NCBI GenBank assembly: GCA_964452295.1 | Contig: CAYVKZ010000001.1 | Coordinates: 56,529 to 120,528 of the forward strand | Reading direction: 5' to 3' | Origin: an uncultured Acidiphilium sp. | GTDB taxonomy: Bacteria; Bacillota; Clostridia; Christensenellales; Borkfalkiaceae | Length of the DNA: 64,000 nt | Shown here: positions 1 through 64,000 of the stretch, one piece after another | How positions within the stretch are numbered: position 1 is the first letter of the stretch | How the letters are laid out: each line of letters opens with the position of its first letter | Notes under the pieces: model-generated | What the model was told of the DNA's origin: nothing | The model's database searches: none | Seen by the model: only the letters and a program-made list of their open reading frames with translations | Made by a program: the position numbers and the translations under genes

Positions 1-2
1 TA

Positions 3-665
3 ACTTTTTCTTACGGTCAAAGCGAAGTTTTATCCGATGCTCGTTTTAAAATTCGCGCGGGTGAAAAACTTTGCGTTGTCGGCGAAAGCGGAGCGGGAAA
101 ATCAACGCTTTTAAAACTTTTGCTAGGCGTTTATAAGCCAAGCCGCGGAAAAATCGGCATCCGCGTCAAAAAAGACGACAACCTTGAAACTTCAATCGGC
201 GTAGAGAAAATCGACGAATATTCGCCTACTGAAATTGGCGGTTTGTTCGCATACGTGCCGCAAGGTAATTTTTTGATAGCGGGCACCGTTAAAGAAAATT
301 TAACCTTTTTTTCGAGCGAGGCGGACGACAAAGTGATTTACAACGCGATTGACGCGGCTTGCGCTCGTTTCGTTTACGATATGCGGGATGGAATAAACGC
401 GAAAATCGGCGAGCGCGGAGGCGGACTTTCCGAAGGACAAATTCAAAGGCTTGCCATAGCTCGTGCCCTCGTGTCGAATAGGCAAATTCTTTTGTTTGAC
501 GAAGCGACTTCCGCTTTAGACGAGCAAACCGAGCGCGAAGTTATTCAAAACATTTGCGCGCTAAAGGGCAAAACGTGCGTGTTTATAACGCACAGAAACG
601 CTGTTTTAGATTACGTTGACACCGTTTATCGCATAGAAAACGGAAAAATTATTAAGAAAAAATAA
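3..665 (+). CDS. ABC transporter ATP-binding cassette, C-terminal portion (5' end outside window)
   Basis: The frame of ORF 120..665 stays open back to nt 3. It reads Walker A GESGAGKST (~81-107), signature LSEGQ, Walker B LLFDEATSALD and H-loop FITHR. Confidence 0.85.
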   Translation, partial: TFSYGQSEVLSDARFKIRAGEKLCVVGESGAGKSTLLKLLLGVYKPSRGKIGIRVKKDDNLETSIGVEKIDEYSPTEIGGLFAYVPQGNFLIAGTVKENLTFFSSEADDKVIYNAIDAACARFVYDMRDGINAKIGERGGGLSEGQIQRLAIARALVSNRQILLFDEATSALDEQTEREVIQNICALKGKTCVFITHRNAVLDYVDTVYRIENGKIIKKK

Positions 666-694
666 TTACAAAATTAAAAATTCGGGGATAAATT

Positions 695-976
695 ATGAAA
701 ATAAATAAAGATTTTTTATTAAAAGAAATGAAAGATTCTTCGGGTAATTGCGATTATTATGCAATAGCCGTCGGCAAAACCGCTACGAAATTCAGGGGCA
801 TGGTCAAGCTCAACGAAACAGCCGCGTTTATTTGGAAAAAGATTAGCGAAGGACTTAACGAAGCCGAAATCGTAGCCGAAATCGTAAAAGTTTACGAGGT
901 CGAAGAATCCATTGCTAAAGTCGACCTTCGAAAAATAATCGAAAATTTAAGGGAAGTCAGCGCGATAGTCGATTAA
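695..976 (+). CDS. PqqD-family small protein (RiPP-recognition-element-like)
   Basis: 93 aa, with size and sequence pattern (..LNETAAFIWKKISEG....EIV..I...YEV) typical of PqqD-like peptide chaperones. It starts 30 nt after the ABC gene. No PQQ genes are nearby. Confidence 0.6.
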   Translation: MKINKDFLLKEMKDSSGNCDYYAIAVGKTATKFRGMVKLNETAAFIWKKISEGLNEAEIVAEIVKVYEVEESIAKVDLRKIIENLREVSAIVD

Positions 977-1006
977 GGTAAATAAGATTTTTTAAAACGG
1001 AAAAAG

Positions 1007-1504
1007 ATGGAAAAAAATCGTAAAAAAAATTCCGCTAAAGCATTAGAGGCAAATCTCGTTTGCGATGGCGAAAATAAAATCGAAGAATTTTTAGCGTCGG
1101 AGGGCAGATATTTGTCTACCACACGCGGGATAAGCATGCGTCCGATGTTAAAAAGCGGGCGCGACGTTATCGTCGTCGAGCCTAAAAAGGGCAGGCTCAA
1201 CCCGTTGGACGTGGCATTATACAAGCGTGACTCGGCATACGTTTTGCATCGCGTTATCGCCGTTAAGCCTAATGGCTACTTGATTCGCGGCGACAACACT
1301 TACGAAGACGAAATCGTTCCCGAAAGTGCCGTAATCGGAGTATTAACCGAATATTTCAGCAAAGGTAAAGCCGTAAGCGTAACTCAAAAAAGGTATATAA
1401 ATTATTCGAAAAGAGTAGTAAAATTTTATCCGTTGCGTCGAATTCGCGTTTTAACGTGGCGCAAAATAAAAAACTTGGTAAAAATGATTATACGTCGAGG
1501 ATAA
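1007..1504 (+). CDS. S24/S26-family serine peptidase (signal-peptidase-I/LexA-like)
   Basis: GISMRPMLKSGRDV (Ser nucleophile context) and LIRGDNT motifs. It is co-directional with the PqqD-like gene. Confidence 0.6.
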   Translation: MEKNRKKNSAKALEANLVCDGENKIEEFLASEGRYLSTTRGISMRPMLKSGRDVIVVEPKKGRLNPLDVALYKRDSAYVLHRVIAVKPNGYLIRGDNTYEDEIVPESAVIGVLTEYFSKGKAVSVTQKRYINYSKRVVKFYPLRRIRVLTWRKIKNLVKMIIRRG

Positions 1505-1537
1505 GATTGAGAATTAAATAATGATAGAATTTATACT

Positions 1538-1603
1538 CGTCATCCTGAGCGAGCGTAAGCGAGTCGAACCGCGAAGCGGCGCGGCGTAGCCGCGGGATCT
1601 TGC
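1538..1603. other. Short GC-rich intergenic element of unknown nature
   Basis: cgtcatcctgagcgagcgtaagcgagtcgaaccgcgaagcggcgcggcgtagccgcgggatcttgc stands out against AT-rich flanks. It contains the internal pairing ccgcg..cgcgg. Confidence 0.3.
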
Positions 1604-1621
1604 TTAAAAAAAAATTATCTT

Positions 1622-1659
1622 AAACGAAAAAGCGGCAAGTTGTTGCCGCTTTTTCGTTT
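1622..1659. terminator. Bidirectional intrinsic terminator between convergent genes
   Basis: Perfect 17-bp palindrome aaacgaaaaagcggcaa/ttgccgctttttcgttt with loop gttg. There are A/T runs on both sides. Confidence 0.8.
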
Positions 1660-2443
1660 AAAGTTTATTATTGATAAAATCAAGACTGAATGTCATTTCT
1701 TCTTCGGGTTTGTTTTGCTCTAAGGTTTTTATAACAGGTAGAGCTTTAATTCTTTTATGGAAATCCAAAGGCAGATCGCCCATTCCGACTACTAAGTGCA
1801 TATCGTTATACAAAGCTTCGCGATTTTTAATTTTAGAATCCGCCCAATGTACTCTGCCGATAAGTTCTGGTTTTTGCAAAAATTCATATAATTTAGAAAG
1901 CCTTTCTTCGTAGGTTTCGTATATGCAAACAGCGGTAGAGGCGTGGCTTGTATCTAAAGTTAACAAAACGTTATCTCTGTCAACGTCTTTTTGGATTTGA
2001 AGCCATTCGTCGCAATACACGCCGAATACTCTATCCGTAGGGTTGCACATAAGTTGATTTTCTACGCAAAGAATGATATTTTTTTCTTTGGCGTAAGCGG
2101 CAACGTCTTGCAAACCGCTAATCAACCTATCGTAAGAGCCGAGTTCTTTTCCGCCTTGCGATTTTATGCCGACCGGGTGCATAACCATTCTGTCGACGTT
2201 AAACATTAAGCCTTTATCGATTGAAGATTTTAATATCGCTATAGATTCTTTGCGAAGTTCGTCGTCGAAAGCTGCTATATTTAATGATTTTTTAGGCGTT
2301 TCGTAAGGCAAATGAACAGCGCCGACAAAGGGAATATATTTTTCCCAATTAGGTTTAACGTCGTCTCTCGTAATATGAAGTTCAACGCCGAGGTTTACCG
2401 ATTTTAAAAACTTTTCGGTATAAACGGGTCTTGTATAATACAT
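1658..2443 (-). CDS. Xylose-isomerase-like TIM-barrel protein (sugar phosphate isomerase/epimerase family)
   Basis: 261 aa with CVENQ and LDTSHA metal-ligand-style motifs. This is a family-level call only. Confidence 0.5.
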   Translation of the reverse strand: MYYTRPVYTEKFLKSVNLGVELHITRDDVKPNWEKYIPFVGAVHLPYETPKKSLNIAAFDDELRKESIAILKSSIDKGLMFNVDRMVMHPVGIKSQGGKELGSYDRLISGLQDVAAYAKEKNIILCVENQLMCNPTDRVFGVYCDEWLQIQKDVDRDNVLLTLDTSHASTAVCIYETYEERLSKLYEFLQKPELIGRVHWADSKIKNREALYNDMHLVVGMGDLPLDFHKRIKALPVIKTLEQNKPEEEMTFSLDFINNKL

Positions 2444-2446
2444 AAC

Positions 2447-3466
2447 TTACTCCTCGATAAAAATCGGATTTAGCAAAAATTGCGGGGTAAACTCGCCTTC
2501 TGTGTACTTTCTTTGTTTGGGTTTTCCGTAACCGCGAACGCGGAAATAGGTTTTTCCTTCCAAGACGTCGTTAAATTTAAACTCGTTATTAACGTTTTCG
2601 GCTGAAAATACTATCGCTCCGTTAGAAATAATATCGATTCTTTCGATTGCTTCGGTGCAAGTGAAAGACAATTCTACGTTATAAAATCCATTTTTATCCG
2701 TTTTTGAAACTTTAAAAACAGGGTTTTTAATCGGATCGCCGACCGAACAGTAAAAATCCCCCGATCTATACGCTTTCACTATTTCGCCGTAAGTGTTTTC
2801 TTTTACCCATAAATAGTCTTGCGAAAATTCGCCGGGATAATAATCATGTCCGCCGTCTTCGAAGTGTTGATGAAAATCAGAGCCGTTTCTTGCAAAAAGT
2901 TTATAGCCTTTACATAAAAGCTTATCCCATTCTTCGCCTACGTCCCAAGTTTGTTTTGCTCGTCTTTCGCCTCTGTCAACGCAAGCAATAACCTTAAAAA
3001 CGTCGTTCGCAGCTGCGATTTTATCGAAATCTTCGAAGCTTACGTCCGGAGAACTCGGGTGATTAAAAATCATAAACGTTTTTTCTTCGCCCCAATTATT
3101 TTTAACGAATTCTAGTTCTTCAATCGCCTTTTCGGCTCCGACTATTCCGTTTAGTCTGTGGAAGTTATTGATTAGCTCCTTTTGGAGTTCGACTTCTTTA
3201 TTATCGGGCGCTGTTATAAACATAGTATGTCGAGCGATAGGGAATTCTTGTTCAGCGGTATGAAAAATCGGCAAATCGGGATATTTTTTTCTCGCTTCGA
3301 TGATTTCGCCGTACTGACCTTCGCCGCTGTGCTCTTCGTAATAAGCGTGACCTGAAAAGCCGATAAAATCAACGTATTTTCTACATCTTTTAATAATTTC
3401 GTCTACAGAGTAAACTCCGTCTTCGCAGTTACGCGTGTGAACGTGTAAATCGCCTTTAATCCACAT
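2447..3466 (-). CDS. PHP/CehA-type metal-dependent phosphoesterase-like protein
   Basis: N-terminal GDLHVHT motif. It ends 4 nt before the downstream gene on the same strand. Confidence 0.5.
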   Translation of the reverse strand: MWIKGDLHVHTRNCEDGVYSVDEIIKRCRKYVDFIGFSGHAYYEEHSGEGQYGEIIEARKKYPDLPIFHTAEQEFPIARHTMFITAPDNKEVELQKELINNFHRLNGIVGAEKAIEELEFVKNNWGEEKTFMIFNHPSSPDVSFEDFDKIAAANDVFKVIACVDRGERRAKQTWDVGEEWDKLLCKGYKLFARNGSDFHQHFEDGGHDYYPGEFSQDYLWVKENTYGEIVKAYRSGDFYCSVGDPIKNPVFKVSKTDKNGFYNVELSFTCTEAIERIDIISNGAIVFSAENVNNEFKFNDVLEGKTYFRVRGYGKPKQRKYTEGEFTPQFLLNPIFIEE

Positions 3467-3583
3467 TTTTGTTTCTCCCGGAAGTGATATGATTTATATA
3501 ACTATTCTTAAATCGAAATTGTTATCATAATTTTTTTTGCGCACGAAAAGAGGCGAAAAACCTAAAATATTTTGCCTATGCGC

Positions 3584-4045
3584 TTAATAGTCGTTGTTCT
3601 CTGAATTTTCGACATAGATAATTTTTGGATTAGCCGATTTTAATTCGTCTATAACGCCTTCGTAATCGGTGAGTTTTGCGTTGATAACGAAAAAATTATC
3701 TACCGAATAATAGATAACGAGTTTGTCGCTGAGTTTAAAGTGCGCTATGCGCGTGATATCTTTTAGCGCGATTTTGTTTGCGAAAAATCCCCATTTAGCC
3801 ACGAAATCCTTGTTTTCTACGGCGTAGTAGGAGTTAAACAGTACGGCGATTAAAATAACGACGGCAAGCAATCCTATAACCGTTGCCAACACTACCGACA
3901 TATAATCGCTGGAGGTCGCAATGCTCGAATCGAGTAATTTAAAAAACCTCAACGCGTTTAAGACGACGCAAGCCGCGCCCGCTAGAATTCCCGCAATAAT
4001 AAAAGCAATAGAAAACGGAGTGAATTTGTATTGAAACTTTTTCAT
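3584..4045 (-). CDS. Small membrane protein (two N-terminal TM helices plus a soluble C-terminal domain)
   Basis: The start was moved to the internal ATG at 4045 (MKKFQYKF..), which is preceded by GAGGGA. The upstream part of ORF 3584..4216 is low-complexity. Confidence 0.6.
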   Translation of the reverse strand: MKKFQYKFTPFSIAFIIAGILAGAACVVLNALRFFKLLDSSIATSSDYMSVVLATVIGLLAVVILIAVLFNSYYAVENKDFVAKWGFFANKIALKDITRIAHFKLSDKLVIYYSVDNFFVINAKLTDYEGVIDELKSANPKIIYVENSENNDY

Positions 4046-4285
4046 TTTTTTCCCTCGGAGAAGTGTTTTTCGCATAAAAATTTTATAAATATATTTTAAC
4101 ATAATAAAATCGAACGTGCAACTTAAATTCGAAAAAAAACTAAAAAAGTTGCTTTTACGCATAAAAATTTTCGTATTGAGAAAAATATGATAGCCGACGG
4201 TTTCCAAGCGCGGCATGTGTTTTAAAAAGAGTTTAACGAGATAAAAAATTAAATCGGGTTATGCTTTTTAAAATCAAGGAAATTT

Positions 4286-5068
4286 ATGAGCGGAAGGGTT
4301 GAAATAAGCGGGTACAGAATAGAAAACGCGGAAAGGCTTACTCAGAAGCGAGCAGCAGAACTTTTAAAGAGAATAAAAATGGGGGATAGCAAAGCGAAAG
4401 AACAATTCGTAATGGCGAATTTGCGGCTCGTACTATCAATAATTAAGCGGTTTTCTAACGCGAAAGTCAGCGCAGAGGATATGTTTCAAGCGGGTTGCGT
4501 GGGGCTTATAAAGGCTGTGGATAATTTTAACGACGAGTTAGGCGTTAGATTTTCTACGTACGCCGTGCCGATGATTTTAGGCGAAGTTAAGCGAGTAATC
4601 AGAAATCACAGCGGTCTGAGAATTTCAAGGAGTATTCGAGATACGGCGTATAGGGCGCTGAAAGCTCGCGGAGAGCTCGAAAACGGTGGCGGTTGCGACG
4701 AGGTTACGATGCGAGATATCGCCGAAAAACTTAGAGTGCAAGAAAGCGAAGTCGTTTACGCTCTAGACGCTATATCCGATCACGCTTCTATTTACGACGC
4801 GGTTTACGATAAAGCGGGCGATACGATTGAGCTTTTGGACCAATTAAAAGACGAAAACGCCGACGACGAAAAGTGGACCGAGCACGTAGCTCTGAATTCC
4901 GCAATCGAAAAATTAGACGAGCGCGAAAAAAAGATTATATATTTAAGATATTACGAGGGAAAAACTCAAACAGAAATATCGAGCGAGGTAGGGCTTTCTC
5001 AAGCTCAGGTATCGCGAATCGAAAAGCTTGCTTTGGCGTTTATGAAAAAAAGGCTTTCCTATTCTTAG
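4286..5068 (+). CDS. sigG: Sporulation sigma factor of the SigF/SigG group, probably SigG
   Basis: 260 aa with N-terminal RVEISG (SigG-like KVEICG), NLRLVLSIIKRF, RFSTYAVPMILGE and LSQAQVSRIEK. It is followed by a ylmC/ymxH-type gene as in Bacillus. Confidence 0.7.
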   Translation: MSGRVEISGYRIENAERLTQKRAAELLKRIKMGDSKAKEQFVMANLRLVLSIIKRFSNAKVSAEDMFQAGCVGLIKAVDNFNDELGVRFSTYAVPMILGEVKRVIRNHSGLRISRSIRDTAYRALKARGELENGGGCDEVTMRDIAEKLRVQESEVVYALDAISDHASIYDAVYDKAGDTIELLDQLKDENADDEKWTEHVALNSAIEKLDEREKKIIYLRYYEGKTQTEISSEVGLSQAQVSRIEKLALAFMKKRLSYS

Positions 5069-5152
5069 GTCTGAAATTCTCAACTCGAAAATAACAAAAC
5101 CGTTATAAATTAAAATGTTTGTAAGTATAATATAAGTACGGAAGCTTATAAA

Positions 5153-5473
5153 ATGCAATATTCTTTTAACGAACTTAAAAAAAAGTACGTTATAAACGTA
5201 GCTAACGGAAAAAAACTCGGCAAAATAACCGACGTTATTTTTACATTGCCGCAAAATTGCGTAAAAGGTTTTACGGTAGAAAACGGTCCGTTTTCGCTTT
5301 GCGGACAAAAAATTACTTTCAGCGTTTGCCGCATACAAAAAATAGGCGAGGACGCGATATTGGTAAAAATCGACGACTCGGAAAAGCATTGCAAAGGTAG
5401 CGCAGAAAAAAAGGGCGAAGAATTTTTCTCCCGAGCCGATTCTTTCGAATTCGATAAACAAGAGGAAGAATGA
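5153..5473 (+). CDS. YlmC/YmxH-family (PRC-barrel) sporulation protein
   Basis: The N-terminus ..ELKKKYVINVANGKKLGKITDVIF.. matches the pattern of the family. It lies directly after sigG. Confidence 0.65.
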   Translation: MQYSFNELKKKYVINVANGKKLGKITDVIFTLPQNCVKGFTVENGPFSLCGQKITFSVCRIQKIGEDAILVKIDDSEKHCKGSAEKKGEEFFSRADSFEFDKQEEE

Positions 5474-5494
5474 AAAATAATCCTAACTATTTTG

Positions 5495-5521
5495 GCGGCG
5501 AATTAACGCGCCGCTTTTTTA
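5495..5521 (+). terminator. Intrinsic terminator
   Basis: GC stem gcggcg/cgccgc, 8-nt loop, then a T6 run. Confidence 0.7.
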
Positions 5522-5629
5522 CATATTCAAATTCGACTAAAAATTATTTTTAAGTACAAAAAAAGTTAAAATAATCGAGGCTTCGTAAGCTATAATTTTT
5601 TTAATTAAAATTATCGGCGGAGAATTTAA

Positions 5630-6439
5630 ATGGCGAAAAATAAAACGCTTTGCGCAAAAACGATTGTGATAACGTCGGGTAAGGGCGGAGTTGGAAAAAC
5701 TACGGTTTCGGCTTTTTTAGGCTCGGCGTTGGCTGTTCGCGGTAGGCGTACAATCGTGTGCGATCTCGATTTTGGACTTAATAATTTAGACGTTTGCATG
5801 GGGCTCGAGTCAAAAGTTATATACGATATCGGCGACGCGTTAGACGGTCGTTGCCGCGCGGCTCAAGCGATAATTCCAAGCGATTCGGTAAAAAATTTAT
5901 TTATGATAAGTTCGGGGCATACGTTTAACGCGGCGGCTGTTTCTACGCAAAATTTAAAACAGCTTTTCGAAGGACTTAAAACAAAGTTCGATTATATATT
6001 GCTCGATTGCCCCGCGGGCATAGACGTCGGGTTTCATCGTGCGGTTTGCTCCGCCGACGAGGCGATTTTGGTCGTGACTTCGTCGCTGTCGTCACTGCGT
6101 GACGCCGATAAGGTTTTAAGCATTTTGCGCTCTTATAAATTGCAAAAAATCAGTGCCGTGGTAAATTGCGTTCGCGGCGATTTAATCGCTTCGGGCGACG
6201 CTCTTTCCGTAAGCGAAATCGAGGAGCTTTTAAAAATTAAAGTTATTGGCGCAATTCCGCAAGACGACGCGTTTTTGCTTAGCAAAAACTGTTCGCTACA
6301 TACAGACACTCGCGCGGGCGATGCTTTTTCTAAACTTGCCGATAACGTTATAAGCGGCAAAAGCAGAATAAACAATTACGCTAAAGATTATTTCGGAATA
6401 TACGGAAGCATAAAACGAAAACTTAAAAGAATTATATAA
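5630..6439 (+). CDS. minD: Septum site-determining ATPase MinD
   Basis: Deviant Walker A ITSGKGGVGKTT, LLDCPAG, and a C-terminal amphipathic tail KRKLKRII. Confidence 0.85.
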   Translation: MAKNKTLCAKTIVITSGKGGVGKTTVSAFLGSALAVRGRRTIVCDLDFGLNNLDVCMGLESKVIYDIGDALDGRCRAAQAIIPSDSVKNLFMISSGHTFNAAAVSTQNLKQLFEGLKTKFDYILLDCPAGIDVGFHRAVCSADEAILVVTSSLSSLRDADKVLSILRSYKLQKISAVVNCVRGDLIASGDALSVSEIEELLKIKVIGAIPQDDAFLLSKNCSLHTDTRAGDAFSKLADNVISGKSRINNYAKDYFGIYGSIKRKLKRII

Positions 6440-6457
6440 AAATAAAAAGGAAAAAAT

Positions 6458-6709
6458 ATGTCGAAAAAGGCAAAAAACAAGCGGTTTTCAGAGCCGTTTT
6501 CGCGTGCTCGCGACGTGTTAAAAGCGGATAGAACCGGGCTTTCGATAGGAGCCGAAGGTTTCATCGGTCGCGAAGTAAAAGAAGTTTTAAACGATTTTTT
6601 TTCGCTGAGCGGCGACGTAAGCACCGATATTTCGGCTTGCGATAAAGGATTTTTAATAACGATAACGGCAACTGCGAAATCGGTTAAAGAATTTAAAATA
6701 GTCGGTTAG
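6458..6709 (+). CDS. minE: Probable topological specificity factor MinE
   Basis: 83 aa immediately after minD, with a good SD. Resemblance to MinE is only loose. Confidence 0.45.
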   Translation: MSKKAKNKRFSEPFSRARDVLKADRTGLSIGAEGFIGREVKEVLNDFFSLSGDVSTDISACDKGFLITITATAKSVKEFKIVG

Positions 6710-6756
6710 AATTATTTTGCAAAAAGCCTCATAAAATCGTTTTGCTACAAAAATAC

Positions 6757-6785
6757 TTGACAATTTTTTTGCATAATGATATTAT
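6757..6785 (+). promoter_or_regulatory. Sigma-A-type promoter upstream of ribU
   Basis: TTGACA (6757-6762), 17-nt spacer, TGaTATTAT extended -10 (6777-6785). Confidence 0.6.
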
Positions 6786-6899
6786 TAAGGCGAAAGAATC
6801 GCGGCGGACGTAGTATTTAAACATAGTATTTAATTTAACGAATAAAATCGCCGTTTTAGTCGGACGTAACGTGTTACGCCCGCATTTTGGTTTAATTAA

Positions 6900-7496
6900 A
6901 TGAATTTTTTTAGCGCAAAAAGACTTGCAAAAATAGGCATATTTTCGGCTTTAGCTACAATTTTATATTTTCTAAATTTTCCGTTGCCTATTTTTCCTTC
7001 TTTTTTAAAATTGAATTTATCCGATTTACCCGCGCTTATTTGTTCGTTTGCGCTTGGTCCGATTTCGGGAGTTATTACCGTGCTTATAAAATGCGTTATT
7101 CACCTTCCGTTTACTTCGAGCATGGGGGCGGGCGAGCTTGCAGACCTTGTAATAGGCGGGGCGTTTGTTTTTTGCGCGGGGCTTGTTTACAAAAGAAACA
7201 AAACGAAAAAAGGCGCACTTATCGGAGTTTTACTCGGAACGGCTGCCAGCGTTTTGGCTAGCGTTTTGGCAAATTGGCTTATAATTATTCCCGTTTATAC
7301 TCAAGTTATGGGGCTGTCGCTTTCGCAAATCGCGGCAACGTGCGCTAAGGTATTGCCGTTTATAACCGAGGCAAATTTTTATCCGTGCTATTTATTTTTG
7401 GCGGTGCTGCCTTTTAATTTATTAAGATGCATACTCGCTTCGGCGATAACATGGCTTGTATACAAGCGTGTATCCGTATTGTTGAATAAAATGTAA
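6900..7496 (+). CDS. ribU: ECF-transporter S component, riboflavin type (RibU/YpaA-like)
   Basis: LNFPLP...LKLNLSDLPALICSFALGPISGV closely parallels B. subtilis RibU as I remember it. The protein has 5-6 TM helices. Confidence 0.75.
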   Translation: MNFFSAKRLAKIGIFSALATILYFLNFPLPIFPSFLKLNLSDLPALICSFALGPISGVITVLIKCVIHLPFTSSMGAGELADLVIGGAFVFCAGLVYKRNKTKKGALIGVLLGTAASVLASVLANWLIIIPVYTQVMGLSLSQIAATCAKVLPFITEANFYPCYLFLAVLPFNLLRCILASAITWLVYKRVSVLLNKM

Positions 7497-7526
7497 AATA
7501 CAATAAAAATTTATGATCTTTATAAA

Positions 7527-7925
7527 ATGAAATACATATCCGAAAGTCGCGAACAAACAATTGCTTTAGGCGAACTTTTTTCAAAACAACTTAAAAAAGG
7601 CGACGTAGTTTTACTTCGCGGAGAAATGGGTGCGGGCAAAACGGTATTCGTTAAAGGCGTAGCGAAAGGATTAGGGATAAATTGTGAAATCACCAGTCCG
7701 ACGTACGCATATATGAACGATTACGATGGGGTTTTATATCATTACGATTGTTATCGCTTATCTTCGGGCGAAGACGCCGAGGCGTTAGGCTTAACCGATT
7801 ATTTTTATGCCGACGGCGTTTGCGTTATCGAATGGGCTGAAAATATAGCCGACGCACTTCCGAAAAGTTTCGTCGAAGTAAAAATTCAAAAACTCGAAGG
7901 GAGTAAAAGGAGCGTGGAATTTTGA
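7527..7925 (+). CDS. tsaE: tRNA t6A biosynthesis ATPase TsaE
   Basis: GEMGAGKT P-loop, SPTY, YHYDCYRL. Confidence 0.9.
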   Translation: MKYISESREQTIALGELFSKQLKKGDVVLLRGEMGAGKTVFVKGVAKGLGINCEITSPTYAYMNDYDGVLYHYDCYRLSSGEDAEALGLTDYFYADGVCVIEWAENIADALPKSFVEVKIQKLEGSKRSVEF

Positions 7926-8536
7926 AATATTTAGTTATGGACACAAGCGGCGACAGACTTTTAGTCCTTTTAAAAAGCGGAGAATTCGTTAAAGTTAGTT
8001 ATTTGCAAAACTGTCTTACGAAACATTCGCTAACTCTTTTGCCCGAGATAGAAAATCTTTTAAAAACCGAGAACGCTTCGCTTTCCGATTTGGATTTTAT
8101 AGGGACAGTCGTAGGTCCGGGTTCTTTTACCGGGGTAAGAATAGGCGTGGCGACAGCTAAGGCTTTATGCACGGCTCTTAACAAACCTGCGCTTGCGTTA
8201 ACCTCGTTCGACGTTTTGTCATATACTGATAAGGCGAGCGAAAAATTACTTTGTTTAATCGATGCTCGCCACGATAATTATTACGCTCAAGCGTTTAATT
8301 GCGGGGTAAAAAGCGAGCCCGCGTTTATTTCAAAAAGCGAAATCGAAAAAAACTATTCGGATTATAAAATAATTTCAGATATCAAAATAGAAGGGCTTGA
8401 TACCGTCGTTGCGGATATGCCCGTTTGTTTAACGGCGGCAGCCGAAGGCGAAAGCGAAAAACTTATTTCTTATCAAAACATAGCTCCGCTTTACGTTAAA
8501 AAAAGTCAGGCGGAAGAAGAGGCGACATGCGTATAG
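7922..8536 (+). CDS. tsaB: tRNA t6A biosynthesis protein TsaB
   Basis: MDTSGD..., GPGSFTGVRIGVATAKAL. It overlaps the tsaE stop. The start is TTG. Confidence 0.85.
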   Translation: MKYLVMDTSGDRLLVLLKSGEFVKVSYLQNCLTKHSLTLLPEIENLLKTENASLSDLDFIGTVVGPGSFTGVRIGVATAKALCTALNKPALALTSFDVLSYTDKASEKLLCLIDARHDNYYAQAFNCGVKSEPAFISKSEIEKNYSDYKIISDIKIEGLDTVVADMPVCLTAAAEGESEKLISYQNIAPLYVKKSQAEEEATCV

Positions 8537-8973
8537 AAACATGGTCGCTCGGCGACAACGAGGGCATTGCTCTGCTCGAGAAAGAATGTTTCAAATATCC
8601 TTGGTCGTTGCAGGCTATAACTCAAACATCGGAGTCGGATAACTTTTTGGGCGTAGTGGCAAAAACGGACGACGGAGCTTTGATCGGCTATGCCGGAGCT
8701 ATATTTGCGCTCGAATCTGCCGACGTTGCGCTCGTGGCGGTTTCGCCTAAGGCTCGTCGCGGCGGAATAGGGTTCGATGTTACTTCCGCTTTATTAGATA
8801 AACTTTTTATAGCGGGGGTAAAAACTGCGTATTTAGAAGTTAGAGTTTCTAATGCGCCCGCCCGCGGGCTTTACGAAAAGCTTGGCTTTAAAATTGTCGG
8901 CATAAGAAAAAAATATTACGAAGATTTAGAAGATGCGTTGCTAATGGCAAGGAAACTGCCTTTTGAAAGATAG
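8527..8973 (+). CDS. rimI: Ribosomal-protein-alanine N-acetyltransferase RimI (GNAT)
   Basis: GNAT motif ARRGGIG and YEKLGF, in the canonical position after tsaB. Confidence 0.8.
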   Translation: MRIETWSLGDNEGIALLEKECFKYPWSLQAITQTSESDNFLGVVAKTDDGALIGYAGAIFALESADVALVAVSPKARRGGIGFDVTSALLDKLFIAGVKTAYLEVRVSNAPARGLYEKLGFKIVGIRKKYYEDLEDALLMARKLPFER

Positions 8974-9733
8974 ATTAAATAAAGACAAATTTGATTTTTA
9001 CAAACGGCAAAAAAACGAAAATACAGATTTTAAATTACCCCCGATTATAACGGCGGGCGAGGGCGAGCCTCTTGTTTTTTTGCACGGATTCGGTTCTTCG
9101 AAAGAAGCGTTTTTGGCGCAAATTAAGTTTTTTTCGGCGAGATATAAAGTTTTTGCCCCCGACCTTACGGGGTTTGGCGAAAACGCGTTTATGTCTTATC
9201 CGTATTCGCTTGCGGATTACGCCGAAGAATTTTATAAATTATTAAACTTTATAGGCGAGCCGCATGTTTATTTGATAGCTCACTCGTTCGGTTGCAGAAT
9301 AGCTTTTAAGGCTCTTACCGAAAGTATCGTTATAAAAAAGGCGGTGTTGGTCGGAGCCGCGGGATTAAAGCCCAAAAGAAGTTTTGCTTATCGCTTAAAA
9401 AAAGTTTGCTATAAATTTTTAAAGCCGTTTGTAAACAAATCGGTGCTTGAAAAAAAGTTTTTTTCGCCCGATTACAATACGCTTTCTCCGCTAAAAAAGC
9501 AGAGTTTTAAATTGATTTTAAGCGAAACGTTCGATGAAAAACTTCAAAAAATCGACGTTCCGATTTTGGCGGTATTCGGCGAAAACGATAAAGAAACTCC
9601 GCCGTATTTCGCGCAAAGGATAGTTAAAAACGTAAAAGGTGCGCAAAAATACATAATGAAAGGTTGCGGACATTTTTGTTTTGTCGAATCCCCGCACGAG
9701 TTTAATTTAATCGCGAACGAATTTTTAAGTTAG
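8963..9733 (+). CDS. Alpha/beta hydrolase
   Basis: HGFGSS oxyanion region and nucleophile elbow AHSFGC. The TTG start overlaps the rimI end. Confidence 0.7.
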   Translation: MKDRLNKDKFDFYKRQKNENTDFKLPPIITAGEGEPLVFLHGFGSSKEAFLAQIKFFSARYKVFAPDLTGFGENAFMSYPYSLADYAEEFYKLLNFIGEPHVYLIAHSFGCRIAFKALTESIVIKKAVLVGAAGLKPKRSFAYRLKKVCYKFLKPFVNKSVLEKKFFSPDYNTLSPLKKQSFKLILSETFDEKLQKIDVPILAVFGENDKETPPYFAQRIVKNVKGAQKYIMKGCGHFCFVESPHEFNLIANEFLS

Positions 9734-9810
9734 CTTTGCTCTATTAGTCAGCGGAGCGCAACAGAGTGCGTAAGACTAACCGATATAAAAAATAAAAAGG
9801 AGTGCAAAAA

Positions 9811-11490
9811 GTGCCCGATTTTAATTCGATAAAAAGCATAGGCGAGTTATTCTTTGCGCAATATCAACCCGTATACGTTGCGATAAGCGCGATAAATTCA
9901 TTGCTTTTGCTCGCCATGTCTTATAAATTTTTGCAAATAATGCAGCAGTCGGGCTACGAAGGCTTCGGGTATTTTAAGTGGCTTCGTCGGCGCGACAACG
10001 TTTATCTTTCGCGGCTTACTACGATTAGTCTTTTATCGCTTTTAGGTTATTTGCTTACAAACGTATCGCTTGCTTTTAGCGACGAATGGTGGGTATATTT
10101 AGTAGGTTTTTTCTTTTACGTTATATTTATAATCGGATATTTAAAGAGCGAAAAAAAACGAACCAGAAAGGTTCCGCTTGTCAGAACGGCTCGAATGAAC
10201 AGGCTAATTGCCGTTTATTTAATCGTTTTGCTGATAGCGAATTACCTTTTGATAGTGCTTTTAACGGTGGCGGCTTATTTATTAAGGGCTAACGCGATAT
10301 TGGTTCGCATTAGGTTTTGCGTAATTTGCCTTATGCCAATATGCGTTCCGTTCTTAGTACTTATAGCGCATTATATAATTAAGCCTTACGAAAAACGAGT
10401 TCAAAAACGTTACGTAAAAAAATGTATGGAGCGCCTTTACGCTCGCCCCGATTTAATTAAAATCGGAATAACCGGCAGCTATGGAAAAACTTCGGTTAAA
10501 GAAATTTTAAAAACTCTTTTAGAAGAAAAATACAGCGTTCTCGCAACGCCCAGCTCTTTTAATACTCCTATGGGAATTTGCAAAACGGTAAGGCGGCTTA
10601 AGGATAACCATCAGGTATTTATTGCGGAAATGGGTGCGCGGCATGTAGGCGATATTCGCGAACTTGCCGAAATCGTTCGCCCCAATTACGCCGTTATTAA
10701 CGGAATAGTAGGGCAGCATTTGGAAACTTTCGGTTCGCTTTCCGCGATAAAACAAACTAAATACGAGCTTGTAGAAAGCATGCCTTGCGGCACCGTGGCG
10801 TATACGGTCGATAACGAAAATACCGAAAAGTTGTTCGATAAATGTAAAATCAAATGCGTGGGCGCGGGGATTAATCTCGATAAAAATCCCGCGGTTTACG
10901 CGACCGATATAAAAACAACCGGTAGCGGAAGCGAATTCGTTTTGCATATAAACGGCACAAGCGAAAAATGTTTAACTTCGCTTTTGGGCGAGCATAACGT
11001 TTCCAATATTTGTTTGGCGGCGGCTATTGCTAGCGAAATAGGCTTAAATCTTTCGGAAATTTGTGCGGGAATCAGTCGTTTGCAACCGATTGCTCATCGA
11101 CTGGAAGTTCGTTCCGCGCAAAACGGAGTAACTATTATAGACGATAGTTATAATTCGAATTCATTCGGAATTATCGCGGCGTTAAAGGTTTTATCTTGCT
11201 TCGAGGGACGAAAAATCGTAGTAACCCCGGGGCTTGTCGAGCTTGGCAGAGCGCAAGACCTTGAGAATTATAAGTTCGGCAAAAAACTTGCCGACGTTTG
11301 CGATATTGCCGTTTTGGTCGGAAGAAGCGCGACTTATCGTATTCAAGACGGACTTATAGACGGCTATTTCGATTGCGATAACGTGATTGTCGTAAACGAT
11401 TTGGATGCGGCGCGTAAAAAACTTTCTAAAATTTTAAAAAATGGCGACGTAGTTCTTTTCGAAAACGATCTTCCCGATAAATTTTCATAG
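9811..11490 (+). CDS. murF: MurF-like Mur ligase with an N-terminal polytopic membrane region
   Basis: GITGSYGKTSVKE ATP-site motif, IIDDSYNSN, and ddl immediately downstream. The first ~200 aa are hydrophobic helices. I prefer GTG 9811 (8 nt after AAAGGAG) to the ORF-track start at 9802. Confidence 0.75.
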   Translation: MPDFNSIKSIGELFFAQYQPVYVAISAINSLLLLAMSYKFLQIMQQSGYEGFGYFKWLRRRDNVYLSRLTTISLLSLLGYLLTNVSLAFSDEWWVYLVGFFFYVIFIIGYLKSEKKRTRKVPLVRTARMNRLIAVYLIVLLIANYLLIVLLTVAAYLLRANAILVRIRFCVICLMPICVPFLVLIAHYIIKPYEKRVQKRYVKKCMERLYARPDLIKIGITGSYGKTSVKEILKTLLEEKYSVLATPSSFNTPMGICKTVRRLKDNHQVFIAEMGARHVGDIRELAEIVRPNYAVINGIVGQHLETFGSLSAIKQTKYELVESMPCGTVAYTVDNENTEKLFDKCKIKCVGAGINLDKNPAVYATDIKTTGSGSEFVLHINGTSEKCLTSLLGEHNVSNICLAAAIASEIGLNLSEICAGISRLQPIAHRLEVRSAQNGVTIIDDSYNSNSFGIIAALKVLSCFEGRKIVVTPGLVELGRAQDLENYKFGKKLADVCDIAVLVGRSATYRIQDGLIDGYFDCDNVIVVNDLDAARKKLSKILKNGDVVLFENDLPDKFS

Positions 11491-11543
11491 AATTTTTTTA
11501 AAAAAACAAAAAAGTTTTCACCAAAGCTAAAAAATAAGCGGAG

Positions 11544-12716
11544 GTGTTTTTTATTAAAAGTTTATTTAAAAAGAGTGATAAAGACAGCAAAAAAATTGCC
11601 GTATTTTTCGGCGGAAAATCTACCGAGCACGACATTTCGGTTATAACGGGCGTTTTAACGCTGAACGCGTTAGACTGCGAAAAATACGAGGCGGTGGCGG
11701 TTTTCGTCGATAAAGACGGCAAATGGTACGGCGGAGAGGGGTTAAATAGACTTTCTTTATATAAAAATATTGATTATAAAAAACTAAAACGCTTGTTTTT
11801 TGCTTGTGGCGACGATGTTTTATATTCGATAAACGGCGCAAAAATCGCTCCGTATGCTAACGTTTTCGCGGCGATAAATTGTATGCATGGAATAAACGGG
11901 GAGGACGGCTCGCTTTCGGGAGTTTTGCGGTTGAGCGGAATTCCTTTCGTTTCTCCCGATATTTTTGCGGGTGCCGTGGCGATTGATAAGTATTATACAA
12001 AACTGATTTTAAAGTCGCTTGAAATTCCTTGCGCCGATTACGTTCGCGTTATTCGCGATGAGTTTTATGCTAAAAAACGCGTTGCGCTTGATTATTTAGC
12101 GAAAAAACTCGGGTTTCCGCAAGTTGTAAAGCCCGCGAGGCTCGGCAGCAGTATCGGTATCGAAGTCGCGCATAACGAAAACGAACTTGAAATCGCATTA
12201 ACCGCCGCTTTCCGTTTCGATTGCAATGCTGTTTGTGAAAAATATTTAAGCGGTGCAACCGACGTGAACGTAGCGGCTTTAAAGGCGGGTGAAAAAATTA
12301 GGGTTTCTATTTCGGAAAGAGCTTTAACGGCGAATGAAATTTTAACGTTTGAAGATAAATACGGCGACAACGAAAAGGGCGGAATGGAAAATTCCGGTCG
12401 AAGAAAAATAGCAAACGACTTGCCTTGCTCGATAAAAATGCGCGATATAGCCGAAAAGCTTTATCGAAAATTGGATTTTCGAGGAATCGCTCGGTTTGAT
12501 TTTTTAGTTTTAGGCGAAGATGTTTACTTAAATGAAATAAACGCCGTACCCGGCTCGCTTGCATACTATATGTTCTGCGATAAAATGCGTGATTTTTCGT
12601 TGCTGCTAAACGAACTTATAGAGCAAGCCGTTGCGGATCGCCGTCGCGAAGATAATTTAACGGTTAGTTTTTCTTCGTCGGTTTTAAGCCGAGATTACAT
12701 AGGTGCAAAAAAATAA
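11544..12716 (+). CDS. ddl: D-alanine--D-alanine ligase
   Basis: KIAVFFGGKSTEHDISVITG, GEDGSLSG, and an ATP-grasp C-terminus (NEINAVPGS). The start codon (GTG 11544) is uncertain. Confidence 0.85.
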   Translation: MFFIKSLFKKSDKDSKKIAVFFGGKSTEHDISVITGVLTLNALDCEKYEAVAVFVDKDGKWYGGEGLNRLSLYKNIDYKKLKRLFFACGDDVLYSINGAKIAPYANVFAAINCMHGINGEDGSLSGVLRLSGIPFVSPDIFAGAVAIDKYYTKLILKSLEIPCADYVRVIRDEFYAKKRVALDYLAKKLGFPQVVKPARLGSSIGIEVAHNENELEIALTAAFRFDCNAVCEKYLSGATDVNVAALKAGEKIRVSISERALTANEILTFEDKYGDNEKGGMENSGRRKIANDLPCSIKMRDIAEKLYRKLDFRGIARFDFLVLGEDVYLNEINAVPGSLAYYMFCDKMRDFSLLLNELIEQAVADRRREDNLTVSFSSSVLSRDYIGAKK

Positions 12717-12775
12717 AAAGCAGTTAGAAAAAGGTCTTTTGTAGGTAATACAATTTCTTCGGCACAAAAATTTGC

Positions 12776-12804
12776 TTTACAAAAAATTTTAAAGATGATA
12801 TAAT
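12776..12804 (+). promoter_or_regulatory. Sigma-A-type promoter of rnpB
   Basis: TTTACA, 17 nt, TGaTATAAT. The predicted +1 (~12811) coincides with the first base of the P1 helix. Confidence 0.7.
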
Positions 12805-12810
12805 TTGATC

Positions 12811-13154
12811 GTTTGAGTCGGCTGTGCGGTTGCGGGGCGGAGGCAACGCCTTCGTCACGAGGAAAGTCCGGGCTTCGCAAAGCAGGGTGCCTGCTAACGG
12901 CAGGTGAAGGCGACTTTAAGGAAAGTGCAACAGAAAATTACCGCCGCAAGGTAAGGATGAAAAGGCGAGGTAAGAGCTCACCGGCTCCGCGGTAACGCGG
13001 GGCGCCGTGTAAACCCCACCCGAAGCAAGGTAGGAGCGTGCAAAGGGGCTTTGACCTGCACGTTCGTTCGAATAGCCGCTCGAGCGCGTCGGCAACGGCG
13101 CGCCTAGATAGATAACCGCACCAGACAGAACCCGGCTTATAGGTCGGCTCAAAC
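12811..13154 (+). ncRNA. rnpB: RNase P RNA
   Basis: Universal motifs GAGGAAAGTCCGGGC and ACAGAACCCGGCTTA. P1 pairs gtttgagtcggc (5') with gtcggctcaaac (3'). It forms a GC-rich island in an AT-rich context. Confidence 0.95.
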
Positions 13155-13180
13155 TCATTAAAAAAAAGCGTTAATCGCTT

Positions 13181-13210
13181 AAAACCGCACCCAACTCGGT
13201 GCGGTTTTTT
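13181..13210 (+). terminator. Intrinsic terminator of rnpB
   Basis: Stem aaaaccgcacc/ggtgcggtttt, loop caactc, then a T run. Confidence 0.85.
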
Positions 13211-13301
13211 CGTTATGGTAAAAAAATTACTAAAAAACTTAAAAACTTTAAAACTTTGCATTTTTTAGGCGGAGTTTTTTTTATATTTTTCGTAAAAATA
13301 A

Positions 13302-13330
13302 TTGAGAAAAAATAAGAAGTGTGTTATACT
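13302..13330 (+). promoter_or_regulatory. Sigma-A-type promoter with extended -10
   Basis: TTGAGA (13302-13307), 17-nt spacer, TGtTATACT (13322-13330). Phased A-tracts (aaaaactt repeats, ~13230-13255) lie upstream. Confidence 0.55.
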
Positions 13331-13336
13331 AACTTA

Positions 13337-13531
13337 GCCAAACCAACTTAATAGTATTTTGGGGTATTGGGATAGTCTACCCATTTTTAGGGAATCACTA
13401 TAATTTTAAAATTTGTTAAAATGCAAATTTCGAACAATTATAGTGATTCGGGTATCCCATACTATTTTTGTTGGTTTGGCGACTATCGAAATTTGCGTTT
13501 TATGCGCTTACTTCGGTAGGCGCACTTTTTT
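13337..13531 (+). ncRNA. Candidate structured RNA (rod-like hairpin plus terminator), either an independent sRNA or a long leader of the methylase-nuclease operon
   Basis: The predicted +1 falls on the first base of an 11-bp closing helix (13337-13347 with 13470-13480). Further helices are 13350-13357/13459-13466, 13369-13374/13453-13458, a perfect 14-bp 13392-13405/13436-13449, and an apical 7-bp 13409-13415/13424-13430. It ends in the terminator at 13504-13531. No ORF is present. Confidence 0.45.
13504..13531 (+). terminator. Intrinsic terminator (UUCG tetraloop)
   Basis: gcgcttac-ttcg-gtaggcgc (8 bp including one G-U), followed by acTTTTTT. Confidence 0.75.
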
Positions 13532-13572
13532 ATATAAAGGTGCGACTTTATAAAAAAAGGAGCACTTAACAT

Positions 13573-14633
13573 ATGTCCGGAAATAAGAGTTTGAGGCAAG
13601 CAGATCGAGCAAAGAACGACGAATTTTATACTAGACTTGTCGATATCGAAAACGAATGTAAACACATAAGGAACACTTTAAAAACAAAATAATTTTTTGC
13701 AATTGCGACGACCCTTACGAAAGTAACTTTTTTAAGTATTTTGCGATGAATTTTAATCATTTAGGCTTAAAAAAATTAATCGCCACTTGTTACGACGGTT
13801 CGCCCGTCGCATACACTCAGTTATCCGTCTTCCCTGAAGACGAAAAAAGCTTTTTAAATAAAAATAAGCGAGCCTATAAAATAGAAATAACCGAGGTTAA
13901 AGATTATAACGGCGACGGCGCGGTTGATTTATCGGACGTAGAGTATTTGTTAAAGAATAAGAAAAACACTTTATCCGTTCTTAAAGGTGACGGCGATTTT
14001 CGCTCGCAAGAGTGTATAGAACTGTTAAAAGAAGCGGATATTGTGGTGACTAATCCGCCGTTCTCCTTATTCCGTGAATATGTTGCTCAACTTGTAGAAT
14101 ATGGTAAAAAATTTTTGATTATTGGTAATCAAAATGCTATTACGTATAAAGAAATTTTTCCTTTAATAAAGGACAATAAATTGTTTTTTGGTTTAACAAT
14201 GAATGGAAGCAATCGTTATTTTCAAGTACCCGACGATTATCATTTGACTGAAAAAACTGGGAAAATTATTGACGGAAAGAAATACGCATTTGTTAAAAGT
14301 GTGGTTTGGTTCACGAATTTAGATACAAAAAAACGCCACGAGATATTTCCGTTATACAAGAAATACACACCTGAAGAATATCCAAAATATGACAATTATC
14401 CCGCAATAAACATTGATAAGACAGTAGATATTCCTGTTGATTATGATGGCTTGATGGGCGTCCCTATTACTTTCTTTGATAAGTATAATCCATCTCAATT
14501 CGAAATAATCGACGGGATAGGAAGATACAGCATTTTAGACAACGAGAACACGAGAAAAGATGGAAAATATTTGTCTATGATAAACGGTATGGCGAAGTAT
14601 TTTCGTATTATTATTATTAAGAAAAGGAGTTAG
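13573..14633 (+). pseudogene. M.EcoRI-family N6-adenine DNA methyltransferase with an interrupted reading frame
   Basis: ATG 13573 with an AAAGGAG SD encodes MSGNKSLRQADRAKNDEFYTRLVDIENECKHIR and stops at 13690-13692. The continuation EHFKNKIIFCNCDDPYESNFFKYF.. is in the -1 frame (open from 13662) and runs into ORF 13746..14633, which carries GDGDFRS, VVTNPPFSLFREY, YPKYDNY, GVPITF and YFRIII. Colinearity with M.EcoRI is from memory. Confidence 0.75.
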
Positions 14634-14635
14634 TT

Positions 14636-15745
14636 ATGCAAATAGAATTACATGAAATAAAAATAAGAGAAATAGCTAACGGATATATAGATAGTCAAGA
14701 AAACGGCGTAGTGGGATACGGCGGAAAACTTAATATTCGCCCCGCGTTTCAGCGCGAATTCGTTTATAAAGAAAAACAGCGCAACGCCGTTATCGAAACG
14801 GTTATAAAAGGCTTCCCCTTAAACGTTATGTATTGGGTAGAAGACGAAAACGGCGGTTACGAGCTTTTAGACGGTCAGCAGCGCACTATTTCGATTTGCC
14901 AATACGTTAACGGCGATTTTTCGATTGACAGTAGGGCTTTTCATAATCTTACCGAAACCGAAAAAAATCAAATTTTAGATTATCCGCTGATGATTTATAT
15001 TTGCAACGGCAACGATAAAGAAAAGCTCGATTGGTTTAAAATAATTAATATCGCGGGCGTGCAATTAAAAGAACAAGAACTTCGCAACGCGATTTATACG
15101 GGCGAGTGGCTTTCGGACGCAAAACGATATTTTTCTAAAAACGGGTGCGTTGCCTATCGTTTGGCAAATAAATATCTTAACGGAGAAGTAAACAGGCAAG
15201 ATTATTTGCAAACAGTTTTAAAGTGGATTTCCGCAAAAGAAAATATCAAAATCGAAGATTATATGTCCGTTCATCAGCACGATAGCCATGCAACGCCGTT
15301 ATGGCAATATTTTCAGTCCGTTATAACTTGGGCGCAAACGATATTCCCGAAATACAGAAAGGAAATGAAGGGGCTTGATTGGGGAATTCTATATAATACA
15401 TACGGCGATAAAGTGTATAACCCGCAAAAATTAGAAGAAAAAATAATCGCTTTAATGCAAGACGACGATATAACCAAGCGTTCGGGAATTTACGAATACT
15501 TGCTTTCCGGCAACGAAAAACATCTTAATATACGAGCGTTTACGGATAACGAAAAAAGGCAGGTTTACGAAAAACAAAAAGGTATTTGTCCGCATTGCGC
15601 AGTCGAGCACAGAGATAAAATCCACTACGATATAAGTGAAATGGAAGCCGACCATATAACTCCGTGGTGCGAGGGTGGTAAAACCAACGTAGACAACTGC
15701 CAAATGCTATGCAAAGAACATAACAGAAAAAAATCGAACAAATAA
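14636..15745 (+). CDS. DUF262 (ParB/Srx-like, DGQQR) plus C-terminal HNH (His-Me finger) nuclease
   Basis: FQREFVY...LLDGQQRT (DGQQR at 14870-14884). C-terminal CPHC...EADHITPWCEGGKTNVDNCQMLCKEHNRKK (15650-15724). The ATG lies 2 nt after the methylase stop. Confidence 0.8.
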   Translation: MQIELHEIKIREIANGYIDSQENGVVGYGGKLNIRPAFQREFVYKEKQRNAVIETVIKGFPLNVMYWVEDENGGYELLDGQQRTISICQYVNGDFSIDSRAFHNLTETEKNQILDYPLMIYICNGNDKEKLDWFKIINIAGVQLKEQELRNAIYTGEWLSDAKRYFSKNGCVAYRLANKYLNGEVNRQDYLQTVLKWISAKENIKIEDYMSVHQHDSHATPLWQYFQSVITWAQTIFPKYRKEMKGLDWGILYNTYGDKVYNPQKLEEKIIALMQDDDITKRSGIYEYLLSGNEKHLNIRAFTDNEKRQVYEKQKGICPHCAVEHRDKIHYDISEMEADHITPWCEGGKTNVDNCQMLCKEHNRKKSNK

Positions 15746-15765
15746 GAAAGTTAATTAGCAACAAA

Positions 15766-15792
15766 AAAAGATAGCTCAAAGGGCTATCTTTT
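15766..15792. terminator. Bidirectional intrinsic terminator
   Basis: Stem aaaagatagc/gctatctttt with a 7-nt loop, between convergent genes. Confidence 0.75.
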
Positions 15793-15811
15793 AAAATACA
15801 TTGTTAATTTT

Positions 15812-16828
15812 TTACATCATGTCTACGATTATATGCGGTAGAGGGGCGGCGGTGTTTTTTTCGCCTAAGGTGTTTTTCACGGCTTGTTCGCAACCGTCGA
15901 ATTTAATCGAAGAAAATTGAAAGTTGGAAAAATCAATCGCTTTATTTGCAATTAAATTTATAGCTTGTTCGGTAAATCCGTAACCGTTGGTTATGCATTT
16001 AAAATTGAGTTGTTTTTTCATTGCTAAATGAAAGTTAACGCGAAGATTAGGATTAGAAAACCCGACGAAGCCCATTTTTGCGTTGTTTGCCGCGATTTTT
16101 AAAGCGACGTCGGTGTTTATGTTGCTATCCGAAACGTAAACTACTTTAGAAGCCATACGCGCGCCCGTTCTTTCAGAAACTTCTTTTTCGAGTTTGTTGT
16201 CGGAAAAAAGATTATAATAAACGCCGCAAAGTTTTGCTTTTTCTAAATTTTCGGATTTAGAATCGATTAAAATAGGCACTGCCTGATAATAAATGATAAT
16301 CGTCGAAAGAATTATTCCTATAAGATTGCCGCCGATAACGGCAACGTGTTCGCCTTTTTTGATATCCAATTTATCGATAACAGCGAGCGATAAGGCTACG
16401 TAATCGATAAAAAGTGCGTCGTCGTCTTTAACCGAGGTCGGCAGTGCGTATAAAATCGAATTGTCGACAACGGCAAAATCGCGCAAATAACCGTCGGTGT
16501 TTTTACCTGCAATTCTTTGATTAACGCATTTTTCGGGTTGGCTTATCAAACATTCGGCGCAAGAGCCGCAGTTTTCTACCGAACTTAAATACACGCGAGT
16601 GCCTTTTGTAAGATAAGCCGATTCGCTGGCGTCGGTTATCTGACCGATTGCGATGCGCCCCGGAATAACGGGGTAGGTAACGTCATCGTCGCCGCCGATC
16701 GTTTGAAAATCTTCGGGGGTGAGCATTACTTTGGTAATTTTTACCTTCGAAGAATCTGCGTTATCGCAAATTTCCATTTTATTGATTTTTGTTAGTTTGC
16801 CCTTTTCGGACACTTGTAATCCAAGCAT
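15812..16828 (-). CDS. Zinc-type alcohol dehydrogenase-like (MDR superfamily) oxidoreductase
   Basis: Structural-zinc style CGSCAEC..C and a Rossmann-like VAVIGGNLIG. The substrate is unknown. Confidence 0.6.
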   Translation of the reverse strand: MLGLQVSEKGKLTKINKMEICDNADSSKVKITKVMLTPEDFQTIGGDDDVTYPVIPGRIAIGQITDASESAYLTKGTRVYLSSVENCGSCAECLISQPEKCVNQRIAGKNTDGYLRDFAVVDNSILYALPTSVKDDDALFIDYVALSLAVIDKLDIKKGEHVAVIGGNLIGIILSTIIIYYQAVPILIDSKSENLEKAKLCGVYYNLFSDNKLEKEVSERTGARMASKVVYVSDSNINTDVALKIAANNAKMGFVGFSNPNLRVNFHLAMKKQLNFKCITNGYGFTEQAINLIANKAIDFSNFQFSSIKFDGCEQAVKNTLGEKNTAAPLPHIIVDMM

Positions 16829-17084
16829 TAAAAACTCCCGTTATAAACGCTATAAAAGCAATAGGGCAAGCCGTATGAAAACGGCGTTGCCACCGAAAAC
16901 TATGCGTGTGTAAAACCCGCCGCAAAGCATTCAACGTTTATCCATTATACACCAACCGACTAACTTTTGCAAGTAAAAACGCCGCGATAATCGAATAAAG
17001 ACGGCAAAATGCGACTGTATCGCTAAAAAAGCTAAAAAATATGCAAAAAAATTCGCATTTAGGCAAAAAATTGCTTTTATTTGT

Positions 17085-17113
17085 TTGACTTATATCTAAA
17101 AATATAATATAAT
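17085..17113 (+). promoter_or_regulatory. Sigma-A-type promoter of rpmE
   Basis: TTGACT, 17 nt, TATAAT. Confidence 0.7.
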
Positions 17114-17168
17114 AACTAGCGGCATTGTGCTTTAAAGCGTAATGTAACTAATTTGGAGAGGTGATAAC

Positions 17169-17372
17169 ATGAAGCCGAATATTCATCCGGAATACAAACA
17201 GGTGAAAGTTCAGTGTGCTTGCGGAGAAACCTTCGTTACCGGTTCTACCAAAAACGTAGACGTTATCAAGGTCGATATCTGCTCTAAGTGCCACCCTTAT
17301 TTCACGGGTAAGCAAAAACTCGTCGATACAGGCGGACGAGTTGACAAATTCAAAAAAAGATACGGTATTTAA
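17169..17372 (+). CDS. rpmE: 50S ribosomal protein L31 (zinc-binding type A)
   Basis: [13 protein letters not shown]...[12 protein letters not shown]. Confidence 0.95.
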
Positions 17373-17390
17373 TTTTAACCGCATGGCAAA

Positions 17391-17427
17391 GGAGGTCGAG
17401 TTGTTTTATATTTCGGCTTCCTTTTGT
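17391..17427 (+). terminator. Intrinsic terminator
   Basis: 9-bp stem ggaggtcga/tcggcttcc (two G-U pairs), then ttttg. Confidence 0.6.
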
Positions 17428-17448
17428 TCATTATAGCAAAAAATTACG

Positions 17449-19266
17449 ATGAAAGAAAAAAAGGATAAAAAACAAAAAACCACACAAATCGGCGGACAAG
17501 CCGTAATAGAGGGCGTTATGATGCGCGGCAGAACTGCAATGGCGACCGCCGTGCGCGATGAAGAAGGTAATATTCGCATCGAAACAAAAAGACTTACCCC
17601 GCCCGAAAAAAAATCGAAAATCGCAAGATTTCCGATAATCCGCGGAATGATAAGCTACGTTCAGTCGCTTTTCGGCGGAACGAAGGTTTTAATGCGCTCG
17701 GCTGAAGTTTTCGGCGAAACCGAAGAACCGACAAAGTTCGAAAAATGGACGGCTGAAAAGCTCAAAGTCGACGTAACGAGCGTGATTTTGGTTATAGCCA
17801 CAGTGCTTGGTATTGCTCTTTCGTTAGGTTTATTTGTCGTTTTACCGCAACTTGCGGCAAACGGCATAAGCGATTTAATAGCTTTGGCGGGCGGAAATCT
17901 TTCCAAAACCGGCGTTTGGTATAATTTAATCGAAGGTTTTATACGTATAATCATCTTCGTGTGTTATATACTTTTAACTTCGCTTACGAAATCCGTGCGT
18001 AGGGTATATATGTATCACGGCGCCGAGCATAAAACCATAAATTGCTACGAAAGCGGCAAGCCTTTGACAATAGAAAACGCACGCAATTCTTCGCGTTTGC
18101 ATAATCGTTGCGGTACGGCGTTTATGTTTTTCGTAATGCTTATAAGTATACTTGTGTTTTCGCTAGTAAACAGCATTTTGCAGCTAGACGGTATTTTAAG
18201 AATGGTTTGTAAAATAGCGCTTATGTTTACTCTCGTTTCCGGGCTTTCTTATGAGCTTTTAAAGGCGCTGGCAAAAACTAACAGCAAGCTTTTATATCCG
18301 ATAAAAGTTCCGGGGCTTTTGTTGCAAAAAATAACTACAAGCGAACCCGACGACGGCATGCTCGAAGTAGCCATAGCCGCTTTTAATGCAGTGCTTGAAA
18401 TGGATAAAGACCAAAGCATAGAAGAACGCGAATTCGTAACCGCTCTTAATGTAAGCGACCTTTTAAAAAAGGTAGACGGAATTTTACAAAAAGGCAAAGA
18501 ATACGAAAAAAGCGACGGCGAATGGATAGTTTCAATCGGTTGCGATATACCGCGTTCGGCTCTTAATCAAAATCGGAGCATGATAAAGCCGTCTAAGGTA
18601 GATCTGGCTTTATCTTACGCCCGCGAACGAGCCAAGGGTAGACCTCTTTGCTATGTAATAGGCGACTGTGATTTTTACGGTATTAAATTAAAAACAGACG
18701 AGCGCGCGCTTATTCCTCGTCCCGAAACCGAGGAGCTTTGCGCTTACGCTTTAGAAATAATTAAGCCTGAAGATAAAGTCTTGGATTTATGTACCGGAAG
18801 CGGAGCGATTGCCATTACTCTCGCGCTAAAAGCTAAAGCTACCGTTTTAGCTAGCGATATTTCGGACGACGCGCTTTCTTTAGCGCGCGAAAACGCCGAA
18901 CTCATGGGGGCGAGCGTGCGCTTTATAAAAAGCGACGCGTTTTCCGAGATTACCGATAAATTCAGCGTTATAGTCAGCAATCCGCCTTATATAAAAAGCG
19001 GAGATATTGTTTCGCTCGACGAAACGGTTAAAAATTACGAACCCGTTTTAGCGCTCGATGGCGGGGCTGACGGTTTGGATTTTTATAGAATTATAGCTAC
19101 AGAAGCACCCGCTCGTTTATTCAGCGGCGGAATTTTGTTTTTGGAAGTCGGCGAAAATCAAGCCGAGCTTGTAAAGTTGCTTTTAATCGAAAACGGTTTT
19201 TCGTCGATAGAAATTCGCAGTGACGTTTACGGCGTTCAAAGAATGATTAAGGCGATTAAGAATTAA
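17449..19266 (+). CDS. prmC: Fusion of a DUF1385 (YqhQ-like membrane) domain and release-factor glutamine methyltransferase PrmC
   Basis: The N-terminal half has GGQAVIEGVMMRG and YHGAEHK (DUF1385 hallmarks) plus TM helices. The C-terminal half has LIPRPETE, VLDLCTGSGAIA and VSNPPYI. It lies between rpmE and prfA. Confidence 0.8.
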   Translation: MKEKKDKKQKTTQIGGQAVIEGVMMRGRTAMATAVRDEEGNIRIETKRLTPPEKKSKIARFPIIRGMISYVQSLFGGTKVLMRSAEVFGETEEPTKFEKWTAEKLKVDVTSVILVIATVLGIALSLGLFVVLPQLAANGISDLIALAGGNLSKTGVWYNLIEGFIRIIIFVCYILLTSLTKSVRRVYMYHGAEHKTINCYESGKPLTIENARNSSRLHNRCGTAFMFFVMLISILVFSLVNSILQLDGILRMVCKIALMFTLVSGLSYELLKALAKTNSKLLYPIKVPGLLLQKITTSEPDDGMLEVAIAAFNAVLEMDKDQSIEEREFVTALNVSDLLKKVDGILQKGKEYEKSDGEWIVSIGCDIPRSALNQNRSMIKPSKVDLALSYARERAKGRPLCYVIGDCDFYGIKLKTDERALIPRPETEELCAYALEIIKPEDKVLDLCTGSGAIAITLALKAKATVLASDISDDALSLARENAELMGASVRFIKSDAFSEITDKFSVIVSNPPYIKSGDIVSLDETVKNYEPVLALDGGADGLDFYRIIATEAPARLFSGGILFLEVGENQAELVKLLLIENGFSSIEIRSDVYGVQRMIKAIKN

Positions 19267-19331
19267 TATAAAACAAAAAAGTTTCGACTTTTAAAACGCG
19301 ATTTAACGCGTAAACGAAAAAACGGTGTGAT

Positions 19332-20405
19332 ATGATAGAAAAACTGGAAAAAATATTGCAAGTATACGAGGAGCTCACCCGCAAAGTCTCCGATCCCGCG
19401 GTTATCGCGAAGCAAGACGAATATAAAAAGGTAAGCAAAGAGCGCGCCGATATGGAAGACACGGTGCAAAAATATCTCGAATATAAGCAAGTTTTTAAAC
19501 AAAAAGAAGACGCAAGCGAGCTTTTATCCGTCGAAACGGATAGCGAAATGAAAAGGCTTTTAGAAGAAGAAATTTCTGATTGCGCAAAAAGGCTCGATGA
19601 AATAACCGAAGAGTTGAAGATTTTGCTTTTACCTAAAGATCCAAACGACGATAAAAACGTAATATTGGAAATCCGCGGCGGCGCAGGCGGCGAAGAAGCG
19701 GCTTTATTTGCTTACGAGCTTTACCGCATGTACGTAAAATATGCCGAACGTCATCGCTGGAAAACCGAGGAAATCGACAGCAACGAAACGGAACTCGGCG
19801 GTATTAAAGAGGTTACTTTTTCGGTAAGCGGCAAGGGTGCTTATAGTAGATTAAAATATGAAAGTGGCGTTCATCGTGTTCAGCGCGTACCCGAAACCGA
19901 ATCGCAGGGCAGAATACATACATCCACGGCAACTGTGGCGGTTTTGCCCGAGGTTGAAGACGTTGAAGTAAAAATCGACGAAAAAGATTTAATAATCGAA
20001 ACTTGCCGTTCGAGCGGCGCAGGCGGTCAGCATATTAACAAAACGGAGTCATGTATCAGAATGGTGCATATTCCCACGGGTATAGTCGTTAACTGTCAAG
20101 ACGAGCGCAGTCAAATTAAAAACCGCGAAAAGGCTATGAAGGTTATGAAAAGCCGACTTTTCGATTACTATAATACAAAATACCAAAGCGAGTATGCGGA
20201 AAATAGAAAAAGTCAAGTCGGGACGGGCGACCGCTCCGAGCGCATAAGGACTTATAACTTTCCGCAAGGCAGAGTCACCGACCACAGAATAGGTTTAACT
20301 CTTTATTCTCTTCAAAACTTTTTGATGGGCGATATCGACGAAATGATTGACGCGTTGGCTATTTCGGAGCGAGAAAAGAAACTTTCCGAGCAGTCCGGCG
20401 ATTGA
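19332..20405 (+). CDS. prfA: Peptide chain release factor 1
   Basis: GGQ loop [12 protein letters not shown], a PxT-type region (PET in [14 protein letters not shown]), 357 aa. Confidence 0.95.
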
Positions 20406-20525
20406 TTTTTTTAAAATTTTAAATTCGATTTTTATTTTTTAAATTCGAATTGCGTTCTGTAACGGTTGTAAAACGGTAATATTTTGGTAAAATCGAAAAA
20501 AATTAAAAATTTTTCGTTATAATCC

Positions 20526-20554
20526 TTGAAATTATCTTAAAAATAAGGTAAAAT
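20526..20554 (+). promoter_or_regulatory. Sigma-A-type promoter
   Basis: TTGAAA, 17 nt, TAAAAT. Confidence 0.5.
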
Positions 20555-20592
20555 ATATATAGCAAAAATAACTTGCTTGGAGGAGCAACAAT

Positions 20593-21003
20593 ATGATAAA
20601 AATTATATGCGGCGAAAAAGGCACGGGCAAAACGAAAATTATCACCGATCTCGTCAACGACGTAGTGAAGGAAGCGAAAGGAAACGTTGTTTTCATTTCT
20701 CAGAAAAAAGCGTATTCTGCAAACATTGACTTCAACGTAAGATGCGTTTATACCGAAGATTACGCCGTTTCCGATATATCGGCATTCGTCGGATTTATCG
20801 ACGGACTTATGGCGGGGAACTCCGATATCGAATACATATTTGCCGACGGCATTATGCGTATTGCAGATTGCGGCGTTAACGATATGACCGCGTTATTTGA
20901 CGAAGCCGAAAAGCTCGAAAAAGAATACGGCGTTAAGTTCGTTTTAACCGTTTCTTGCGCAAAAGAAAGTTTGCCCGAGTATATGGTGAAATACGCTGAC
21001 TAA
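20593..21003 (+). CDS. Small P-loop protein of unknown function
   Basis: 136 aa with Walker A GEKGTGKT at residues 7-14, a strong SD (GGAGGAG), and its own promoter and terminator. Confidence 0.7.
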   Translation: MIKIICGEKGTGKTKIITDLVNDVVKEAKGNVVFISQKKAYSANIDFNVRCVYTEDYAVSDISAFVGFIDGLMAGNSDIEYIFADGIMRIADCGVNDMTALFDEAEKLEKEYGVKFVLTVSCAKESLPEYMVKYAD

Positions 21004-21016
21004 TTAAAGCGGATTG

Positions 21017-21057
21017 CGGCGGGCTTCTCTTATGGAATTTGCCCGCCGAATTTTTTT
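21017..21057 (+). terminator. Intrinsic terminator
   Basis: 8-bp GC stem cggcgggc/gcccgccg, then a T7 run. Confidence 0.8.
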
Positions 21058-21184
21058 AATACATAAATACTTATTCTAGATATTATAAAGGATATTGTGG
21101 CGTATCAAAGTTTTGGCTCTCGTTTTCGCTGTTTTTGCGGAGCGCGCGCTTCGTTTGTCTTTTGGCGCCATTTAATTTATCGAC

Positions 21185-22189
21185 ATGGAAGAAAAAAAGA
21201 TACTCTTTAGTGCGGTTCAACCCTCCGGCACTCCCACGATTGCAAATTATATCGGTGCAATGCGTAATTTTGTAGCTTTGCAAGACGAATACGATTGTAT
21301 ATATTCCGTGGCAGACTTGCATACGCTAACAGTAAGGCAAGTACCATCGGAGCTTCGCGCGCGTACTTTAAATTTAGTCGCGCTTTATCTTGCTTGCGGA
21401 ATCGATCCCGAAAAATCGATAATATTCGTACAATCGCACGTTCCTGCACATGCCGAGCTTACTTGGATATTAAATACGGTTACTTATCCCGGCGAGCTTT
21501 CCAGAATGACTCAATTTAAAGACAAATCGCTTAGACATGCGGATAACGTCAACATGGGGCTTATGGATTATCCCGTACTTATGGCTGCGGACATTTTGCT
21601 TTACGGCGCGCACGTCGTTCCTGTCGGGAAAGATCAAAAACAGCATCTCGAAATAGCGCGCGATATAGCCGAGCGCTTCAATAATCGCTATTCGCCGACG
21701 TTTGTAGTGCCCGAAGGCATTATTCCTAAAGTCGGAGCTAACGTTATGAGTTTGCAGGATCCCGAGCATAAAATGTCTAAAAGCGATTCAAACGAAAATG
21801 CATTTATCTCTCTTGTGGATGATAAAGACACGATAATTCGTAAGGTTCGCCGTGCGGTAACCGATAGCGACAATAAAGTCGCTTACGATTTATCTCGCCC
21901 CGGCATAAGTAATTTGGTTGCGATTTACAGTGCGTTTACGGGGCTTTCGACTGCCGATATCGAAAAGAAGTTCGATGGCGTCGGCTACGGCGAATTTAAA
22001 AACGAAGTAGGCGAGGCAATTGCCTCCGTTATCGTGCCTATAAACGATAAAAAGAACGAATATTTAGCCGATAAAACTTATTTAGAATCAGTTATGAAGA
22101 ACGGTGTCGAAAAGGCTAATCATCTTGCTCGCAAAATGCTTAGCAAGGTGTATAGAAAGGTGGGGCTTTATCAGCTCGGGCAAAAGTAA
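21185..22189 (+). CDS. trpS: Tryptophan--tRNA ligase
   Basis: QPSGTPTIANYIG, KDQKQHLE, KMSKS. Confidence 0.9.
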   Translation: MEEKKILFSAVQPSGTPTIANYIGAMRNFVALQDEYDCIYSVADLHTLTVRQVPSELRARTLNLVALYLACGIDPEKSIIFVQSHVPAHAELTWILNTVTYPGELSRMTQFKDKSLRHADNVNMGLMDYPVLMAADILLYGAHVVPVGKDQKQHLEIARDIAERFNNRYSPTFVVPEGIIPKVGANVMSLQDPEHKMSKSDSNENAFISLVDDKDTIIRKVRRAVTDSDNKVAYDLSRPGISNLVAIYSAFTGLSTADIEKKFDGVGYGEFKNEVGEAIASVIVPINDKKNEYLADKTYLESVMKNGVEKANHLARKMLSKVYRKVGLYQLGQK

Positions 22190-23070
22190 TGTTCGGATAC
22201 GTTAAGCCTGATACGCCGTATTTATACATGAAAGACGACATGCTTTACAAGGCTCTTTATTGCGGAGTTTGTAAAAGTATCGGTCGTTCTTGCGGAACCG
22301 CTGCTAGATTTTCGCTTACTTATGATATTGCGTTTATGTCTGCAATAATTCATAATTTGCTCGGAATCGACGTAAAAATCGAACGCAAACATTGCGCGGT
22401 TCATCCGATAACAAAAAGACCGATTGCTCGACCCGACGATTTGTCCTTAACGCTAGGTTGTCTTAACGTAATTTTGGCGTATTATAAGCTTTCCGACGAC
22501 GTTTTAGACAACGGCAGAGGGCGTGGAAAGCGGCTATTTACCGCGCGTGGATTTAAATTAGCGGCAAAAAAACATCCCGAACTCGTCGATATCGTTAAAA
22601 ATAACTATGAAAAACTTGCCTCGCTTGAAAAAAACGGAGAATCGCGCATAGACGTTATAGCCGATCCTTTTGCGTGTATGCTTCAAGAGTTATCAGTCGT
22701 TTTGTTGGGCGATAAGGCAAGCGAAAGTTCGAATCTATTCTTTTATAATTTAGGCAAGTGGATTTACGTTATCGACGCGCTCGACGATTATGACGAGGAC
22801 GTAAAAAAGGGCAATTATAATCCGTTTTTTGCTTCGTATAAAGCTACTGATTTCGAAAGTCTTAAGGAAAAATATGCCGAAGAAATCAACTTTATTTTAT
22901 CAAGTGTGATTGTTTCTATAGACGAATCGCTTTCTAAGCTCGAATTTAAATTTAACGCCGACCTTATACGGAATATTGCGTCTAGGGGGACGAAGGTTAG
23001 GACGAAAGAAGTTTTAAACGGGCTGTCAAAAACAAATAAGAAAAAAAATACGACGCGTATTGATATTTGA
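22189..23070 (+). CDS. Conserved hypothetical protein (DUF5685-like as remembered)
   Basis: MFGYVKPD..YKALYCGVCKSIG N-terminus and an acidic DALDDYDED motif. The ATG overlaps the trpS stop. Confidence 0.6.
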   Translation: MFGYVKPDTPYLYMKDDMLYKALYCGVCKSIGRSCGTAARFSLTYDIAFMSAIIHNLLGIDVKIERKHCAVHPITKRPIARPDDLSLTLGCLNVILAYYKLSDDVLDNGRGRGKRLFTARGFKLAAKKHPELVDIVKNNYEKLASLEKNGESRIDVIADPFACMLQELSVVLLGDKASESSNLFFYNLGKWIYVIDALDDYDEDVKKGNYNPFFASYKATDFESLKEKYAEEINFILSSVIVSIDESLSKLEFKFNADLIRNIASRGTKVRTKEVLNGLSKTNKKKNTTRIDI

Positions 23071-23129
23071 CGTAAAAATTTAACGTAACATCAAAAATCT
23101 CGTAAAATATATATAAATTAAAGGACGAA

Positions 23130-23762
23130 ATGAACGAAATTAAAAAGTATTACGATATTATCGGTTGCGACGAAAGTGTATCCGACGAAGAGCTTAGCGC
23201 AAAGTATTTAGAACTAAAAAGACGTTATCAAAACGATATGTTTTTAGAGGGTGAGGCGGGTAATGCCGCGGCACGAAAACTTACCGAGCTTCAAAACGCT
23301 TACGCCGCTATTTGCGATTATCGAAAAGACGGTGTCAAAAATAGTGAAAACGGATATTTTGGCGGTGGGTTCGATAATGTAGAATCTGCTATAAAATCCG
23401 GCAATCTTACCGAGGCTCAATCGCTTTTGGATAATTTTGACGATCGTAGCGCTGAATGGCATTACTATCAATCCATTGTTTTTTACAAGAAAAATTGGAT
23501 TAATGAAAGCAAAAAACAGCTTGAAATCGCTATGCAAATGAACGAAGGCGAGGAAAAATATAAACGCGCCTACGACAAAATGTGCAAGCAGATGAATTTT
23601 AATAACGAAAATCAAAAAAAGACAGATCCGCATTGGAACGAATCCGGTTCCGGTAAATATGAAGAACCCACCGAAATGATGGGCGGCGACGATTGCTTTA
23701 GTTTTTGTTGTCGAACGATAGCTTGTTCATACTTACTCAATTGTTGTTGCAATTGTCGTTAA
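23130..23762 (+). CDS. J-domain-like protein with a cysteine-rich C-terminal tail
   Basis: YYDIIGCDESVSDEELSAKYLELKRRYQ (J-domain helix I/II pattern; I did not spot a canonical HPD). The C-terminus is CFSFCCRTIACSYLLNCCCNCR. Confidence 0.55.
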   Translation: MNEIKKYYDIIGCDESVSDEELSAKYLELKRRYQNDMFLEGEAGNAAARKLTELQNAYAAICDYRKDGVKNSENGYFGGGFDNVESAIKSGNLTEAQSLLDNFDDRSAEWHYYQSIVFYKKNWINESKKQLEIAMQMNEGEEKYKRAYDKMCKQMNFNNENQKKTDPHWNESGSGKYEEPTEMMGGDDCFSFCCRTIACSYLLNCCCNCR

Positions 23763-23777
23763 GCGATTTTTTTTAAA

Positions 23778-24296
23778 ATGAAAGGTAATTCTAAGGCAAT
23801 AGCGCTATCGGCATTGTCGGCGGCGCTCTCCGTGATATTGTTGGTGGTGGGGGCATATTTCGAAACTCTCGATTTGTCTTGTTTGTTTTTGGCAAGTTTA
23901 TGCATGATGCTTCCGCTGTATAAGGAATATTATTTAGGGGCTTTTTTGGCATACGTTGCGGCGGCTTTGCTTTCTTTAGTGCTTGCCGGCGGCAGATTTC
24001 AAATAATAATTCCGTTCGCGATGTTTTTCGGGTTGCACGCTTTGGCGAACGAACTTCAGCTAAAATTTAAAATTAACAAAATTTTTGCGCTTGTTATTAA
24101 AGAAATTTGGTTTTTAGGCACTCTTTTAGTAATGTATTTTTTTACGCAAATGTTTGTTTCTGAAAACGAAGTTTTACAAAAATACGTTTTATACGTTTTA
24201 TTGGGTGGTGGAGCGCTTTTTTTCCCGATTTACGACTATATAATTTTTAAGTTTAAACGGTCGCTCGATATTTTATTAAAAAGGCTCAAGCTCTGA
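23778..24296 (+). CDS. Polytopic membrane protein, unknown function
   Basis: 172 aa with ~5 hydrophobic helices. Confidence 0.6.
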   Translation: MKGNSKAIALSALSAALSVILLVVGAYFETLDLSCLFLASLCMMLPLYKEYYLGAFLAYVAAALLSLVLAGGRFQIIIPFAMFFGLHALANELQLKFKINKIFALVIKEIWFLGTLLVMYFFTQMFVSENEVLQKYVLYVLLGGGALFFPIYDYIIFKFKRSLDILLKRLKL

Positions 24297-24324
24297 TATT
24301 CGCAAACTCAAGGAGAAAATCGAT

Positions 24325-25755
24325 ATGCGCAAAAACGACATAATCGAAGGTGATATAATTGCATACGGTTGCGAAGGCGAAGGAATCTTAAAAAACGAAG
24401 GCGTTACGGTTTTTGTTCCGTTTGCCGCAAAAGGCGAAAGGGTAGAGGTTCAAATTTTAAAATGCGGAAATCGCATAGCTTTTGCTAAACTTTTAACCGT
24501 TATTACTCCTTCTGTTGCACGCGTAAAGCCAAATTGTTCTACGTATGCGAAATGCGGCGGTTGTAGACTTTTGCATCTCGATTATCGCGAACAACTCGAA
24601 TATAAGCGATCGCTAATTGCCGAAACGCTTGAAAAAATTGCTTTTATAAAAACGAATCCGTTAAATACGGTCGAAAGCGTTCCGCAATTTGGTTATAGAG
24701 TGAAACTTGCATTGCCGGTACGTTCTGAAAACGGCGAACTTAAAATAGGTTTTTTTGCTAGAAATAGCCATAGAATTGTCGAAATCGATTCTTGCGCCTT
24801 GCACGGCGATTGGGTTGCTAAAATTATTTCAGCTTTAAAAGACTATATGCGAGAGTTTTCGATTGAAGGGTATGATGAAAAAAATTCGTCTGGTAAAGTT
24901 CGGCATTTGGTCGTTAAAAAATCGGGTGACTCGTTCATAATTATTTTGGTCGCAACGACCGCTCGCTTGAGCGGGGTTAAATCGTTTAGCGCTTCGCTTG
25001 AAAAATGTATAGGCAAACATTCGCTTTACGTTAACGTCAATAAAAATTCTAACAACGTAATTTTAGGCGACGAGTATTATTTAATTGACGGCGATGGCTT
25101 TATTTGCAGCGAGTGGGAAGGTTTAACTTATAAGATCGGTCCAAAGTCATTTATGCAAGTCAACGAATACGTTAAAAACGCGCTTTATAAAAAAGCGTGC
25201 GAATTTTTAGACAAAAACAAAACCGTTATCGACGCATATTGCGGAACCGGGCTTTTAACTTGCGCTTTAGCCAAAAAAAGTTCGCGCGCGATAGGTGTTG
25301 AAATTATAGATGAAGCCGTAGATTTAGCTAAAGCTTTGGCTACTGAAAACGGAGTAAATAACGCTGAATTTATTTGCGCTCCTTGCGAACAAGCATTGCC
25401 TCCGTTGATTGAAAAATTAAAAAATAATGGTGAAAACGTCGTGGTTTATCTCGATCCTCCTCGCAAGGGGTTGGACAAGGCTGTTGTAAAAGCACTATTA
25501 AAAGCTGCGCCAAACGAAATTATTTATATTTCATGCAGCCCGCAAACGCTCGCACGCGATTTGGGATTATTGCTAGGAACTTTAAAATACGACGAAGCGG
25601 ACGGCGTAAAAAAATCGGTTGATTGTGTTAAGCTCGTCGAATTAGGTAAAACGGTGTTACCTAGCACATATAAAATCGAATATCTTCGCGGATATGATAT
25701 GTTTGCCGGTTGCAAAGACGTCGAAACTCTTGTCGTTCTTTCGAAAATCCGTTAA
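24325..25755 (+). CDS. rlmD: 23S rRNA (uracil-C5)-methyltransferase, RlmD/RumA family
   Basis: N-terminal TRAM-like domain, Fe-S cluster cysteines CSTYAKCGGC, YLDPPRKG, YISCSPQTLARD. Confidence 0.85.
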   Translation: MRKNDIIEGDIIAYGCEGEGILKNEGVTVFVPFAAKGERVEVQILKCGNRIAFAKLLTVITPSVARVKPNCSTYAKCGGCRLLHLDYREQLEYKRSLIAETLEKIAFIKTNPLNTVESVPQFGYRVKLALPVRSENGELKIGFFARNSHRIVEIDSCALHGDWVAKIISALKDYMREFSIEGYDEKNSSGKVRHLVVKKSGDSFIIILVATTARLSGVKSFSASLEKCIGKHSLYVNVNKNSNNVILGDEYYLIDGDGFICSEWEGLTYKIGPKSFMQVNEYVKNALYKKACEFLDKNKTVIDAYCGTGLLTCALAKKSSRAIGVEIIDEAVDLAKALATENGVNNAEFICAPCEQALPPLIEKLKNNGENVVVYLDPPRKGLDKAVVKALLKAAPNEIIYISCSPQTLARDLGLLLGTLKYDEADGVKKSVDCVKLVELGKTVLPSTYKIEYLRGYDMFAGCKDVETLVVLSKIR

Positions 25756-25911
25756 TGATTTTAAAACTGCAGATTGCTGTAAGGTAAAGCGCCGATGATG
25801 CGATAAAAAGCAAAAATTTAATTAGAAATTGACTTTTTAAAGCAAAAAACAGTTGTTTTTTTTGCGGTTATGTATTATAATAAATCGGTAGTTATGTGGA
25901 TGTAATATATC

Positions 25912-25988
25912 CGAGGCGTAGCGCAGTTTGGTAGCGCGCTTGGTTCGGGACCAAGAGGTCGTGGGTTCAAGTCCCGTCGCCTCGACCA
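25912..25988 (+). tRNA. tRNA-Pro (anticodon CGG)
   Basis: Cloverleaf by eye: acceptor CGAGGCG/CGCCTCG, anticodon arm CTTGG-TTCGGGA-CCAAG, T-loop TTCAAGT, encoded CCA. Confidence 0.9.
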
Positions 25989-25991
25989 GAA

Positions 25992-26033
25992 AAACGACCG
26001 CCATTTGCCTAACACGCAAATGGCGGTCGTTTT
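25992..26033 (+). terminator. Intrinsic terminator of tRNA-Pro
   Basis: 17-bp stem aaacgaccgccatttgc/gcaaatggcggtcgttt. Confidence 0.85.
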
Positions 26034-26297
26034 AAACTAAAAACGTTTAGCGGATTATAGGCAATAATTATAATGCAAAAGACGGAGTTTTTAAAATGAA
26101 TGCATTATTTAAAATTAACGGGGAAATAATATTTATTTAAGGATTGTAATTTAGATTTTCTTCTTTTGCGGGTATTACGATTTTAATATTCAGTCTAAAA
26201 GAGTGCAAGAAAAATGCGGTTTTAGGACGTATAGGACTGATGGCTTTTTCTTGGAAGTAAGCTAACGAGTCTTTCGACAAAAAATGACGATTTTAAT

Positions 26298-26330
26298 AAA
26301 TACCGATTGCTATAAGTCGGTATTTTTTTT
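26298..26330 (+). terminator. Orphan intrinsic terminator in a non-coding gap
   Basis: aaataccga-ttgctataag-tcggtattt followed by a T run. No annotated gene lies upstream of it after the tRNA terminator. Confidence 0.65.
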
Positions 26331-26397
26331 ATACGCTAAAAATATATTATAGTGAAATCTCGGAAAGGCGGGTTTGCTTGTTTTTTAATTTTTTGAT

Positions 26398-27270
26398 ATG
26401 GAAAAATACGATTTTTTGCCAAAACCTTTAAAAAAACTTGCATTATCAGGCGACGTTTATGAATTTAGACTCAGGGCGGACAAGCAAGCATGCGCGAATA
26501 TCTTAGGAACGCAAACGTTTTTAGAATTTGACGGCATTCCTTATGTTTGTTCTCGTCGAGAAATCGAAAATATAGTTGCGGCTTGTGCTGAAAATTCGCT
26601 TTATGCTCAAAATGAAAATTTAAGTCGTGGATATATCTCTTGCTCGGACGGCGTGAGAGTGGGCGTTGCGGGCGAATGTGTTTGCGAAAGCGGAAAAATT
26701 ATAACAATTAAAAATTTTACGGCGCTTTGTGTTAGATTTGCTCGAGAAGTGCAAGGTTGCGCTGACGACGCTTATAATCTTACACAATTAAATAACGATA
26801 ACGGAGTGCTTGTTATTTCGCCGCCGGGTGTAGGTAAAACCACTCTTTTACGTGATTTAATTAGGCAAATTTCTTTAAAAAAACAAAAAAATATACTCGT
26901 TATCGACGATAAAGACGAACTTTCGGCCTCGCGCTTCGACTTAGGTAAAACAAGCGATATAATTAAGCTTTGCGATAAAAATTTTGGTTTTTACAGCGCA
27001 ATTAAAACCCTTTCCCCGGATTTTGTCGTTGCCGATGAGTTGATTTATGAAAGCGACGTCAACGGGGTAGTGTTTGCTTCTCTTTCGGGTGTGAAAACCA
27101 TTTGTTCGGTTCACGGCGGCTCATATGCGGATATAATTAAAAAAACATATATGCGAGCCGTTATCGAAAATGCATGTTTTGATTATTTTATAACCTTAGA
27201 AAAATTCGGCTCTGGATTTAAAATATGCGAATTTATAAATAAGGACGGTGAAAAATTACGTATAAGTTGA
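26398..27270 (+). CDS. spoIIIAA: Stage III sporulation protein AA (ATPase)
   Basis: ISPPGVGKTTLLRDL Walker A. It is the first gene of an eight-gene colinear operon. Confidence 0.9.
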   Translation: MEKYDFLPKPLKKLALSGDVYEFRLRADKQACANILGTQTFLEFDGIPYVCSRREIENIVAACAENSLYAQNENLSRGYISCSDGVRVGVAGECVCESGKIITIKNFTALCVRFAREVQGCADDAYNLTQLNNDNGVLVISPPGVGKTTLLRDLIRQISLKKQKNILVIDDKDELSASRFDLGKTSDIIKLCDKNFGFYSAIKTLSPDFVVADELIYESDVNGVVFASLSGVKTICSVHGGSYADIIKKTYMRAVIENACFDYFITLEKFGSGFKICEFINKDGEKLRIS

Positions 27271-27755
27271 TAGCCGCAATCGCGCTTTTTGTTTGTTTTT
27301 CGGCGGCGGGCAAATATTATTCGGATAAAAAAAGTAAAAAAGCATTATTTTTTTCGTCTTTATACGAATTTAACGGCGACTATATTAAAGAAATGCGTTT
27401 TTCAAGGCGTTATATTGCTGAAATTCTTTCTGAAAGATATGCATCTGTCTCGTTAAACGCATTGCTTCAAAAAGTAAAAAATTCTCGATTAAAAAACGAA
27501 GAAGTAAAAAAGGAGTTTGTTGAAACAAAGATTTTAGGCGTCGTTTTAAGCGAAAAAGAAAAAAGCGACGTAAGCGCATATTTTTTTAAACTCGGCAAAA
27601 GCGACGCTTTTTCGCAAATAGAAGAGTGTTTGCGCTATGGCGATATATTTAAGAAATATCTTCAAGAGAGCGAAGCGACGGATAAAAAATACGGAACACT
27701 TTATAAAAAGTTAGGCATTGTTTTTGGACTTATAGCCTTTGTGATAATAATATGA
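27267..27755 (+). CDS. spoIIIAB: Stage III sporulation protein AB
   Basis: Position, size (162 aa), N- and C-terminal TM helices, and overlapping stop/start with AA. Confidence 0.8.
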   Translation: MIAAIALFVCFSAAGKYYSDKKSKKALFFSSLYEFNGDYIKEMRFSRRYIAEILSERYASVSLNALLQKVKNSRLKNEEVKKEFVETKILGVVLSEKEKSDVSAYFFKLGKSDAFSQIEECLRYGDIFKKYLQESEATDKKYGTLYKKLGIVFGLIAFVIII

Positions 27756-27949
27756 GCGTAGATATTGTTTTTAAAATTGCGGCGATAGGACTACTTATAA
27801 CGGTTATTTGTCAAATATTAAAAAAGTCAGATCGCGACGATATAGCAATGTTAGTTGCCGTGGCAGGGCTTGTAATAGTGCTGACAATGGTTGTAGGAAT
27901 GGTTTCCGATTTGTTTGAAAATTTAAAAAATTTATTTGATTTTTATTAG
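27752..27949 (+). CDS. spoIIIAC: Stage III sporulation protein AC
   Basis: 65 aa with two TM helices. MSVDIVFKIAAIGLL.. parallels B. subtilis SpoIIIAC. Confidence 0.9.
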   Translation: MSVDIVFKIAAIGLLITVICQILKKSDRDDIAMLVAVAGLVIVLTMVVGMVSDLFENLKNLFDFY

Positions 27950-28023
27950 CTGAAAAAGCTAGTTAAAATGCGCGTTTTTTTGTGTGTTTATGTGTGACAT
28001 AATACATTATTTTATAAAAATAT

Positions 28024-28419
28024 ATGTCTGAAGTTTATAGAATAATAGCTTTGTCGCTGATTATTGCGGTTTTATGCTATTATTTAAAAAGTGTAGATTC
28101 TCAATTATTTATTCCTGCCTTAGTCGCCGGCGGAGCAGTAATACTTTTTTATTCCGCGGCTTATTTATCGACGGTTTTTGGAATTTTTTCAGAACTTGCC
28201 GAGCAAACAAAAATCGATTCGGAACTTTTATCTTGTGTTTTTAAGATAACGATTATCTGTTATTTAATTGAATTTGCCTGTTCTTTAGTTGAAGATTTCG
28301 GAATAAAAAGTATTGCGGATAAGTTGGCTGTAATCGGTAAAATAATAGTGTTCTGTTTAAGCGCACCGATTTTTAAAGGGGTATTCGAAACCGTCGTTTC
28401 GTTTTTGAGTTTGTTGTGA
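28024..28419 (+). CDS. spoIIIAD: Stage III sporulation protein AD
   Basis: 131 aa membrane protein with YLIEFACSLVEDFG (AD-like IAEFGAQL region). Confidence 0.85.
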   Translation: MSEVYRIIALSLIIAVLCYYLKSVDSQLFIPALVAGGAVILFYSAAYLSTVFGIFSELAEQTKIDSELLSCVFKITIICYLIEFACSLVEDFGIKSIADKLAVIGKIIVFCLSAPIFKGVFETVVSFLSLL

Positions 28420-29741
28420 TAAAATTTTTTAGTAAACGATTTAAATTTAAAAATTTTATTTTGATTTTTCTAGTTGTTGCATTTTTGTTCTTTTTAATCG
28501 TTGAGCAATTCGGCGATAGAAGCGAACGGTTTGTTTGTTATGCTTTTTTTAAATCGGAATGTAGCTACTATGATTTAGAGATTGACAAAGGCGAATTTTC
28601 TGACGATGAAAAAAAATTATTTGTATCGGATGATGACGAGATAAGTGAAGAAGCCTCGGCTTCGAACGAGGAAGAATTAACTGAAATTTTAAAAGATATA
28701 GCCGACAATTTGGATTTAGGTTCTTTTGAAAATCTTTTCGATAATTACGGTAAAGTGTTTTTTGAAAGTAGTGTAAAGCAAACGCTTTTAGATATCGCAA
28801 GCGGTAAATTATCCGTGGATTTTAGCGATGTTTTTTCAATATTCGGTTCGCTTTTCGGTGCTAAATTTAAGGAACTTGCACCAATGCTCGTAAGCATTTT
28901 TGCAATCGCGATTTTTTACGGCGTTATTTCCGCTTTAAATAAAAATTCGCGTGTTAGCGTACTTGTTTTTAACGTGTGCTATTGCGCAAGCGCCGGGCTT
29001 ATTTTTTGCGAAACTTTTACGCTTATTAAAAGCGTTTTAGGTGAAATAATCGCTTTATGTTCTGAAATAGACGCAGTTTTTCCTTTGTTGATAACATTAC
29101 TTTCGCTAAGTGCGAGCGGTTCTACCGCTGAGGTTTTAAAACCGACATACGTATTCGTTAGCGGAGCAGGGCTTAGCCTTGCTGTAAAAGTTTTGGTTCC
29201 TATTGCTGTTTGCGTTTGCGTAGTTTTGACTGTTAGTACTTTTTCGGAAAAATTTACATTAAAAAGGCTGTGTTCTTTTTTAGAATCGGCTTTTAAATGG
29301 ATTATCGGAATAGTACTAACGATTTTTTCGATTTTTACGGCAATAGGCGGGGTATCTGCTTCCGGATACGACGGTGCGCTTTTAAAAATTTTTAAATATA
29401 CGTTATCGGGCGGACTGCCGTTTGTCGGCGGACTTGCAAAGGATGGCGTAGATTTAATAATTTTAGGCGCCGCGCTTATAAAAAACGCGGCAGGGGTAAT
29501 CGTTGCGCTATGTCTGCTTATATCCGTTCTCTCGTCTATAGTAAAAATAGCCTGTTTTTCCTTGTCTTTAAAATTAGTTTCGGCATTTTGTGAGCCGATA
29601 ACGGATAGCAGATTTTGCGATGCGATATCGGCTTTTTGCAAAGGGCTTTCTATGTTTTCGGCGATTTTGATTTATGTTTTTGTACTTTATTTTACAACAA
29701 TCGTGTTTTTTATAACGGCGCAAGGAACGCTATTTAGTTGA
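28416..29741 (+). CDS. spoIIIAE: Stage III sporulation protein AE
   Basis: 441 aa polytopic membrane protein in operon position, with an acidic N-terminal extracytoplasmic segment. Confidence 0.85.
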   Translation: MIKFFSKRFKFKNFILIFLVVAFLFFLIVEQFGDRSERFVCYAFFKSECSYYDLEIDKGEFSDDEKKLFVSDDDEISEEASASNEEELTEILKDIADNLDLGSFENLFDNYGKVFFESSVKQTLLDIASGKLSVDFSDVFSIFGSLFGAKFKELAPMLVSIFAIAIFYGVISALNKNSRVSVLVFNVCYCASAGLIFCETFTLIKSVLGEIIALCSEIDAVFPLLITLLSLSASGSTAEVLKPTYVFVSGAGLSLAVKVLVPIAVCVCVVLTVSTFSEKFTLKRLCSFLESAFKWIIGIVLTIFSIFTAIGGVSASGYDGALLKIFKYTLSGGLPFVGGLAKDGVDLIILGAALIKNAAGVIVALCLLISVLSSIVKIACFSLSLKLVSAFCEPITDSRFCDAISAFCKGLSMFSAILIYVFVLYFTTIVFFITAQGTLFS

Positions 29742-29754
29742 TTTTAAATAAAAA

Positions 29755-30267
29755 ATGATTGATTTTATAAAAGGGTTCGTTTATGCCGTAACCGCCGCTT
29801 CGATACTTTTTGCATTGCTTGCATTGGTAATGCCCGAAGGTAAAACTAAAAAAATTATTTCATTTGTGTTTTCTGCCGCGGCAGCGTTGATTGTAATAAG
29901 CGCAGTAAACAAAGGTACCGAAAACGGGATTTCTTATGACTTATTTAGCGATTTTTCTTACGAAAACGCGTTTAACGAATATTTTTGCGATAACGAAAAT
30001 CTAAGGATTTTTATTGCAAACGAATATATTTCTAAAGCAAAAAAATCACTTTTAAGCGAAGGAATCGTTTTAGAAAATGCCGGCGTTTCGTTCGGTGAAA
30101 AAAACGACGGCGTGTTGCCGAAAAAATTTATTATAAATGCTAGCGACTTGGTTATTATAAAAAACGAAGAGCATATAGATATATCGTCGATATGCGAAAC
30201 GTGCAAAAATAATTTAGAACGACTTTTTGGCGGTGAGGTTAAAGTCGTGATAAACGAATATTTATGA
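29755..30267 (+). CDS. spoIIIAF: Stage III sporulation protein AF
   Basis: Two N-terminal TM helices (..LLALVMPEGKTKK..), in operon position. Confidence 0.8.
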   Translation: MIDFIKGFVYAVTAASILFALLALVMPEGKTKKIISFVFSAAAALIVISAVNKGTENGISYDLFSDFSYENAFNEYFCDNENLRIFIANEYISKAKKSLLSEGIVLENAGVSFGEKNDGVLPKKFIINASDLVIIKNEEHIDISSICETCKNNLERLFGGEVKVVINEYL

Positions 30268-30770
30268 AGAAAATGAACGAAAAAAGTAAAAACAAATTTT
30301 CGATTAAAGAATTCTTAAAAAAAATTAAACCCGAATATGTTTTAGCCGTAGCGGCGGCGGTAGCGGTGATAGCTTTGTTTGCTTCGGGATTATCGCAATC
30401 ATCTAATCAGAGTCAATCCGAAACTTCCTCTGCCGAAGCTTATGTAGAAATGTTAGAAGGTAAACTTTCGGCTGAACTTTCAAAGATAAAGGGTGCGGGT
30501 AAGGTTAGCGTAATTATTTCGGTCGAACGCGGAATTACAAGCGAGCTTGCCGCCGAAACGAACGCTTCGCAAGACGGCGAAAAAACGCAATCTCCCATTA
30601 TCGTAAACGGAAAACCCATCGTTTTGGGCGAGCTTTATCCTGAAATTCGCGGGGTGGTAATAGTTGCGCAAGGCGGAGATAAACTTGCGGTAAAAATGTC
30701 GATACTAAATGCGGTAAAAGTCTTTTTAGATATAGACGTGAATAAAATCGAAATTCTTACTATGAAATAA
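30264..30770 (+). CDS. spoIIIAG: Stage III sporulation protein AG
   Basis: PEIRGVVIVAQGGD...AVKVFLDIDVNKIEI matches the conserved AG C-terminus. Confidence 0.85.
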   Translation: MKKMNEKSKNKFSIKEFLKKIKPEYVLAVAAAVAVIALFASGLSQSSNQSQSETSSAEAYVEMLEGKLSAELSKIKGAGKVSVIISVERGITSELAAETNASQDGEKTQSPIIVNGKPIVLGELYPEIRGVVIVAQGGDKLAVKMSILNAVKVFLDIDVNKIEILTMK

Positions 30771-31004
30771 AACGGCAAAAAAAACTTAAAAAACGTAATA
30801 CTTTGCGTAATATTTTTCGGTCGTGAAAAATATAATATTCTAGCTTAGCTTTTAAGCGGTAACATTTTATAAAAAAGAATAAAAAAAGGAAAAAACGGCT
30901 CGGTGTTTGTTTTTAATACGTGAAAAAATCAAATAAATTAACGAAAAAAACAAAAACGCCTCACCGTAAAAATATAAAATACTTAATAGTTAGGAGCAAA
31001 AAAA

Positions 31005-31472
31005 ATGTCAAAGAAAAAGAAAATCGTTATTTTATCGTGTATGGTGGTTCTTCTTGCAGCAACGGCTGTTTGTAACTTTCTACTTACAAACAACAGCGAC
31101 GATTCAACCGTTCCGACGGCAAATTATTTTAGTGAATATCGTAGCGAGCATGCGGCGAGCATCAACGAGCAACTGCTACAGTTAGATAGCATTATCAGTC
31201 AAGCCGACGAAAATTCAGAAGCAAAAGAAGACGCACTGAAAACCAAACTTAAACTTACCGAAATTGTAGAGCGCGAATTGCTTTTGGAAAATTTAATTAA
31301 GGCTAAGGGTTATGAAAACGTTGCCGTTATGATAGGCTTAGATTCAGATAACGTAACAGTCGTAGTCGATGATTCCGATTTCGATACGGATGACGCGATT
31401 GCTATTTATACCGTTATGCTAGAAGAGGTTAGCGCATCACCCGAGAACGTTAGGATAATACCTATTTCGTAA
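31005..31472 (+). CDS. spoIIIAH: Stage III sporulation protein AH
   Basis: N-terminal TM, YFSEYRSE..., and LIKAKGYENVAV (AH/YscJ-like fold region). Confidence 0.8.
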   Translation: MSKKKKIVILSCMVVLLAATAVCNFLLTNNSDDSTVPTANYFSEYRSEHAASINEQLLQLDSIISQADENSEAKEDALKTKLKLTEIVERELLLENLIKAKGYENVAVMIGLDSDNVTVVVDDSDFDTDDAIAIYTVMLEEVSASPENVRIIPIS

Positions 31473-31745
31473 TTTTTTGATAAAAAAGCGACTACAAAAA
31501 CGACTGAGAGACGACTGCGAATAAAAAAATATAAACAAAAGCCGTTATTAAGCTTAAAAACGCTACGCATTTTTTTCAAAATATGCTATAATGTTTAAGA
31601 CTTAGTATAGTAAAGCAACTGACTATAGCTTTCGCAAAATCGTTTGCCTTTAATACGGAAAGATTTTTATGCTTTAGAATTTTTGGTGAATGGATTTAAT
31701 AAAAATAAAAGCTTAAGTCAAATCGATAGTTGCGCGGTGGTGTTT

Positions 31746-32084
31746 ATGAAAAACGTTCGCAAAGATATTCCTTCGGGAAAAGTCGTATACAACAACAGTA
31801 TTGTTAAAGGAATCGTTTCTTTGGCGGTTTCAGAAATTGAAGGCGTGACTTTAGGCGGTTCGTCTAAGAAAAAGGACGACGTTATAGTTACTTTTGAAAA
31901 CGATAACGTTTGTGTTGACGTAACGGTTTCGGTTTTATACGGATACAATATTCCCGACGTGGCGTATAATATTCAGCAAAGCGTAAAACACAACGTCGAA
32001 GCTATGACGGAGTATAAAATTTCGAGCGTAGACGTTCACGTCGTGAGCGTAAACTTCGACGAAAACGATAAAAACGAATACTAA
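31746..32084 (+). CDS. Asp23/Gls24-family envelope stress protein
   Basis: IVKGIVSLAVSEIEGV and VDVHVVSV. I prefer the internal ATG 31746 to the TTG start at 31644. Confidence 0.75.
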   Translation: MKNVRKDIPSGKVVYNNSIVKGIVSLAVSEIEGVTLGGSSKKKDDVIVTFENDNVCVDVTVSVLYGYNIPDVAYNIQQSVKHNVEAMTEYKISSVDVHVVSVNFDENDKNEY

Positions 32085-32171
32085 TCAATATTAAGCCGCA
32101 AAATTTATTGCGGCTTAAAGCGCGTTTTTAAGGAATAAATATCGCAATAATTTTTGTTAAAGGTTTTTACT

Positions 32172-32585
32172 ATGAGAAGAGATGCCAGAGAAGCTGTTTT
32201 CGTTTTACTGTATCACGATTTATTCAATCAAGAAAACGATGACGGATTCGTTAAAAAAATATACGCCGAAAATAAACTTAGTGAAAGCGATGAAAAATTC
32301 GCTTCGCTTTTATATTCTACGATTAAAGAAAACGACGCTGAAATTACAGAGATTATTTCAAAGCTTTCAAGCGGATTTGATTTTTCGCGTTTATTTTTGA
32401 CGGATAAATGTGCTTTAAAAATCGGCGTTGCCGAATTAAAATATTTTAGCGACGTTCCCGATATAGTCGCGATAGACGAGGCGGTTTCGCTTACTCGTAA
32501 GTTTTCTTCGGAAAAAAGTCCGTCCTTCGTAAACGGAATTTTGGCTGAGTTGAAAAAACGATTAGATGAGGACAAGGGAGTTTAA
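32172..32585 (+). CDS. nusB: Transcription antitermination factor NusB
   Basis: MRRDAREAVFVLLY.., ..IDEAVSLTRKFSSEKSPSFVNGIL. I prefer ATG 32172. Confidence 0.85.
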   Translation: MRRDAREAVFVLLYHDLFNQENDDGFVKKIYAENKLSESDEKFASLLYSTIKENDAEITEIISKLSSGFDFSRLFLTDKCALKIGVAELKYFSDVPDIVAIDEAVSLTRKFSSEKSPSFVNGILAELKKRLDEDKGV

Positions 32586-32590
32586 AAAAA

Positions 32591-33454
32591 ATGGGCATTT
32601 TAATTGACGGAAAAGCTACTTCGTTAAAAATTAAAGACGAATTAAAAATTAAGGTTGAAACACTTAAGCAAAAATATGGCGTTTGTTGCAAATTGGCTTT
32701 AGTGATTGTCGGCGAAGATCCCGCTTCTCTCGTTTATGTCGCAAACAAGGAAAAGGCATGTGCCTACGTCGGCGTTCAATCTCAAACAATAAGAATGTCT
32801 GATTCGGTTTCTCAGCAAGAGATAATAAATGTTATTGACGGTCTTGCCGCAGATGAATCCGTGAACGGAATTTTAATTCAGTTACCGTTACCTAAAGGAT
32901 TTTGCGAACGCGAAATTTTGTCGCACGTACCCGTAGAAAAAGACGTAGACGGGCTTACTTCCGCTTCAGAGGGCAGACTTTTATTAGGTGAGCCTTGTTC
33001 GATTTCTTGTACGCCTAAGGGCGTTATGGCGTTGTTAAAAGAATACGGCATTGATTTAGACGGAAAAAATGCTGTCGTCGTCGGCAGAAGTAATATGGTC
33101 GGGAAGCCCATGGCTGCTTGTTTGCTTGCCGCAAATGCTACCGTCACTATTTGTCATTCCCACACGAAAAACCTCGCGGAAATAACGTCGAAAGCGGATG
33201 TTTTGGTAGTTGCGATGGGGAAACCCTGTTTTATAACTGCGAATATGATAAAAAAGGGCGCAGCCGTTATAGACGTCGGAATAAATAGGGTAGACGGAAA
33301 ACTCGTCGGTGACGTCGATTTTTACGGTGCTGTTTCGGTTGCCGATTATATAACTCCGGTTCCCGGCGGCGTCGGACCGATGACGGTTACGATGCTTATC
33401 GAAAACACCATCGAGGCGGCTATTTTACAAAACGGAATTAATTATGATTTATAA
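32591..33454 (+). CDS. folD: Bifunctional methylenetetrahydrofolate dehydrogenase/cyclohydrolase
   Basis: GILIQLPLP, VVVGRSNMVGKP, TPVPGGVGPMT. Confidence 0.95.
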   Translation: MGILIDGKATSLKIKDELKIKVETLKQKYGVCCKLALVIVGEDPASLVYVANKEKACAYVGVQSQTIRMSDSVSQQEIINVIDGLAADESVNGILIQLPLPKGFCEREILSHVPVEKDVDGLTSASEGRLLLGEPCSISCTPKGVMALLKEYGIDLDGKNAVVVGRSNMVGKPMAACLLAANATVTICHSHTKNLAEITSKADVLVVAMGKPCFITANMIKKGAAVIDVGINRVDGKLVGDVDFYGAVSVADYITPVPGGVGPMTVTMLIENTIEAAILQNGINYDL

Positions 33455-34322
33455 TTACGACGGAAATTTTAATAAAAAATATTCAGAATATAAATCTTTT
33501 GCCGATTTATCTATCGAGAACGCTTTTAAAGGCTTAGATTGTAACGCCGATTTGCTTTCTGCGATGAAATACTCGGTTTTTGCCGGAGGAAAGCGCATAA
33601 GACCCGTTTTATTTTTTGCTACGCTCGAATCGCTGGGCTTGGATTATAAATTATATTCGGAATTTGCCGTTGCGTTGGAGTTTATTCATACTTATTCGCT
33701 CATTCACGACGATTTGCCCGCTATGGATAATGACGATTATAGGCGCGGAAAGCCTTCTAATCATAAAGTTTACGGAGAGGCAATGGCTATTTTAGCGGGT
33801 GATGCGCTTTTAAATTTTGCCTACGAAATCGCTTTAGGCGGCGTTCGCGACGACGGAACGCTTTCTGCCGCGAAAGAGCTTGCCGCTTTTTCAGGGTGTT
33901 TAGGTATGGTAGGCGGGCAAGCTTACGATTTAGCTGATAAAAAAGAACTTAGCGAAAAAACGCTAGAGCAAATAGATGATTTAAAAACGGGTAAGCTTAT
34001 AACTTTGCCGTTTACAATGGCTTCGCTAATTGCCAAAGAAAAATATTATGACGAATTTTTGCTTATAGGGAAAAATTTAGGTAGGCTGTTTCAGTATACC
34101 GACGACTTGCTGGATGCGGTTGGTTCTTTTTTTGATTTAGGCAAAACGACGGGTAAGGATAGTAGGCAAAATAAAGTTACCGCCGTTTCTGTTTTTGGCT
34201 TGGAAAATGTAAAAAAGAATATTGAAAGCGTTTTTACGTGTGGCGTAAAAATATTAAAAAACATAGACAATAACTCGTTTTTTCTTGATTTTTTTAAATT
34301 CGTTAAAGACAGGGTGTCGTAA
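33444..34322 (+). CDS. ispA: Polyprenyl (farnesyl/geranylgeranyl) diphosphate synthase
   Basis: LIHDDLPAMDNDDYRRGKP and FQYTDDLLD aspartate-rich motifs. Confidence 0.9.
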   Translation: MIYNYDGNFNKKYSEYKSFADLSIENAFKGLDCNADLLSAMKYSVFAGGKRIRPVLFFATLESLGLDYKLYSEFAVALEFIHTYSLIHDDLPAMDNDDYRRGKPSNHKVYGEAMAILAGDALLNFAYEIALGGVRDDGTLSAAKELAAFSGCLGMVGGQAYDLADKKELSEKTLEQIDDLKTGKLITLPFTMASLIAKEKYYDEFLLIGKNLGRLFQYTDDLLDAVGSFFDLGKTTGKDSRQNKVTAVSVFGLENVKKNIESVFTCGVKILKNIDNNSFFLDFFKFVKDRVS

Positions 34323-35089
34323 TGCGCTTAGATGTTTTTTTAGTAGAGCACGGCTATTTTTTATCGAGAAATAAAGCAAGCGAAGCTTTAAAAAGAGGCG
34401 AAGTTTTCGTGCAAGGAAAGGTCGAAAAAAAGGCGTCGAAGGAAATATCGGGCAATGAAAAAATAGAAATTATGTCCGATCGAAAGCCGTTTGTTTCGCT
34501 TGGCGGATATAAGCTTGAAAAAGCGATTAAAGAGTTTAGTCCCGAAATAAATGGATTTACTTTTGCCGACGTTGGTGCATCGACCGGCGGTTTTACGGAC
34601 TGCTTATTGCGATACGGTGCAAAACGTGTGTTTTGTATCGACGTAGGGAGCGGCTTGCTCGATAAAACTTTAGTTCGAGACGAGCGGGTTGTTGTAATGG
34701 ATGAAACGAATGCTCGTTATTTGACGAGTGCCGATTTTTCTGAAATAATCGACGCAGCCGTAGTTGATTGTAGCTTTATTTCGCTTGAATATATTTTACC
34801 TGCGTTAAAAAACATTGTAAAAAAGGGCGGCTACATTATCGCGCTCATAAAGCCGCAATTCGAACTTGATAGAAAAGTCAGACTGAAAAATGGGATTTTG
34901 CGTGATAAAACAGAACGTTTTTCGGTTATAAAAAAGCTGACTAATTTTGCCGAAAGTATTTCTTTAAGCGTTTGCGGTATAACCGAAGCTCCGCTTAAAA
35001 ACGATAAAAACGTGGAATATCTTGCATATATTTTTAACGACGATCGAGTCAGTATCGATTTGCCTTCGGTTTTGGATAAATTAAAATGA
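34322..35089 (+). CDS. tlyA: TlyA-family rRNA (cytidine-2'-O)-methyltransferase
   Basis: S4-like N-terminus RLDVFLVEHGYF.SRNKA and the SAM motif DVGASTGGFTDCLL. Confidence 0.9.
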   Translation: MRLDVFLVEHGYFLSRNKASEALKRGEVFVQGKVEKKASKEISGNEKIEIMSDRKPFVSLGGYKLEKAIKEFSPEINGFTFADVGASTGGFTDCLLRYGAKRVFCIDVGSGLLDKTLVRDERVVVMDETNARYLTSADFSEIIDAAVVDCSFISLEYILPALKNIVKKGGYIIALIKPQFELDRKVRLKNGILRDKTERFSVIKKLTNFAESISLSVCGITEAPLKNDKNVEYLAYIFNDDRVSIDLPSVLDKLK

Positions 35090-35955
35090 AAATTTCTGTT
35101 TTTACTAAAACAAACGACGAAAGGTCTATAAAACTTGCACGCGAATTCATAAAAGTATTGCCGCCCGATGTGAAAAGCTCACTGTTTACTTCAAGCAGGG
35201 AAGTTGCCGAATGTCCGTCGGAAAAGCTGATTGCCGATATTTTTGTATGCTTTGGCGGGGACGGGACTATTTTGCGGTGTGCTCTTTCGGCGGCAAGAAT
35301 CGGAGCTAAACTTTTTGCCGTAAATACCGGGAATCTCGGTTTTTTAAGTTCGCTTGAGGGAAGCGTTTCGACTAGTGAGATTTGCTCCGCTGTTTTATCG
35401 GATAAAACGATATACGTAAAGAAATATTTTTTGGAAGGTTTTATTGAAAAAAACGAGATAAATTCTTTCGTAAATAAACAAAATAAACAATTTTTCGCAT
35501 TTAACGAAATAGCTGTTGCGCGTTCGCTAACGGACGGTTTTAAAAATCGGAGTTTAAAAGTAAACTTAAAAATCAACGACAATTTTGTAGACGAATATCT
35601 TGCCGACGGACTTATTATTGCAACGCCGCTCGGTTCTACTGCTTATTCGCTTTCTGCGGGCGGCGCTATTTTGGATCCCGAATTAAAAGGTTTAATTGCG
35701 ACGGCTGTTTGTCCTCATTCGCTTAGATATAGGCCTATAGTTTTTAACGACGATGCCGTTGCTAAAATCGGAATAGGCGAAAAAAGAGGGGCTGAAAAAG
35801 CAGGCGTTTATGCAGATGGAAATTTAGTCGCTTCGCTTTCGACGAACGAGTGTGTTGTGATTAAAAAATCTAATTTATTCGTAAATATAGCGAAAGGCGA
35901 AAGTTTTTTTACTAAACTTAATAAAAAATTAAAATATATGGGAACGGGTGAATAA
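35086..35955 (+). CDS. nadK: NAD kinase
   Basis: GGDGTIL, NTGNLGFL, ATPLGSTAYSLSAGG. Confidence 0.9.
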   Translation: MKISVFTKTNDERSIKLAREFIKVLPPDVKSSLFTSSREVAECPSEKLIADIFVCFGGDGTILRCALSAARIGAKLFAVNTGNLGFLSSLEGSVSTSEICSAVLSDKTIYVKKYFLEGFIEKNEINSFVNKQNKQFFAFNEIAVARSLTDGFKNRSLKVNLKINDNFVDEYLADGLIIATPLGSTAYSLSAGGAILDPELKGLIATAVCPHSLRYRPIVFNDDAVAKIGIGEKRGAEKAGVYADGNLVASLSTNECVVIKKSNLFVNIAKGESFFTKLNKKLKYMGTGE

Positions 35956-35960
35956 ATAGT

Positions 35961-36410
35961 ATGTCAAAAATAAAGCGACAAAAAAAATTGCTCGATTTAA
36001 TAAAACAAGTCGAGGTTGAAACACAAGAGGAGTTGATTGCGTTACTTAATGCTAACGGTTACCCTGTAACGCAAGCGACTATTTCACGCGATATAAACGA
36101 GCTTTCGCTTATAAAAGTTAACGGAACCGAAAAAAGATATCGTTACGCGCAGGTTACGCAAAGCAATCAGATAGACAATGCTAAGTTTCTATCTTTATTT
36201 AAAGCTGCGGTTGTGTCAATCGAGCCGGCGCAAAACCTTATCGTTGTAAAAACGCTTATAAGTAACGGCGCTCCAGTAGGTGCGACGGTCGATAGTTTGA
36301 ATTTTAAAGAAGTTGTAGGATGTGTTGCCGGTGACGATACTTTGTTGATTGTTACGCGTAGTTCCGCCGACGCGATTTTGGTTACCGAAAAACTAAAGGA
36401 ATTGCTTTAA
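35961..36410 (+). CDS. argR: Arginine repressor
   Basis: VTQATISRDINEL wHTH and GCVAGDDTLLIV oligomerisation/arginine site. Confidence 0.9.
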   Translation: MSKIKRQKKLLDLIKQVEVETQEELIALLNANGYPVTQATISRDINELSLIKVNGTEKRYRYAQVTQSNQIDNAKFLSLFKAAVVSIEPAQNLIVVKTLISNGAPVGATVDSLNFKEVVGCVAGDDTLLIVTRSSADAILVTEKLKELL

Positions 36411-36428
36411 TCTTTTTGAGGAATAACT

Positions 36429-38129
36429 ATGCTTTGCAGGTTAAATATAAAAAACGTTGCGCTTATCGACGAGGCGGAAATAGAATTTTCGAACGGGCTT
36501 AATGTTTTATCCGGTGAAACCGGTTCGGGTAAGTCGGTTATTTTGGATTCGATAAATTTTGTTTTGGGTGCTAAGGCGGATAAAAGCATGATACGCCACG
36601 GTGCCGATTTTTGTCTTGTTTCTTGCGATTTTACGGATATTTCTCAAGATATAAAGGATATTTTGCGCGAATACGATATCGATTGCGACAAAGAACTTAT
36701 AGTGAAACGCAAATTCGATTTAAAAGGAAACGGTTATATTAAAATAAACGGTGAAAACGTTACCGCCGCTATGCTTAAAAAAATAACCGTAAATTTAGTT
36801 GACGTTCATGGTCAAAGCGAGCATTTTTTATTGCTCGGTAAAGCCAAGCAGCTTGAATGTATCGACCGTGGTGCTGAAGTCGGAATTGAAAAAAACGCTC
36901 TTAAAAATACGATTTCAAAAATAAAAGACGTAGAAAAAGCTATCTTGGTTTCGGGCGGAACGCCTGCTGAACGAGCAATTCGCGTAGATATATTGAAATA
37001 TCAAATTGCTGAGATTGAAAATGCCGATTTAAAAGATGGCGAAGAAGACGAGCTTGTTTGTTTAAGAAATAAACTATTGAATTTAGAGAAAATTTATTCG
37101 GCGTTATCGGTTGTTTGCGGCGGCATTATCGATGACGGCGGCTCGCTTGACGGCGTTAATATCGCTAAGCAGGCACTGAAAAACATCGTAGCGATGGGGG
37201 CTGAATACGACGAGCTTTTCAATTCTTTATCGATTTTTGCCGACGAACTTTCTGAACTAGGTGAAAAAGCTCGCGATTTATTGGAAAATTTAGACAGTGA
37301 AAACGTTGATTTGGATTTTATAGAACAGCGATTAGACGTTTATAAAAGTTTAAAAAAGAAATACGGTAACAGCTTGTCTGAAATTGATGAGTTTTTAGCA
37401 AAAGCAAAAGAGGAATACGATGCTCTTTGCAGTTTTGACGAACGCTATGAAGCATTAAAGAAAGAACTTATTGATTTAAAAAACGTAGCATATTCGCAAT
37501 GCGTGGCGTTATCGGATAAACGAAGAGCCTACGCAAAAAAATTTGAGGAGCGCGTTACCGATAAATTAAAGCAACTCGGGATGTCGGGCGCTAAATTTGG
37601 TGTTGTCTTTGCCGATATTCGACCGATTGGCGAAGTGTCCGAATTTTTGGCTAGCGGATTAGACGACGTTGAATTTTATTTTTCGGCGAATTTAGGCGAA
37701 CCGTTAAAACCGCTTTCAAAAATAATAAGCGGCGGCGAAATGAGTCGTTTTATGTTGGCGATTAAAACTCAGGCGCAAAGCGTTTGCGGGACTTACATTT
37801 TTGACGAAATAGACGCAGGGTTGAGTGGGGCGGCCGCGGTTATAGTTGCAAAAAACTTTGCCGAGATTGCTGTTGATAGGCAAATTATAGCGATTTCACA
37901 TTTGCCACAGATTTCGGCAATGAGCGATTCTTCTGTTTTTATTGAAAAGATTGAAAACGAAGGAAAAACGTTTACGAAAATACATTTATTAAACGAATGC
38001 GAAAAAGTCTTTGAAGTTGTAAGGCTTATAGGCGGCAATAATGATGACGAAACGGCGAAAAAACATGCCGAACATTTGATTGAAGAAGCAAGTGCATATA
38101 AAGCTTCATTGCAAAAAACTCCCGAATAA
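36429..38129 (+). CDS. recN: DNA repair protein RecN
   Basis: SGETGSGKS Walker A, a long coiled coil, and SGGEMSRFMLAIK...FDEIDAGLSG. Confidence 0.95.
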   Translation: MLCRLNIKNVALIDEAEIEFSNGLNVLSGETGSGKSVILDSINFVLGAKADKSMIRHGADFCLVSCDFTDISQDIKDILREYDIDCDKELIVKRKFDLKGNGYIKINGENVTAAMLKKITVNLVDVHGQSEHFLLLGKAKQLECIDRGAEVGIEKNALKNTISKIKDVEKAILVSGGTPAERAIRVDILKYQIAEIENADLKDGEEDELVCLRNKLLNLEKIYSALSVVCGGIIDDGGSLDGVNIAKQALKNIVAMGAEYDELFNSLSIFADELSELGEKARDLLENLDSENVDLDFIEQRLDVYKSLKKKYGNSLSEIDEFLAKAKEEYDALCSFDERYEALKKELIDLKNVAYSQCVALSDKRRAYAKKFEERVTDKLKQLGMSGAKFGVVFADIRPIGEVSEFLASGLDDVEFYFSANLGEPLKPLSKIISGGEMSRFMLAIKTQAQSVCGTYIFDEIDAGLSGAAAVIVAKNFAEIAVDRQIIAISHLPQISAMSDSSVFIEKIENEGKTFTKIHLLNECEKVFEVVRLIGGNNDDETAKKHAEHLIEEASAYKASLQKTPE

Positions 38130-38147
38130 AAAATTCGAGAGTTTTTT
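38115..38147 (+). terminator. Probable intrinsic terminator after recN
   Basis: Stem ctcccgaat/attcgagag (one mismatch), then a T6 run. Confidence 0.5.
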
Positions 38148-38233
38148 GTAAAATCATAGTATTAAAGCTGAAAAAATCAAATTTTTATGTGTAACGTAAT
38201 CGTTTTTTTTGTTAAACAAAAGAGAATAATCGG

Positions 38234-39961
38234 TTAAATTTCTAAATTTTTATGAGAATCCGGTATTACTAAAATAGTTTTAAAATCGGTATAAAGCACC
38301 GCTCCGGGTTTTGCCTGTGGCGGTTTTTTTACATACTTTTTTAAAGCGTAATCGACTTCGACTTTGCCCCCGCCTTTCACTTCGCTATAAAAAGCGCATA
38401 TTTCGGCGGCAATTAAAATTATTTCATCCGGCATGTGTTTACCGTTACTTTCAATTACCACATGCGCAGAATGATAATTTTTTGCATGAAGCCATGTATC
38501 TGCGGGTTTTGAAATCGCGGTGAGTTTATCGTTTTGAACGTTATTTTTACCGGCTCGTATTTTAAAGCCACCGTATTCGAAAACTCGATAACTAATTTTT
38601 AAATCGGCTTTTTTGATTTTTTGATTTTTTTCGTTTGATGATTTTATCATTCCGCTTTGCTTGAGTTCTTCTTCGACAGATCCGAGGTCGTCGGTCGTTT
38701 GCGCTGAATTTATTTCGCTTAATACCGATTCGATATAATCTATTTCATTAAGCGTTTGCTCTTTCTGAGGTTGTATCGCTTTAACGGTATTTTTAATTTT
38801 TGCATATTTTTTAAAGTATTTTTGCGCGTTTGCGGTAGGGGAAAGCGATTCGTCAAGCGGAATTGTTATCTCTTCGTTATCGGCATAGTAATTAGGAGCG
38901 ACGAGTTCTTTATCTCCGCGTTTTATTTTATAAAGATTCGCGGTTATCAGTTCGCCGAAAATTTTATATTTTTCGCCGCCTATGCACGAATTTTCTTTTT
39001 CTAAAATTGTTTGTAGCTTTTTGCGTTCTTTTTTTAAAGCCGAATTTGCTATTGAAAGCAAGCGCGTTTTTAATTCGTTTTTTATTTTTAAAGATTGTTT
39101 TAAGTCGAAAAATTCTTTTTCGGCACTACATAAACAGTCGAAATATTTTTTTTCGCCTTTAACGGATAGATAATCCGTAAAAAAGTAATCAATCGGTGCG
39201 CCGTCATTTGCATAAACGACGCATGGAGTCGGGCAGGCATCGTTTAAAAAATCGGATATTTTCAAATAAAAAGCGTCTGCGTTAATTTTTTCTGCTAAAG
39301 GTGAATCAAATGTAGGTTTTCCGAAAGCTCGTTGACAGATTTCAGTTGCCGCTAAGCTAGAAAATCCTTTAAAAAAATTGAAAATATATTGCGCTAAATC
39401 GCCTCCGTTAAAATTTGAAAGGATTTGCAAAGCTTCTTCTTTATTTTCAAAATCAATTTTTTCTTGTGATTTCGGCAACGCATATTTTGCTCCGGCTAAA
39501 AGTGCTCGATTTTTAGAAAAATCCAGAGAAGAAGGTTTTAAAGTTCCTAAAATTATGTCGTTTTCGCACAAAATAACGTTCGAATATTTGCCCATTATTT
39601 CGCAATAAAGCTCTTTTTCGGTGTTTTCCAAAAAATCGTTTTTACCGTCCAGGGTGATTTTAATTATGCGTTCGTTTCCCAAAAGTTCACACGCTTTTAT
39701 GGTTGCGTTTAAAAGATGTTTTCTTGCGAGCATGCAAAACGCGGGTGCGACAATGGGATTTTTTCGTTCAATCGAAGTGAAACCGACTCGCGGAGTCACG
39801 GCGTTGGCGCTTACTATTAGTTTTGAAATTCCGTTTTTTGCATAAACAAGAAAAATTAGTTCGTCTTGTGTGGGTTGCGTTATTTTATTTACTTTTGCAC
39901 CTTGTAGTATGGCGTTTAATTCGAATGACATTTTCTTTAAAGTGATTGCGTCTTGCGGCAT
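38234..39961 (-). CDS. rqcH: NFACT-family ribosome quality control protein (RqcH / FbpA-like)
   Basis: N-terminal NFACT-N pattern (..ELNAILQGAKVNKITQP..DELIF), a central coiled coil, and a C-terminal NFACT-R (WLHAKNYHSAHVVI). I prefer the ATG at 39961 with a GAGGAA SD. Confidence 0.8.
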   Translation of the reverse strand: MPQDAITLKKMSFELNAILQGAKVNKITQPTQDELIFLVYAKNGISKLIVSANAVTPRVGFTSIERKNPIVAPAFCMLARKHLLNATIKACELLGNERIIKITLDGKNDFLENTEKELYCEIMGKYSNVILCENDIILGTLKPSSLDFSKNRALLAGAKYALPKSQEKIDFENKEEALQILSNFNGGDLAQYIFNFFKGFSSLAATEICQRAFGKPTFDSPLAEKINADAFYLKISDFLNDACPTPCVVYANDGAPIDYFFTDYLSVKGEKKYFDCLCSAEKEFFDLKQSLKIKNELKTRLLSIANSALKKERKKLQTILEKENSCIGGEKYKIFGELITANLYKIKRGDKELVAPNYYADNEEITIPLDESLSPTANAQKYFKKYAKIKNTVKAIQPQKEQTLNEIDYIESVLSEINSAQTTDDLGSVEEELKQSGMIKSSNEKNQKIKKADLKISYRVFEYGGFKIRAGKNNVQNDKLTAISKPADTWLHAKNYHSAHVVIESNGKHMPDEIILIAAEICAFYSEVKGGGKVEVDYALKKYVKKPPQAKPGAVLYTDFKTILVIPDSHKNLEI

Positions 39962-40120
39962 TTTTCTAATTCCTCGTCGATTTTTATCGTTTACATGGTG
40001 AAACTTCGATAATATTATACACAAATTCCAACCAAAAGTAAAATATTTAGGTTAAAAACTTTACTTTTAAGTTTTAATTTGATAAAATAGCTAGGCAAGA
40101 AAAAAAACGGAGCAACGAAA

Positions 40121-41410
40121 ATGAATTACAAAGCAGAAAAAACAGAAAAAAACGAACTTAAAGTCACGATGGAACTCGATAAGCAAGATTGGCTCGAGGC
40201 AAACAAAAGCGCATATGAAAAAAATAAGAGCCAATATTCGGCACCCGGATTCAGAAAAGGTCACGTGCCTTACAATTATTTGGTAGGCGCTTACGGAGAG
40301 CAAATATTTTTCGAGGATGCCATTAACTTTTCGTTTAACAAATATTATTTCGATATTATCGAGAAAGAAGTCGACTATAAGGTTATAGACGGACCGTCTG
40401 TTGAAGATATTAAACCTGCAGACGACGGCGGTATGATTATAATTGCCGTAGCGCCTTTAAAACCTGAGGTTAAGCTTGGCGCTTATATCGGGTTAAAGAT
40501 TGAAAAAAACGAGCATAAAGTTACCGACGAGGACGTCGATAAAGAAGTTGAAAAACTTCGTGACAGAAATTCAAGAGAAATAGAAATTACCGATCGTTCT
40601 GTAGTGGACGGCGATATTTGCGATATCGACTATTCCGGTTCTATAGACAACGTTAAGTTTGAAGGCGGCACTGCAGAACATCAAACCATAGTTATCGGCA
40701 GCAATACCTTTATTCCCGGATTCGAAGAACAAATTATCGGAATGAATATCGGCGGCGAGCGTGATATTACCGTTAAATTCCCCGACGATTACGCCGCAGA
40801 AAATTTAAAGGGTAAAGTTGCCGTTTTTGCGATTAAGCTTCACGGTATTAAAGTTAAAGAATTACCCGAAGTTAACGACGAATTTATCAAAGATGCCGTT
40901 GGCGAAGAGAGTGTAGCTTCTTATAAAGCCGGCGTTAAAGAACGCCTCGAAAAGGCTGCTGCCGATGCCGAGAAGCGCGAAATAGAAGATAAGATAGTTA
41001 AAACCGTAACCGATGCTACCGAAATCGATATTCCCGATTGCTTAATCGAAAAACAAACCGATAGCATTATCGACGAAATGAAATATAGACTTATGTATCA
41101 AGGACTCGATTTAGACGGATATTTAAAATACACCGGTCAGACGATGGAGCAATATAGAAACAGTTTTGCGGAAGTTGCAAAAGCGCGTGCTAAATCCCAG
41201 CTCGTCGTGGAGCAAATAATCGAAAACGAAAAAATTACCGCAACACCCGAAGAGGTTGACGCTAAAATTGCAGAACAAGCGAATACTGTTGAAAAAACTT
41301 TTGAAGAATATAAAAAGGATATGCCTGCTCGTCAGCTCGAATATATAGCGAATTCGATTGTAATCGACAAGCTTTTTGCGTTCCTTATCGAAAATAACAA
41401 AATCGGCTAA
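40121..41410 (+). CDS. tig: Trigger factor
   Basis: GFRKGHVP ribosome-binding signature, a central FKBP PPIase (FIPGFEEQIIGM), and clpP-clpX downstream. Confidence 0.95.
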   Translation: MNYKAEKTEKNELKVTMELDKQDWLEANKSAYEKNKSQYSAPGFRKGHVPYNYLVGAYGEQIFFEDAINFSFNKYYFDIIEKEVDYKVIDGPSVEDIKPADDGGMIIIAVAPLKPEVKLGAYIGLKIEKNEHKVTDEDVDKEVEKLRDRNSREIEITDRSVVDGDICDIDYSGSIDNVKFEGGTAEHQTIVIGSNTFIPGFEEQIIGMNIGGERDITVKFPDDYAAENLKGKVAVFAIKLHGIKVKELPEVNDEFIKDAVGEESVASYKAGVKERLEKAAADAEKREIEDKIVKTVTDATEIDIPDCLIEKQTDSIIDEMKYRLMYQGLDLDGYLKYTGQTMEQYRNSFAEVAKARAKSQLVVEQIIENEKITATPEEVDAKIAEQANTVEKTFEEYKKDMPARQLEYIANSIVIDKLFAFLIENNKIG

Positions 41411-41519
41411 AAAATTAGTCCGCAAAAATCAAAAAAACTAAAATCGGGCGACTAAAATTCGCCCGATAAAAATATAATCTTAATAAGCGCTTGCAAAAAT
41501 GCAAGCTAAAGGTGTAAAA

Positions 41520-42104
41520 ATGGCTTTAATTCCTATGGTTATCGAGCAGTCGGGGCGCGGTGAGCGTTCTTACGATATTTATTCGTTGCTGCTTGAAAAA
41601 AGAATAGTTTTTATTACCGGTGAAATTGACGACGCTCTTGCGAATACGGTAGTTGCGCAGCTTTTATATCTTGAAAGTAAGGATGAAAATAAAGATATCA
41701 ATTTATATATAAACAGCCCGGGCGGTAGCGTGAGTGCCGGACTTGCGATTTATGATACGATGAATTATATTAAGTGTGACGTTAGTACTATTTGCATCGG
41801 TTTGGCTGCAAGCATGGGCGCGTTTTTGCTTTCGAGCGGAGCAAAAGGGAAGCGTTTTGCATTGCCAAACGCCGAAATTATGATTCATCAACCGTTGGGC
41901 GGTGCTCAAGGACAGGCAAGCGATATTGCCATTCACGCGCAACACATTATGCAAACAAAACAAAAACTCAATAAAATATTGTCCCAAAATACGGGAAATC
42001 CGTTAGAGGTTGTCGAACGAGATACCGATAGGGATAATTTTATGTCTGCAAAGCAAGCTGAAGCATACGGTTTAGTAGACGGCGTTTGCGAAAAAAGAGT
42101 TTAA
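41520..42104 (+). CDS. clpP: ATP-dependent Clp protease proteolytic subunit
   Basis: [30 protein letters not shown] (Ser), IMIHQPLGG (His). I prefer ATG 41520 with an AAAGGTG SD. Confidence 0.95.
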
Positions 42105-42117
42105 ATAAAGAGGTAAA

Positions 42118-43362
42118 ATGGCTAATATTACAGAAAATAAATCTGCTGAATTACATTGTTCTTTCTGTGGAAAACTCAATTCTCAGGTTAAAAAACTCAT
42201 TGCCGGACCCGATGGCGTTTATATTTGCGACGAATGTGTTGACGTGTGTCGGCATGTTATAGCGGAATGTGATAAAAGCGTTCAAAATTCGGCGGTTGCA
42301 TTAAAAAAACCGATGGAAATTAAAGCCGAACTCGATAAATATATCGTCGGGCAAGAGCATGCAAAAAAGGTTCTTTCCGTTGCGGTTTATAATCATTATA
42401 AACGAATAAATTATACGGACCAAAAAAATATTGCCGATGACGGGCTTGAAATAGATAAAAGTAATATTTTACTTTTAGGTCCTACGGGTTGCGGTAAAAC
42501 TTTGCTTGCAAGAACACTTGCAAAGATTTTAGACGTTCCTTTTGCCGTTGCTGATGCAACAACGCTTACCGAGGCCGGATACGTAGGCGATGACGTGGAA
42601 AATATTTTGCTTAAACTTATTCAAAACGCCGATTACGATATTGAAAAAGCTCAACGCGGTATAATTTATATTGACGAAATCGATAAGATTTCGCGTAAAA
42701 GCGAAAACGTTTCAATCACGCGTGACGTTTCGGGAGAGGGGGTTCAACAAGCTCTTCTAAAAATAATCGAAAGCACGGTTGCTTCGGTTCCGCCGCAAGG
42801 TGGTCGTAAGCATCCGCAACAAGAAGTTTTGCGTTTAGACACAACTAATATTTTGTTTATTTGTGGTGGCGCGTTTGTCGGACTCGATAAAATTATCGAA
42901 GAGAGAAAAGATGCCGCTCCGTTCGGTTTCGGCGGTTTAGCTGTTAACAATGAAAAACAGCGCATAATCGACGATATTCAACCTCAAGATTTGACAAAAT
43001 ACGGTTTAATTCCTGAATTTGTAGGGCGTTTGCCGATTGTTGTCGGCTTAGATGCACTAGATGAGGACGCTTTAGTCAAAATTATGACCGAACCTAAAAA
43101 TGCTATCGTTAAGCAATATAAAAAGCTCGTTGCTCTTGATAAGGTTATTTTAGACGTTAAAGAAGAAGCCGTTCGCGAAATTGCCAAAAAAGCTATAGCT
43201 TTAAAAACGGGAGCAAGAGGACTTAGAACAATTTTTGAAAACCTTATGCTCGATACGATGTACGATCTTCCGAGTGATAAAAACGTTGAGAGAATTATTA
43301 TCGATGAAGAAGTCGTTAAAGGTTTGAAAAAACCCGAAATTATTAAAAAGCAAATAGCGTAA
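42118..43362 (+). CDS. clpX: ATP-dependent Clp protease ATP-binding subunit ClpX
   Basis: Zinc ribbon [27 protein letters not shown]. Confidence 0.95.
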
Positions 43363-43392
43363 AAGATAAAAACAGTTTTACGTCTAACATAA

Positions 43393-43438
43393 AAGCAACA
43401 AAAAACACTGTTGGTAAAAGTGATTTTGTTGCTTTTTT
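43393..43438 (+). terminator. Probable intrinsic terminator after clpX
   Basis: aagcaacaaaa/ttttgttgctt stem with a large loop, then a T run. Confidence 0.55.
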
Positions 43439-43497
43439 CATGTTCGAAACCGTATGATGAAATTGCTATTATTATCGATGAAATAGTAATTTTTTGA

Positions 43498-43541
43498 TAA
43501 AAAAATCCGAACCGCAACTTTAAAAAAGAACGGTTCGGATT
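43498..43541 (-). terminator. Intrinsic terminator of tRNA-Leu
   Basis: aatccgaaccg/cggttcggatt stem followed (minus strand) by a T7 run. Confidence 0.75.
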
Positions 43542-43550
43542 AAATCGTTT

Positions 43551-43637
43551 TGGTGCCGCTGACCGGACTTGAACCGGTACGGCCGTTAAGCCGAGGGATT
43601 TTAAGTCCCTTGCGTCTGCCTATTCCGCCACAGCGGC
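43551..43637 (-). tRNA. tRNA-Leu (anticodon UAA)
   Basis: The reverse complement folds with acceptor GCCGCTG/CAGCGGC, anticodon arm AGGGA-CTTAAAA-TCCCT, a long variable arm, T-arm ACCGG-TTCAAGT-CCGGT and CCA. Confidence 0.9.
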
Positions 43638-43781
43638 ATTTACAAAACTTTTATTATTATATATTTTTTTATAGGTTTTGTCAAACGAATAAAAGGGCTT
43701 TTTAATTTTAGTTATAATTTTTTTATCGTTGTGTTTTCGCGTGTCGTTTTTCGCGGTGATTTTTAATTTTGCGTTAAAATG

Positions 43782-44747
43782 TTAAATTGCTTTTAAATAT
43801 ATTTTCATTTCTAACGTTTCGCTAAAAAAATCTGAAACGGCTTGCATATATGCGATATTATCGACCATATAACTTACTCCGTGTCCGGCTCCTTCGATTA
43901 TTAAAATTCTTTTATTTTTCGATGTGCAAACATTAAAATTTTCTTTGCTCATTTCGCAAGGAACAAAACGGTCGTCGCTACCGTGAATAAATAACACGGG
44001 GACGTTGCACGATTTTAATGCGTTTTTCGCCGAAGCGTTTTCGATATCGAATTTACCGAAAATTTTTCCGCCGAGTCGTATCAGAAAGTAGGTTGGAAAG
44101 AGCGGGAACTTCATATCTTTAATAACTTTTTTAATTATTTGTTCGGGTGCGTCATATCCGCAATCTGCAACAATTCCTACTACGTTTTTAGGTAAATTAA
44201 GGTCGGCGGTCATAAGTACCGTTGCCGCGCCCATTGACATTCCGTACAACAGAATTTTTGTATTTTCATCGAAGCGTTTTAAAGCAAAGTTTATCCAACT
44301 TTGGCAATCGAATCGTTCATTAACTCCGAAACTTAAAGCTTTCCCGCCGCTTTTGCCGTGTGCTCTTTGATCTACGAGCAAGACGTTAAGTCCGCCGGAT
44401 AATGCAATTTTAACACCTCCGCCGAAATCTCGCTCTGCAGCGCTTTTATAGCCGTGCATCATTATTTCGACAGGTGCGTTTTTGTTGTAAATAAAAAGCT
44501 TTCCGAATAAAGTAATTCCGTCGAAGGCGGTAATCGTAACGCTTTCGTATGGAATTTTAAGCGTTTCTTCAATCATTTTATGAGATTTTTCTTTATACGG
44601 CGAATATTGTTCGGTATCGGGAAGTGAAAAAATATCGTTTTTACATTTTTCGGGTACACAAAAAGTTAGACAATAGCAAACGAACGTGGCAATAAAGAAT
44701 AATATAGTTAGTAAAACAATCGCGCCGATGAGATAATATAACAGCAT
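43782..44747 (-). CDS. Membrane-anchored alpha/beta hydrolase
   Basis: N-terminal TM helix, HGYKS, nucleophile elbow GMSMGA, late D..H (GAGHG). Confidence 0.7.
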   Translation of the reverse strand: MLLYYLIGAIVLLTILFFIATFVCYCLTFCVPEKCKNDIFSLPDTEQYSPYKEKSHKMIEETLKIPYESVTITAFDGITLFGKLFIYNKNAPVEIMMHGYKSAAERDFGGGVKIALSGGLNVLLVDQRAHGKSGGKALSFGVNERFDCQSWINFALKRFDENTKILLYGMSMGAATVLMTADLNLPKNVVGIVADCGYDAPEQIIKKVIKDMKFPLFPTYFLIRLGGKIFGKFDIENASAKNALKSCNVPVLFIHGSDDRFVPCEMSKENFNVCTSKNKRILIIEGAGHGVSYMVDNIAYMQAVSDFFSETLEMKIYLKAI

Positions 44748-44813
44748 AAAAATTGATTCCTCGTTATTTTTTAATACAAAATGATATAAAATGCGGATTA
44801 TGTGTTTTTATAG

Positions 44814-44841
44814 TTGACATAAAAATTTAAAAAAGTATAAT
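44814..44841 (+). promoter_or_regulatory. Sigma-A-type promoter upstream of the MATE gene
   Basis: TTGACA, 16 nt, TATAAT. It leaves a ~185-nt leader. Confidence 0.55.
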
Positions 44842-45028
44842 TGTGATTGACTTTTGTTTTTTCGAGAGTTCTCAACATAAAGATATTTATAGTTTTTTGC
44901 GCGGATTTTTCAATGTAGAAAATTAAATCTAAAGATAATTTAACAATCTTTTTTTAATATGTCAAGCGACTTAACGTGGTACTCGAAAAAGATATAAAAA
45001 ATTTTTAAAATGCAGAAGGATTAAAAAA

Positions 45029-46363
45029 ATGGCAATACGTATTTCAGATAAGTTCACTTATCGCCGTTTGTTAAAATTCACGTTTCCGTCGATAGCCATG
45101 ATGATTTTTACCTCTATTTACGGCGTGGTTGACGGATTTTTTGTTTCGAATTTAGCGGGAGATATTCCGTTTAAGGCTGTAAATTTGATTATGCCGTTTT
45201 TAATGATCGCCGGGACGGTCGGATTTATGTTCGGAACCGGCGGTACTGCGATAGTTTCGAACGTGTTCGGTGAGGGCGATAAAAAGCGCGCAAACGAACT
45301 TTTTTCGCTTTTCGTTTATATAACGTTTATTTTAGGCGTAGTTATTGCGGTGTTGTTTATAGCCTTGCTTAATCCCATCGCTAAACTTTTGGGCGCAAAG
45401 GGTGAAATTTTAGAAAATTGCGTAATTTACGGCAGAATTGTTTTATGTGCGTTACCGTTTTTGGTTTTGCAATATTTATTTCAAAGTTTTTTCGTCGCAG
45501 CCGAAAAACCGAAACTCGGGTTATTTGTTATAATTGCAGCCGGTGTTACCAATATGGTTTTAGATGCCGTTTTGGTTTCGCTTTTCCCGCAAGAACACAA
45601 ACTTGCAGGCGCTGCCATTGCTACCGCAATCAGTCAAGTAGTAGGCGGGGGGATTCCTCTCATATACTTTTCTAGAAAAAACGGCAGTATTTTGCGTTTA
45701 GGTAGAACAAAATTCTATTTAAAAGAGATTTTTAAAGCTTGCACGAACGGATCTTCTGAATTTATGAGCAATGTTTCAATGAGTGTGGTTGGAATGCTCT
45801 ATAATGCTCAACTATTGGAATATGCAAAAGAAGACGGAGTTGCCGCATATGGCGTTATGATGTACGTTAGTATGATTTTTTCGGCTGTGTTTTTGGGGTA
45901 TTCGATAGGAACCGCGCCTATTATCGGTTACAACAACGGCGCAGGGAATCGAGACGAGGTTAAATCGATTTTAAAAAAGAGTTTGATTTTGATAAGTATC
46001 AGCGGAGTTTTAATGACGATTGCAGCCGAACTTTTAGCGCATCCACTAGCGGCTGTGTTTGTAAGTTACAGTGAAAATCTTATGCAAATGACTGTTAGCG
46101 GATTTAGAATTTTTTCGATTTCGTTTCTATTTATGGGATATTCCGTTTTTGCATCGAGCTTTTTTACGGCATTAAACGACGGATTAACTTCGGCTTTGAT
46201 TTCATTTTTAAGAACGCTGGTATTTCAAGTCGCCTCGGTCCTGATTTTACCTTTGATATTTAAATTGGACGGAATTTGGGCTTCGGTTGTTATAGCAGAA
46301 GTTTTTGCGGTACTTTTATCATTTGCGTTTTTATTTTTTAAACGCAAAAAATACGGATATTGA
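45029..46363 (+). CDS. MATE-family efflux transporter
   Basis: 444 aa with 12 predicted TM helices and the typical N-terminal ..LLKFTFPSIAMMIFTSIYGVVDGFFV. Confidence 0.85.
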   Translation: MAIRISDKFTYRRLLKFTFPSIAMMIFTSIYGVVDGFFVSNLAGDIPFKAVNLIMPFLMIAGTVGFMFGTGGTAIVSNVFGEGDKKRANELFSLFVYITFILGVVIAVLFIALLNPIAKLLGAKGEILENCVIYGRIVLCALPFLVLQYLFQSFFVAAEKPKLGLFVIIAAGVTNMVLDAVLVSLFPQEHKLAGAAIATAISQVVGGGIPLIYFSRKNGSILRLGRTKFYLKEIFKACTNGSSEFMSNVSMSVVGMLYNAQLLEYAKEDGVAAYGVMMYVSMIFSAVFLGYSIGTAPIIGYNNGAGNRDEVKSILKKSLILISISGVLMTIAAELLAHPLAAVFVSYSENLMQMTVSGFRIFSISFLFMGYSVFASSFFTALNDGLTSALISFLRTLVFQVASVLILPLIFKLDGIWASVVIAEVFAVLLSFAFLFFKRKKYGY

Positions 46364-46554
46364 ATATTTCGTAAAAGGCTTTTTGTTTTTTAATTTGCTA
46401 AAATCATAAAATTTTTAATTTTAATAAAAAAAGAGTCGTTTTTATCTTAAAAAACCGCAAAATTCTTGCAAAAAAAGGGAAAGGGCTCTTTTTTTTCGTA
46501 TAATTTATTGTAAGGAAATTATTTTTGCTAAGATTCTTTTTTATAAGGCAAAAA

Positions 46555-47604
46555 ATGAACGAACGAATTTTTTTAAAAGAGGAATATTTTTTATCGCCTT
46601 ATGCAGCTAAATCGCGGGAATCGAATGGAAGGTGTCGCCAAGAAGAACCATGCCCGATGCGCACTGCCTTTCAGCGTGATCGCGATAGAATAATTTATTC
46701 AAAAGCATTTCGTCGATTAAAGAATAAAACTCAAGTATATTTTTCGCCCGAGGGTGACCATTACAGAACGCGTCTTACTCATACGCTCGACGTAGCTCAG
46801 GTCGCCCGTTCTATTTGTCGCGATCTCGATTTAAACGAGGATTTAGCCGAAGCTATCGCATTGGGTCATGATTTAGGGCATACGCCTTTTGGTCATGCGG
46901 GGGAGCGTTGCTTGCGCAAACTTAACCCCGAGGGGTTCGAGCATAACGAACAATCTTTACGTGTAGTCGATTTATTGGAAAACGACGGGGCGGGTTTAAA
47001 TTTAACGTTTGAGGTTCGCGACGGAATTCTAAATCATAAAAAGAGCGGAAATCCCGCAACTTTAGAGGGACAAGCCGTTTCTTTAGCGGACAGAATAGCA
47101 TATTTGAATCACGATATCGACGACGCGATTCGCGCCGGAGCTATAACGCTAAACGATTTACCGCGAGAAGAAATCGAAATACTAGGAAAAACTTCGGGCG
47201 CGCGAATAAATACCATGATTACGGCTATTTATTCGTGTTCCGCCGGCAAAAACTTCGTAAAAATGGATGAAGAAGTGCTACGTTGTACTGAATCGCTCAG
47301 GAACTTTATGTTTGAAAAAGTTTATCTTGACGATCGAGCAAAGGCGGAAGAAACGCGTGCCATGAACATGATATCCGCAATGTATGGATATTTTAAGGAA
47401 AATTATTTAAAAATGCCGTCTTTTTTCGCTAATCTGGCTAAAACAGACGGACTTGATAGAGCTGTTTGCGATTACATATCATCAATGACCGATAGATATG
47501 CGGTTTCGGTTTTTGAAGACGTTTTTGTTCCCGCTAAATTTTTTCAAGCGGTAACTTTGGGTGACGGAGATAAGCGCAAAGAGTGCGACGATAAAAACGA
47601 GTAA
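46555..47604 (+). CDS. dgt: dGTPase-like HD-domain triphosphohydrolase
   Basis: FQRDRDRIIYS, RLTHTLDVAQV, GHDLGHTPFGH. I prefer ATG 46555. Confidence 0.85.
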   Translation: MNERIFLKEEYFLSPYAAKSRESNGRCRQEEPCPMRTAFQRDRDRIIYSKAFRRLKNKTQVYFSPEGDHYRTRLTHTLDVAQVARSICRDLDLNEDLAEAIALGHDLGHTPFGHAGERCLRKLNPEGFEHNEQSLRVVDLLENDGAGLNLTFEVRDGILNHKKSGNPATLEGQAVSLADRIAYLNHDIDDAIRAGAITLNDLPREEIEILGKTSGARINTMITAIYSCSAGKNFVKMDEEVLRCTESLRNFMFEKVYLDDRAKAEETRAMNMISAMYGYFKENYLKMPSFFANLAKTDGLDRAVCDYISSMTDRYAVSVFEDVFVPAKFFQAVTLGDGDKRKECDDKNE

Positions 47605-47709
47605 AAAACAAGTAATTATCGATAATTTTTGCTGTAATTATGAAATTTTGATTATAGAAACGCGTCTATATTTCTTAAGGCAAAAAAATCGATAAAATGC
47701 CGAATAAAA

Positions 47710-49530
47710 ATGCGATTTGACGAAAAATTCATCGATGAATTAAAAGAAAAACTTAATATTGTCGACATAATCGGCTCGTACTGTCAGCTTAATAAAAAAG
47801 GCTCGTCTTATTGGGCATGTTGTCCGTTGCCCGGGCACAGTGAAAGAACGCCTTCTTTTTCGGTTAGCGAAACAGGACAGTTTTACAAATGTTTCGGGTG
47901 CGGCAAGGGCGGCGACGTTATTAAATTCATAATGGAAATAGAAGGCGTTGATTTTTTCGACGCGATTAAAATTTTGTGCGAAAAAGCAAAAATTCCTATT
48001 CCCGAATCGAATTCGAGCGAAAAAGCTGCTGAACTTTCTAAGCGCAAGTTCGAAAACAAGCAAAGACTTTTCGAGTTAACCAGAGAAACGGCTCTTTATT
48101 ACGTTGAAAATTTATCTTCTAAAGACGCCGAAATATATCGCGCTTATTTAAAAAAACGTAAAATTGAAAAAAACGTAGCTGTTGCGTTCGGATTAGGTGC
48201 TTCGACAAGTTTTGACGGTTTGGTTAAAAGGCTAAAAGCAAAAGGCTATTCCGAAGAAGAGATGCTGGCTTCCGGTGTTTGCCAAAAAAGTCAAAAAAAC
48301 GGCACGTTATTCGATGCTGAGGCTAATAGATTGATATTTCCCGTTATCGACGCATTTGGCAAAGTGATAGCTTTCGGCGGAAGAACTCTTGATACCGATA
48401 GCGGTTTTGCTAAATATAAAAACACAGGCGATACCGTGCTTTTTAACAAGCGTAAAGTGCTTTACAATTTAAACATCCTAAAAAAGGCTCGTCAAGAAGT
48501 CGGAAATCTACCGTTTGTAATTATGGTCGAGGGCTATATGGATACGGTTGCTTTATACAAAGCAGGCTATAAAAACGTAGCGGCTAGTATGGGAACCTCG
48601 CTTACGGTAGAGCAAGCTCGCCTATTAAAAAGATATTCTAATACTGTTTTGATTTGTTACGACGGTGACGCCGCAGGGCAGAAAGCAACTGTGCGAGGGT
48701 TGGAAATTTTATCCGACAACGGGTTAGAAGTTCGAGTAGTTTCGTTGCCGGACGGATTAGATCCGGACGAACTCATAAACCAACGCGGAAAAGCAGCGTA
48801 TGACAGGTGTTTAAACGAAGCTTTGCCGCTTATTGATTTTAAGTTAAAAATCGTTAAACAAGAGTCCGATTGCTCTACGCTTGCCGGCAGAAGAGAATAC
48901 ATAAATAAATCGCTAAAAGTTATCGGCGAGTGCAAAGACGAGTTTTTGCGCGAAGAACTTTTAAAAAAACTGCGTGACGAAAGCGGAATTACTTACGAAT
49001 CGTTAAAGCGCGATTTAGAAAGGGGCGGAGAAGTTGACGTTCCGATAAACATTGTTTCGAGTGCAAACGCATTTTTAAACGAACCTAAAGAGAGTTCGAA
49101 ATCCAAGGTTAATACGGAAACAGAACGCTTCGTTTTATGTGCGTTTATCCGCGGTGAGCCCTATGCGAAATCCGATTTACCTTCAGCTTTTTTATACGGA
49201 GATAAATTTAGAAGCGAGCTTTCGGATTATATATCGGCTAAAATAACGCTCGGTAAAAAAATCGAGCCCGAAAAATTGCAAGAATTTGCAGGCGACGAAA
49301 ACTTGGGCGAGCTTTCAAAAATTTTAGCGGCGTGCGATGAAGTAGAGTTTTCCGCTCGCGAAAAATATTATCTTGACTGCACTAAAAAACTAAAGATAGA
49401 AAAAATCAATTTCGAGCGCGAAGGGTTAGAGCTTGCGTTTAAAAACGAAGCAGAAACAGAAAAGCGTGAAGAAATCGCAAAACGGCTCAATGAACTAATT
49501 ACCGAATTGGCAAAATTGAAAAAACATTGA
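47710..49530 (+). CDS. dnaG: DNA primase
   Basis: CHC2 zinc finger CPLPGHSERTPSF..CFGCG and TOPRIM (VEGYMD, DGDAAG). Confidence 0.95.
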   Translation: MRFDEKFIDELKEKLNIVDIIGSYCQLNKKGSSYWACCPLPGHSERTPSFSVSETGQFYKCFGCGKGGDVIKFIMEIEGVDFFDAIKILCEKAKIPIPESNSSEKAAELSKRKFENKQRLFELTRETALYYVENLSSKDAEIYRAYLKKRKIEKNVAVAFGLGASTSFDGLVKRLKAKGYSEEEMLASGVCQKSQKNGTLFDAEANRLIFPVIDAFGKVIAFGGRTLDTDSGFAKYKNTGDTVLFNKRKVLYNLNILKKARQEVGNLPFVIMVEGYMDTVALYKAGYKNVAASMGTSLTVEQARLLKRYSNTVLICYDGDAAGQKATVRGLEILSDNGLEVRVVSLPDGLDPDELINQRGKAAYDRCLNEALPLIDFKLKIVKQESDCSTLAGRREYINKSLKVIGECKDEFLREELLKKLRDESGITYESLKRDLERGGEVDVPINIVSSANAFLNEPKESSKSKVNTETERFVLCAFIRGEPYAKSDLPSAFLYGDKFRSELSDYISAKITLGKKIEPEKLQEFAGDENLGELSKILAACDEVEFSAREKYYLDCTKKLKIEKINFEREGLELAFKNEAETEKREEIAKRLNELITELAKLKKH

Positions 49531-49607
49531 TATAATAAGCCATATAAGAGCCAAAATAATTTTCAAGCTTTTGCTTGACACAAAACGGAGGATAAAACGT
49601 AAAAAAC

Positions 49608-50663
49608 ATGAGCGTATCCGATCAATTTTTAGACGAGCTTAAAAAATCACTCGTCACGGAAGGGCTAAAACAAGGGCATATAACAGCCGATTTTCTTTTC
49701 GATAAACTCGAAACGGTCGACGCGTCAGCCGAACAAGTCGACGAAATTTATAAAGCGCTCGACGAAGCGCATATCAATATTGTCAACGATTATGACAAAG
49801 ATCCCGACCTTTACGACCAATTGATTAAAGAAATCAATATGGACGACCCGGTGAAAATGTATCTTAAAGATATCGGGCGAGTGCCTCTTTTGACCGTTGA
49901 AGAAGAGGTCGATCTTGCAAAAAAAATGGCGGAAGGCGACGAAAAAGCCAAGCTCCGTTTATCGGAAGCTAACTTAAGGTTAGTCGTTTCTATCGCAAAA
50001 CGCTACGTAGGAAGAGGAATGCAGTTTTTGGATTTAATTCAAGAAGGCAATCTCGGATTGATGAAAGCAGTTGAAAAATTCGATTATCAAAAAGGATTTA
50101 AATTTTCTACTTATGCGACTTGGTGGATTCGCCAAGCGATAACCAGAGCTATAGCGGATCAAGCGCGAACCATAAGAATTCCCGTTCATATGGTTGAAAC
50201 GATAAATAAGCAAGTCCGTGTTTCGCGTATGCTTTTGCAACGCTTAGGCAGAGAGCCGGCTCCCGCCGAAATTGCCGAAGAAATGGGCATTTCGGAATAT
50301 AGAGTTATGGAAATTCAAAAAATCGCGCAAGACCCCGTCTCTTTAGAAACGCCTATCGGTGAAGAAGAAGACAGTCATATCGGCGACTTTTTAGAAGATG
50401 AAACGGCAACGGCTCCTAGCGATACGGTTGCGTTTAATATGCTTAAAAAACAGCTTGTCAGTGTATTAGATACTTTAACTCCGCGTGAAGAAAAAGTTTT
50501 GCGTTTACGTTACGGGCTAGACGACGGCAGACCGCGCACGCTCGAAGAAGTAGGCAAAGAATTTAATGTAACGCGTGAACGCATACGTCAAATCGAAGCA
50601 AAAGCATTGCGTAAACTGCGTCATCCTTCGCGTTGCAAGCGGTTAAAAGATTTTATTGACTGA
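49608..50663 (+). CDS. rpoD: Primary sigma factor (SigA/RpoD)
   Basis: [54 protein letters not shown]. Confidence 0.95.
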
Positions 50664-50734
50664 TTTTTACTTATATTTCACATTGTTCATATTATTTTGA
50701 CTTTTACTTGAATTGACAGATCGATATAAATTTT

Positions 50735-51418
50735 ATGGCGAACAATTGTAAATTGACCGAAAGAAATTTGCGAATATTATCCGAAATACCCGATTGTGAA
50801 GCTTTTGCTGATGTCGGTTGCGATCATGGCATAATCGCCGAGCAAATTTTGCTTCGCGGCGTGAAAAAAATAGTTATTTCGGACATCTCGGCGGATAGCT
50901 TAGAGAAGGCAAAAAAACGCTTAAAAAAATATACACAGAACGAAAATTTCGCAAAAACCGAAATATTCTCCGTCGTTTGCGACGGTTTAAGCAAAGTTCC
51001 TCAATGCGATTGCGTTTTAATTGCGGGAATGGGCGGCGAAGAAATAGATAAAATATTGCTTTACGCTCCGTTTTTGCCTAAAAATTTGGTGCTTCAGCCG
51101 ATGAAAAACACGCCTAAAGTGCGAAAAACATTATTATCTTTAGGCTACGGCATTAAAAAGGATTATATCTTTAAAGATAAAAAGTTCTATAACCTTTTGG
51201 TTTGCGAAAAAGGTTATGAAATTAAACCTTACAGCGATACCGAGTTGGAATTCGGCAGAGATAATTTGAAAAATTATTCGTCGGCGTTCGTCGAATACAT
51301 TAAGCTTGAATTAAATAATACCAAGAAATATGCCAAAAACGTAGTTTCGCTTTGCGATTTGGCGGAATTTAATCGAAGAATTACGTTACTAACGGAGATT
51401 TTAAACGGTGCTTATTAA
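50735..51418 (+). CDS. trmK: tRNA (adenine22-N1)-methyltransferase TrmK
   Basis: ADVGCDHG, IAGMGG, and the conserved position after rpoD. Confidence 0.75.
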   Translation: MANNCKLTERNLRILSEIPDCEAFADVGCDHGIIAEQILLRGVKKIVISDISADSLEKAKKRLKKYTQNENFAKTEIFSVVCDGLSKVPQCDCVLIAGMGGEEIDKILLYAPFLPKNLVLQPMKNTPKVRKTLLSLGYGIKKDYIFKDKKFYNLLVCEKGYEIKPYSDTELEFGRDNLKNYSSAFVEYIKLELNNTKKYAKNVVSLCDLAEFNRRITLLTEILNGAY

Positions 51419-52169
51419 AGAAATAATTGCTACAGCCGAAACGTTCGCGCCTCTTTCCTATTCGTTTTCGGCTATAGAAAAAGGGTATTACGATAATAGC
51501 GGATTATTAATCGGTTCCGATGAAAACGAAACGCAAAACGTGTTGTTTGCGTTAGATTTAAACAAAAGAGTCCTAAAAACCGCGCAAGAACTCGGCGCTC
51601 GGCTTATTTTTACTCATCATCCCGCAATTTATAAACCAATAAAATGTGTGAGCGGAGTTTTAGCCGATTGTTTAAGTTCGGGAATCAGCGTTTATTCGGC
51701 GCATTTAAATTTAGACGTTGCTCGCGGAGGAATAGAGGACGGACTTTGTAAACTTTTAGGCGGAAAAAACGCCGATATAAAAGAAATAATAACGGAAAAC
51801 GTAGGTTTTGGCAGAACTTTTTGCGTCGAACCCAAAACGTTAAAGCAATTTGTTTGCGAATTTGCCGAAAAAATCGGCATAAAAAATTATATGCTTTTCG
51901 GCGATGAAAAGCGGGTTGTAAATAAAGTATCTTCATTTTGCGGCGCGGGATTAGACGAAATTTCCGCTTTAGAAAAAAGCGATGTGGATTTATTGGTTTC
52001 CGCCGATATATCGCATCACGTTTTACTAGCCGCGCTTGAAAACGATAAATGCGTATTGCAGTTGACGCATTATGCCTCTGAAGCATTTGCTTTTAAAGCT
52101 TTTGCAAAAAAACTGTGCGAAAAATTAAAAATTAAACTTCACTTTTATTTAGACGAACGTTTTTTATAA
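51408..52169 (+). CDS. Nif3-like dinuclear metal centre protein
   Basis: FTHHPAIYKP, a C-terminal HYASE, and the trmK neighbourhood. Confidence 0.8.
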   Translation: MLIKEIIATAETFAPLSYSFSAIEKGYYDNSGLLIGSDENETQNVLFALDLNKRVLKTAQELGARLIFTHHPAIYKPIKCVSGVLADCLSSGISVYSAHLNLDVARGGIEDGLCKLLGGKNADIKEIITENVGFGRTFCVEPKTLKQFVCEFAEKIGIKNYMLFGDEKRVVNKVSSFCGAGLDEISALEKSDVDLLVSADISHHVLLAALENDKCVLQLTHYASEAFAFKAFAKKLCEKLKIKLHFYLDERFL

Positions 52170-52253
52170 GATTTTGTAAAATTTAAAAAAGTTCGTTTGT
52201 TTCGCGCTTTAGTATTTTTAAGCGAAATTATTAGTGAAAAGGAGTGTATATTA

Positions 52254-52955
52254 ATGTCTGTAATCGACAAAATTTTAGTCTATCAAGAAGAAGATAAAAA
52301 GCTTTTTGAAATCGAAAAGGGCTTAAGCGGTAGCGGAGCTCGTAAAAGGGGCGTTGAAGCTCAGCGTTTTTTGCGCTCGGTCAGCGATACTTTAGCAGGG
52401 TTAGAAGCTAAATCTCAAGAGTTGCGTCGTTCTTACGAACTCGCGCTTAAAACGCTCGATAAGCTTAAAGAAGATAACGCTGAGTTTAGCGATATCGCCG
52501 ATAAAGCTTCCGATGAAAAAGAATTGGCGTATTTAAAAACCAAGGCTAACGAGCTTGTAAAAGCACTTAGCGACCTTTCGTTTAAAGTTCAAAGAATTAA
52601 ACAAGAAATGAATGAACTCGCCGTTAACTACGGCAGGCTTAAAAAAGATACGGTCGCCTATCAAGCCGTATTTAAAAAAGCGGGCGAAGAATACGGCGCG
52701 TTGAAAGAACAAGCCGCTCCGAAGCGCAAAGAAATCGAAAAAAATCTTGAAAAACTCGAGAAGGATATTCCTATCGAGCTTATGCAGAAATATAAGGAAA
52801 AACGTAAAGATAAACATTTCCCGATTGTGTATAGAATAAGCGACAAACACTGTAGCGCTTGCGGCACGGAGCTTTCTATGGCGCAGCTTTATAAGCTCGA
52901 TAAAGCCGACGAACTTATCGAATGTGAAAATTGCCGCAGATTGATTTTTAAATAA
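52254..52955 (+). CDS. Coiled-coil protein with a C-terminal C4 zinc ribbon (COG1579-like)
   Basis: CSACGT...CENCRR after a long heptad-rich region. It follows nif3 as in many bacteria. I prefer ATG 52254. Confidence 0.7.
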   Translation: MSVIDKILVYQEEDKKLFEIEKGLSGSGARKRGVEAQRFLRSVSDTLAGLEAKSQELRRSYELALKTLDKLKEDNAEFSDIADKASDEKELAYLKTKANELVKALSDLSFKVQRIKQEMNELAVNYGRLKKDTVAYQAVFKKAGEEYGALKEQAAPKRKEIEKNLEKLEKDIPIELMQKYKEKRKDKHFPIVYRISDKHCSACGTELSMAQLYKLDKADELIECENCRRLIFK

Positions 52956-52972
52956 TATTTTATAAAAACGAG

Positions 52973-52998
52973 CCGCTTGAAATTCTTCAAGCGGTTTT
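52973..52998 (+). terminator. Intrinsic terminator
   Basis: ccgcttgaa-attc-ttcaagcgg, then tttt. Confidence 0.8.
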
Positions 52999-53016
52999 GC
53001 ATAAAAAAGAGGGATT

Positions 53017-53952
53017 ATGCTAGATAAAAAAGATTTAAAAAATACAATTTCCGATAAAAAAATAGCCGATGATATTATCGAAAATGTCACGGAAAATATA
53101 GGTGATTTTTCAAAAAATTATTCGGCGATTTGCGAAAAAGCCGAACGAAGCTTGCGAAAAAAATTCAAAAGTTCGCTTTTAAGTAAATTTATAAAGGCGG
53201 CAAAAATTTATAAACTAATAAACGCAGGCGATAAAGTAGCCGTTTGTATTTCGGGCGGAAAAGATTCGATGCTTATGGCTAAACTGTTTCAAGAATTGCA
53301 TAGACACAGCGAAGTTCCGTTTGAACTCGAATTTATCGTAATGGACCCCGGATATACGCAAAAAAATCGCGAACTTATAATCGAAAACTCAAAAAAACTA
53401 GGCGTTCCGATAAAAATTTTTGATTCCGATATTTTTAGCGCGGTGTTTACCATAGAAAAATCGCCTTGCTATCTTTGTGCGCGGATGCGCCGCGGATACT
53501 TATATGATTATGCAAAATCGTTAGGATGTAATAAAATAGCTTTAGGGCATCATTACGACGACGTTATCGAAACAATTTTAATGGGAATGCTTTACGGCGC
53601 TCAAGTTCAAACGATGATGCCAAAACTTCACAGTGCCAATTTTAAAGGAATGGAATTAATTCGTCCTATGTATTTAATACGAGAGGACGACGTGAAAGCT
53701 TGGCGGGATTATAACGATTTAACTTTTTTGCGTTGCGCTTGCAAATTTACCGAAAGTTGTTCTAAGTTAGGAAGCGGCGACGATGGTTCTAAAAGATTGG
53801 AAATAAAGGCATTGATAAAGCAAATTAAACAAAAACACCCCGAAGTTGAAAAATGTATTTTTAAAAGCGTCGAAAATGTTAATTTAGATACAGTTATCGC
53901 TTATAAACAAAAAGGCGTACGCCATTGTTTTTTAGATGAATATGACGGTTAG
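53017..53952 (+). CDS. ttcA: PP-loop ATPase of the TtcA/tRNA thiolation family
   Basis: VCISGGKDS PP-loop, CYLCARMRR, GHHYDD. Confidence 0.7.
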   Translation: MLDKKDLKNTISDKKIADDIIENVTENIGDFSKNYSAICEKAERSLRKKFKSSLLSKFIKAAKIYKLINAGDKVAVCISGGKDSMLMAKLFQELHRHSEVPFELEFIVMDPGYTQKNRELIIENSKKLGVPIKIFDSDIFSAVFTIEKSPCYLCARMRRGYLYDYAKSLGCNKIALGHHYDDVIETILMGMLYGAQVQTMMPKLHSANFKGMELIRPMYLIREDDVKAWRDYNDLTFLRCACKFTESCSKLGSGDDGSKRLEIKALIKQIKQKHPEVEKCIFKSVENVNLDTVIAYKQKGVRHCFLDEYDG

Positions 53953-54032
53953 TTTTATCATAATGCTTTTTAGGTAATAAAGCATAAAGCAAATTTGTTT
54001 TTTTGTATATAACAATTTTAAAAATTTTTAAT

Positions 54033-54063
54033 AAAAAAGCCGCTCGCAATAAAGCAAACGGCT
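54033..54063 (-). terminator. Intrinsic terminator of tRNA-Val
   Basis: agccg/cggct stem followed (minus strand) by a T6 run. Confidence 0.55.
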
Positions 54064-54064
54064 G

Positions 54065-54141
54065 TGGTGAAGATAGTTGGGCTCGAACCAACGACCTCAT
54101 GCATGTGAAGCATGCGCTCTAACCGACTGAGCTATACCTCC
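54065..54141 (-). tRNA. tRNA-Val (anticodon CAC)
   Basis: The reverse complement is GGAGGTATAGCTCAGTCGGTTAGAGC..CATGC-TTCACAT-GCATG..GGTTCGAGCCC..CCA. Confidence 0.85.
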
Positions 54142-54234
54142 GAAACATTTCTAATTGTAGCACAATTTTTTTTAAATAGCAATCTTTTTGATAAAAAAAA
54201 ATTAAAAAAATAATAAAAAAGCGGTAAAATTTCG

Positions 54235-54263
54235 TTGCAAATAATTTTTACGTGTGCTATAAT
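54235..54263 (+). promoter_or_regulatory. Sigma-A-type promoter of tRNA-Pro(GGG)
   Basis: TTGCAA, 17 nt, TATAAT. Confidence 0.65.
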
Positions 54264-54282
54264 ATCAAACGCTGAAAGGTTA

Positions 54283-54359
54283 CGGGGTGTAGCGCAGTTT
54301 GGTAGCGCGCTTGAATGGGGTTCAAGAGGTCGCAAGTTCGATTCTTGTCACTCCGACCA
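54283..54359 (+). tRNA. tRNA-Pro (anticodon GGG)
   Basis: Acceptor CGGGGTG/CACTCCG, anticodon arm CTTGA-ATGGGGT-TCAAG, T-arm GCAAG-TTCGATT-CTTGT, CCA. Confidence 0.85.
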
Positions 54360-54361
54360 GC

Positions 54362-54404
54362 AAAGCACGGGCTAGAATTCGTAATTTTAGTTCGTGCTTT
54401 TTTG
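54362..54404 (+). terminator. Intrinsic terminator
   Basis: aaagcacg...cgtgcttt extended stem, then a T run. Confidence 0.75.
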
Positions 54405-54478
54405 TTATCGTCATAAATTATTATCGTAATTAATTATTGCATACTGACAATAGTTTGTTAAAATAATAGGAGATAATT

Positions 54479-56572
54479 ATGGAAAATTCGAAAGCTAAAA
54501 GCGCGGCAAAAATATTCGCCGAAAACGTTTTTACGAAAGAGGAAATAAAAAAGCGCTTAAGCGCCGATTGGTATAACGAATATAAAAATTGTTTAGAAAA
54601 CGACGTTCCGCTTTCTCGTCCGTTGGCAGACGAAATAGCGTCATGCATGAAGGATTGGGCAATAGAGCGCGGAGCGACGCATTATACTCATTGGTTTCAA
54701 CCGATGACCGGTATTACCGCCGAAAAACACGAAGCGTTTATCGAACCTTCGAAAGAGGGTGTTATAGAGCGTTTTTCGGGTAAGAATTTAATCAAAGGGG
54801 AATCGGACGCATCTAGTTTTCCGAACGGTGGATTGCGAGCGACGTTCGAAGCTCGCGGTTATACTGCTTACGATCCAAATTCTTCTGCGTTTGTAAAAGA
54901 CGGTTCGCTTTACGTACCAACGGTATTTTGCTCCTACGGCGGTGAATCGCTTGATAAAAAAGCTCCGCTTTTAAGAAGTTTAGAAGCTCTTAATGAAAAC
55001 GCGGTTCGTCTTTTACGCGTTTTAGGCGACGATAAAACGCAAAAAGTTTTAGTAAACGTCGGCGTAGAGCAAGAATATTTTTTAATCGACAAAAAAGAAT
55101 ACGAAAAGAGGTTGGACTTAGTTACTTGCGGTCGTACGCTTTTCGGCGCGAAGCCGCCCAAGGGACAAGAGCTGGAAGATCATTATTTCGGCAAGATTAA
55201 ATCGCGCGTATGGGATTATATGTCTGATTTAGACGACGAACTTTGGAAGCTCGGCGTTTATGCGAAAACAAAGCATAACGAGGCTGCGCCTGCTCAGCAC
55301 GAACTTGCTAACGTGTACACTTCCGCAAATATAGCTGTCGATCAAAATCAAATAACGATGTCGGTTATGAAATCTGTGGCAAATAAGCACGGAATGGTTT
55401 GTCTTTTAAACGAAAAACCGTTCGAAGGTATTAACGGAAGCGGAAAACATAACAACTGGTCATTGCAGACGGATGACGGCGAAAATCTTTTAAAACCCGG
55501 CAAACATCCTATGGAAAACAAAAAATTCCTTGCATTTTTCACTGCGGTTATTGCGGCGGTCGACGATTATCAAGATATTTTACGTATGTCGGTTGCTTCG
55601 CCGGGAAACGATAACAGATTAGGCGGAAACGAGGCTCCCCCTGCGATTATTTCTATGTTTATAGGTAGTGAAATGCAAGAACTTATAAACGCGCTTGTTA
55701 ACGATTCTGCTTACACCGAAAAGGAAAAATCGCGCTCACGCGTTGGCGGAAACATAATGTACACGCGCGACGATGCGGATAGGAACAGAACGTCGCCGTT
55801 TGCCTTTACCGGTAATAAATTCGAATTCAGAATGGTAGGTTCAGATATGTCGGTAGCGGGGGTAAATATCGTACTTAATACTGCCGTTGCCGAAAAGTTA
55901 GGCGAGCTAGCCGAAGAATTAGGAAAAGTAGGTGCGGATAAGCTTAACGAAGTGCTTAAAAAGTTCTTAAAAAAGCATGAACGAATAATTTTTAACGGAA
56001 ACAATTATTCAGAAGAATGGAAAAGGGAAGCCGAACGTAGAGGTTTGGTCGTTATGCCAACCACCGTTGACGCGATTCCCGCTTACATATCCGAAAAGAA
56101 CGTTAAATTATTCGAAAAACACGGCGTTTTTACCGAAAAAGAACTTCGTAGCAGATATGAGATTATGCTTGACAGATATTCAAAGATTTTAGATATCGAA
56201 GCAAAGACCATGCTTTGGATGACCGAACGTGAAATTTTGCCCGCCGTTATAAAATTCCAAAAAACCTTAGCCGAAGAAATTTGCTTAAAAAACTCGATAG
56301 AAATTGGACTTTCGTCTTATGAAACCGAAAGATTGCGTGAACTGTCGAAAATTACCGACAGTGCGTTTATCGCTAAAAAAGAGTTGGAATCTAACGTTAA
56401 AAAGTGCGTTAAAATTTCAGACGCTAAAGAATGTGCTATTTTTCATAAAGAAAAAATTAAAGTTTCTATGGAAAAACTGCGCGCGGCTTGCGATAACTTA
56501 GAAGAAAAAATTGCCGCCAGCGATTGGCCCTTCCCGACGTATACGGAAATTCTAAATAGCGTAAAATATTAA
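54479..56572 (+). CDS. glnN: Glutamine synthetase type III
   Basis: 697 aa, with N-terminal ..GATHYTHWFQPMTG.. and a central NGSGKHNNWS typical of GSIII. Confidence 0.85.
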   Translation: MENSKAKSAAKIFAENVFTKEEIKKRLSADWYNEYKNCLENDVPLSRPLADEIASCMKDWAIERGATHYTHWFQPMTGITAEKHEAFIEPSKEGVIERFSGKNLIKGESDASSFPNGGLRATFEARGYTAYDPNSSAFVKDGSLYVPTVFCSYGGESLDKKAPLLRSLEALNENAVRLLRVLGDDKTQKVLVNVGVEQEYFLIDKKEYEKRLDLVTCGRTLFGAKPPKGQELEDHYFGKIKSRVWDYMSDLDDELWKLGVYAKTKHNEAAPAQHELANVYTSANIAVDQNQITMSVMKSVANKHGMVCLLNEKPFEGINGSGKHNNWSLQTDDGENLLKPGKHPMENKKFLAFFTAVIAAVDDYQDILRMSVASPGNDNRLGGNEAPPAIISMFIGSEMQELINALVNDSAYTEKEKSRSRVGGNIMYTRDDADRNRTSPFAFTGNKFEFRMVGSDMSVAGVNIVLNTAVAEKLGELAEELGKVGADKLNEVLKKFLKKHERIIFNGNNYSEEWKREAERRGLVVMPTTVDAIPAYISEKNVKLFEKHGVFTEKELRSRYEIMLDRYSKILDIEAKTMLWMTEREILPAVIKFQKTLAEEICLKNSIEIGLSSYETERLRELSKITDSAFIAKKELESNVKKCVKISDAKECAIFHKEKIKVSMEKLRAACDNLEEKIAASDWPFPTYTEILNSVKY

Positions 56573-56579
56573 AATTCAG

Positions 56580-56618
56580 CCCTTGCTCGACGACGTTTGT
56601 CGGGTAGGGGTGTTTTTT
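56580..56618 (+). terminator. Intrinsic terminator
   Basis: cccttgctcgacg/tgtcgggtagggg stem (with G-U pairs), then tgtttttt. Confidence 0.65.
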
Positions 56619-56819
56619 ATCGTTTTGCTTCATTTCGTCGCTTGATTACGTTTTATTGTCTGTTTTTACAAAACTCGCGACACGGTTATATAAGATTTTA
56701 TAAAGATATATATAAAAAATGTATTGATTTTTTAAGATAATCGCGCTAAAGCCCGAAATAGTTCTTGCCTAAAAAGAAATAAAATGATATAATTATATCG
56801 ATAAAGGCGGATTGATATA

Positions 56820-57440
56820 ATGAACAACCAGAAAATTCCGGAATCGGTATTGGCAAGATTGCCCGTATATTTACACTACCTTAAATCGCTCGGCGTAAAA
56901 GCAAACGACACCATATCCTCTGCCGCGATTGCAAAATCGCTTAAACTCGGAGAAGTTCAAGTGCGCAAAGATTTGGCTTTGGTAAGCGGGGCGGGTAAGC
57001 CGAAGATCGGTTATTACACAAACGAGCTTATCGCTCACTTAGAAGCTGCACTCGGTAGTAAAAAATGTACAAATGCGATTATCGTAGGCGCGGGTAAGTT
57101 GGGTAGAGCGCTTTTGTGCTACGAGGGTTTTTCCGAATTCGGCGTGCATGTTTTAGCCGCGTTCGATTTAAATCCGGAAAAAGGCGAAGCCTTGCCGAAC
57201 GGTAAAATCGTATTGCCCGTTTCCGAGCTTAAAGATTTTTGCAAAAAAAACGAGGTTAAAATCGGCATTGTAACCGTCCCCGAAAGCCAAGCACAGCTTG
57301 TTTGCGACGAGCTTATAAGCGCCAACGTTTCCGCTATTTGGAACTTTGCTCCGGCAAGATTAGAAGTTCCTCCGGAAATAAAAATTAAAAACGAGAATAT
57401 GGCGGCTTCCGTCGCCGTTCTTTCAGCTAGTTTAGACTGA
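56820..57440 (+). CDS. rex: Redox-sensing transcriptional repressor Rex
   Basis: IPESVLARLPVYLHYL wHTH start and the Rossmann motif IVGAGKLGRAL. Confidence 0.9.
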   Translation: MNNQKIPESVLARLPVYLHYLKSLGVKANDTISSAAIAKSLKLGEVQVRKDLALVSGAGKPKIGYYTNELIAHLEAALGSKKCTNAIIVGAGKLGRALLCYEGFSEFGVHVLAAFDLNPEKGEALPNGKIVLPVSELKDFCKKNEVKIGIVTVPESQAQLVCDELISANVSAIWNFAPARLEVPPEIKIKNENMAASVAVLSASLD

Positions 57441-57499
57441 AAATAAAATTAAACAATCAACTAAAGTAAAGTATAAGTTTGTTTAGGAGGCAAAAACTT

Positions 57500-58444
57500 A
57501 TGAACAAGATAACCATTATAGGCAGCGGCAGAGTCGGCTCGACTATAGCTTATTCGCTTACTTGCAGAGGCTTGGCTTCTGAGATAGTAATAATCGACAT
57601 AAACGGCGATAGAGCTATGGGTGAAGCTCTCGATATTCGTCAAGGGCTTGCATACGATAGCGCTTGCTCCGTTTACGCAGGTAATTACGAAGACGCTAAA
57701 GATTCGGATATCGTAATAATCACTTCGGGTATAGCCAGAAAGCCCGGCCAATCGCGCTTGGAGCTTATTCAAACGAATATTAGCATTCAAAAATCAATTA
57801 TTCCCGAAATCACCAAAAACGCGCCCGATGCGGTTTACATAATGGTTTCTAACCCCGTAGACGTTTTAACTTACGCGTTCTGCCGTTTATCCGGTATTCC
57901 CGAAAAACGAGTAATAGGTTCGGGCGCTATTCTAGATACCGCGCGTCTTCGCGCAAGAATAGCAGAATATTGCGATGTCGAAGTGGGAAATATTCATGCA
58001 TATATGTTCGGCGAACACGGAGATTCGGGCTTTACGCCTTGGTCGCTTGCCAGAATAGCGGGGCTTACTATCGAAGAATATTCGAAAGACGTTGAAATCG
58101 CTAATAAGGTTCGCGCCGATATGAGCGTTCCCGAAATCGAAAAATACGTCCGCGAATCCGGAGCTAAAGTTATATCTCGCAAAGGGGCAACTTTCTACGC
58201 TATAGCTTCTACCGTTTGCCATATTTGTAAGGCTATTCTTACCGGTTCTAACACCGCAATGACCGTTTCAACTATGATGCATGGCGAATACGGCGTAGAC
58301 GACGTTTGCTTAAGTACGATCAATATCATAGGCCGTGACGGCGTTCGCGGAAAGATCAATCCTCCGCTCACAAACGACGAGCTTGAAAAACTTCAAGCAA
58401 GTGCAAAAGTCTTGAAAGATATGATAGCTCAACTCGACTTATAA
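57500..58444 (+). CDS. mdh: LDH/MDH-family 2-hydroxyacid dehydrogenase, probably malate dehydrogenase
   Basis: IIGSGRVGST. GIARKPGQSR has Arg at the substrate-discriminating position (Gln in LDH). fumC is adjacent. I prefer ATG 57500 with a GGAGG SD. Confidence 0.7.
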   Translation: MNKITIIGSGRVGSTIAYSLTCRGLASEIVIIDINGDRAMGEALDIRQGLAYDSACSVYAGNYEDAKDSDIVIITSGIARKPGQSRLELIQTNISIQKSIIPEITKNAPDAVYIMVSNPVDVLTYAFCRLSGIPEKRVIGSGAILDTARLRARIAEYCDVEVGNIHAYMFGEHGDSGFTPWSLARIAGLTIEEYSKDVEIANKVRADMSVPEIEKYVRESGAKVISRKGATFYAIASTVCHICKAILTGSNTAMTVSTMMHGEYGVDDVCLSTINIIGRDGVRGKINPPLTNDELEKLQASAKVLKDMIAQLDL

Positions 58445-58473
58445 TTTTATAAAATATTCACGGTTTTAATGTT

Positions 58474-59856
58474 ATGGATTATCGCATAGAAAAAGATACG
58501 ATGGGCGAGATGAAAGTTCCCGCCGATAGATATTGGGCTGCACAGACTCAAAGAAGCTACGAAAATTTCAAAATAGGCGACGAAGTTATGCCGCGCGAGA
58601 TCACTCACGCTTTCGGCATATTAAAAAAAGCCGTAGCTATAGCCAATAACAAACTCGGCAAATTAAGCGACGAAAAACGCGACGCTATTTGCGCCGCCGC
58701 AGACGAAGTTATATCCGGTAAGCTCAACGACCATTTTCCGTTGGTTGTTTGGCAAACGGGTAGCGGCACGCAGTCTAATATGAACGCGAACGAGGTTATT
58801 GCGAATAGAGGCAACGAAATTGCAGGAGCAAAGCTTCTCCACCCGAACGACGATATAAACAAAAGCCAAAGTTCGAACGATACTTTTCCCACCGCGATGC
58901 ATATAGCCGCCGTTTTAAGTATCGAAGATTGCTTATTCCCTGCTATGGATAAGCTTGCCGAAACGCTTAAACGTTTGGAAAAAGAAAACGAGGGAATAGT
59001 AAAAAGCGGAAGAACTCATTTACAAGATGCAGTTCCCGTTGCTTTTTCGCAAGAAATCAGCGGTTGGCGCGCGATGATAGAAAAAACGAAAGCGCAAATC
59101 GAACTTTCGCTTAATTCGCTAAAAGAACTTGCTTTAGGCGGGACTGCCGTAGGCACCGGTCTTAACGCCCCCGAAGGGTTCGACGTTGCCGTTGCTGAAG
59201 AAGTTTCGCGTTTAACGGGTAAAAAGTTTATTACTTCCGATAATAAGTTTCATGCGCTTACTTCTAAAGACGCGATGGTTTTTGCTCACGGCGCAATGAA
59301 AGCTTTGGCTTGCAATCTTATGAAAATCGCAAACGACGTGCGTTGGCTTGCTTCCGGTCCGCGCGATGGATTAGGCGAAATATTTATTCCCGAAAACGAA
59401 CCCGGTTCGTCTATAATGCCGGGAAAGGTAAATCCCACGCAATGCGAATCTATGACTATGGTTGCCGTTCAGGTAATGGCAAACGACGTAGCCGTTTCGG
59501 TCGGCGCGTCCCAAGGGAATTTCGAGCTTAACGTGTTTATGCCCGTAATAGCTTATAACTTCTTACAGTCTGCCAAGCTTTTGGCGGACGGAATTACGTC
59601 GTTCGAGAAAAATTGCGTTACCGGAATAAAAGCCAATAAAGAAAAAATGGCGCACAACTTGCACAATTCGCTTATGCTCGTTACCGCGCTTAACCCGTAT
59701 ATCGGTTATGAAAACGCCGCAAAAACGGCAAAAACCGCTTATAAAGAAAATATTTCGCTTAAAGAAGCTTGCGTTAAACTCGGCTTTTTAACCGAAGAAA
59801 AATTCGACGAGGTATTTAAGCCCGAACAAATGGCTTATCCCCGCAAAACAAAATAA
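58474..59856 (+). CDS. fumC: Class II fumarate hydratase
   Basis: [13 protein letters not shown] signature, [11 protein letters not shown], 460 aa. Confidence 0.95.
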
Positions 59857-59898
59857 TTCGCGTTAAGTTATTAAATTTAACGGTTTAAAGGATGCGCT

Positions 59899-60675
59899 AT
59901 GAAGATTTGTTATTATCCCGGTTGTACGTTAAAAACAAAGGGTAAAGAGTTAGACGATTATGCAAGGCGTTCAGCCGCCTCTTTAGGCGTTGAGATGGAA
60001 GAGATAGAAGGGTGGCAATGTTGCGGCGCGGTTTATCCGACCGCGCGCGACGAAATAGCCACTAAACTCTCCGCCGTTCGAGCTTTGGAATATGCAAAAA
60101 GAAACGGCGACGGAAAACTTTTAACACTTTGCTCGGCATGCCACAACGTTATAAAACGCGTTAATTACGATATGCAAACGGATGACGATATTCGTCTTAA
60201 AGTTAATAATTATTGTTCTTTCGACGAGCCTTACGCGGGCGAAACTAAAGTTTTACATTATTTAGAGCTTTTGCGTGACGAAATCGGTTTTGACGAAATA
60301 AAAAAAAGAGTAGTTAATCCTATAAACAAAAAAATCGGAGCGTATTACGGTTGTTTGCTTTTAAGACCTAGCAAGGTAATGGCGTTCGATTCACCCGAAA
60401 ATCCACACATATTAGAAGATTTTATATCGGCTATCGGTGCTACGCCGGTAGTTTATCCCTTACGTAACGAATGTTGCGGTGCTTACGTTTCGCTAAAAGA
60501 TAAGGGGCAAGCTACTCGCCAAAGCAAAAAGATATTAAACGACGCAAAAATTTACGGAGTCGAAATGTTAATCACCGCTTGTCCGCTTTGTTTGTATAAT
60601 TTACAAAAAGCGGGTGCGACTAACGTGAAGTATTTTACCGAACTTTTGGCTGAGGCTTTGGGGGTAAAGGAATGA
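59899..60675 (+). CDS. hdrB: HdrB-like protein with two CCG domains
   Basis: YYPGC...WQCCGAVYP and YYGC...NECCGAYVS cysteine patterns. Confidence 0.8.
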   Translation: MKICYYPGCTLKTKGKELDDYARRSAASLGVEMEEIEGWQCCGAVYPTARDEIATKLSAVRALEYAKRNGDGKLLTLCSACHNVIKRVNYDMQTDDDIRLKVNNYCSFDEPYAGETKVLHYLELLRDEIGFDEIKKRVVNPINKKIGAYYGCLLLRPSKVMAFDSPENPHILEDFISAIGATPVVYPLRNECCGAYVSLKDKGQATRQSKKILNDAKIYGVEMLITACPLCLYNLQKAGATNVKYFTELLAEALGVKE

Positions 60676-61058
60676 GCGCGAATAATTTAACCGAAACCGC
60701 TATAAAAATCAGCGGGACAGATATAAGAAAATGCATGAAATGCGGCAAATGCTCGGGCAGATGCCCCGCTTATAAAGATATGGATATAAAACCGCATCAA
60801 TTCGCAACTTGGATTGCCACCGGTAAAGCCGACAGACTTTTAAAAAGCGAGGCTATATGGCATTGTCTTTCTTGCATGGAATGCGTGGAACGTTGTCCGC
60901 GCGGAGTTGCTCCGCAAGCCGTTATCGAAGCGGTTAGAACGGTGGTGACCCGTCAAAGCGGTAAAAACGGTTTAACCGCCGAAGATATTCCTCCGTTTGT
61001 AGACGAATTCATCCCTCAGCAGCTTATAGTAAGTGCTTACAGAAAATTCAACAAATAA
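60672..61058 (+). CDS. hdrC: HdrC-like 4Fe-4S dicluster protein
   Basis: CMKCGKCSGRCP and CLSCMECVERCP. It overlaps the hdrB stop. Confidence 0.8.
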   Translation: MSANNLTETAIKISGTDIRKCMKCGKCSGRCPAYKDMDIKPHQFATWIATGKADRLLKSEAIWHCLSCMECVERCPRGVAPQAVIEAVRTVVTRQSGKNGLTAEDIPPFVDEFIPQQLIVSAYRKFNK

Positions 61059-61112
61059 AAACGCGTTTTGATTTACGCGTAAAACCTAAATTCAGCAAAA
61101 GAGAGAAAAGTA

Positions 61113-63104
61113 ATGCAAAAAATAGGTGTATTTGTATGTTGGTGCGGAAGTAACATTGCCGCTACCGTAGACGTCGAGCGTGTAGCTCGCGAGATAAAAG
61201 CCGAACCGAACGTCGTTTTTTCGGCTGACTATCAATATATGTGCTCCGAAAACGGGCAGCAACTTATTAAAAACGCAATAAAAGAATACGGTTTAACGGG
61301 CGTTGTAATCGGTTCTTGTTCGCCCAGAATGCATGAAGCAACGTTTAGAAGAGCTGCCGAAAGCGCGGGGCTTAACTCGTTTATGGTTGAAATAGCCAAC
61401 CTAAGAGAGCAATGTTCTTGGATTCATAAAGATAAAGAAGAAGCTACCGAAAAGGCTTTGGTGCTTTTGCGTACCGCTATAGCGAAAGTTCGTTTAAATG
61501 CGCCGCTTACTGCGGGGGAAAGTCCCGTAACCAAACGCGCGCTCGTAATCGGGGGCGGAATAGCGGGAATTCAAGCTGCTTTAGATATAGCCGAAGCGGG
61601 GTTTCCCGTCGATATAGTCGAAAAAAATCCTACGATCGGCGGAAGAATGAGTCAGCTTGATAAAACGTTTCCCACGTTAGACTGTTCGGCGTGTATTCTT
61701 ACGCCTAAAATGGTTGATTGCGCGCAGAATGAAAAAATAGATATTTTATCTTATTCCGAGGTCGAGCACGTTCAAGGATTCGTTGGTAATTTTAAAGTTA
61801 CCATTCGAAAAAAAGCAAGATACGTAGACGAAACGAAATGCACGGGCTGTAAAGTTTGTATGGAAAAATGCCCATCTAAAAAAGGGCTTAACGAGTTTAA
61901 CATGAATTTAAATAACCGCACGGCTATTTATATTCCGTTTGCTCAAGCTATACCCAACGTCGCGGTAATCGATCCCGAGCAGTGCATTAAGTTAAAAACC
62001 GGGAAGTGCGGGCTTTGTAGCATGAATTGCGGTGTCGGTGCTATAAACTACGATATGAAAGACGAATATATAGAAAGGGAGTACGGCGCGATAGTCGTTG
62101 CTACGGGCTTTAGACCTATAAACGTCGACGCTTTCAACGAATACGGATATAAAGATAACAAAGACGTTATTACTTCGCTCGAATTAGAACGTTTGATGAA
62201 CGCGGCAGGTCCTACGAACGGCGTGTTGCTTCGTCCGTCGGATAACACGCATCCTAAAGTAATAACCTTTATCCAATGCGTCGGTTCGCGTGACGTTTCG
62301 GGGTGCGGAAAGCCGTACTGCTCGAAAATTTGCTGCATGTATACTGCAAAACATGCAATGCTCATACGCGAAAAATATCCCGATACCGAAGTTCACGTGT
62401 TCTATATAGACGTTAGAACACCCGGCAAAAACTACGATGAGTTTTATCGTCGCGCGGTCGAACAATACGGCGTCGATTATATAAAAGGTATGGTCGGTAA
62501 GGTTTATAACGAAAACGGAAAGCTTATGGTTCAGGGCTCGAATCTTATCGATAACGAACAAGTAACTATTGCGTCAGACTTAGTAGTTTTAGCCGCCGCA
62601 ATCGAACCGGAACCGTCGGTTAGAAAGATTGCTACGCTTTTAACTGCGAGCATAGATACGAACAATTTCTTAAACGAATCGCATCCTAAACTCCGTCCGG
62701 TAGAAAGTCCTACGGCGGGTGTGTATTTGGCGGGCGTTTGCCAAGGACCTAAAGATATTCCCGAAACCGTTTCGCAAGCTTCGGCATGCGCGGCTAAAGT
62801 CATAGGACTTTTGGTTAAAGATAAATTAAAAACCAATCCATGCGTTGCTCATTCGGACGAAAGTATGTGCAACGGTTGTTCGCAATGCGCCAACGTTTGC
62901 GCTTATGGGGCAATATCTTACGTAAATAAAGAATTCAGAATCGGCGGCGGTAAAACCGAAACGCGTAGGGTAGCTTACGTTAATCCCGCGGTATGCCAAG
63001 GTTGCGGAGCTTGCACGGTAACATGTCCGTCGGGCGCTATGGATTTATCGGGCTTTAGTTCATCGCAAATTATGTCGGAGGTAGAGGCTATATGCAAAAG
63101 ATAA
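61113..63104 (+). CDS. hdrA: HdrA-like FAD/Fe-S oxidoreductase
   Basis: VIGGGIAGIQAALD FAD motif, several CxxCxxCxxxCP ferredoxin motifs, 663 aa. Confidence 0.85.
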   Translation: MQKIGVFVCWCGSNIAATVDVERVAREIKAEPNVVFSADYQYMCSENGQQLIKNAIKEYGLTGVVIGSCSPRMHEATFRRAAESAGLNSFMVEIANLREQCSWIHKDKEEATEKALVLLRTAIAKVRLNAPLTAGESPVTKRALVIGGGIAGIQAALDIAEAGFPVDIVEKNPTIGGRMSQLDKTFPTLDCSACILTPKMVDCAQNEKIDILSYSEVEHVQGFVGNFKVTIRKKARYVDETKCTGCKVCMEKCPSKKGLNEFNMNLNNRTAIYIPFAQAIPNVAVIDPEQCIKLKTGKCGLCSMNCGVGAINYDMKDEYIEREYGAIVVATGFRPINVDAFNEYGYKDNKDVITSLELERLMNAAGPTNGVLLRPSDNTHPKVITFIQCVGSRDVSGCGKPYCSKICCMYTAKHAMLIREKYPDTEVHVFYIDVRTPGKNYDEFYRRAVEQYGVDYIKGMVGKVYNENGKLMVQGSNLIDNEQVTIASDLVVLAAAIEPEPSVRKIATLLTASIDTNNFLNESHPKLRPVESPTAGVYLAGVCQGPKDIPETVSQASACAAKVIGLLVKDKLKTNPCVAHSDESMCNGCSQCANVCAYGAISYVNKEFRIGGGKTETRRVAYVNPAVCQGCGACTVTCPSGAMDLSGFSSSQIMSEVEAICKR

Positions 63105-63568
63105 ACGATAACAATGCCGAAAACTTAAGCGAAAATAAGCAATACATTCCGAATATAGTTGCTTTTTGCTGCAACTGGTGTTCTTATGCCGGTGCCGATT
63201 TGGCGGGTTCCAGCAGACTTTCTTATCCCGCAAACATAAAAATCATGCGTGTTCCTTGCTCTTGCAGAGTTAACCCGATGTTCGTATTAAAAGCGTTCCA
63301 ACAAGGCGCAGACGGCGTTATATTATGCGGCTGCCATCCGGGGGATTGCCACTACGTCACCGGTAACTATTATACGAGAAGAAGAATGTCGCTTTTATTC
63401 AGTTTTTTAAATTATATAGGAATCGAAAAAGAGAGAACGCGCGTTGAATGGGTTTCTGCCGCCGAAGGCGCTAAATTTTCTGCCGTTATGAATGATTTCG
63501 TTGCCAAGGTTACAGCCCTCGGCGAAAATAAAAGGCTTTCCGATTTACGCGTTAAGGAGGATTTATAA
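63092..63568 (+). CDS. mvhD: MvhD-like (methyl-viologen-reducing hydrogenase delta subunit family) Fe-S protein
   Basis: AFCCNWCSYAGADLAG...MRVPCSCRV...CGCHPGDCHY. Confidence 0.85.
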   Translation: MQKINDNNAENLSENKQYIPNIVAFCCNWCSYAGADLAGSSRLSYPANIKIMRVPCSCRVNPMFVLKAFQQGADGVILCGCHPGDCHYVTGNYYTRRRMSLLFSFLNYIGIEKERTRVEWVSAAEGAKFSAVMNDFVAKVTALGENKRLSDLRVKEDL

Positions 63569-64000
63569 TGACTGAGCTTGAAAAAATTCTCGTAAAAAGA
63601 GCGGAGGAACTTTTATCGAGCGGAGCAGTTGCTCGCGTGGTAGGATGGACTAAAGGCGAGTTTTACCACGATCCTTCTCCCGCTACTTTTGAAAATGCCG
63701 AACAATTAAAAAACTTCGTTTACAACGATTTTTGCGGTGCAAATCTTTCCAAATATTTAATAAATATAACAAAAAAAGACGGTAAAACCGCCGTGTTTTT
63801 AAAACCTTGCGATACTTACAGCTTTAACGAACTCGTAAAAGAACACAGAATCGATCGCGAAAAGGTTTTCGTTATAGGTGTTGAGTGTCAAGGAAAACTC
63901 GACGAATACAAACTCGAAAACAAAGGTTTTAGCGGCATAACCAATGAAGTTTTTGACGCAAAAACCGTTAAACTTGATACGCTTTACGGCGAAGGTTCTT
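63568..64000 (+). CDS. Uncharacterised protein, 5' part only (runs off the window), possibly FrhB/FdhB-like
   Basis: ATG 63568 overlaps the mvhD stop (TAATG). The frame is open to nt 64000. This ORF is not in the ORF track because no stop lies in the window. Confidence 0.6.
   Translation, partial: MTELEKILVKRAEELLSSGAVARVVGWTKGEFYHDPSPATFENAEQLKNFVYNDFCGANLSKYLINITKKDGKTAVFLKPCDTYSFNELVKEHRIDREKVFVIGVECQGKLDEYKLENKGFSGITNEVFDAKTVKLDTLYGEGS

Follow-up and report, generated by a model that had tools for sequence, protein, structure and literature searches.

What is made from the interval between the RNase P RNA gene and a DNA methylase gene in the 64,000-nucleotide stretch of DNA analysed here (the whole of which is referred to as the window), and is it connected with the gene that follows? 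A preliminary description, drawn from the sequence alone, had placed in this interval an independent promoter-to-terminator unit for a structured non-coding RNA of ~195 nt. The comparative analysis supports this and puts the unit well outside what chance would give, as it recurs in ~230 independent contigs with both the position of the promoter and the terminator conserved.

The transcription unit and the fold of its RNA

The promoter scan of the window returned a score of 10/12 with TG upstream of TATACT, and the near-consensus promoter with an extended -10 box that had been described was therefore found where it was expected (Table 1). G13337 is the seventh base past the -10 box and is the predicted +1. 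The start site first proposed, at ~13337, is borne out by the homologues from genomes and metagenomes, since the promoter lies at the same distance, with the end of the -10 box exactly 6 nt before position 1, in 183 of the 214 units in which it was assessed. The -10 box of these units has a mean of 5.24/6 matches, the TG of the extended -10 is found in 173/214 and a -35 box with at least four of six matches in 156/214, such that a near-consensus promoter stands ahead of nearly every homologue once all are oriented like the + strand of the window. Pairwise nucleotide homology between loci typically starts 10-20 nt upstream of the +1, reaching the -10 box on the 5' side, and finishes on the 3' side at the end of the terminator; the conserved module is thus exactly the transcription unit that had been proposed. 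The promoter, the +1 and the termination all have the standing of predictions.

The preliminary description also held that the unit contains no ORF. A mechanical frame of 46 codons with a TTG start (13413-13553) does overlap it, the sole ORF to do so, but this frame is not conserved in the homologues and to that extent the claim stands. A leader peptide or other small ORF was rejected as a candidate, given that the AUGs within P4 and beside it vary between units (to ACG, AAG and AUA), as was a short GUG frame in the terminator, which is broken by 1-nt indels.

Table 1. Features of the unit and of the start of the gene behind it, as positions in the window
Feature	Position	Strand	Remarks
Sigma-A type promoter	13302-13330	+	-35 TTGAGA 13302-07, 17-nt spacer, extended -10 TGtTATACT
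Promoter parts	TG 13322-23; -10 box 13325-30	+	Promoter scan
Predicted +1 (G13337) and P1 5' strand GCCAAACCAAC	13337-13347	+	Perfect pairing with 13470-80
P1	13337-47 / 13470-80	+	11 bp, perfect
P2 5' strands	P2a 13350-56, P2b 13360-67 (13350-13367)	+	Minimum-energy pairing with 13460-66 and 13452-59
Bulged hairpin, 5' arm	13368-13391	+	GGG 13369-71 / CCC 13380-82, conserved loop, then U-run
P3	13392-13405 / 13436-49	+	14 bp, perfect
Apical hairpin P4	13409-16 / 13423-30, loop 13417-22	+	Fold and covariation
Apical 3' strand GCAAAUUUCG	13423-13432	+	Shared partner of P4 5' strand and 3' tail; perfect 10-bp complement of 13487-96
Rod 3' arm	13436-13480	+	P3 3' 13436-49, P2b 3' 13452-59, P2a 3' 13460-66, P1 3' 13470-80
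Conserved 3' tail GACUAUCGAAAUUUGCG and U-run	13481-13501	+	13487-96 pair with apex; 13483-90 are the antiterminator 5' half
Intrinsic terminator	13503-13531	+	13503-11 / 13516-24, UUCG loop, T6 13526-31 (terminator scan); 13512-19 also antiterminator 3' half
Methylase SD AAGGAG and ATG	13557-62; 13573-75	+	Start of EcoRI-type methylase, 42 nt past T-run

For the RNA spanning 13337-13530 the folding energy is -74.2 kcal/mol, compared with -36.3 ± 4.1 kcal/mol for dinucleotide shuffles (z = -9.2), and none of 200 shuffles folded as well; the opposite strand of the window gave -63.6 kcal/mol (z = -9.4). All of the main elements named at the outset (promoter, P1, P3, P4 and terminator) were recovered at the positions first given for them, and one correction concerns the middle of the rod. 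A helix had been drawn between 13369-13374 and 13453-13458, but by minimum energy and by homology within the family the UAUCCC at 13453-58 pairs instead with GGGGUAU at 13361-67; similarly, a hairpin of gggta with taccc is replaced by a conserved bulged hairpin in which GGG pairs with CCC (13368-71 / 13380-83). This bulged hairpin, for which the family consensus is GGGAUAnUUAUACCC-UUUUU, forms a three-way junction with P2 and P3, and the rod is capped by P4, with the consensus GAAUUUG-AUAAAAAU-GCAAAUUC.

Pairs changed on both sides were found in P1 (inner pairs), the bulged hairpin, P4 and the terminator. The three G-C pairs of the bulged hairpin covary as GC, GU or AU, and in P4 96.1% of cells are paired, with changes on both sides at four pairs. 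The A-rich loop of P4 and the U-rich junction strands are complementary in the majority group, without covariation. P2 and P3, the sequences of which vary from clade to clade, carry indels and were for this reason missed by MAFFT with RNAalifold. In an alignment-free comparison of cognate with non-cognate arms among 34 representatives of <70% arm identity, the two arms of the same rod bound each other at -28.6 ± 3.8 kcal/mol as against -15.5 ± 4.5 kcal/mol for foreign right arms (RNAduplex); the cognate arm ranked first in 25 of the 34 and within the top three in all 34. The arms of the rod therefore co-evolve, each binding its own partner far better than a foreign one. The comparative data also show which strand is the RNA, as the rod has a mean of -59.4 kcal/mol on the + strand vs -47.3 kcal/mol on the - strand, with the + strand better in 109 of 113 homologues; this G.U asymmetry between the strands identifies the + strand. 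The structure is an RNA-level one, under selection on the + strand.

Distribution, copy number and identity of the family

One genome per species was scanned for exact P1 arms separated by a variable gap. Among the matches listed, 118 of 120 are true homologues, each from a different assembly, making at least 118, and all of these are from MAGs of gut Clostridia, with Oscillospiraceae, Acutalibacteraceae, Ruminococcus, Faecousia, Christensenellaceae, Borkfalkiaceae and others among the carriers; a few oddly labelled contigs are probably mis-binned, being >87% identical to a Clostridiales contig. As the exact pattern forces an invariant P1, the metagenome search was repeated with a 22-nt tail pattern alone, which gave >120 further units among the matches listed. 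The window's P1 3' arm is present in only 15 of 106 metagenome units, the 5' arm compensating in the rest, and in diverged paralogues the P1 sequences are entirely different; P1 is thus an ordinary covarying helix, of which the outer GCCAAAC/GUUUGGC is commonly conserved. Altogether ~230 homologous units were collected from gut Clostridia MAGs and metagenomes, most contigs having one unit and only four a second, which is either diverged or in tandem. These figures for range and copy number are lower bounds and carry an ascertainment bias, having been obtained with exact patterns on what are mostly pieces of MAG or metagenome contigs, and the family is several-fold larger than the set of units fetched.

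Neither pattern searches nor the family profile found a second copy within the 64-kb window. The unit had no blastn match in plasmid and phage collections and viral contigs had no match to the inner-helix or P1 patterns; the tail pattern was found in one viral contig (IMG/VR).

Inverted repeats of this kind are also a feature of DNA elements, and the unit could be a MITE or palindromic repeat, or else an invertible switch which flips the palindrome between the P1 repeats and so toggles the downstream gene. Terminal inverted repeats are present, and one natural sequence, seen twice (L121 = L215), does have the whole rod flipped relative to the promoter and tail; this flipped state loses the apex strand that is complementary to the tail, and altered termination would be expected of it. 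In gut bacteria, invertible switches typically act on genes for surface proteins and for restriction-modification. In the cwpV-type switches of Clostridioides difficile, the promoter lies outside an inverted-repeat segment of ~150-200 bp, the orientation of which decides whether a terminator acts, and the unit shares with these a promoter outside an inverted-repeat-flanked segment in the leader of a surface-protein gene. However, the flipped sequence is the one example among 233 units, 231 of which are in a single orientation, whilst the covariation of the RNA and the strand asymmetry, the latter indicating selection on the RNA of one strand, point to a fixed orientation. The conserved module also passes beyond the repeats to the promoter and terminator. 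No recombinase family recurs nearby, nor does any neighbour bar clade-specific genes, which would still allow for a trans-acting recombinase. Dispersed copies had been named as a sign of a MITE, and there are none in the window and essentially one unit per contig elsewhere; a MITE is excluded by the copy number, by the asymmetry between the strands and by how far the conservation extends. An excess of contig ends near the unit was considered as a sign of inversion and rejected, as it is better explained by a conserved 65-nt block common to the species. An element acting at the DNA level is in our view very unlikely.

No family in Rfam 15 matches the unit, either at the gathering score or at E<=10. 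The terminator region of rnpB gave only weak chance matches to terminator-rich sRNA models. A search of the literature by sequence and keyword found no description of the RNA, and the unnamed candidates of metagenomic screens (PMC8040213) could include the family. Of the catalogued RNAs, 6S RNA (RF00013) had been singled out as the one that would overturn the original interpretation, and the unit could be the 6S RNA of these Clostridia lineages or a functional analogue that binds RNA polymerase. In common with 6S RNA it is a rod-like small RNA, of 140-160 nt plus the tail, usually single-copy and strongly transcribed from a sigma-A promoter, and there is a superficial likeness in the closing stem, the interruption in the middle and the terminal stem. 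There is, however, no match to RF00013 or 6S-Flavo at E<=10, whether the unit of the window or the consensus-type unit of L045 is searched, and none at the gathering score in 18 loci, so that the interpretation first given stands. The interruption also differs, in that 6S RNA has a two-sided central bubble, while here it is a one-sided bulged hairpin with a three-way junction in the middle of the rod and 0-3 unpaired nt opposite in the window; the family consensus has about 35 nt on one side vs 5-10 nt on the other. A conserved switch of tail and terminator and tight coupling to a downstream gene are features of this unit and not of 6S RNA, and we regard the identification as highly improbable.

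Alternative pairings of the tail

The segment past the rod, GACUAUCGGAGUUUGCG-U6-GUGCGGUUAC-UUCG-GUAGCCGCAC-U5-7, is almost invariant across families, and within the family the terminator is nearly invariant, with covariation at four pairs. The tail at the start of this segment contains 9-10 nt which are complementary to the 3' strand of P4, a match which in the window is a perfect one of 10 bp (13487-96 / 13423-32). Across 113 distinct units 99.6% of the cells of this apex-tail helix are paired, and five of its nine pairs have compensatory double changes (18 cells), which none of 500 shuffles matched; the shuffle controls ignore phylogeny, but the compensatory changes are nonetheless of at least five different kinds and occur in different lineages. 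Examples are GCAGGUUCC/GGAGCCUGC in L042, GCAGAUUUC/GAAGUCUGC in L095, ACAAAUUCC/GGAGUUUGU in L044 and GCAAAUCCC/GGGGUUUGU in L006.

P4 and the apex-tail helix share a 3' strand and both covary, and comparison thus shows two mutually exclusive helices that have both been selected. As isolated duplexes, the apex-tail helix has -10.5 kcal/mol vs -4.8 kcal/mol for P4. Since the rod forms as well, the apex-tail helix would be a contact of the pseudoknot type, requiring in a model of the fold that the ~40-bp rod be folded back at the junction or be partly open; folding of the P3-P4 arm along P1-P2 would be geometrically possible, the arms having lengths of about 28 and 21 bp.

The tail has a further potential partner in the terminator, as 13483-90 is complementary to 13512-19, which comprises the terminator loop and the first bases of the 3' strand. 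This putative antiterminator is paired in 97.4% of cells, with double changes at only two pairs, and is evenly matched with the terminator (-16.5 ± 1.9 vs -16.7 ± 2.2 kcal/mol), the two lying within 3 kcal/mol of each other in 82 of 113 units. The strong terminator that had been described, with its hairpin, UUCG loop and T6, is present in the window, but the minimum-energy structure there contains the antiterminator and not the terminator. In one paralogue, copy 2 of L187, both strands have changed together, with GACAAC in the tail and GUUGUC in the terminator 3' strand. The cognate test was weak for the antiterminator: a tail's own partner was not generally the best, and the helix is weakened by several of the tail variants. 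GGAG is common to the antiterminator and the apex-tail helix, and a chain of exclusions results, in which P4 competes with the apex-tail helix, the apex-tail helix with the antiterminator, and the antiterminator with the terminator.

Downstream genes and the role of the unit

The unit is preceded in the window by a MurF-like ligase, Ddl and the class A RNase P RNA (12814-13155), the last having its own promoter and terminator. Proximity to a stable-RNA gene is seen at some loci, namely to rnpB in the window and to tmRNA in L001. Searches of the other loci with nhmmer and Rfam revealed no adjacency to rnpB, and the position next to rnpB is therefore coincidental; no gene family is a conserved neighbour of the unit on either side. 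Between the terminator and the start of the EcoRI-type adenine methylase gene there is no room for a separate promoter, and the methylase is followed by a gene for a GmrSD_N+HNH protein (14636-15745). The methylase frame is broken, with a 1-nt deletion near 13665 relative to the L101 orthologue.

As had been noted, the unit does lie directly upstream of this methylase-nuclease pair in the window, but the arrangement is lineage-specific: an EcoRI-type methylase is found behind only 3 of the 87 homologues scanned, besides the window, and the link is thus incidental. A regulator dedicated to the pair, for example one that times the establishment of restriction-modification, would account for the adjacency without a separate promoter and for the same arrangement in L076 and L101, which have 1.7-2.3 kb of downstream sequence in common. 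L015 too has an EcoRI-type methylase directly downstream, and a stretch GUGCGACUUUA...AAGGAGCAC between the terminator and the start codon is conserved in this clade. However, the other downstream proteins have BspA-type LRR, DUF6591, Listeria-Bacteroides repeat, zinc-ribbon, SHOCT, M23 peptidase, lipoprotein and further domains (Pfam, 87 scanned). With so few methylases among them the RNA must be much older and broader than its association with this gene, and a dedicated regulator is exceedingly improbable.

The comparative data show a tight coupling to whichever gene comes next. In 172 of 214 units (~80%; 87 of 110 from genomes and 85 of 104 from metagenomes), the terminator is followed at no more than 60 nt by the start of a co-oriented ORF with an SD, and amongst the loci with enough sequence the next gene is co-oriented in 103 of 107 and clearly convergent in three (L034, L042 and L112). 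The RNA can therefore exist without a gene to control. The genes themselves differ by clade, falling into 61 clusters among 105, and form no single pathway, which argues against a metabolite riboswitch. A hydrophobic N-terminal segment is predicted for 93 of 159 downstream proteins (58%) and for 122 of 641 other ORFs of the same loci (19%), a threefold difference, and zinc-ribbon-like N-termini are present in 9.4% of the downstream proteins vs 1.9% of other ORFs. Judged from these sequence features, the downstream set is enriched for envelope proteins.

The explanation which we favour, and to which we give about an even chance of being correct, is that the unit represents, in the window, a widespread and uncatalogued RNA family of the gut Clostridia, acting as a bistable transcription-attenuation leader and also yielding an abundant small RNA. 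Transcription from the strong, constitutive sigma-A promoter would start at G13337, and the first ~145 nt would fold into the rod, composed of P1-P2, the three-way junction with its small conserved hairpin, P3 and P4. The next 17 nt, the tail, would then have two alternative pairings. Were the tail to invade P4 and pair with its 3' strand in the long-range, pseudoknot-type helix, the terminator would be left free, transcription would stop and the abundant ~195-nt RNA would be released, which may have a function of its own in trans. Were it to pair instead with the loop and 3' strand of the terminator, this antiterminator would, if it forms in vivo, allow read-through into the gene 15-60 nt downstream. 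The ratio between the two outcomes would be set by a signal that stabilises P4 or the apex-tail helix, be it a protein, a small molecule bound at the conserved junction or the kinetics of folding. The terminator can thus probably be switched off by the RNA, letting the next gene be expressed, and the direction of the switch may be as set out here.

The main rival, which is possible if somewhat doubtful in our opinion, is that the RNA is a stand-alone, abundant housekeeping small RNA, for instance one that binds or sequesters a protein; its terminator would make the 3' end, the apex-tail helix would belong to the native fold or to the folding pathway and the genes downstream would make use of leaky read-through. 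A near-consensus promoter in almost every species, a very strong and nearly invariant terminator, a usual single copy per contig, the lack of conserved synteny on either side, the three loci with a convergent next gene and the nearness of some units to stable-RNA genes would all be in keeping with such a role. However, some 80% of units have the co-oriented SD gene so close that there is no space for a promoter of its own, the genes downstream are enriched for envelope proteins, selection acts both on P4 and on the helix that excludes it, and the mean energies of terminator and antiterminator differ by no more than 0.2 kcal/mol. These features count against a housekeeping RNA, as a plain terminator needs none of them. 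As for the uniformly near-consensus promoter and the very strong terminator, these are accounted for by a stand-alone abundant RNA no less well than by a leader. The attenuation leader and the stand-alone small RNA are not mutually exclusive.

A more speculative proposal, which we put forward tentatively, is that the family represents a novel type of signal-sensing switch, with conservation throughout a bacterial class, in which a strong promoter and a bistable RNA, usually present once in each gut Clostridia genome, have captured lineage-specific surface or accessory genes; the junction and the apex would respond to some global cue, which might be a second messenger, a metabolite related to the envelope or a protein that binds RNA, and gate the captured gene. 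In a still more exotic version, rare inversion of the palindromic rod in the DNA, as in L121/L215, may take away the apex strand by which the tail is captured, and the unit would then be a heritable on/off switch.

Among the known systems, the attenuation leader which we favour is closest to the attenuators and the riboswitches built on pseudoknots, such as the trp leader with its 1:2/2:3/3:4 logic and the ZTP, preQ1 and fluoride riboswitches. In common with these systems there is a conserved RNA structure close to the promoter, with an intrinsic terminator and then a gene in the same orientation directly behind it; helices can be drawn as a mutually exclusive series (P4, apex-tail, antiterminator, terminator), and the 3' strand of a long-range helix is also part of the expression platform. 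Unlike these, the RNA has no leader peptide, known ligand or Rfam match, it usually occurs once per contig with no single pathway downstream, the putative sensor is a 145-nt rod with long, variable helices, and the promoter is uniformly near-consensus. The c-di-GMP riboswitches (GEMM) of the Clostridia precede heterogeneous, mostly surface or envelope genes, act through control of termination and are usually multi-copy within a genome; the unit resembles them in its heterogeneous, mostly surface or envelope targets and in the control of termination proposed for it, and differs in having no match to them in sequence or structure (Rfam negative) and in its copy number.

The layout also recalls the late promoters of phages. 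The lambda PR'-tR' '6S' transcript and StxS of the Stx phages (PMC7547250) arise from a constitutive, strong promoter that is terminated at once, giving an abundant RNA of ~200 nt, and the genes behind the terminator are expressed only on antitermination, whilst StxS has a function in trans; a strong promoter, an immediate terminator and a short, abundant RNA are likewise predicted here. The unit differs from the phage late units in being chromosomal, in preceding a single gene and not a late operon, and in having no known Q-like factor. The best-supported reading of the sequences would accordingly be that of a new RNA family with an attenuator-type mechanism of an already known kind, the unusual traits of which are its usual single copy, the uniformly strong promoter, the long-range apex-tail switch and the lineage-specific genes downstream.

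The family extends to hundreds of gut Clostridia, in which the next gene is usually one for a cell-surface protein and, in the window, for a DNA methylase. The carriers (Oscillospirales, Christensenellales and relatives) are abundant commensals of the gut which have received little experimental study, and if confirmed the RNA would be among the few widely shared non-coding RNAs there besides RNase P, tmRNA, SRP and 6S. The family offers a ready covariation data set for a long-range conformational switch, a strong promoter with a gated terminator would be a natural expression cassette for organisms without genetic tools, and its addition to RNA databases would mean that these intergenic regions are no longer taken as empty or as spurious ORFs. 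The apparent targets are mostly secreted and surface proteins, that is, the molecules which meet the host and the phages.

Copies and possible rearrangements of the RNA unit

In some genomes the RNA unit is present twice, the two copies lying in tandem or separated by a few kb (see table), and second copies have diverged in the sequences of the P1 closing helix and the tail; the tandem copies of L089 share an identical tail and terminator with each other. In L072, a third copy of the promoter appears to begin at the end of the contig.

The orientation of the rod was checked in 233 homologous units, of which L121 and L215 represent the sole case where it is flipped relative to its own promoter, tail and terminator. 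As the flipped segment comprises the entire rod, including the inner P1, the apical strand which would pair with the tail is thus lost. This could be a rare inversion at a palindrome, a phase variant or a misassembly. In L137 the 3' arm of P1 carries an insertion, an element that ends in terminal inverted repeats (GGAAACTCTGAATAAAT... / ...ATTTATTCAGAGCTTCC). With a TTAG duplication flanking it, this element looks like a MITE that has interrupted the RNA gene.

Contig labels and contig ends

The unit was also found on contigs labelled as non-Clostridia: L025 (Alloprevotella), L100 (Bifidobacteriaceae), L093 and L081 (Selenomonadaceae). Three of these (L025, L093 and L100) are 87-98% identical across ~1 kb to L120, a Clostridiales contig, and such contigs are probably mis-binned rather than products of horizontal transfer. 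Among the metagenome loci (L122-L241), seven contigs end in the 25 nt that precede the tail when approximately one would be expected, an excess best explained by breaks in the assembly graph at a 65-nt block common to many species of one sample.

Genes surrounding the RNA unit

In the window the RNA gene lies 180 nt 3' of rnpB, and at L001 it is situated ~780 nt downstream of tmRNA (L001 7386-7732). The adjacency to rnpB is probably a coincidence, as rnpB was found near the unit at no other locus examined. Upstream of the RNA, a family of small ORFs of ~117 aa (MAESIMLDKAKDFAV...) recurs in six loci (L001, L045, L119, L004, L008 and L029), the first three having it 75-177 nt from the unit; this family appears to resemble the "23S rRNA intervening sequence" proteins, which are four-helix bundles.

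Coordinates of features in the window and at homologous loci
Feature	Locus	Position	Remark
rnpB promoter	window	12776-12804	
rnpB terminator	window	13181-13208	
Conserved stretch	window	13539-13566	between terminator and methylase start
EcoRI-type methylase gene	window	13573-14633	broken near 13665
N-terminal fragment	window	13573-13689	39 codons
Remaining ORF	window	13746-14633	295 codons
GmrSD_N (DUF262-type) + HNH protein gene	window	14636-15745	methylase partner
Paired units	L072	2008-2213, 2268-2471	
Paired units	L089	4093-4291, 3765-3954	
Unit listed with two-unit genomes	L061	873-1078	
Unit listed with two-unit genomes	L187	6372-6580	
Flipped rod	L121	3653-3856	IMG/VR contig
Flipped rod	L215	856-1059	
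Element of ~165 nt	L137	10369-10534	minus strand; within P1 3' arm of RNA gene

Downstream, the methylase and GmrSD_N/HNH pair also follows the RNA in L015, L076 and L101. The GmrSD_N and HNH architecture is usually associated with modification-dependent restriction, which makes its pairing with a methylase unusual. Relative to L101, where the orthologue is intact, the window methylase lacks one nucleotide at AAACAC-ATAAGG; as this deletion is outside any long homopolymer, the broken frame points to a pseudogene or else to an error in the assembly. A stretch (GUGCGACUUUA ... AAGGAGCAC) that separates the terminator from the start of the methylase is conserved only in the clade of the window, where L076, L095 and L101 have it too. 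Its GUGC is complementary to a GCAC adjoining the SD in this clade, and pairing of the two may provide an additional layer of translational control.

Follow-up and report, generated by a model that had tools for sequence, protein, structure and literature searches.

In the textbook cases, expression of restriction-modification (R-M) systems is controlled by C proteins, by autoregulation of the methylase or by antisense RNA. In toxIN loci, a promoter, a structured RNA, a terminator and an effector gene follow one another in this order. In the countertranscript attenuation of pT181 and pIP501 rep and in the fold-back of hok/sok, engagement of an upstream loop selects between a terminator and a pre-emptor helix. 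A covarying terminator/antiterminator switch controlling R-M is described neither in the literature searched nor in Rfam 15. The 64-kb stretch of DNA analyzed here (hereafter the window) carries an EcoRI-family methylase gene (M) and a DUF262+HNH nuclease gene (R) behind a structured RNA. Our data indicate that 13302–13572 is probably a self-contained expression module, consisting of a strong constitutive promoter and a cis-acting transcription-attenuation leader of about 195 nt. We put the probability of this reading at about 0.72.

An extended −10 promoter, a hairpin, a terminator, an SD, a frameshifted methylase and a nuclease had been proposed in the original prediction, and all were found at the positions assigned to them (Table 1). 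The neighbors are indeed housekeeping genes, Ddl on one side and an ADH-like gene on the other. Only spurious ORFs lie between rnpB and the methylase, and no integrase or transposase was found near the cassette. The hairpin beyond the nuclease is a predicted terminator for the convergent ADH-like gene and probably serves the cassette too. It lies outside the conserved cassette, and every M-R locus has a different 3' flank immediately past the nuclease stop codon.

Table 1. Features of the leader, the cassette and its flanks (positions in the window).
Feature	Position	Strand	Details
Ddl gene	11544–12716		housekeeping flank
rnpB	12814–13155		Rfam RF00010, 277 bits
rnpB terminator	13181–13208		
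Sigma-70-type promoter	13302–13330	+	−35 TTGAGA 13302–13307, 17-nt spacer, extended −10 TGtTATACT, −10 at 13325–13330
Hairpin domain	13337–13480	+	rod-like, about 145 nt, sensor side of leader
P1	13337–13347 with 13470–13480	+	closing helix of hairpin domain
P2	13368–13383	+	side hairpin
P3	13392–13405 with 13436–13449	+	
A:B	13409–13415 with 13424–13430	+	apical hairpin
Segment B	13418–13432	+	AAAAUGCAAAUUUCG; apical loop and 3' arm of A:B; inverted repeat I6
Antiterminator (AT)	13479–13523	+	13479–13491 pairs with 13511–13523
Segment C	13487–13501	+	CGAAAUUUGCGUUUU; complementary to B; proposed anti-antiterminator; 5' end common to AT
Intrinsic terminator	13503–13531	+	stem 13503–13511 with 13516–13524, cUUCGg loop, U6 13526–13531
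SD-sequestering hairpin	13538–13567	+	AGGUGC-GA-CUUU..AAAG-GA-GCACUU; per-sequence folds
Methylase SD	13556–13562	+	AAAGGAG; ATG at 13573
EcoRI_methylase (PF13651)	13573–14633	+	N6-adenine DNA methyltransferase, NPPF motif, E 8.6e-111
DUF262+HNH nuclease	14636–15745	+	369 aa, intact ORF; GmrSD_N/DUF262 E 4.5e-18, HNH E 1.4e-6
Hairpin with U and A runs	15766–15792	.	can terminate both strands
ADH-like gene	15812–16828	−	housekeeping flank

The promoter matches the consensus at 10 of 12 positions in addition to its extended −10, and family alignments show that TTGA-N17-TGnTATAaT is kept at a fixed distance from P1. Transcription is predicted to start at about 13336–13337, at the first base of P1. 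A second promoter of at least 10/12 was not found between the leader terminator and the methylase ATG, which agrees with the earlier claim that no strong one precedes the methylase. The hairpin domain contains further stem segments besides P1, P2, P3 and A:B. The MFE of 13325–13535 is −73.9 kcal/mol compared with −38.0 ± 3.7 for shuffled sequences (z = −9.8, 0/200), and the MFE structures of 73 of the 76 homologues contain P1 and A:B. In a conspecific allele, P1 and P3 differ in sequence in a fully compensatory manner.

Covariation was assessed in 83 non-redundant homologues, in a MAFFT alignment made independently of any structure. Pairing reaches 98% and 93% in P1, where many pairs are compensatory, 92% in A:B and 97.6% in the terminator, with six of its nine pairs changed on both sides. 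The 15 bp of B:C are 98.2% paired and include two conserved U.G pairs and a CG-to-UA exchange (10/83 sequences). The 12 pairs of AT are 92.3% paired, and one position is AU in 33, UA in 24 and GC in 6 sequences. Double changes were seen in 21–26 pairs; none of 500 shuffles matched the observed values, and slid controls were 35–51% paired. Because the metagenome copies were found by a pattern over part of C and the terminator base, these columns owe some of their invariance to ascertainment; the pattern does not cover P1, B, AT or the upper terminator. Read on the opposite strand, the conserved U.G pairs would become C.A mismatches, so the structure is that of an RNA from the + strand. Syntenic conservation and covariation of the hairpin RNA, the first points on which the original prediction was to be checked, are borne out by these 83 homologues, whose helices are 92–98% paired.

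AT and the terminator share strands and are mutually exclusive, and both covary. The 5' strand of AT is made of the P1 end, the linker and the start of C, and its partner is the terminator loop with the 3' arm. In the window, the terminator state (−72.9 kcal/mol) and the AT state (−72.4 kcal/mol) are isoenergetic, and the MFE structure (−73.9 kcal/mol) has a short AT. The terminator is present in the MFE structure of 51 of the 76 homologues, and the remainder adopt an AT-like fold. The B:C duplex has −15.9 kcal/mol versus −2.2 kcal/mol for A:B. A divergent short subfamily of 155–170 nt is without P2 and has a different A, yet it has kept B:C, AT and the terminator, and its B:C retains the pairing with a different sequence. 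B:C and AT overlap there by only about 2 nt, and exclusivity in this subfamily would therefore be steric and not via shared bases. B:C would have to be a pseudoknot if P1 and P3 are to stay intact; rough geometry suggests that this is feasible, and the folding programs used do not score such a pseudoknot.

In the attenuator model, the transcript would begin at the foot of the long hairpin of P1, P2 and P3 with segment B at its tip, and would continue through the linker, segment C and the intrinsic terminator directly ahead of the ribosome-binding site. Pairing of the linker and the start of C with the terminator loop and 3' arm would form the antiterminator and allow read-through into the methylase-nuclease operon. 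Alternatively, the 15-bp B:C helix would take away the antiterminator strand, the terminator would form and a short RNA would be released, so that B:C would be the OFF state. Whether B is free or held in A:B would set the number of polymerases reaching the genes. In the methylase-linked leader subfamily, a second hairpin might hide the SD as an added translational brake. This hairpin is restricted to that subfamily, where per-sequence folds of 19 of 20 leaders give it −7 to −14 kcal/mol, and shows compensatory changes in L004 (GAUGC/GCAUC) and L010 (AGCG/CGCU). The outcome would be co-expression of M and R from one transcript at a low level, probably conditionally. If a signal acts on the switch, a trans-acting protein or RNA ranks first among the candidate inputs, followed by a small molecule and then by a purely kinetic or constitutive damper. 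Leader-peptide (ribosome-mediated) attenuation was rejected, as 14 of 83 sequences have no ATG in segment B, and neither the frames nor the stop positions are constant. An antisense promoter was also rejected: TATAAT is present on the − strand of the P2 loop, with no −35 at a suitable distance, the short subfamily is without P2, and no conserved antisense promoter was found in the leader.

The leader belongs to a previously uncatalogued family of promoter, switch-RNA and terminator elements of about 195–200 nt in uncultured gut Clostridia, of which at least 150 copies were recovered. With a covariance model of the 83 homologues, the window copy scored 154 bits (E 4e-29), compared with 17 bits for the second-best match in the 64 kb; the window holds a single copy. 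Among the 4227 families of Rfam, the leader had no match at E ≤ 10, a scan of the window at the gathering thresholds gave no hit across the leader, and 14 other copies were likewise without a match (E ≤ 10 or E ≤ 0.1). Of 111 copies, about 90% have an SD and a start codon 14–80 nt past the U-run in fixed orientation. Expression of the enzymes therefore very probably depends on read-through of the terminator, as had been supposed. When copies were retrieved independently of the enzymes, 10 of 132 preceded this EcoRI-family methylase, and the approximately 120 others preceded more than 50 unrelated gene families, including lipoproteins, zinc-ribbon and SHOCT proteins, other DNA methylases, Shedu and Uzume. 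This cargo is heterogeneous, mostly accessory and rich in membrane and surface proteins. A cargo without a common function is unusual for a metabolite riboswitch. In the phage collection, one uncultured faecal phage record matched, over the C and terminator part only, and the plasmid collection gave no match to the leader.

The nuclease starts 2 nt past the methylase stop codon. Its DUF262 domain is a ParB/Srx-like NTPase with a DGQQR motif, and more than 580 genomic relatives with 60–90% identity, from several phyla, adjoin a methylase; the M-R adjacency is kept in about 75 of 80 loci. PADLOC, one of the searches that had been suggested, classified the methylase as MTase_II (322 bits) and the nuclease over its full length as REase_II PDLC03418 (463 bits). 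The AlphaFold model of the nuclease is mediocre (pLDDT 70.6, pTM 0.45), and the best Foldseek matches, to BrxU, ParB/Noc, SspE and HNH, are weak and at domain level (E ≥ 1.3e-3, TM 0.2). Neither the nuclease nor the repaired methylase had a match when the PDB was searched by sequence. The methylase is split by a 1-nt deletion near 13660–13670: residues 1–39 lie at 13573–13692, with a stop at 13690, and the remainder continues in another frame up to 14633. In the conspecific strains L236–L238 the methylase is intact, with 355–371 aa. Methylase motifs and an adjoining nuclease are present as in a Type II R-M system, but in the window only the nuclease is intact. Since its methylase is frameshifted, selection may no longer act on the window copy. 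The window contains 26 GAATTC sites and shows no avoidance of this sequence. Palindrome avoidance was also tried as a guide to the recognition site and rejected, because the depletion of GGCC, GATC and CCGG is not attributable to the cassette and GAATTC is not depleted.

At least 27 loci with unrelated flanks have the promoter, the leader, M and R together, and sequence conservation among M-R loci ends at the nuclease stop codon. In the closest other species (L231), the rnpB/ADH synteny is kept, but leader and M-R are both missing. These data indicate that the promoter and leader move together with M and R as a single cassette, and support the discrete cassette of the original prediction. The intergenic DNA of L231 is too diverged to place exact insertion junctions. 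No empty site was found within the species; every conspecific strain examined has the cassette, and these strains show mosaic allelic replacement with breakpoints within conserved stretches. The leader RNA is absent from 63 of the 80 closest genomic M-R loci. Homologous M-R loci without the leader, and only these, have a divergent XRE/HTH (HTH_3) gene in its place, which bears out the claim of unusual R-M control, and the leader would replace this HTH controller.

It is unlikely that the leader is a true riboswitch, in which binding of a small molecule (such as a nucleotide second messenger) by the hairpin domain would choose between B:C with the terminator and the antiterminator. A terminator and an antiterminator directly 5' of the SD have the architecture of an expression platform, and one locus (L100) has two complete leader modules in tandem, two per locus being rare. 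The heterogeneous gene set, rich in membrane and surface proteins, recalls the c-di-GMP-I regulon. However, the competing helices account for almost all conserved nucleotides, and few conserved unpaired positions are left for a pocket. P2, the sole conserved junction element, is missing from the short subfamily, and a promoter within the conserved module is not typical of riboswitches. The idea of a portable sensor, which we put forward tentatively, is wider: the leader could represent a new class of signal-responsive RNA switch (a riboswitch for a global second messenger or a stress/infection cue, or a target on which a dedicated antiterminator acts) that travels with its cargo.

Could the terminated RNA of about 195 nt instead be a functional trans-acting small RNA, with the downstream genes exploiting leaky termination? 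The strong, fixed and conserved promoter with its predicted start at the foot of P1, the base pairing of the 5' end, and a rod of high stability (−67 to −88 kcal/mol) ending in a terminator hairpin and U-tail would suit such an RNA, and the near-identical B and C of all copies would let the copies interact in trans. We consider this improbable, as about 90% of copies have an SD and a start codon directly past the U-run, only one copy is present in the window, and the antiterminator covaries but would be purposeless in a pure small RNA. Identity with 6S RNA, which would have refuted the cassette as proposed, does not apply either. The element is absent from the sister species, at the L231 syntenic site and 17-kb locus, and is therefore not a housekeeping RNA; it had no Rfam match and occurs in many unrelated contexts.

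The attenuator reading also has to be weighed against an element that acts as DNA, such as a MITE, an invertible-promoter repeat or an integron attC-like recombination hairpin behind the exchange of cargo. The attC R''/R' consensus is RYYYAAC/GTTRRRY, and the P1 ends GCCAAAC and GTTTGGC fit it at 6 of 7 positions each. The long near-perfect inverted repeat, the diverse cargo past one conserved element and the mosaic allelic replacement among conspecific strains would be in line with this explanation. It is nevertheless very improbable. The conserved wobble pairs are strand-specific, although G.T would be tolerated in single-stranded DNA; orientation and spacing to promoter, terminator, SD and downstream ORFs are fixed; and terminator and antiterminator both covary. 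Arrays are absent, with the 64 kb holding a single copy and loci with two being rare, and neither an integrase nor a transposase lies nearby. The breakpoints in conserved stretches are as expected from ordinary homologous recombination. A MITE, the other identity that the original prediction had named as fatal to it, is discounted by the same copy number, orientation and strand specificity.

It is hardly credible that the nuclease or methylase has a dedicated partner in the RNA, whether an antitoxin-like inhibitor as in type III toxin-antitoxin (TA) systems, a retron-like RNA, a guide or a decoy, all of which had been considered, for although the gene order resembles that of toxIN and the RNA is retained with M-R in about 27 loci, only 10 of 132 independently retrieved copies precede this methylase and the others lie ahead of unrelated genes from more than 50 families, the RNA is missing at 63 of the 80 nearest M-R loci, 13300–13570 has no tandem repeats, methylase and nuclease are the only cassette genes, with no RT, and the likeness of segment B to the nuclease start codon region is absent in other loci. 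Pairing of the leader with that region was rejected on the last ground: ATGCAAAT is common to both, but other loci begin the nuclease with different codons (e.g. MKIKL), so the match is due to chance. The leader is a general cis-acting RNA that the R-M cassette has adopted, and not a partner of the nuclease.

The family is a large one of structured RNAs from poorly studied, uncultured gut Clostridia, and its 15-bp loop-to-tail pseudoknot would be unusual. The same promoter and switch are plugged in ahead of very different accessory genes, several defense systems among them. If the portable sensor idea is true, acquired anti-phage systems (R-M, methylases, Shedu, Uzume), lipoproteins and small membrane proteins would join one host-wide regulon, and R-M expression would be RNA-controlled instead of C-protein-controlled. 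Knowing the input of the leader would reveal how mobile defense and surface genes are coordinated, and the leader would supply a compact, portable regulatory part. For annotation, the family explains a class of orphan hairpin-plus-terminator regions 5' of hypothetical genes.

Compared with known systems, the cassette shares with the C-protein or XRE-HTH (RptR-like) Type II R-M operons the task of low, ordered expression of a mobile M-R pair. Those operons differ in having a regulator gene and operator repeats, of which the cassette has neither; M and R are co-transcribed here with M first, and control would lie in an RNA terminator/antiterminator switch and an SD hairpin. Like the Type IV enzymes GmrSD, BrxU and SspE, the nuclease combines DUF262 with DGQQR at its N terminus and a His-Me (HNH) nuclease at its C terminus, and its best fold matches, which are weak, are BrxU (7p9k) and SspE (6jiv). 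Unlike GmrSD, it has a PF01844 HNH and no DUF1524 match, is about 200 aa shorter and is paired with an EcoRI-family methylase. In type III TA loci (ToxIN, AvcID), the parts follow one another in the same order, from the promoter through structured RNA and terminator to the effector, and the dose of the effector depends on read-through; in contrast, the leader has no tandem repeats and is not effector-specific, and the effector is not an RNA-processing RNase. Reused or mobile promoters (PMC3575422) and integron gene cassettes likewise place one non-coding module ahead of many non-homologous genes, but here the module combines a promoter with a complex RNA switch, each element has its own promoter, and there are neither arrays nor an integrase. 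The leader would make the same choice in the nascent transcript as pT181, pIP501 and hok/sok, with the partner C in cis and no conserved antisense promoter found. The Firmicutes attenuation leaders (T-box, purine and c-di-GMP riboswitches, and protein-dependent antitermination of the PyrR or LicT type) are also 5' UTRs in which the terminator abuts the SD, with an exclusive terminator and antiterminator and an anti-antiterminator. The present family differs from them in its unrelated and mostly accessory cargo without an Rfam match for the leader, in the promoter that lies inside the conserved module, and in the anti-antiterminator, which would be a 15-bp loop-to-tail pseudoknot formed from the apex of an approximately 130-nt rod.

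Every element listed in the original prediction, which described a structured RNA, its terminator, an EcoRI-family methylase and a DUF262-HNH nuclease downstream of rnpB as a candidate undescribed cassette, was found where it had been placed (see table). The cassette is bordered by Ddl and a zinc-ADH-like gene, and there is no integrase, transposase or reverse transcriptase (RT) among the cassette and flanking genes. In the PADLOC search that had been proposed as a check, the methylase was classed as MTase_II and the nuclease as REase_II, and the PADLOC model PDLC03418 covers the full length of the nuclease (463 bits). A PDB sequence search gave no relative of either protein. The AlphaFold model was mediocre (pLDDT 70.6, pTM 0.45), and its weak fold matches, BrxU, ParB/Noc, SspE and small HNH nucleases, are consistent with the Pfam domains of the nuclease. 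The stretch that separates the rnpB terminator from the leader promoter contains, at 13219-13264, about 3.5 copies of an A-rich low-complexity repeat, ACTTAAAA, and a 13-nt stretch (13252-13264) complementary to segment B, the apical-loop side of the RNA hairpin; both are kept in the conspecific locus L236, and not family-wide.

Features of the cassette and its upstream flank in the window
Feature	Position	Details
rnpB	12814-13155	Rfam RF00010, 277 bits
rnpB terminator	13181-13208	
Promoter	13302-13330	TTGAGA, 17-nt spacer, TGtTATACT
Long hairpin	13337-13480	-73.9 kcal/mol fold; dinucleotide shuffles -38.0 +/- 3.7 kcal/mol, z = -9.8
Intrinsic terminator	stem 13503-13524	U6 ending 13531
SD	13556	
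ATG	13573	
Methyltransferase, EcoRI-family	13573-14633	PF13651, E 8.6e-111; frameshifted, residues 1-39 from 13573-13692, remainder in a different frame
Nuclease, 369 aa	14636-15745	GmrSD_N/DUF262 N-terminal, HNH C-terminal; starts 2 nt past the methylase stop

The methylase and nuclease (M-R) are a widespread two-gene module. Nuclease relatives at 60-90% identity number in the thousands, and more than 580 nuclease loci were found by genome scan in Clostridia, Treponema, Bacteroidota, Campylobacterales, Patescibacteria and others. At every locus whose contig reaches far enough upstream, an EcoRI-family methylase lies directly 5' of the nuclease. The leader is a promoter-proximal RNA of about 195 nt, comprising a hairpin (P1, P2, P3 and the apical A:B) and a terminator, T. 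With window 13300-13560 as query, a single-sequence search followed by profile nhmmer of the closest 80 genomic M-R loci placed it immediately 5' of the methylase in 17; rnpB is present in none of the 17, and the upstream genes differ in each. The RNA accompanies M-R within a single clade. Conservation among M-R loci starts about 25 nt 5' of the -35 box and stops at the nuclease stop codon. Co-occurrence of leader and M-R at loci with differing flanks bears out the cassette as a discrete unit, and the predicted layout, with the enzymes behind the terminator of the RNA and very probably reached by read-through, is likewise real and conserved. Neither profile nor covariance-model search found the leader in the other 63 loci, most of which have a divergent XRE-family HTH gene in its place (HTH_3, E 1e-13 to 1e-16). 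Depending on the locus, the enzyme pair is thus under a protein controller or this RNA. In one methylase-linked leader (L013:4671-4893) a deletion has removed the -10 box together with the 5' strand of P1, yet M and R downstream are intact.

The original prediction also raised the possibility that the RNA is a partner of the nuclease, and this part did not stand. A pattern comprising only segment C, which lies 5' of the terminator, and the terminator base matched at least 120 metagenome loci and 30 loci on viral contigs. The promoter-to-terminator profile was present in 132 of the matches listed, the methylase follows only 10 of them, and the remaining cargo is unrelated. Neighbours on both sides are extremely diverse. 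The cargo includes lipoproteins, among them BspA-type LRR proteins; zinc-ribbon and SHOCT membrane proteins and one SPFH protein; an EamA transporter, acetyltransferases, an APH-like kinase and a flavodoxin; C5 DNA methylase and D12 adenine methylase; and the defence proteins Shedu SduA (313 bits) and Uzume UzuA (172 bits). ORF calling on 111 near-complete copies showed that, in about 90%, a gene in the same orientation follows, its SD and start codon 14-80 nt past the U-run. Such diverse cargo, and a start codon so soon after the U-run, identify the RNA as a general 5' leader whose terminator gates any gene behind it, a portable, general-purpose attenuator leader and not a nuclease partner. 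Two complete promoter and leader modules stand in tandem 5' of a D12-class adenine methylase at L100:872-1371 (- strand). At four loci (L089, L098, L164 and L165), where the leader precedes small membrane proteins or lipoproteins, a conserved gene starting MANYGKYYIAVRLLLLKQYLEANAG lies divergently upstream. Reading of its sequence labels it a putative HTH/WYL-like regulator, and it may be a trans-acting factor.

The promoter, the closing helix P1 and the small side hairpin P2 are all conserved in the alignment of the methylase-linked leaders, and P3 keeps its pairing with wholly different sequence between members. The apical sequence, GAAUUUG-nUAAAAAUG-CAAAUUCC, is nearly invariant, and P1 is followed by the conserved string GCGAC-nAU-CGGAGUUUGCGUUUUU and then the terminator. 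Structures were tested on a MAFFT alignment (A1) of 83 non-redundant leaders. P1 was 98% and 93% paired and rich in compensatory exchanges (AU 34, UA 17 and CG 16 at one position, CG 32 and UA 29 at another), the apical hairpin A:B 92% and the terminator 97.6%. Segments B and C form 15 bp between the apical loop (13418-13432) and the region 5' of the terminator (13487-13501), which was 98.2% paired, with CG exchanged for UA in ten sequences. B:C includes two conserved U.G pairs; read from the other strand, these would be C.A mismatches. The antiterminator (AT), which joins the P1 end, linker and C start (13479-13491) to the terminator loop and 3' arm (13511-13523), was 92.3% paired and covaries (AU 33, UA 24 and GC 6 at one pair). 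None of 500 shuffles matched the observed pairing in any of the three tests, and sliding the structures by 1-3 columns lowered pairing to 35-51%. One caveat is that the terminator base and part of C were set by the retrieval pattern, which did not extend to P1, B, AT or the upper terminator. Synteny and covariation, the check suggested with the prediction, thus both hold, the latter with P1, A:B, T, B:C and AT paired at 92-98%.

Three folds of the window leader are isoenergetic, those with the terminator (-72.9 kcal/mol) and the antiterminator (-72.4) and the MFE (-73.9), and B:C is worth -15.9 vs -2.2 kcal/mol for A:B. MFE folds of homologues showed the long hairpin in 73/76 and the terminator in 51/76. 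No conserved leader peptide was found in the homologous leaders examined. In the 64 kb of the window, the covariance model R1 identifies a single copy (154 bits). It also detects shorter leaders, a subfamily of 155-170 nt that is frequent among viral contigs (IMG/VR: L201, L204, L205, L214, L217, L222, L223, L227; other: L096, L104, L105, L114, L135, L167, L179, L192). These members have no P2 and a different A, and keep B:C, AT and T with changed sequences, which argues that the competing helices, not a junction pocket, are the functional core. Their apical hairpin reads UUUUUAC-UUCG-GUAAAAA, and a 109-nt variant (L116) has no recognisable B segment. A further conserved hairpin, at window 13538-13567, sequesters the SD in methylase-linked leaders, with compensatory changes in L004 and L010; it is also found in a leader preceding an unrelated C5 methylase.

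Our data favour a cis-acting attenuator, to which we assign a probability of about 0.72. Transcription would start at the foot of P1, and the hairpin would fold with B held by the weak A:B stem. Emerging C could then take B to form a pseudoknot, which would remove the antiterminator strand and allow the terminator to form; we infer that B:C is the OFF state. Alternatively, C and the linker would pair with the terminator 3' arm, and the polymerase would read through. The read-through fraction would depend on whatever makes the apical hairpin more stable, binds it, or alters the strand-exchange time. A less likely possibility is that the leader is a signal-responsive switch that subjects mobile genes for defence and surface functions to a single cue.

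In the nearest other species (L231), the ADH gene is 82% identical and synteny is the same, with L31-ADH on one side and Ddl-MurE on the other. The leader and M-R are absent there, and about 300 nt of unrelated DNA lies between rnpB and ADH instead. At this site of the window the cassette is present in all conspecific strains (DNA identity to the window 96.8% in ADH, 94.5% in rnpB), whose methylases, of 355-371 aa, are intact. The window frameshift (13640-13692), a 1-nt deletion outside a homopolymer, is absent from L236-L238, and it is therefore private to the strain or an assembly error. Independent 5'-proximal methylase disruptions beside an intact nuclease (L008/L197, L146, L056 and L074) hint that loss of the methylase does not make the nuclease harmful, perhaps because it depends on M or is tightly silenced. 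Window 13285-15811 was also compared with L236 (Logan SRR10277267), of the same species. Up to the -10, flank and promoter barely differ (about 95% identical), the leader body past it is a different variant with P1 and P3 fully compensatory, and identity returns from the U-run through GGUGCGACUU. Identity is 71% in the methylase, 86% in the nuclease and 96.8% in the ADH flank. This mosaic suggests that specificity alleles are exchanged by recombination, with conserved leader and nuclease segments as anchors for methylase replacement. Some palindromes are strongly depleted across the window (observed vs expected: GGCC 8 vs 132, GATC 58 vs 177, CCGG 111 vs 220; ATTAAT mildly, 10 vs 28); the host has probably met other R-M systems. 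GAATTC is not depleted (26 copies, two within the nuclease gene) and, judged from these counts, is unlikely to be the recognition site of the cassette.

Other known elements fit less well. An integron attC cassette is rejected because there are no arrays, the leader has its own promoter and no integrase is present. The attC R''/R' consensus is RYYYAAC/GTTRRRY, and the P1 ends GCCAAAC (13337-13343) and GTTTGGC (13474-13480) each match it at 6/7, which is probably coincidence, though notable beside the cassette-like diversity of cargo. A type III toxin-antitoxin locus is rejected since the RNA has no repeats and no specificity for a single effector. Neither 6S RNA nor a MITE, the identities considered at the outset, holds: the former has no model match and the RNA is absent in the sister species, and the latter is contradicted by a single copy and strand-specific pairs. 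A retron is dismissed by the lack of an RT. The leader matches 0 of 4227 Rfam families and no description was found in the literature searched; the family is previously uncatalogued. It is of the same general kind as Firmicute terminator/antiterminator leaders, and it fills the same role as the C proteins and RptR-like repressors of R-M systems, by RNA-mediated attenuation.
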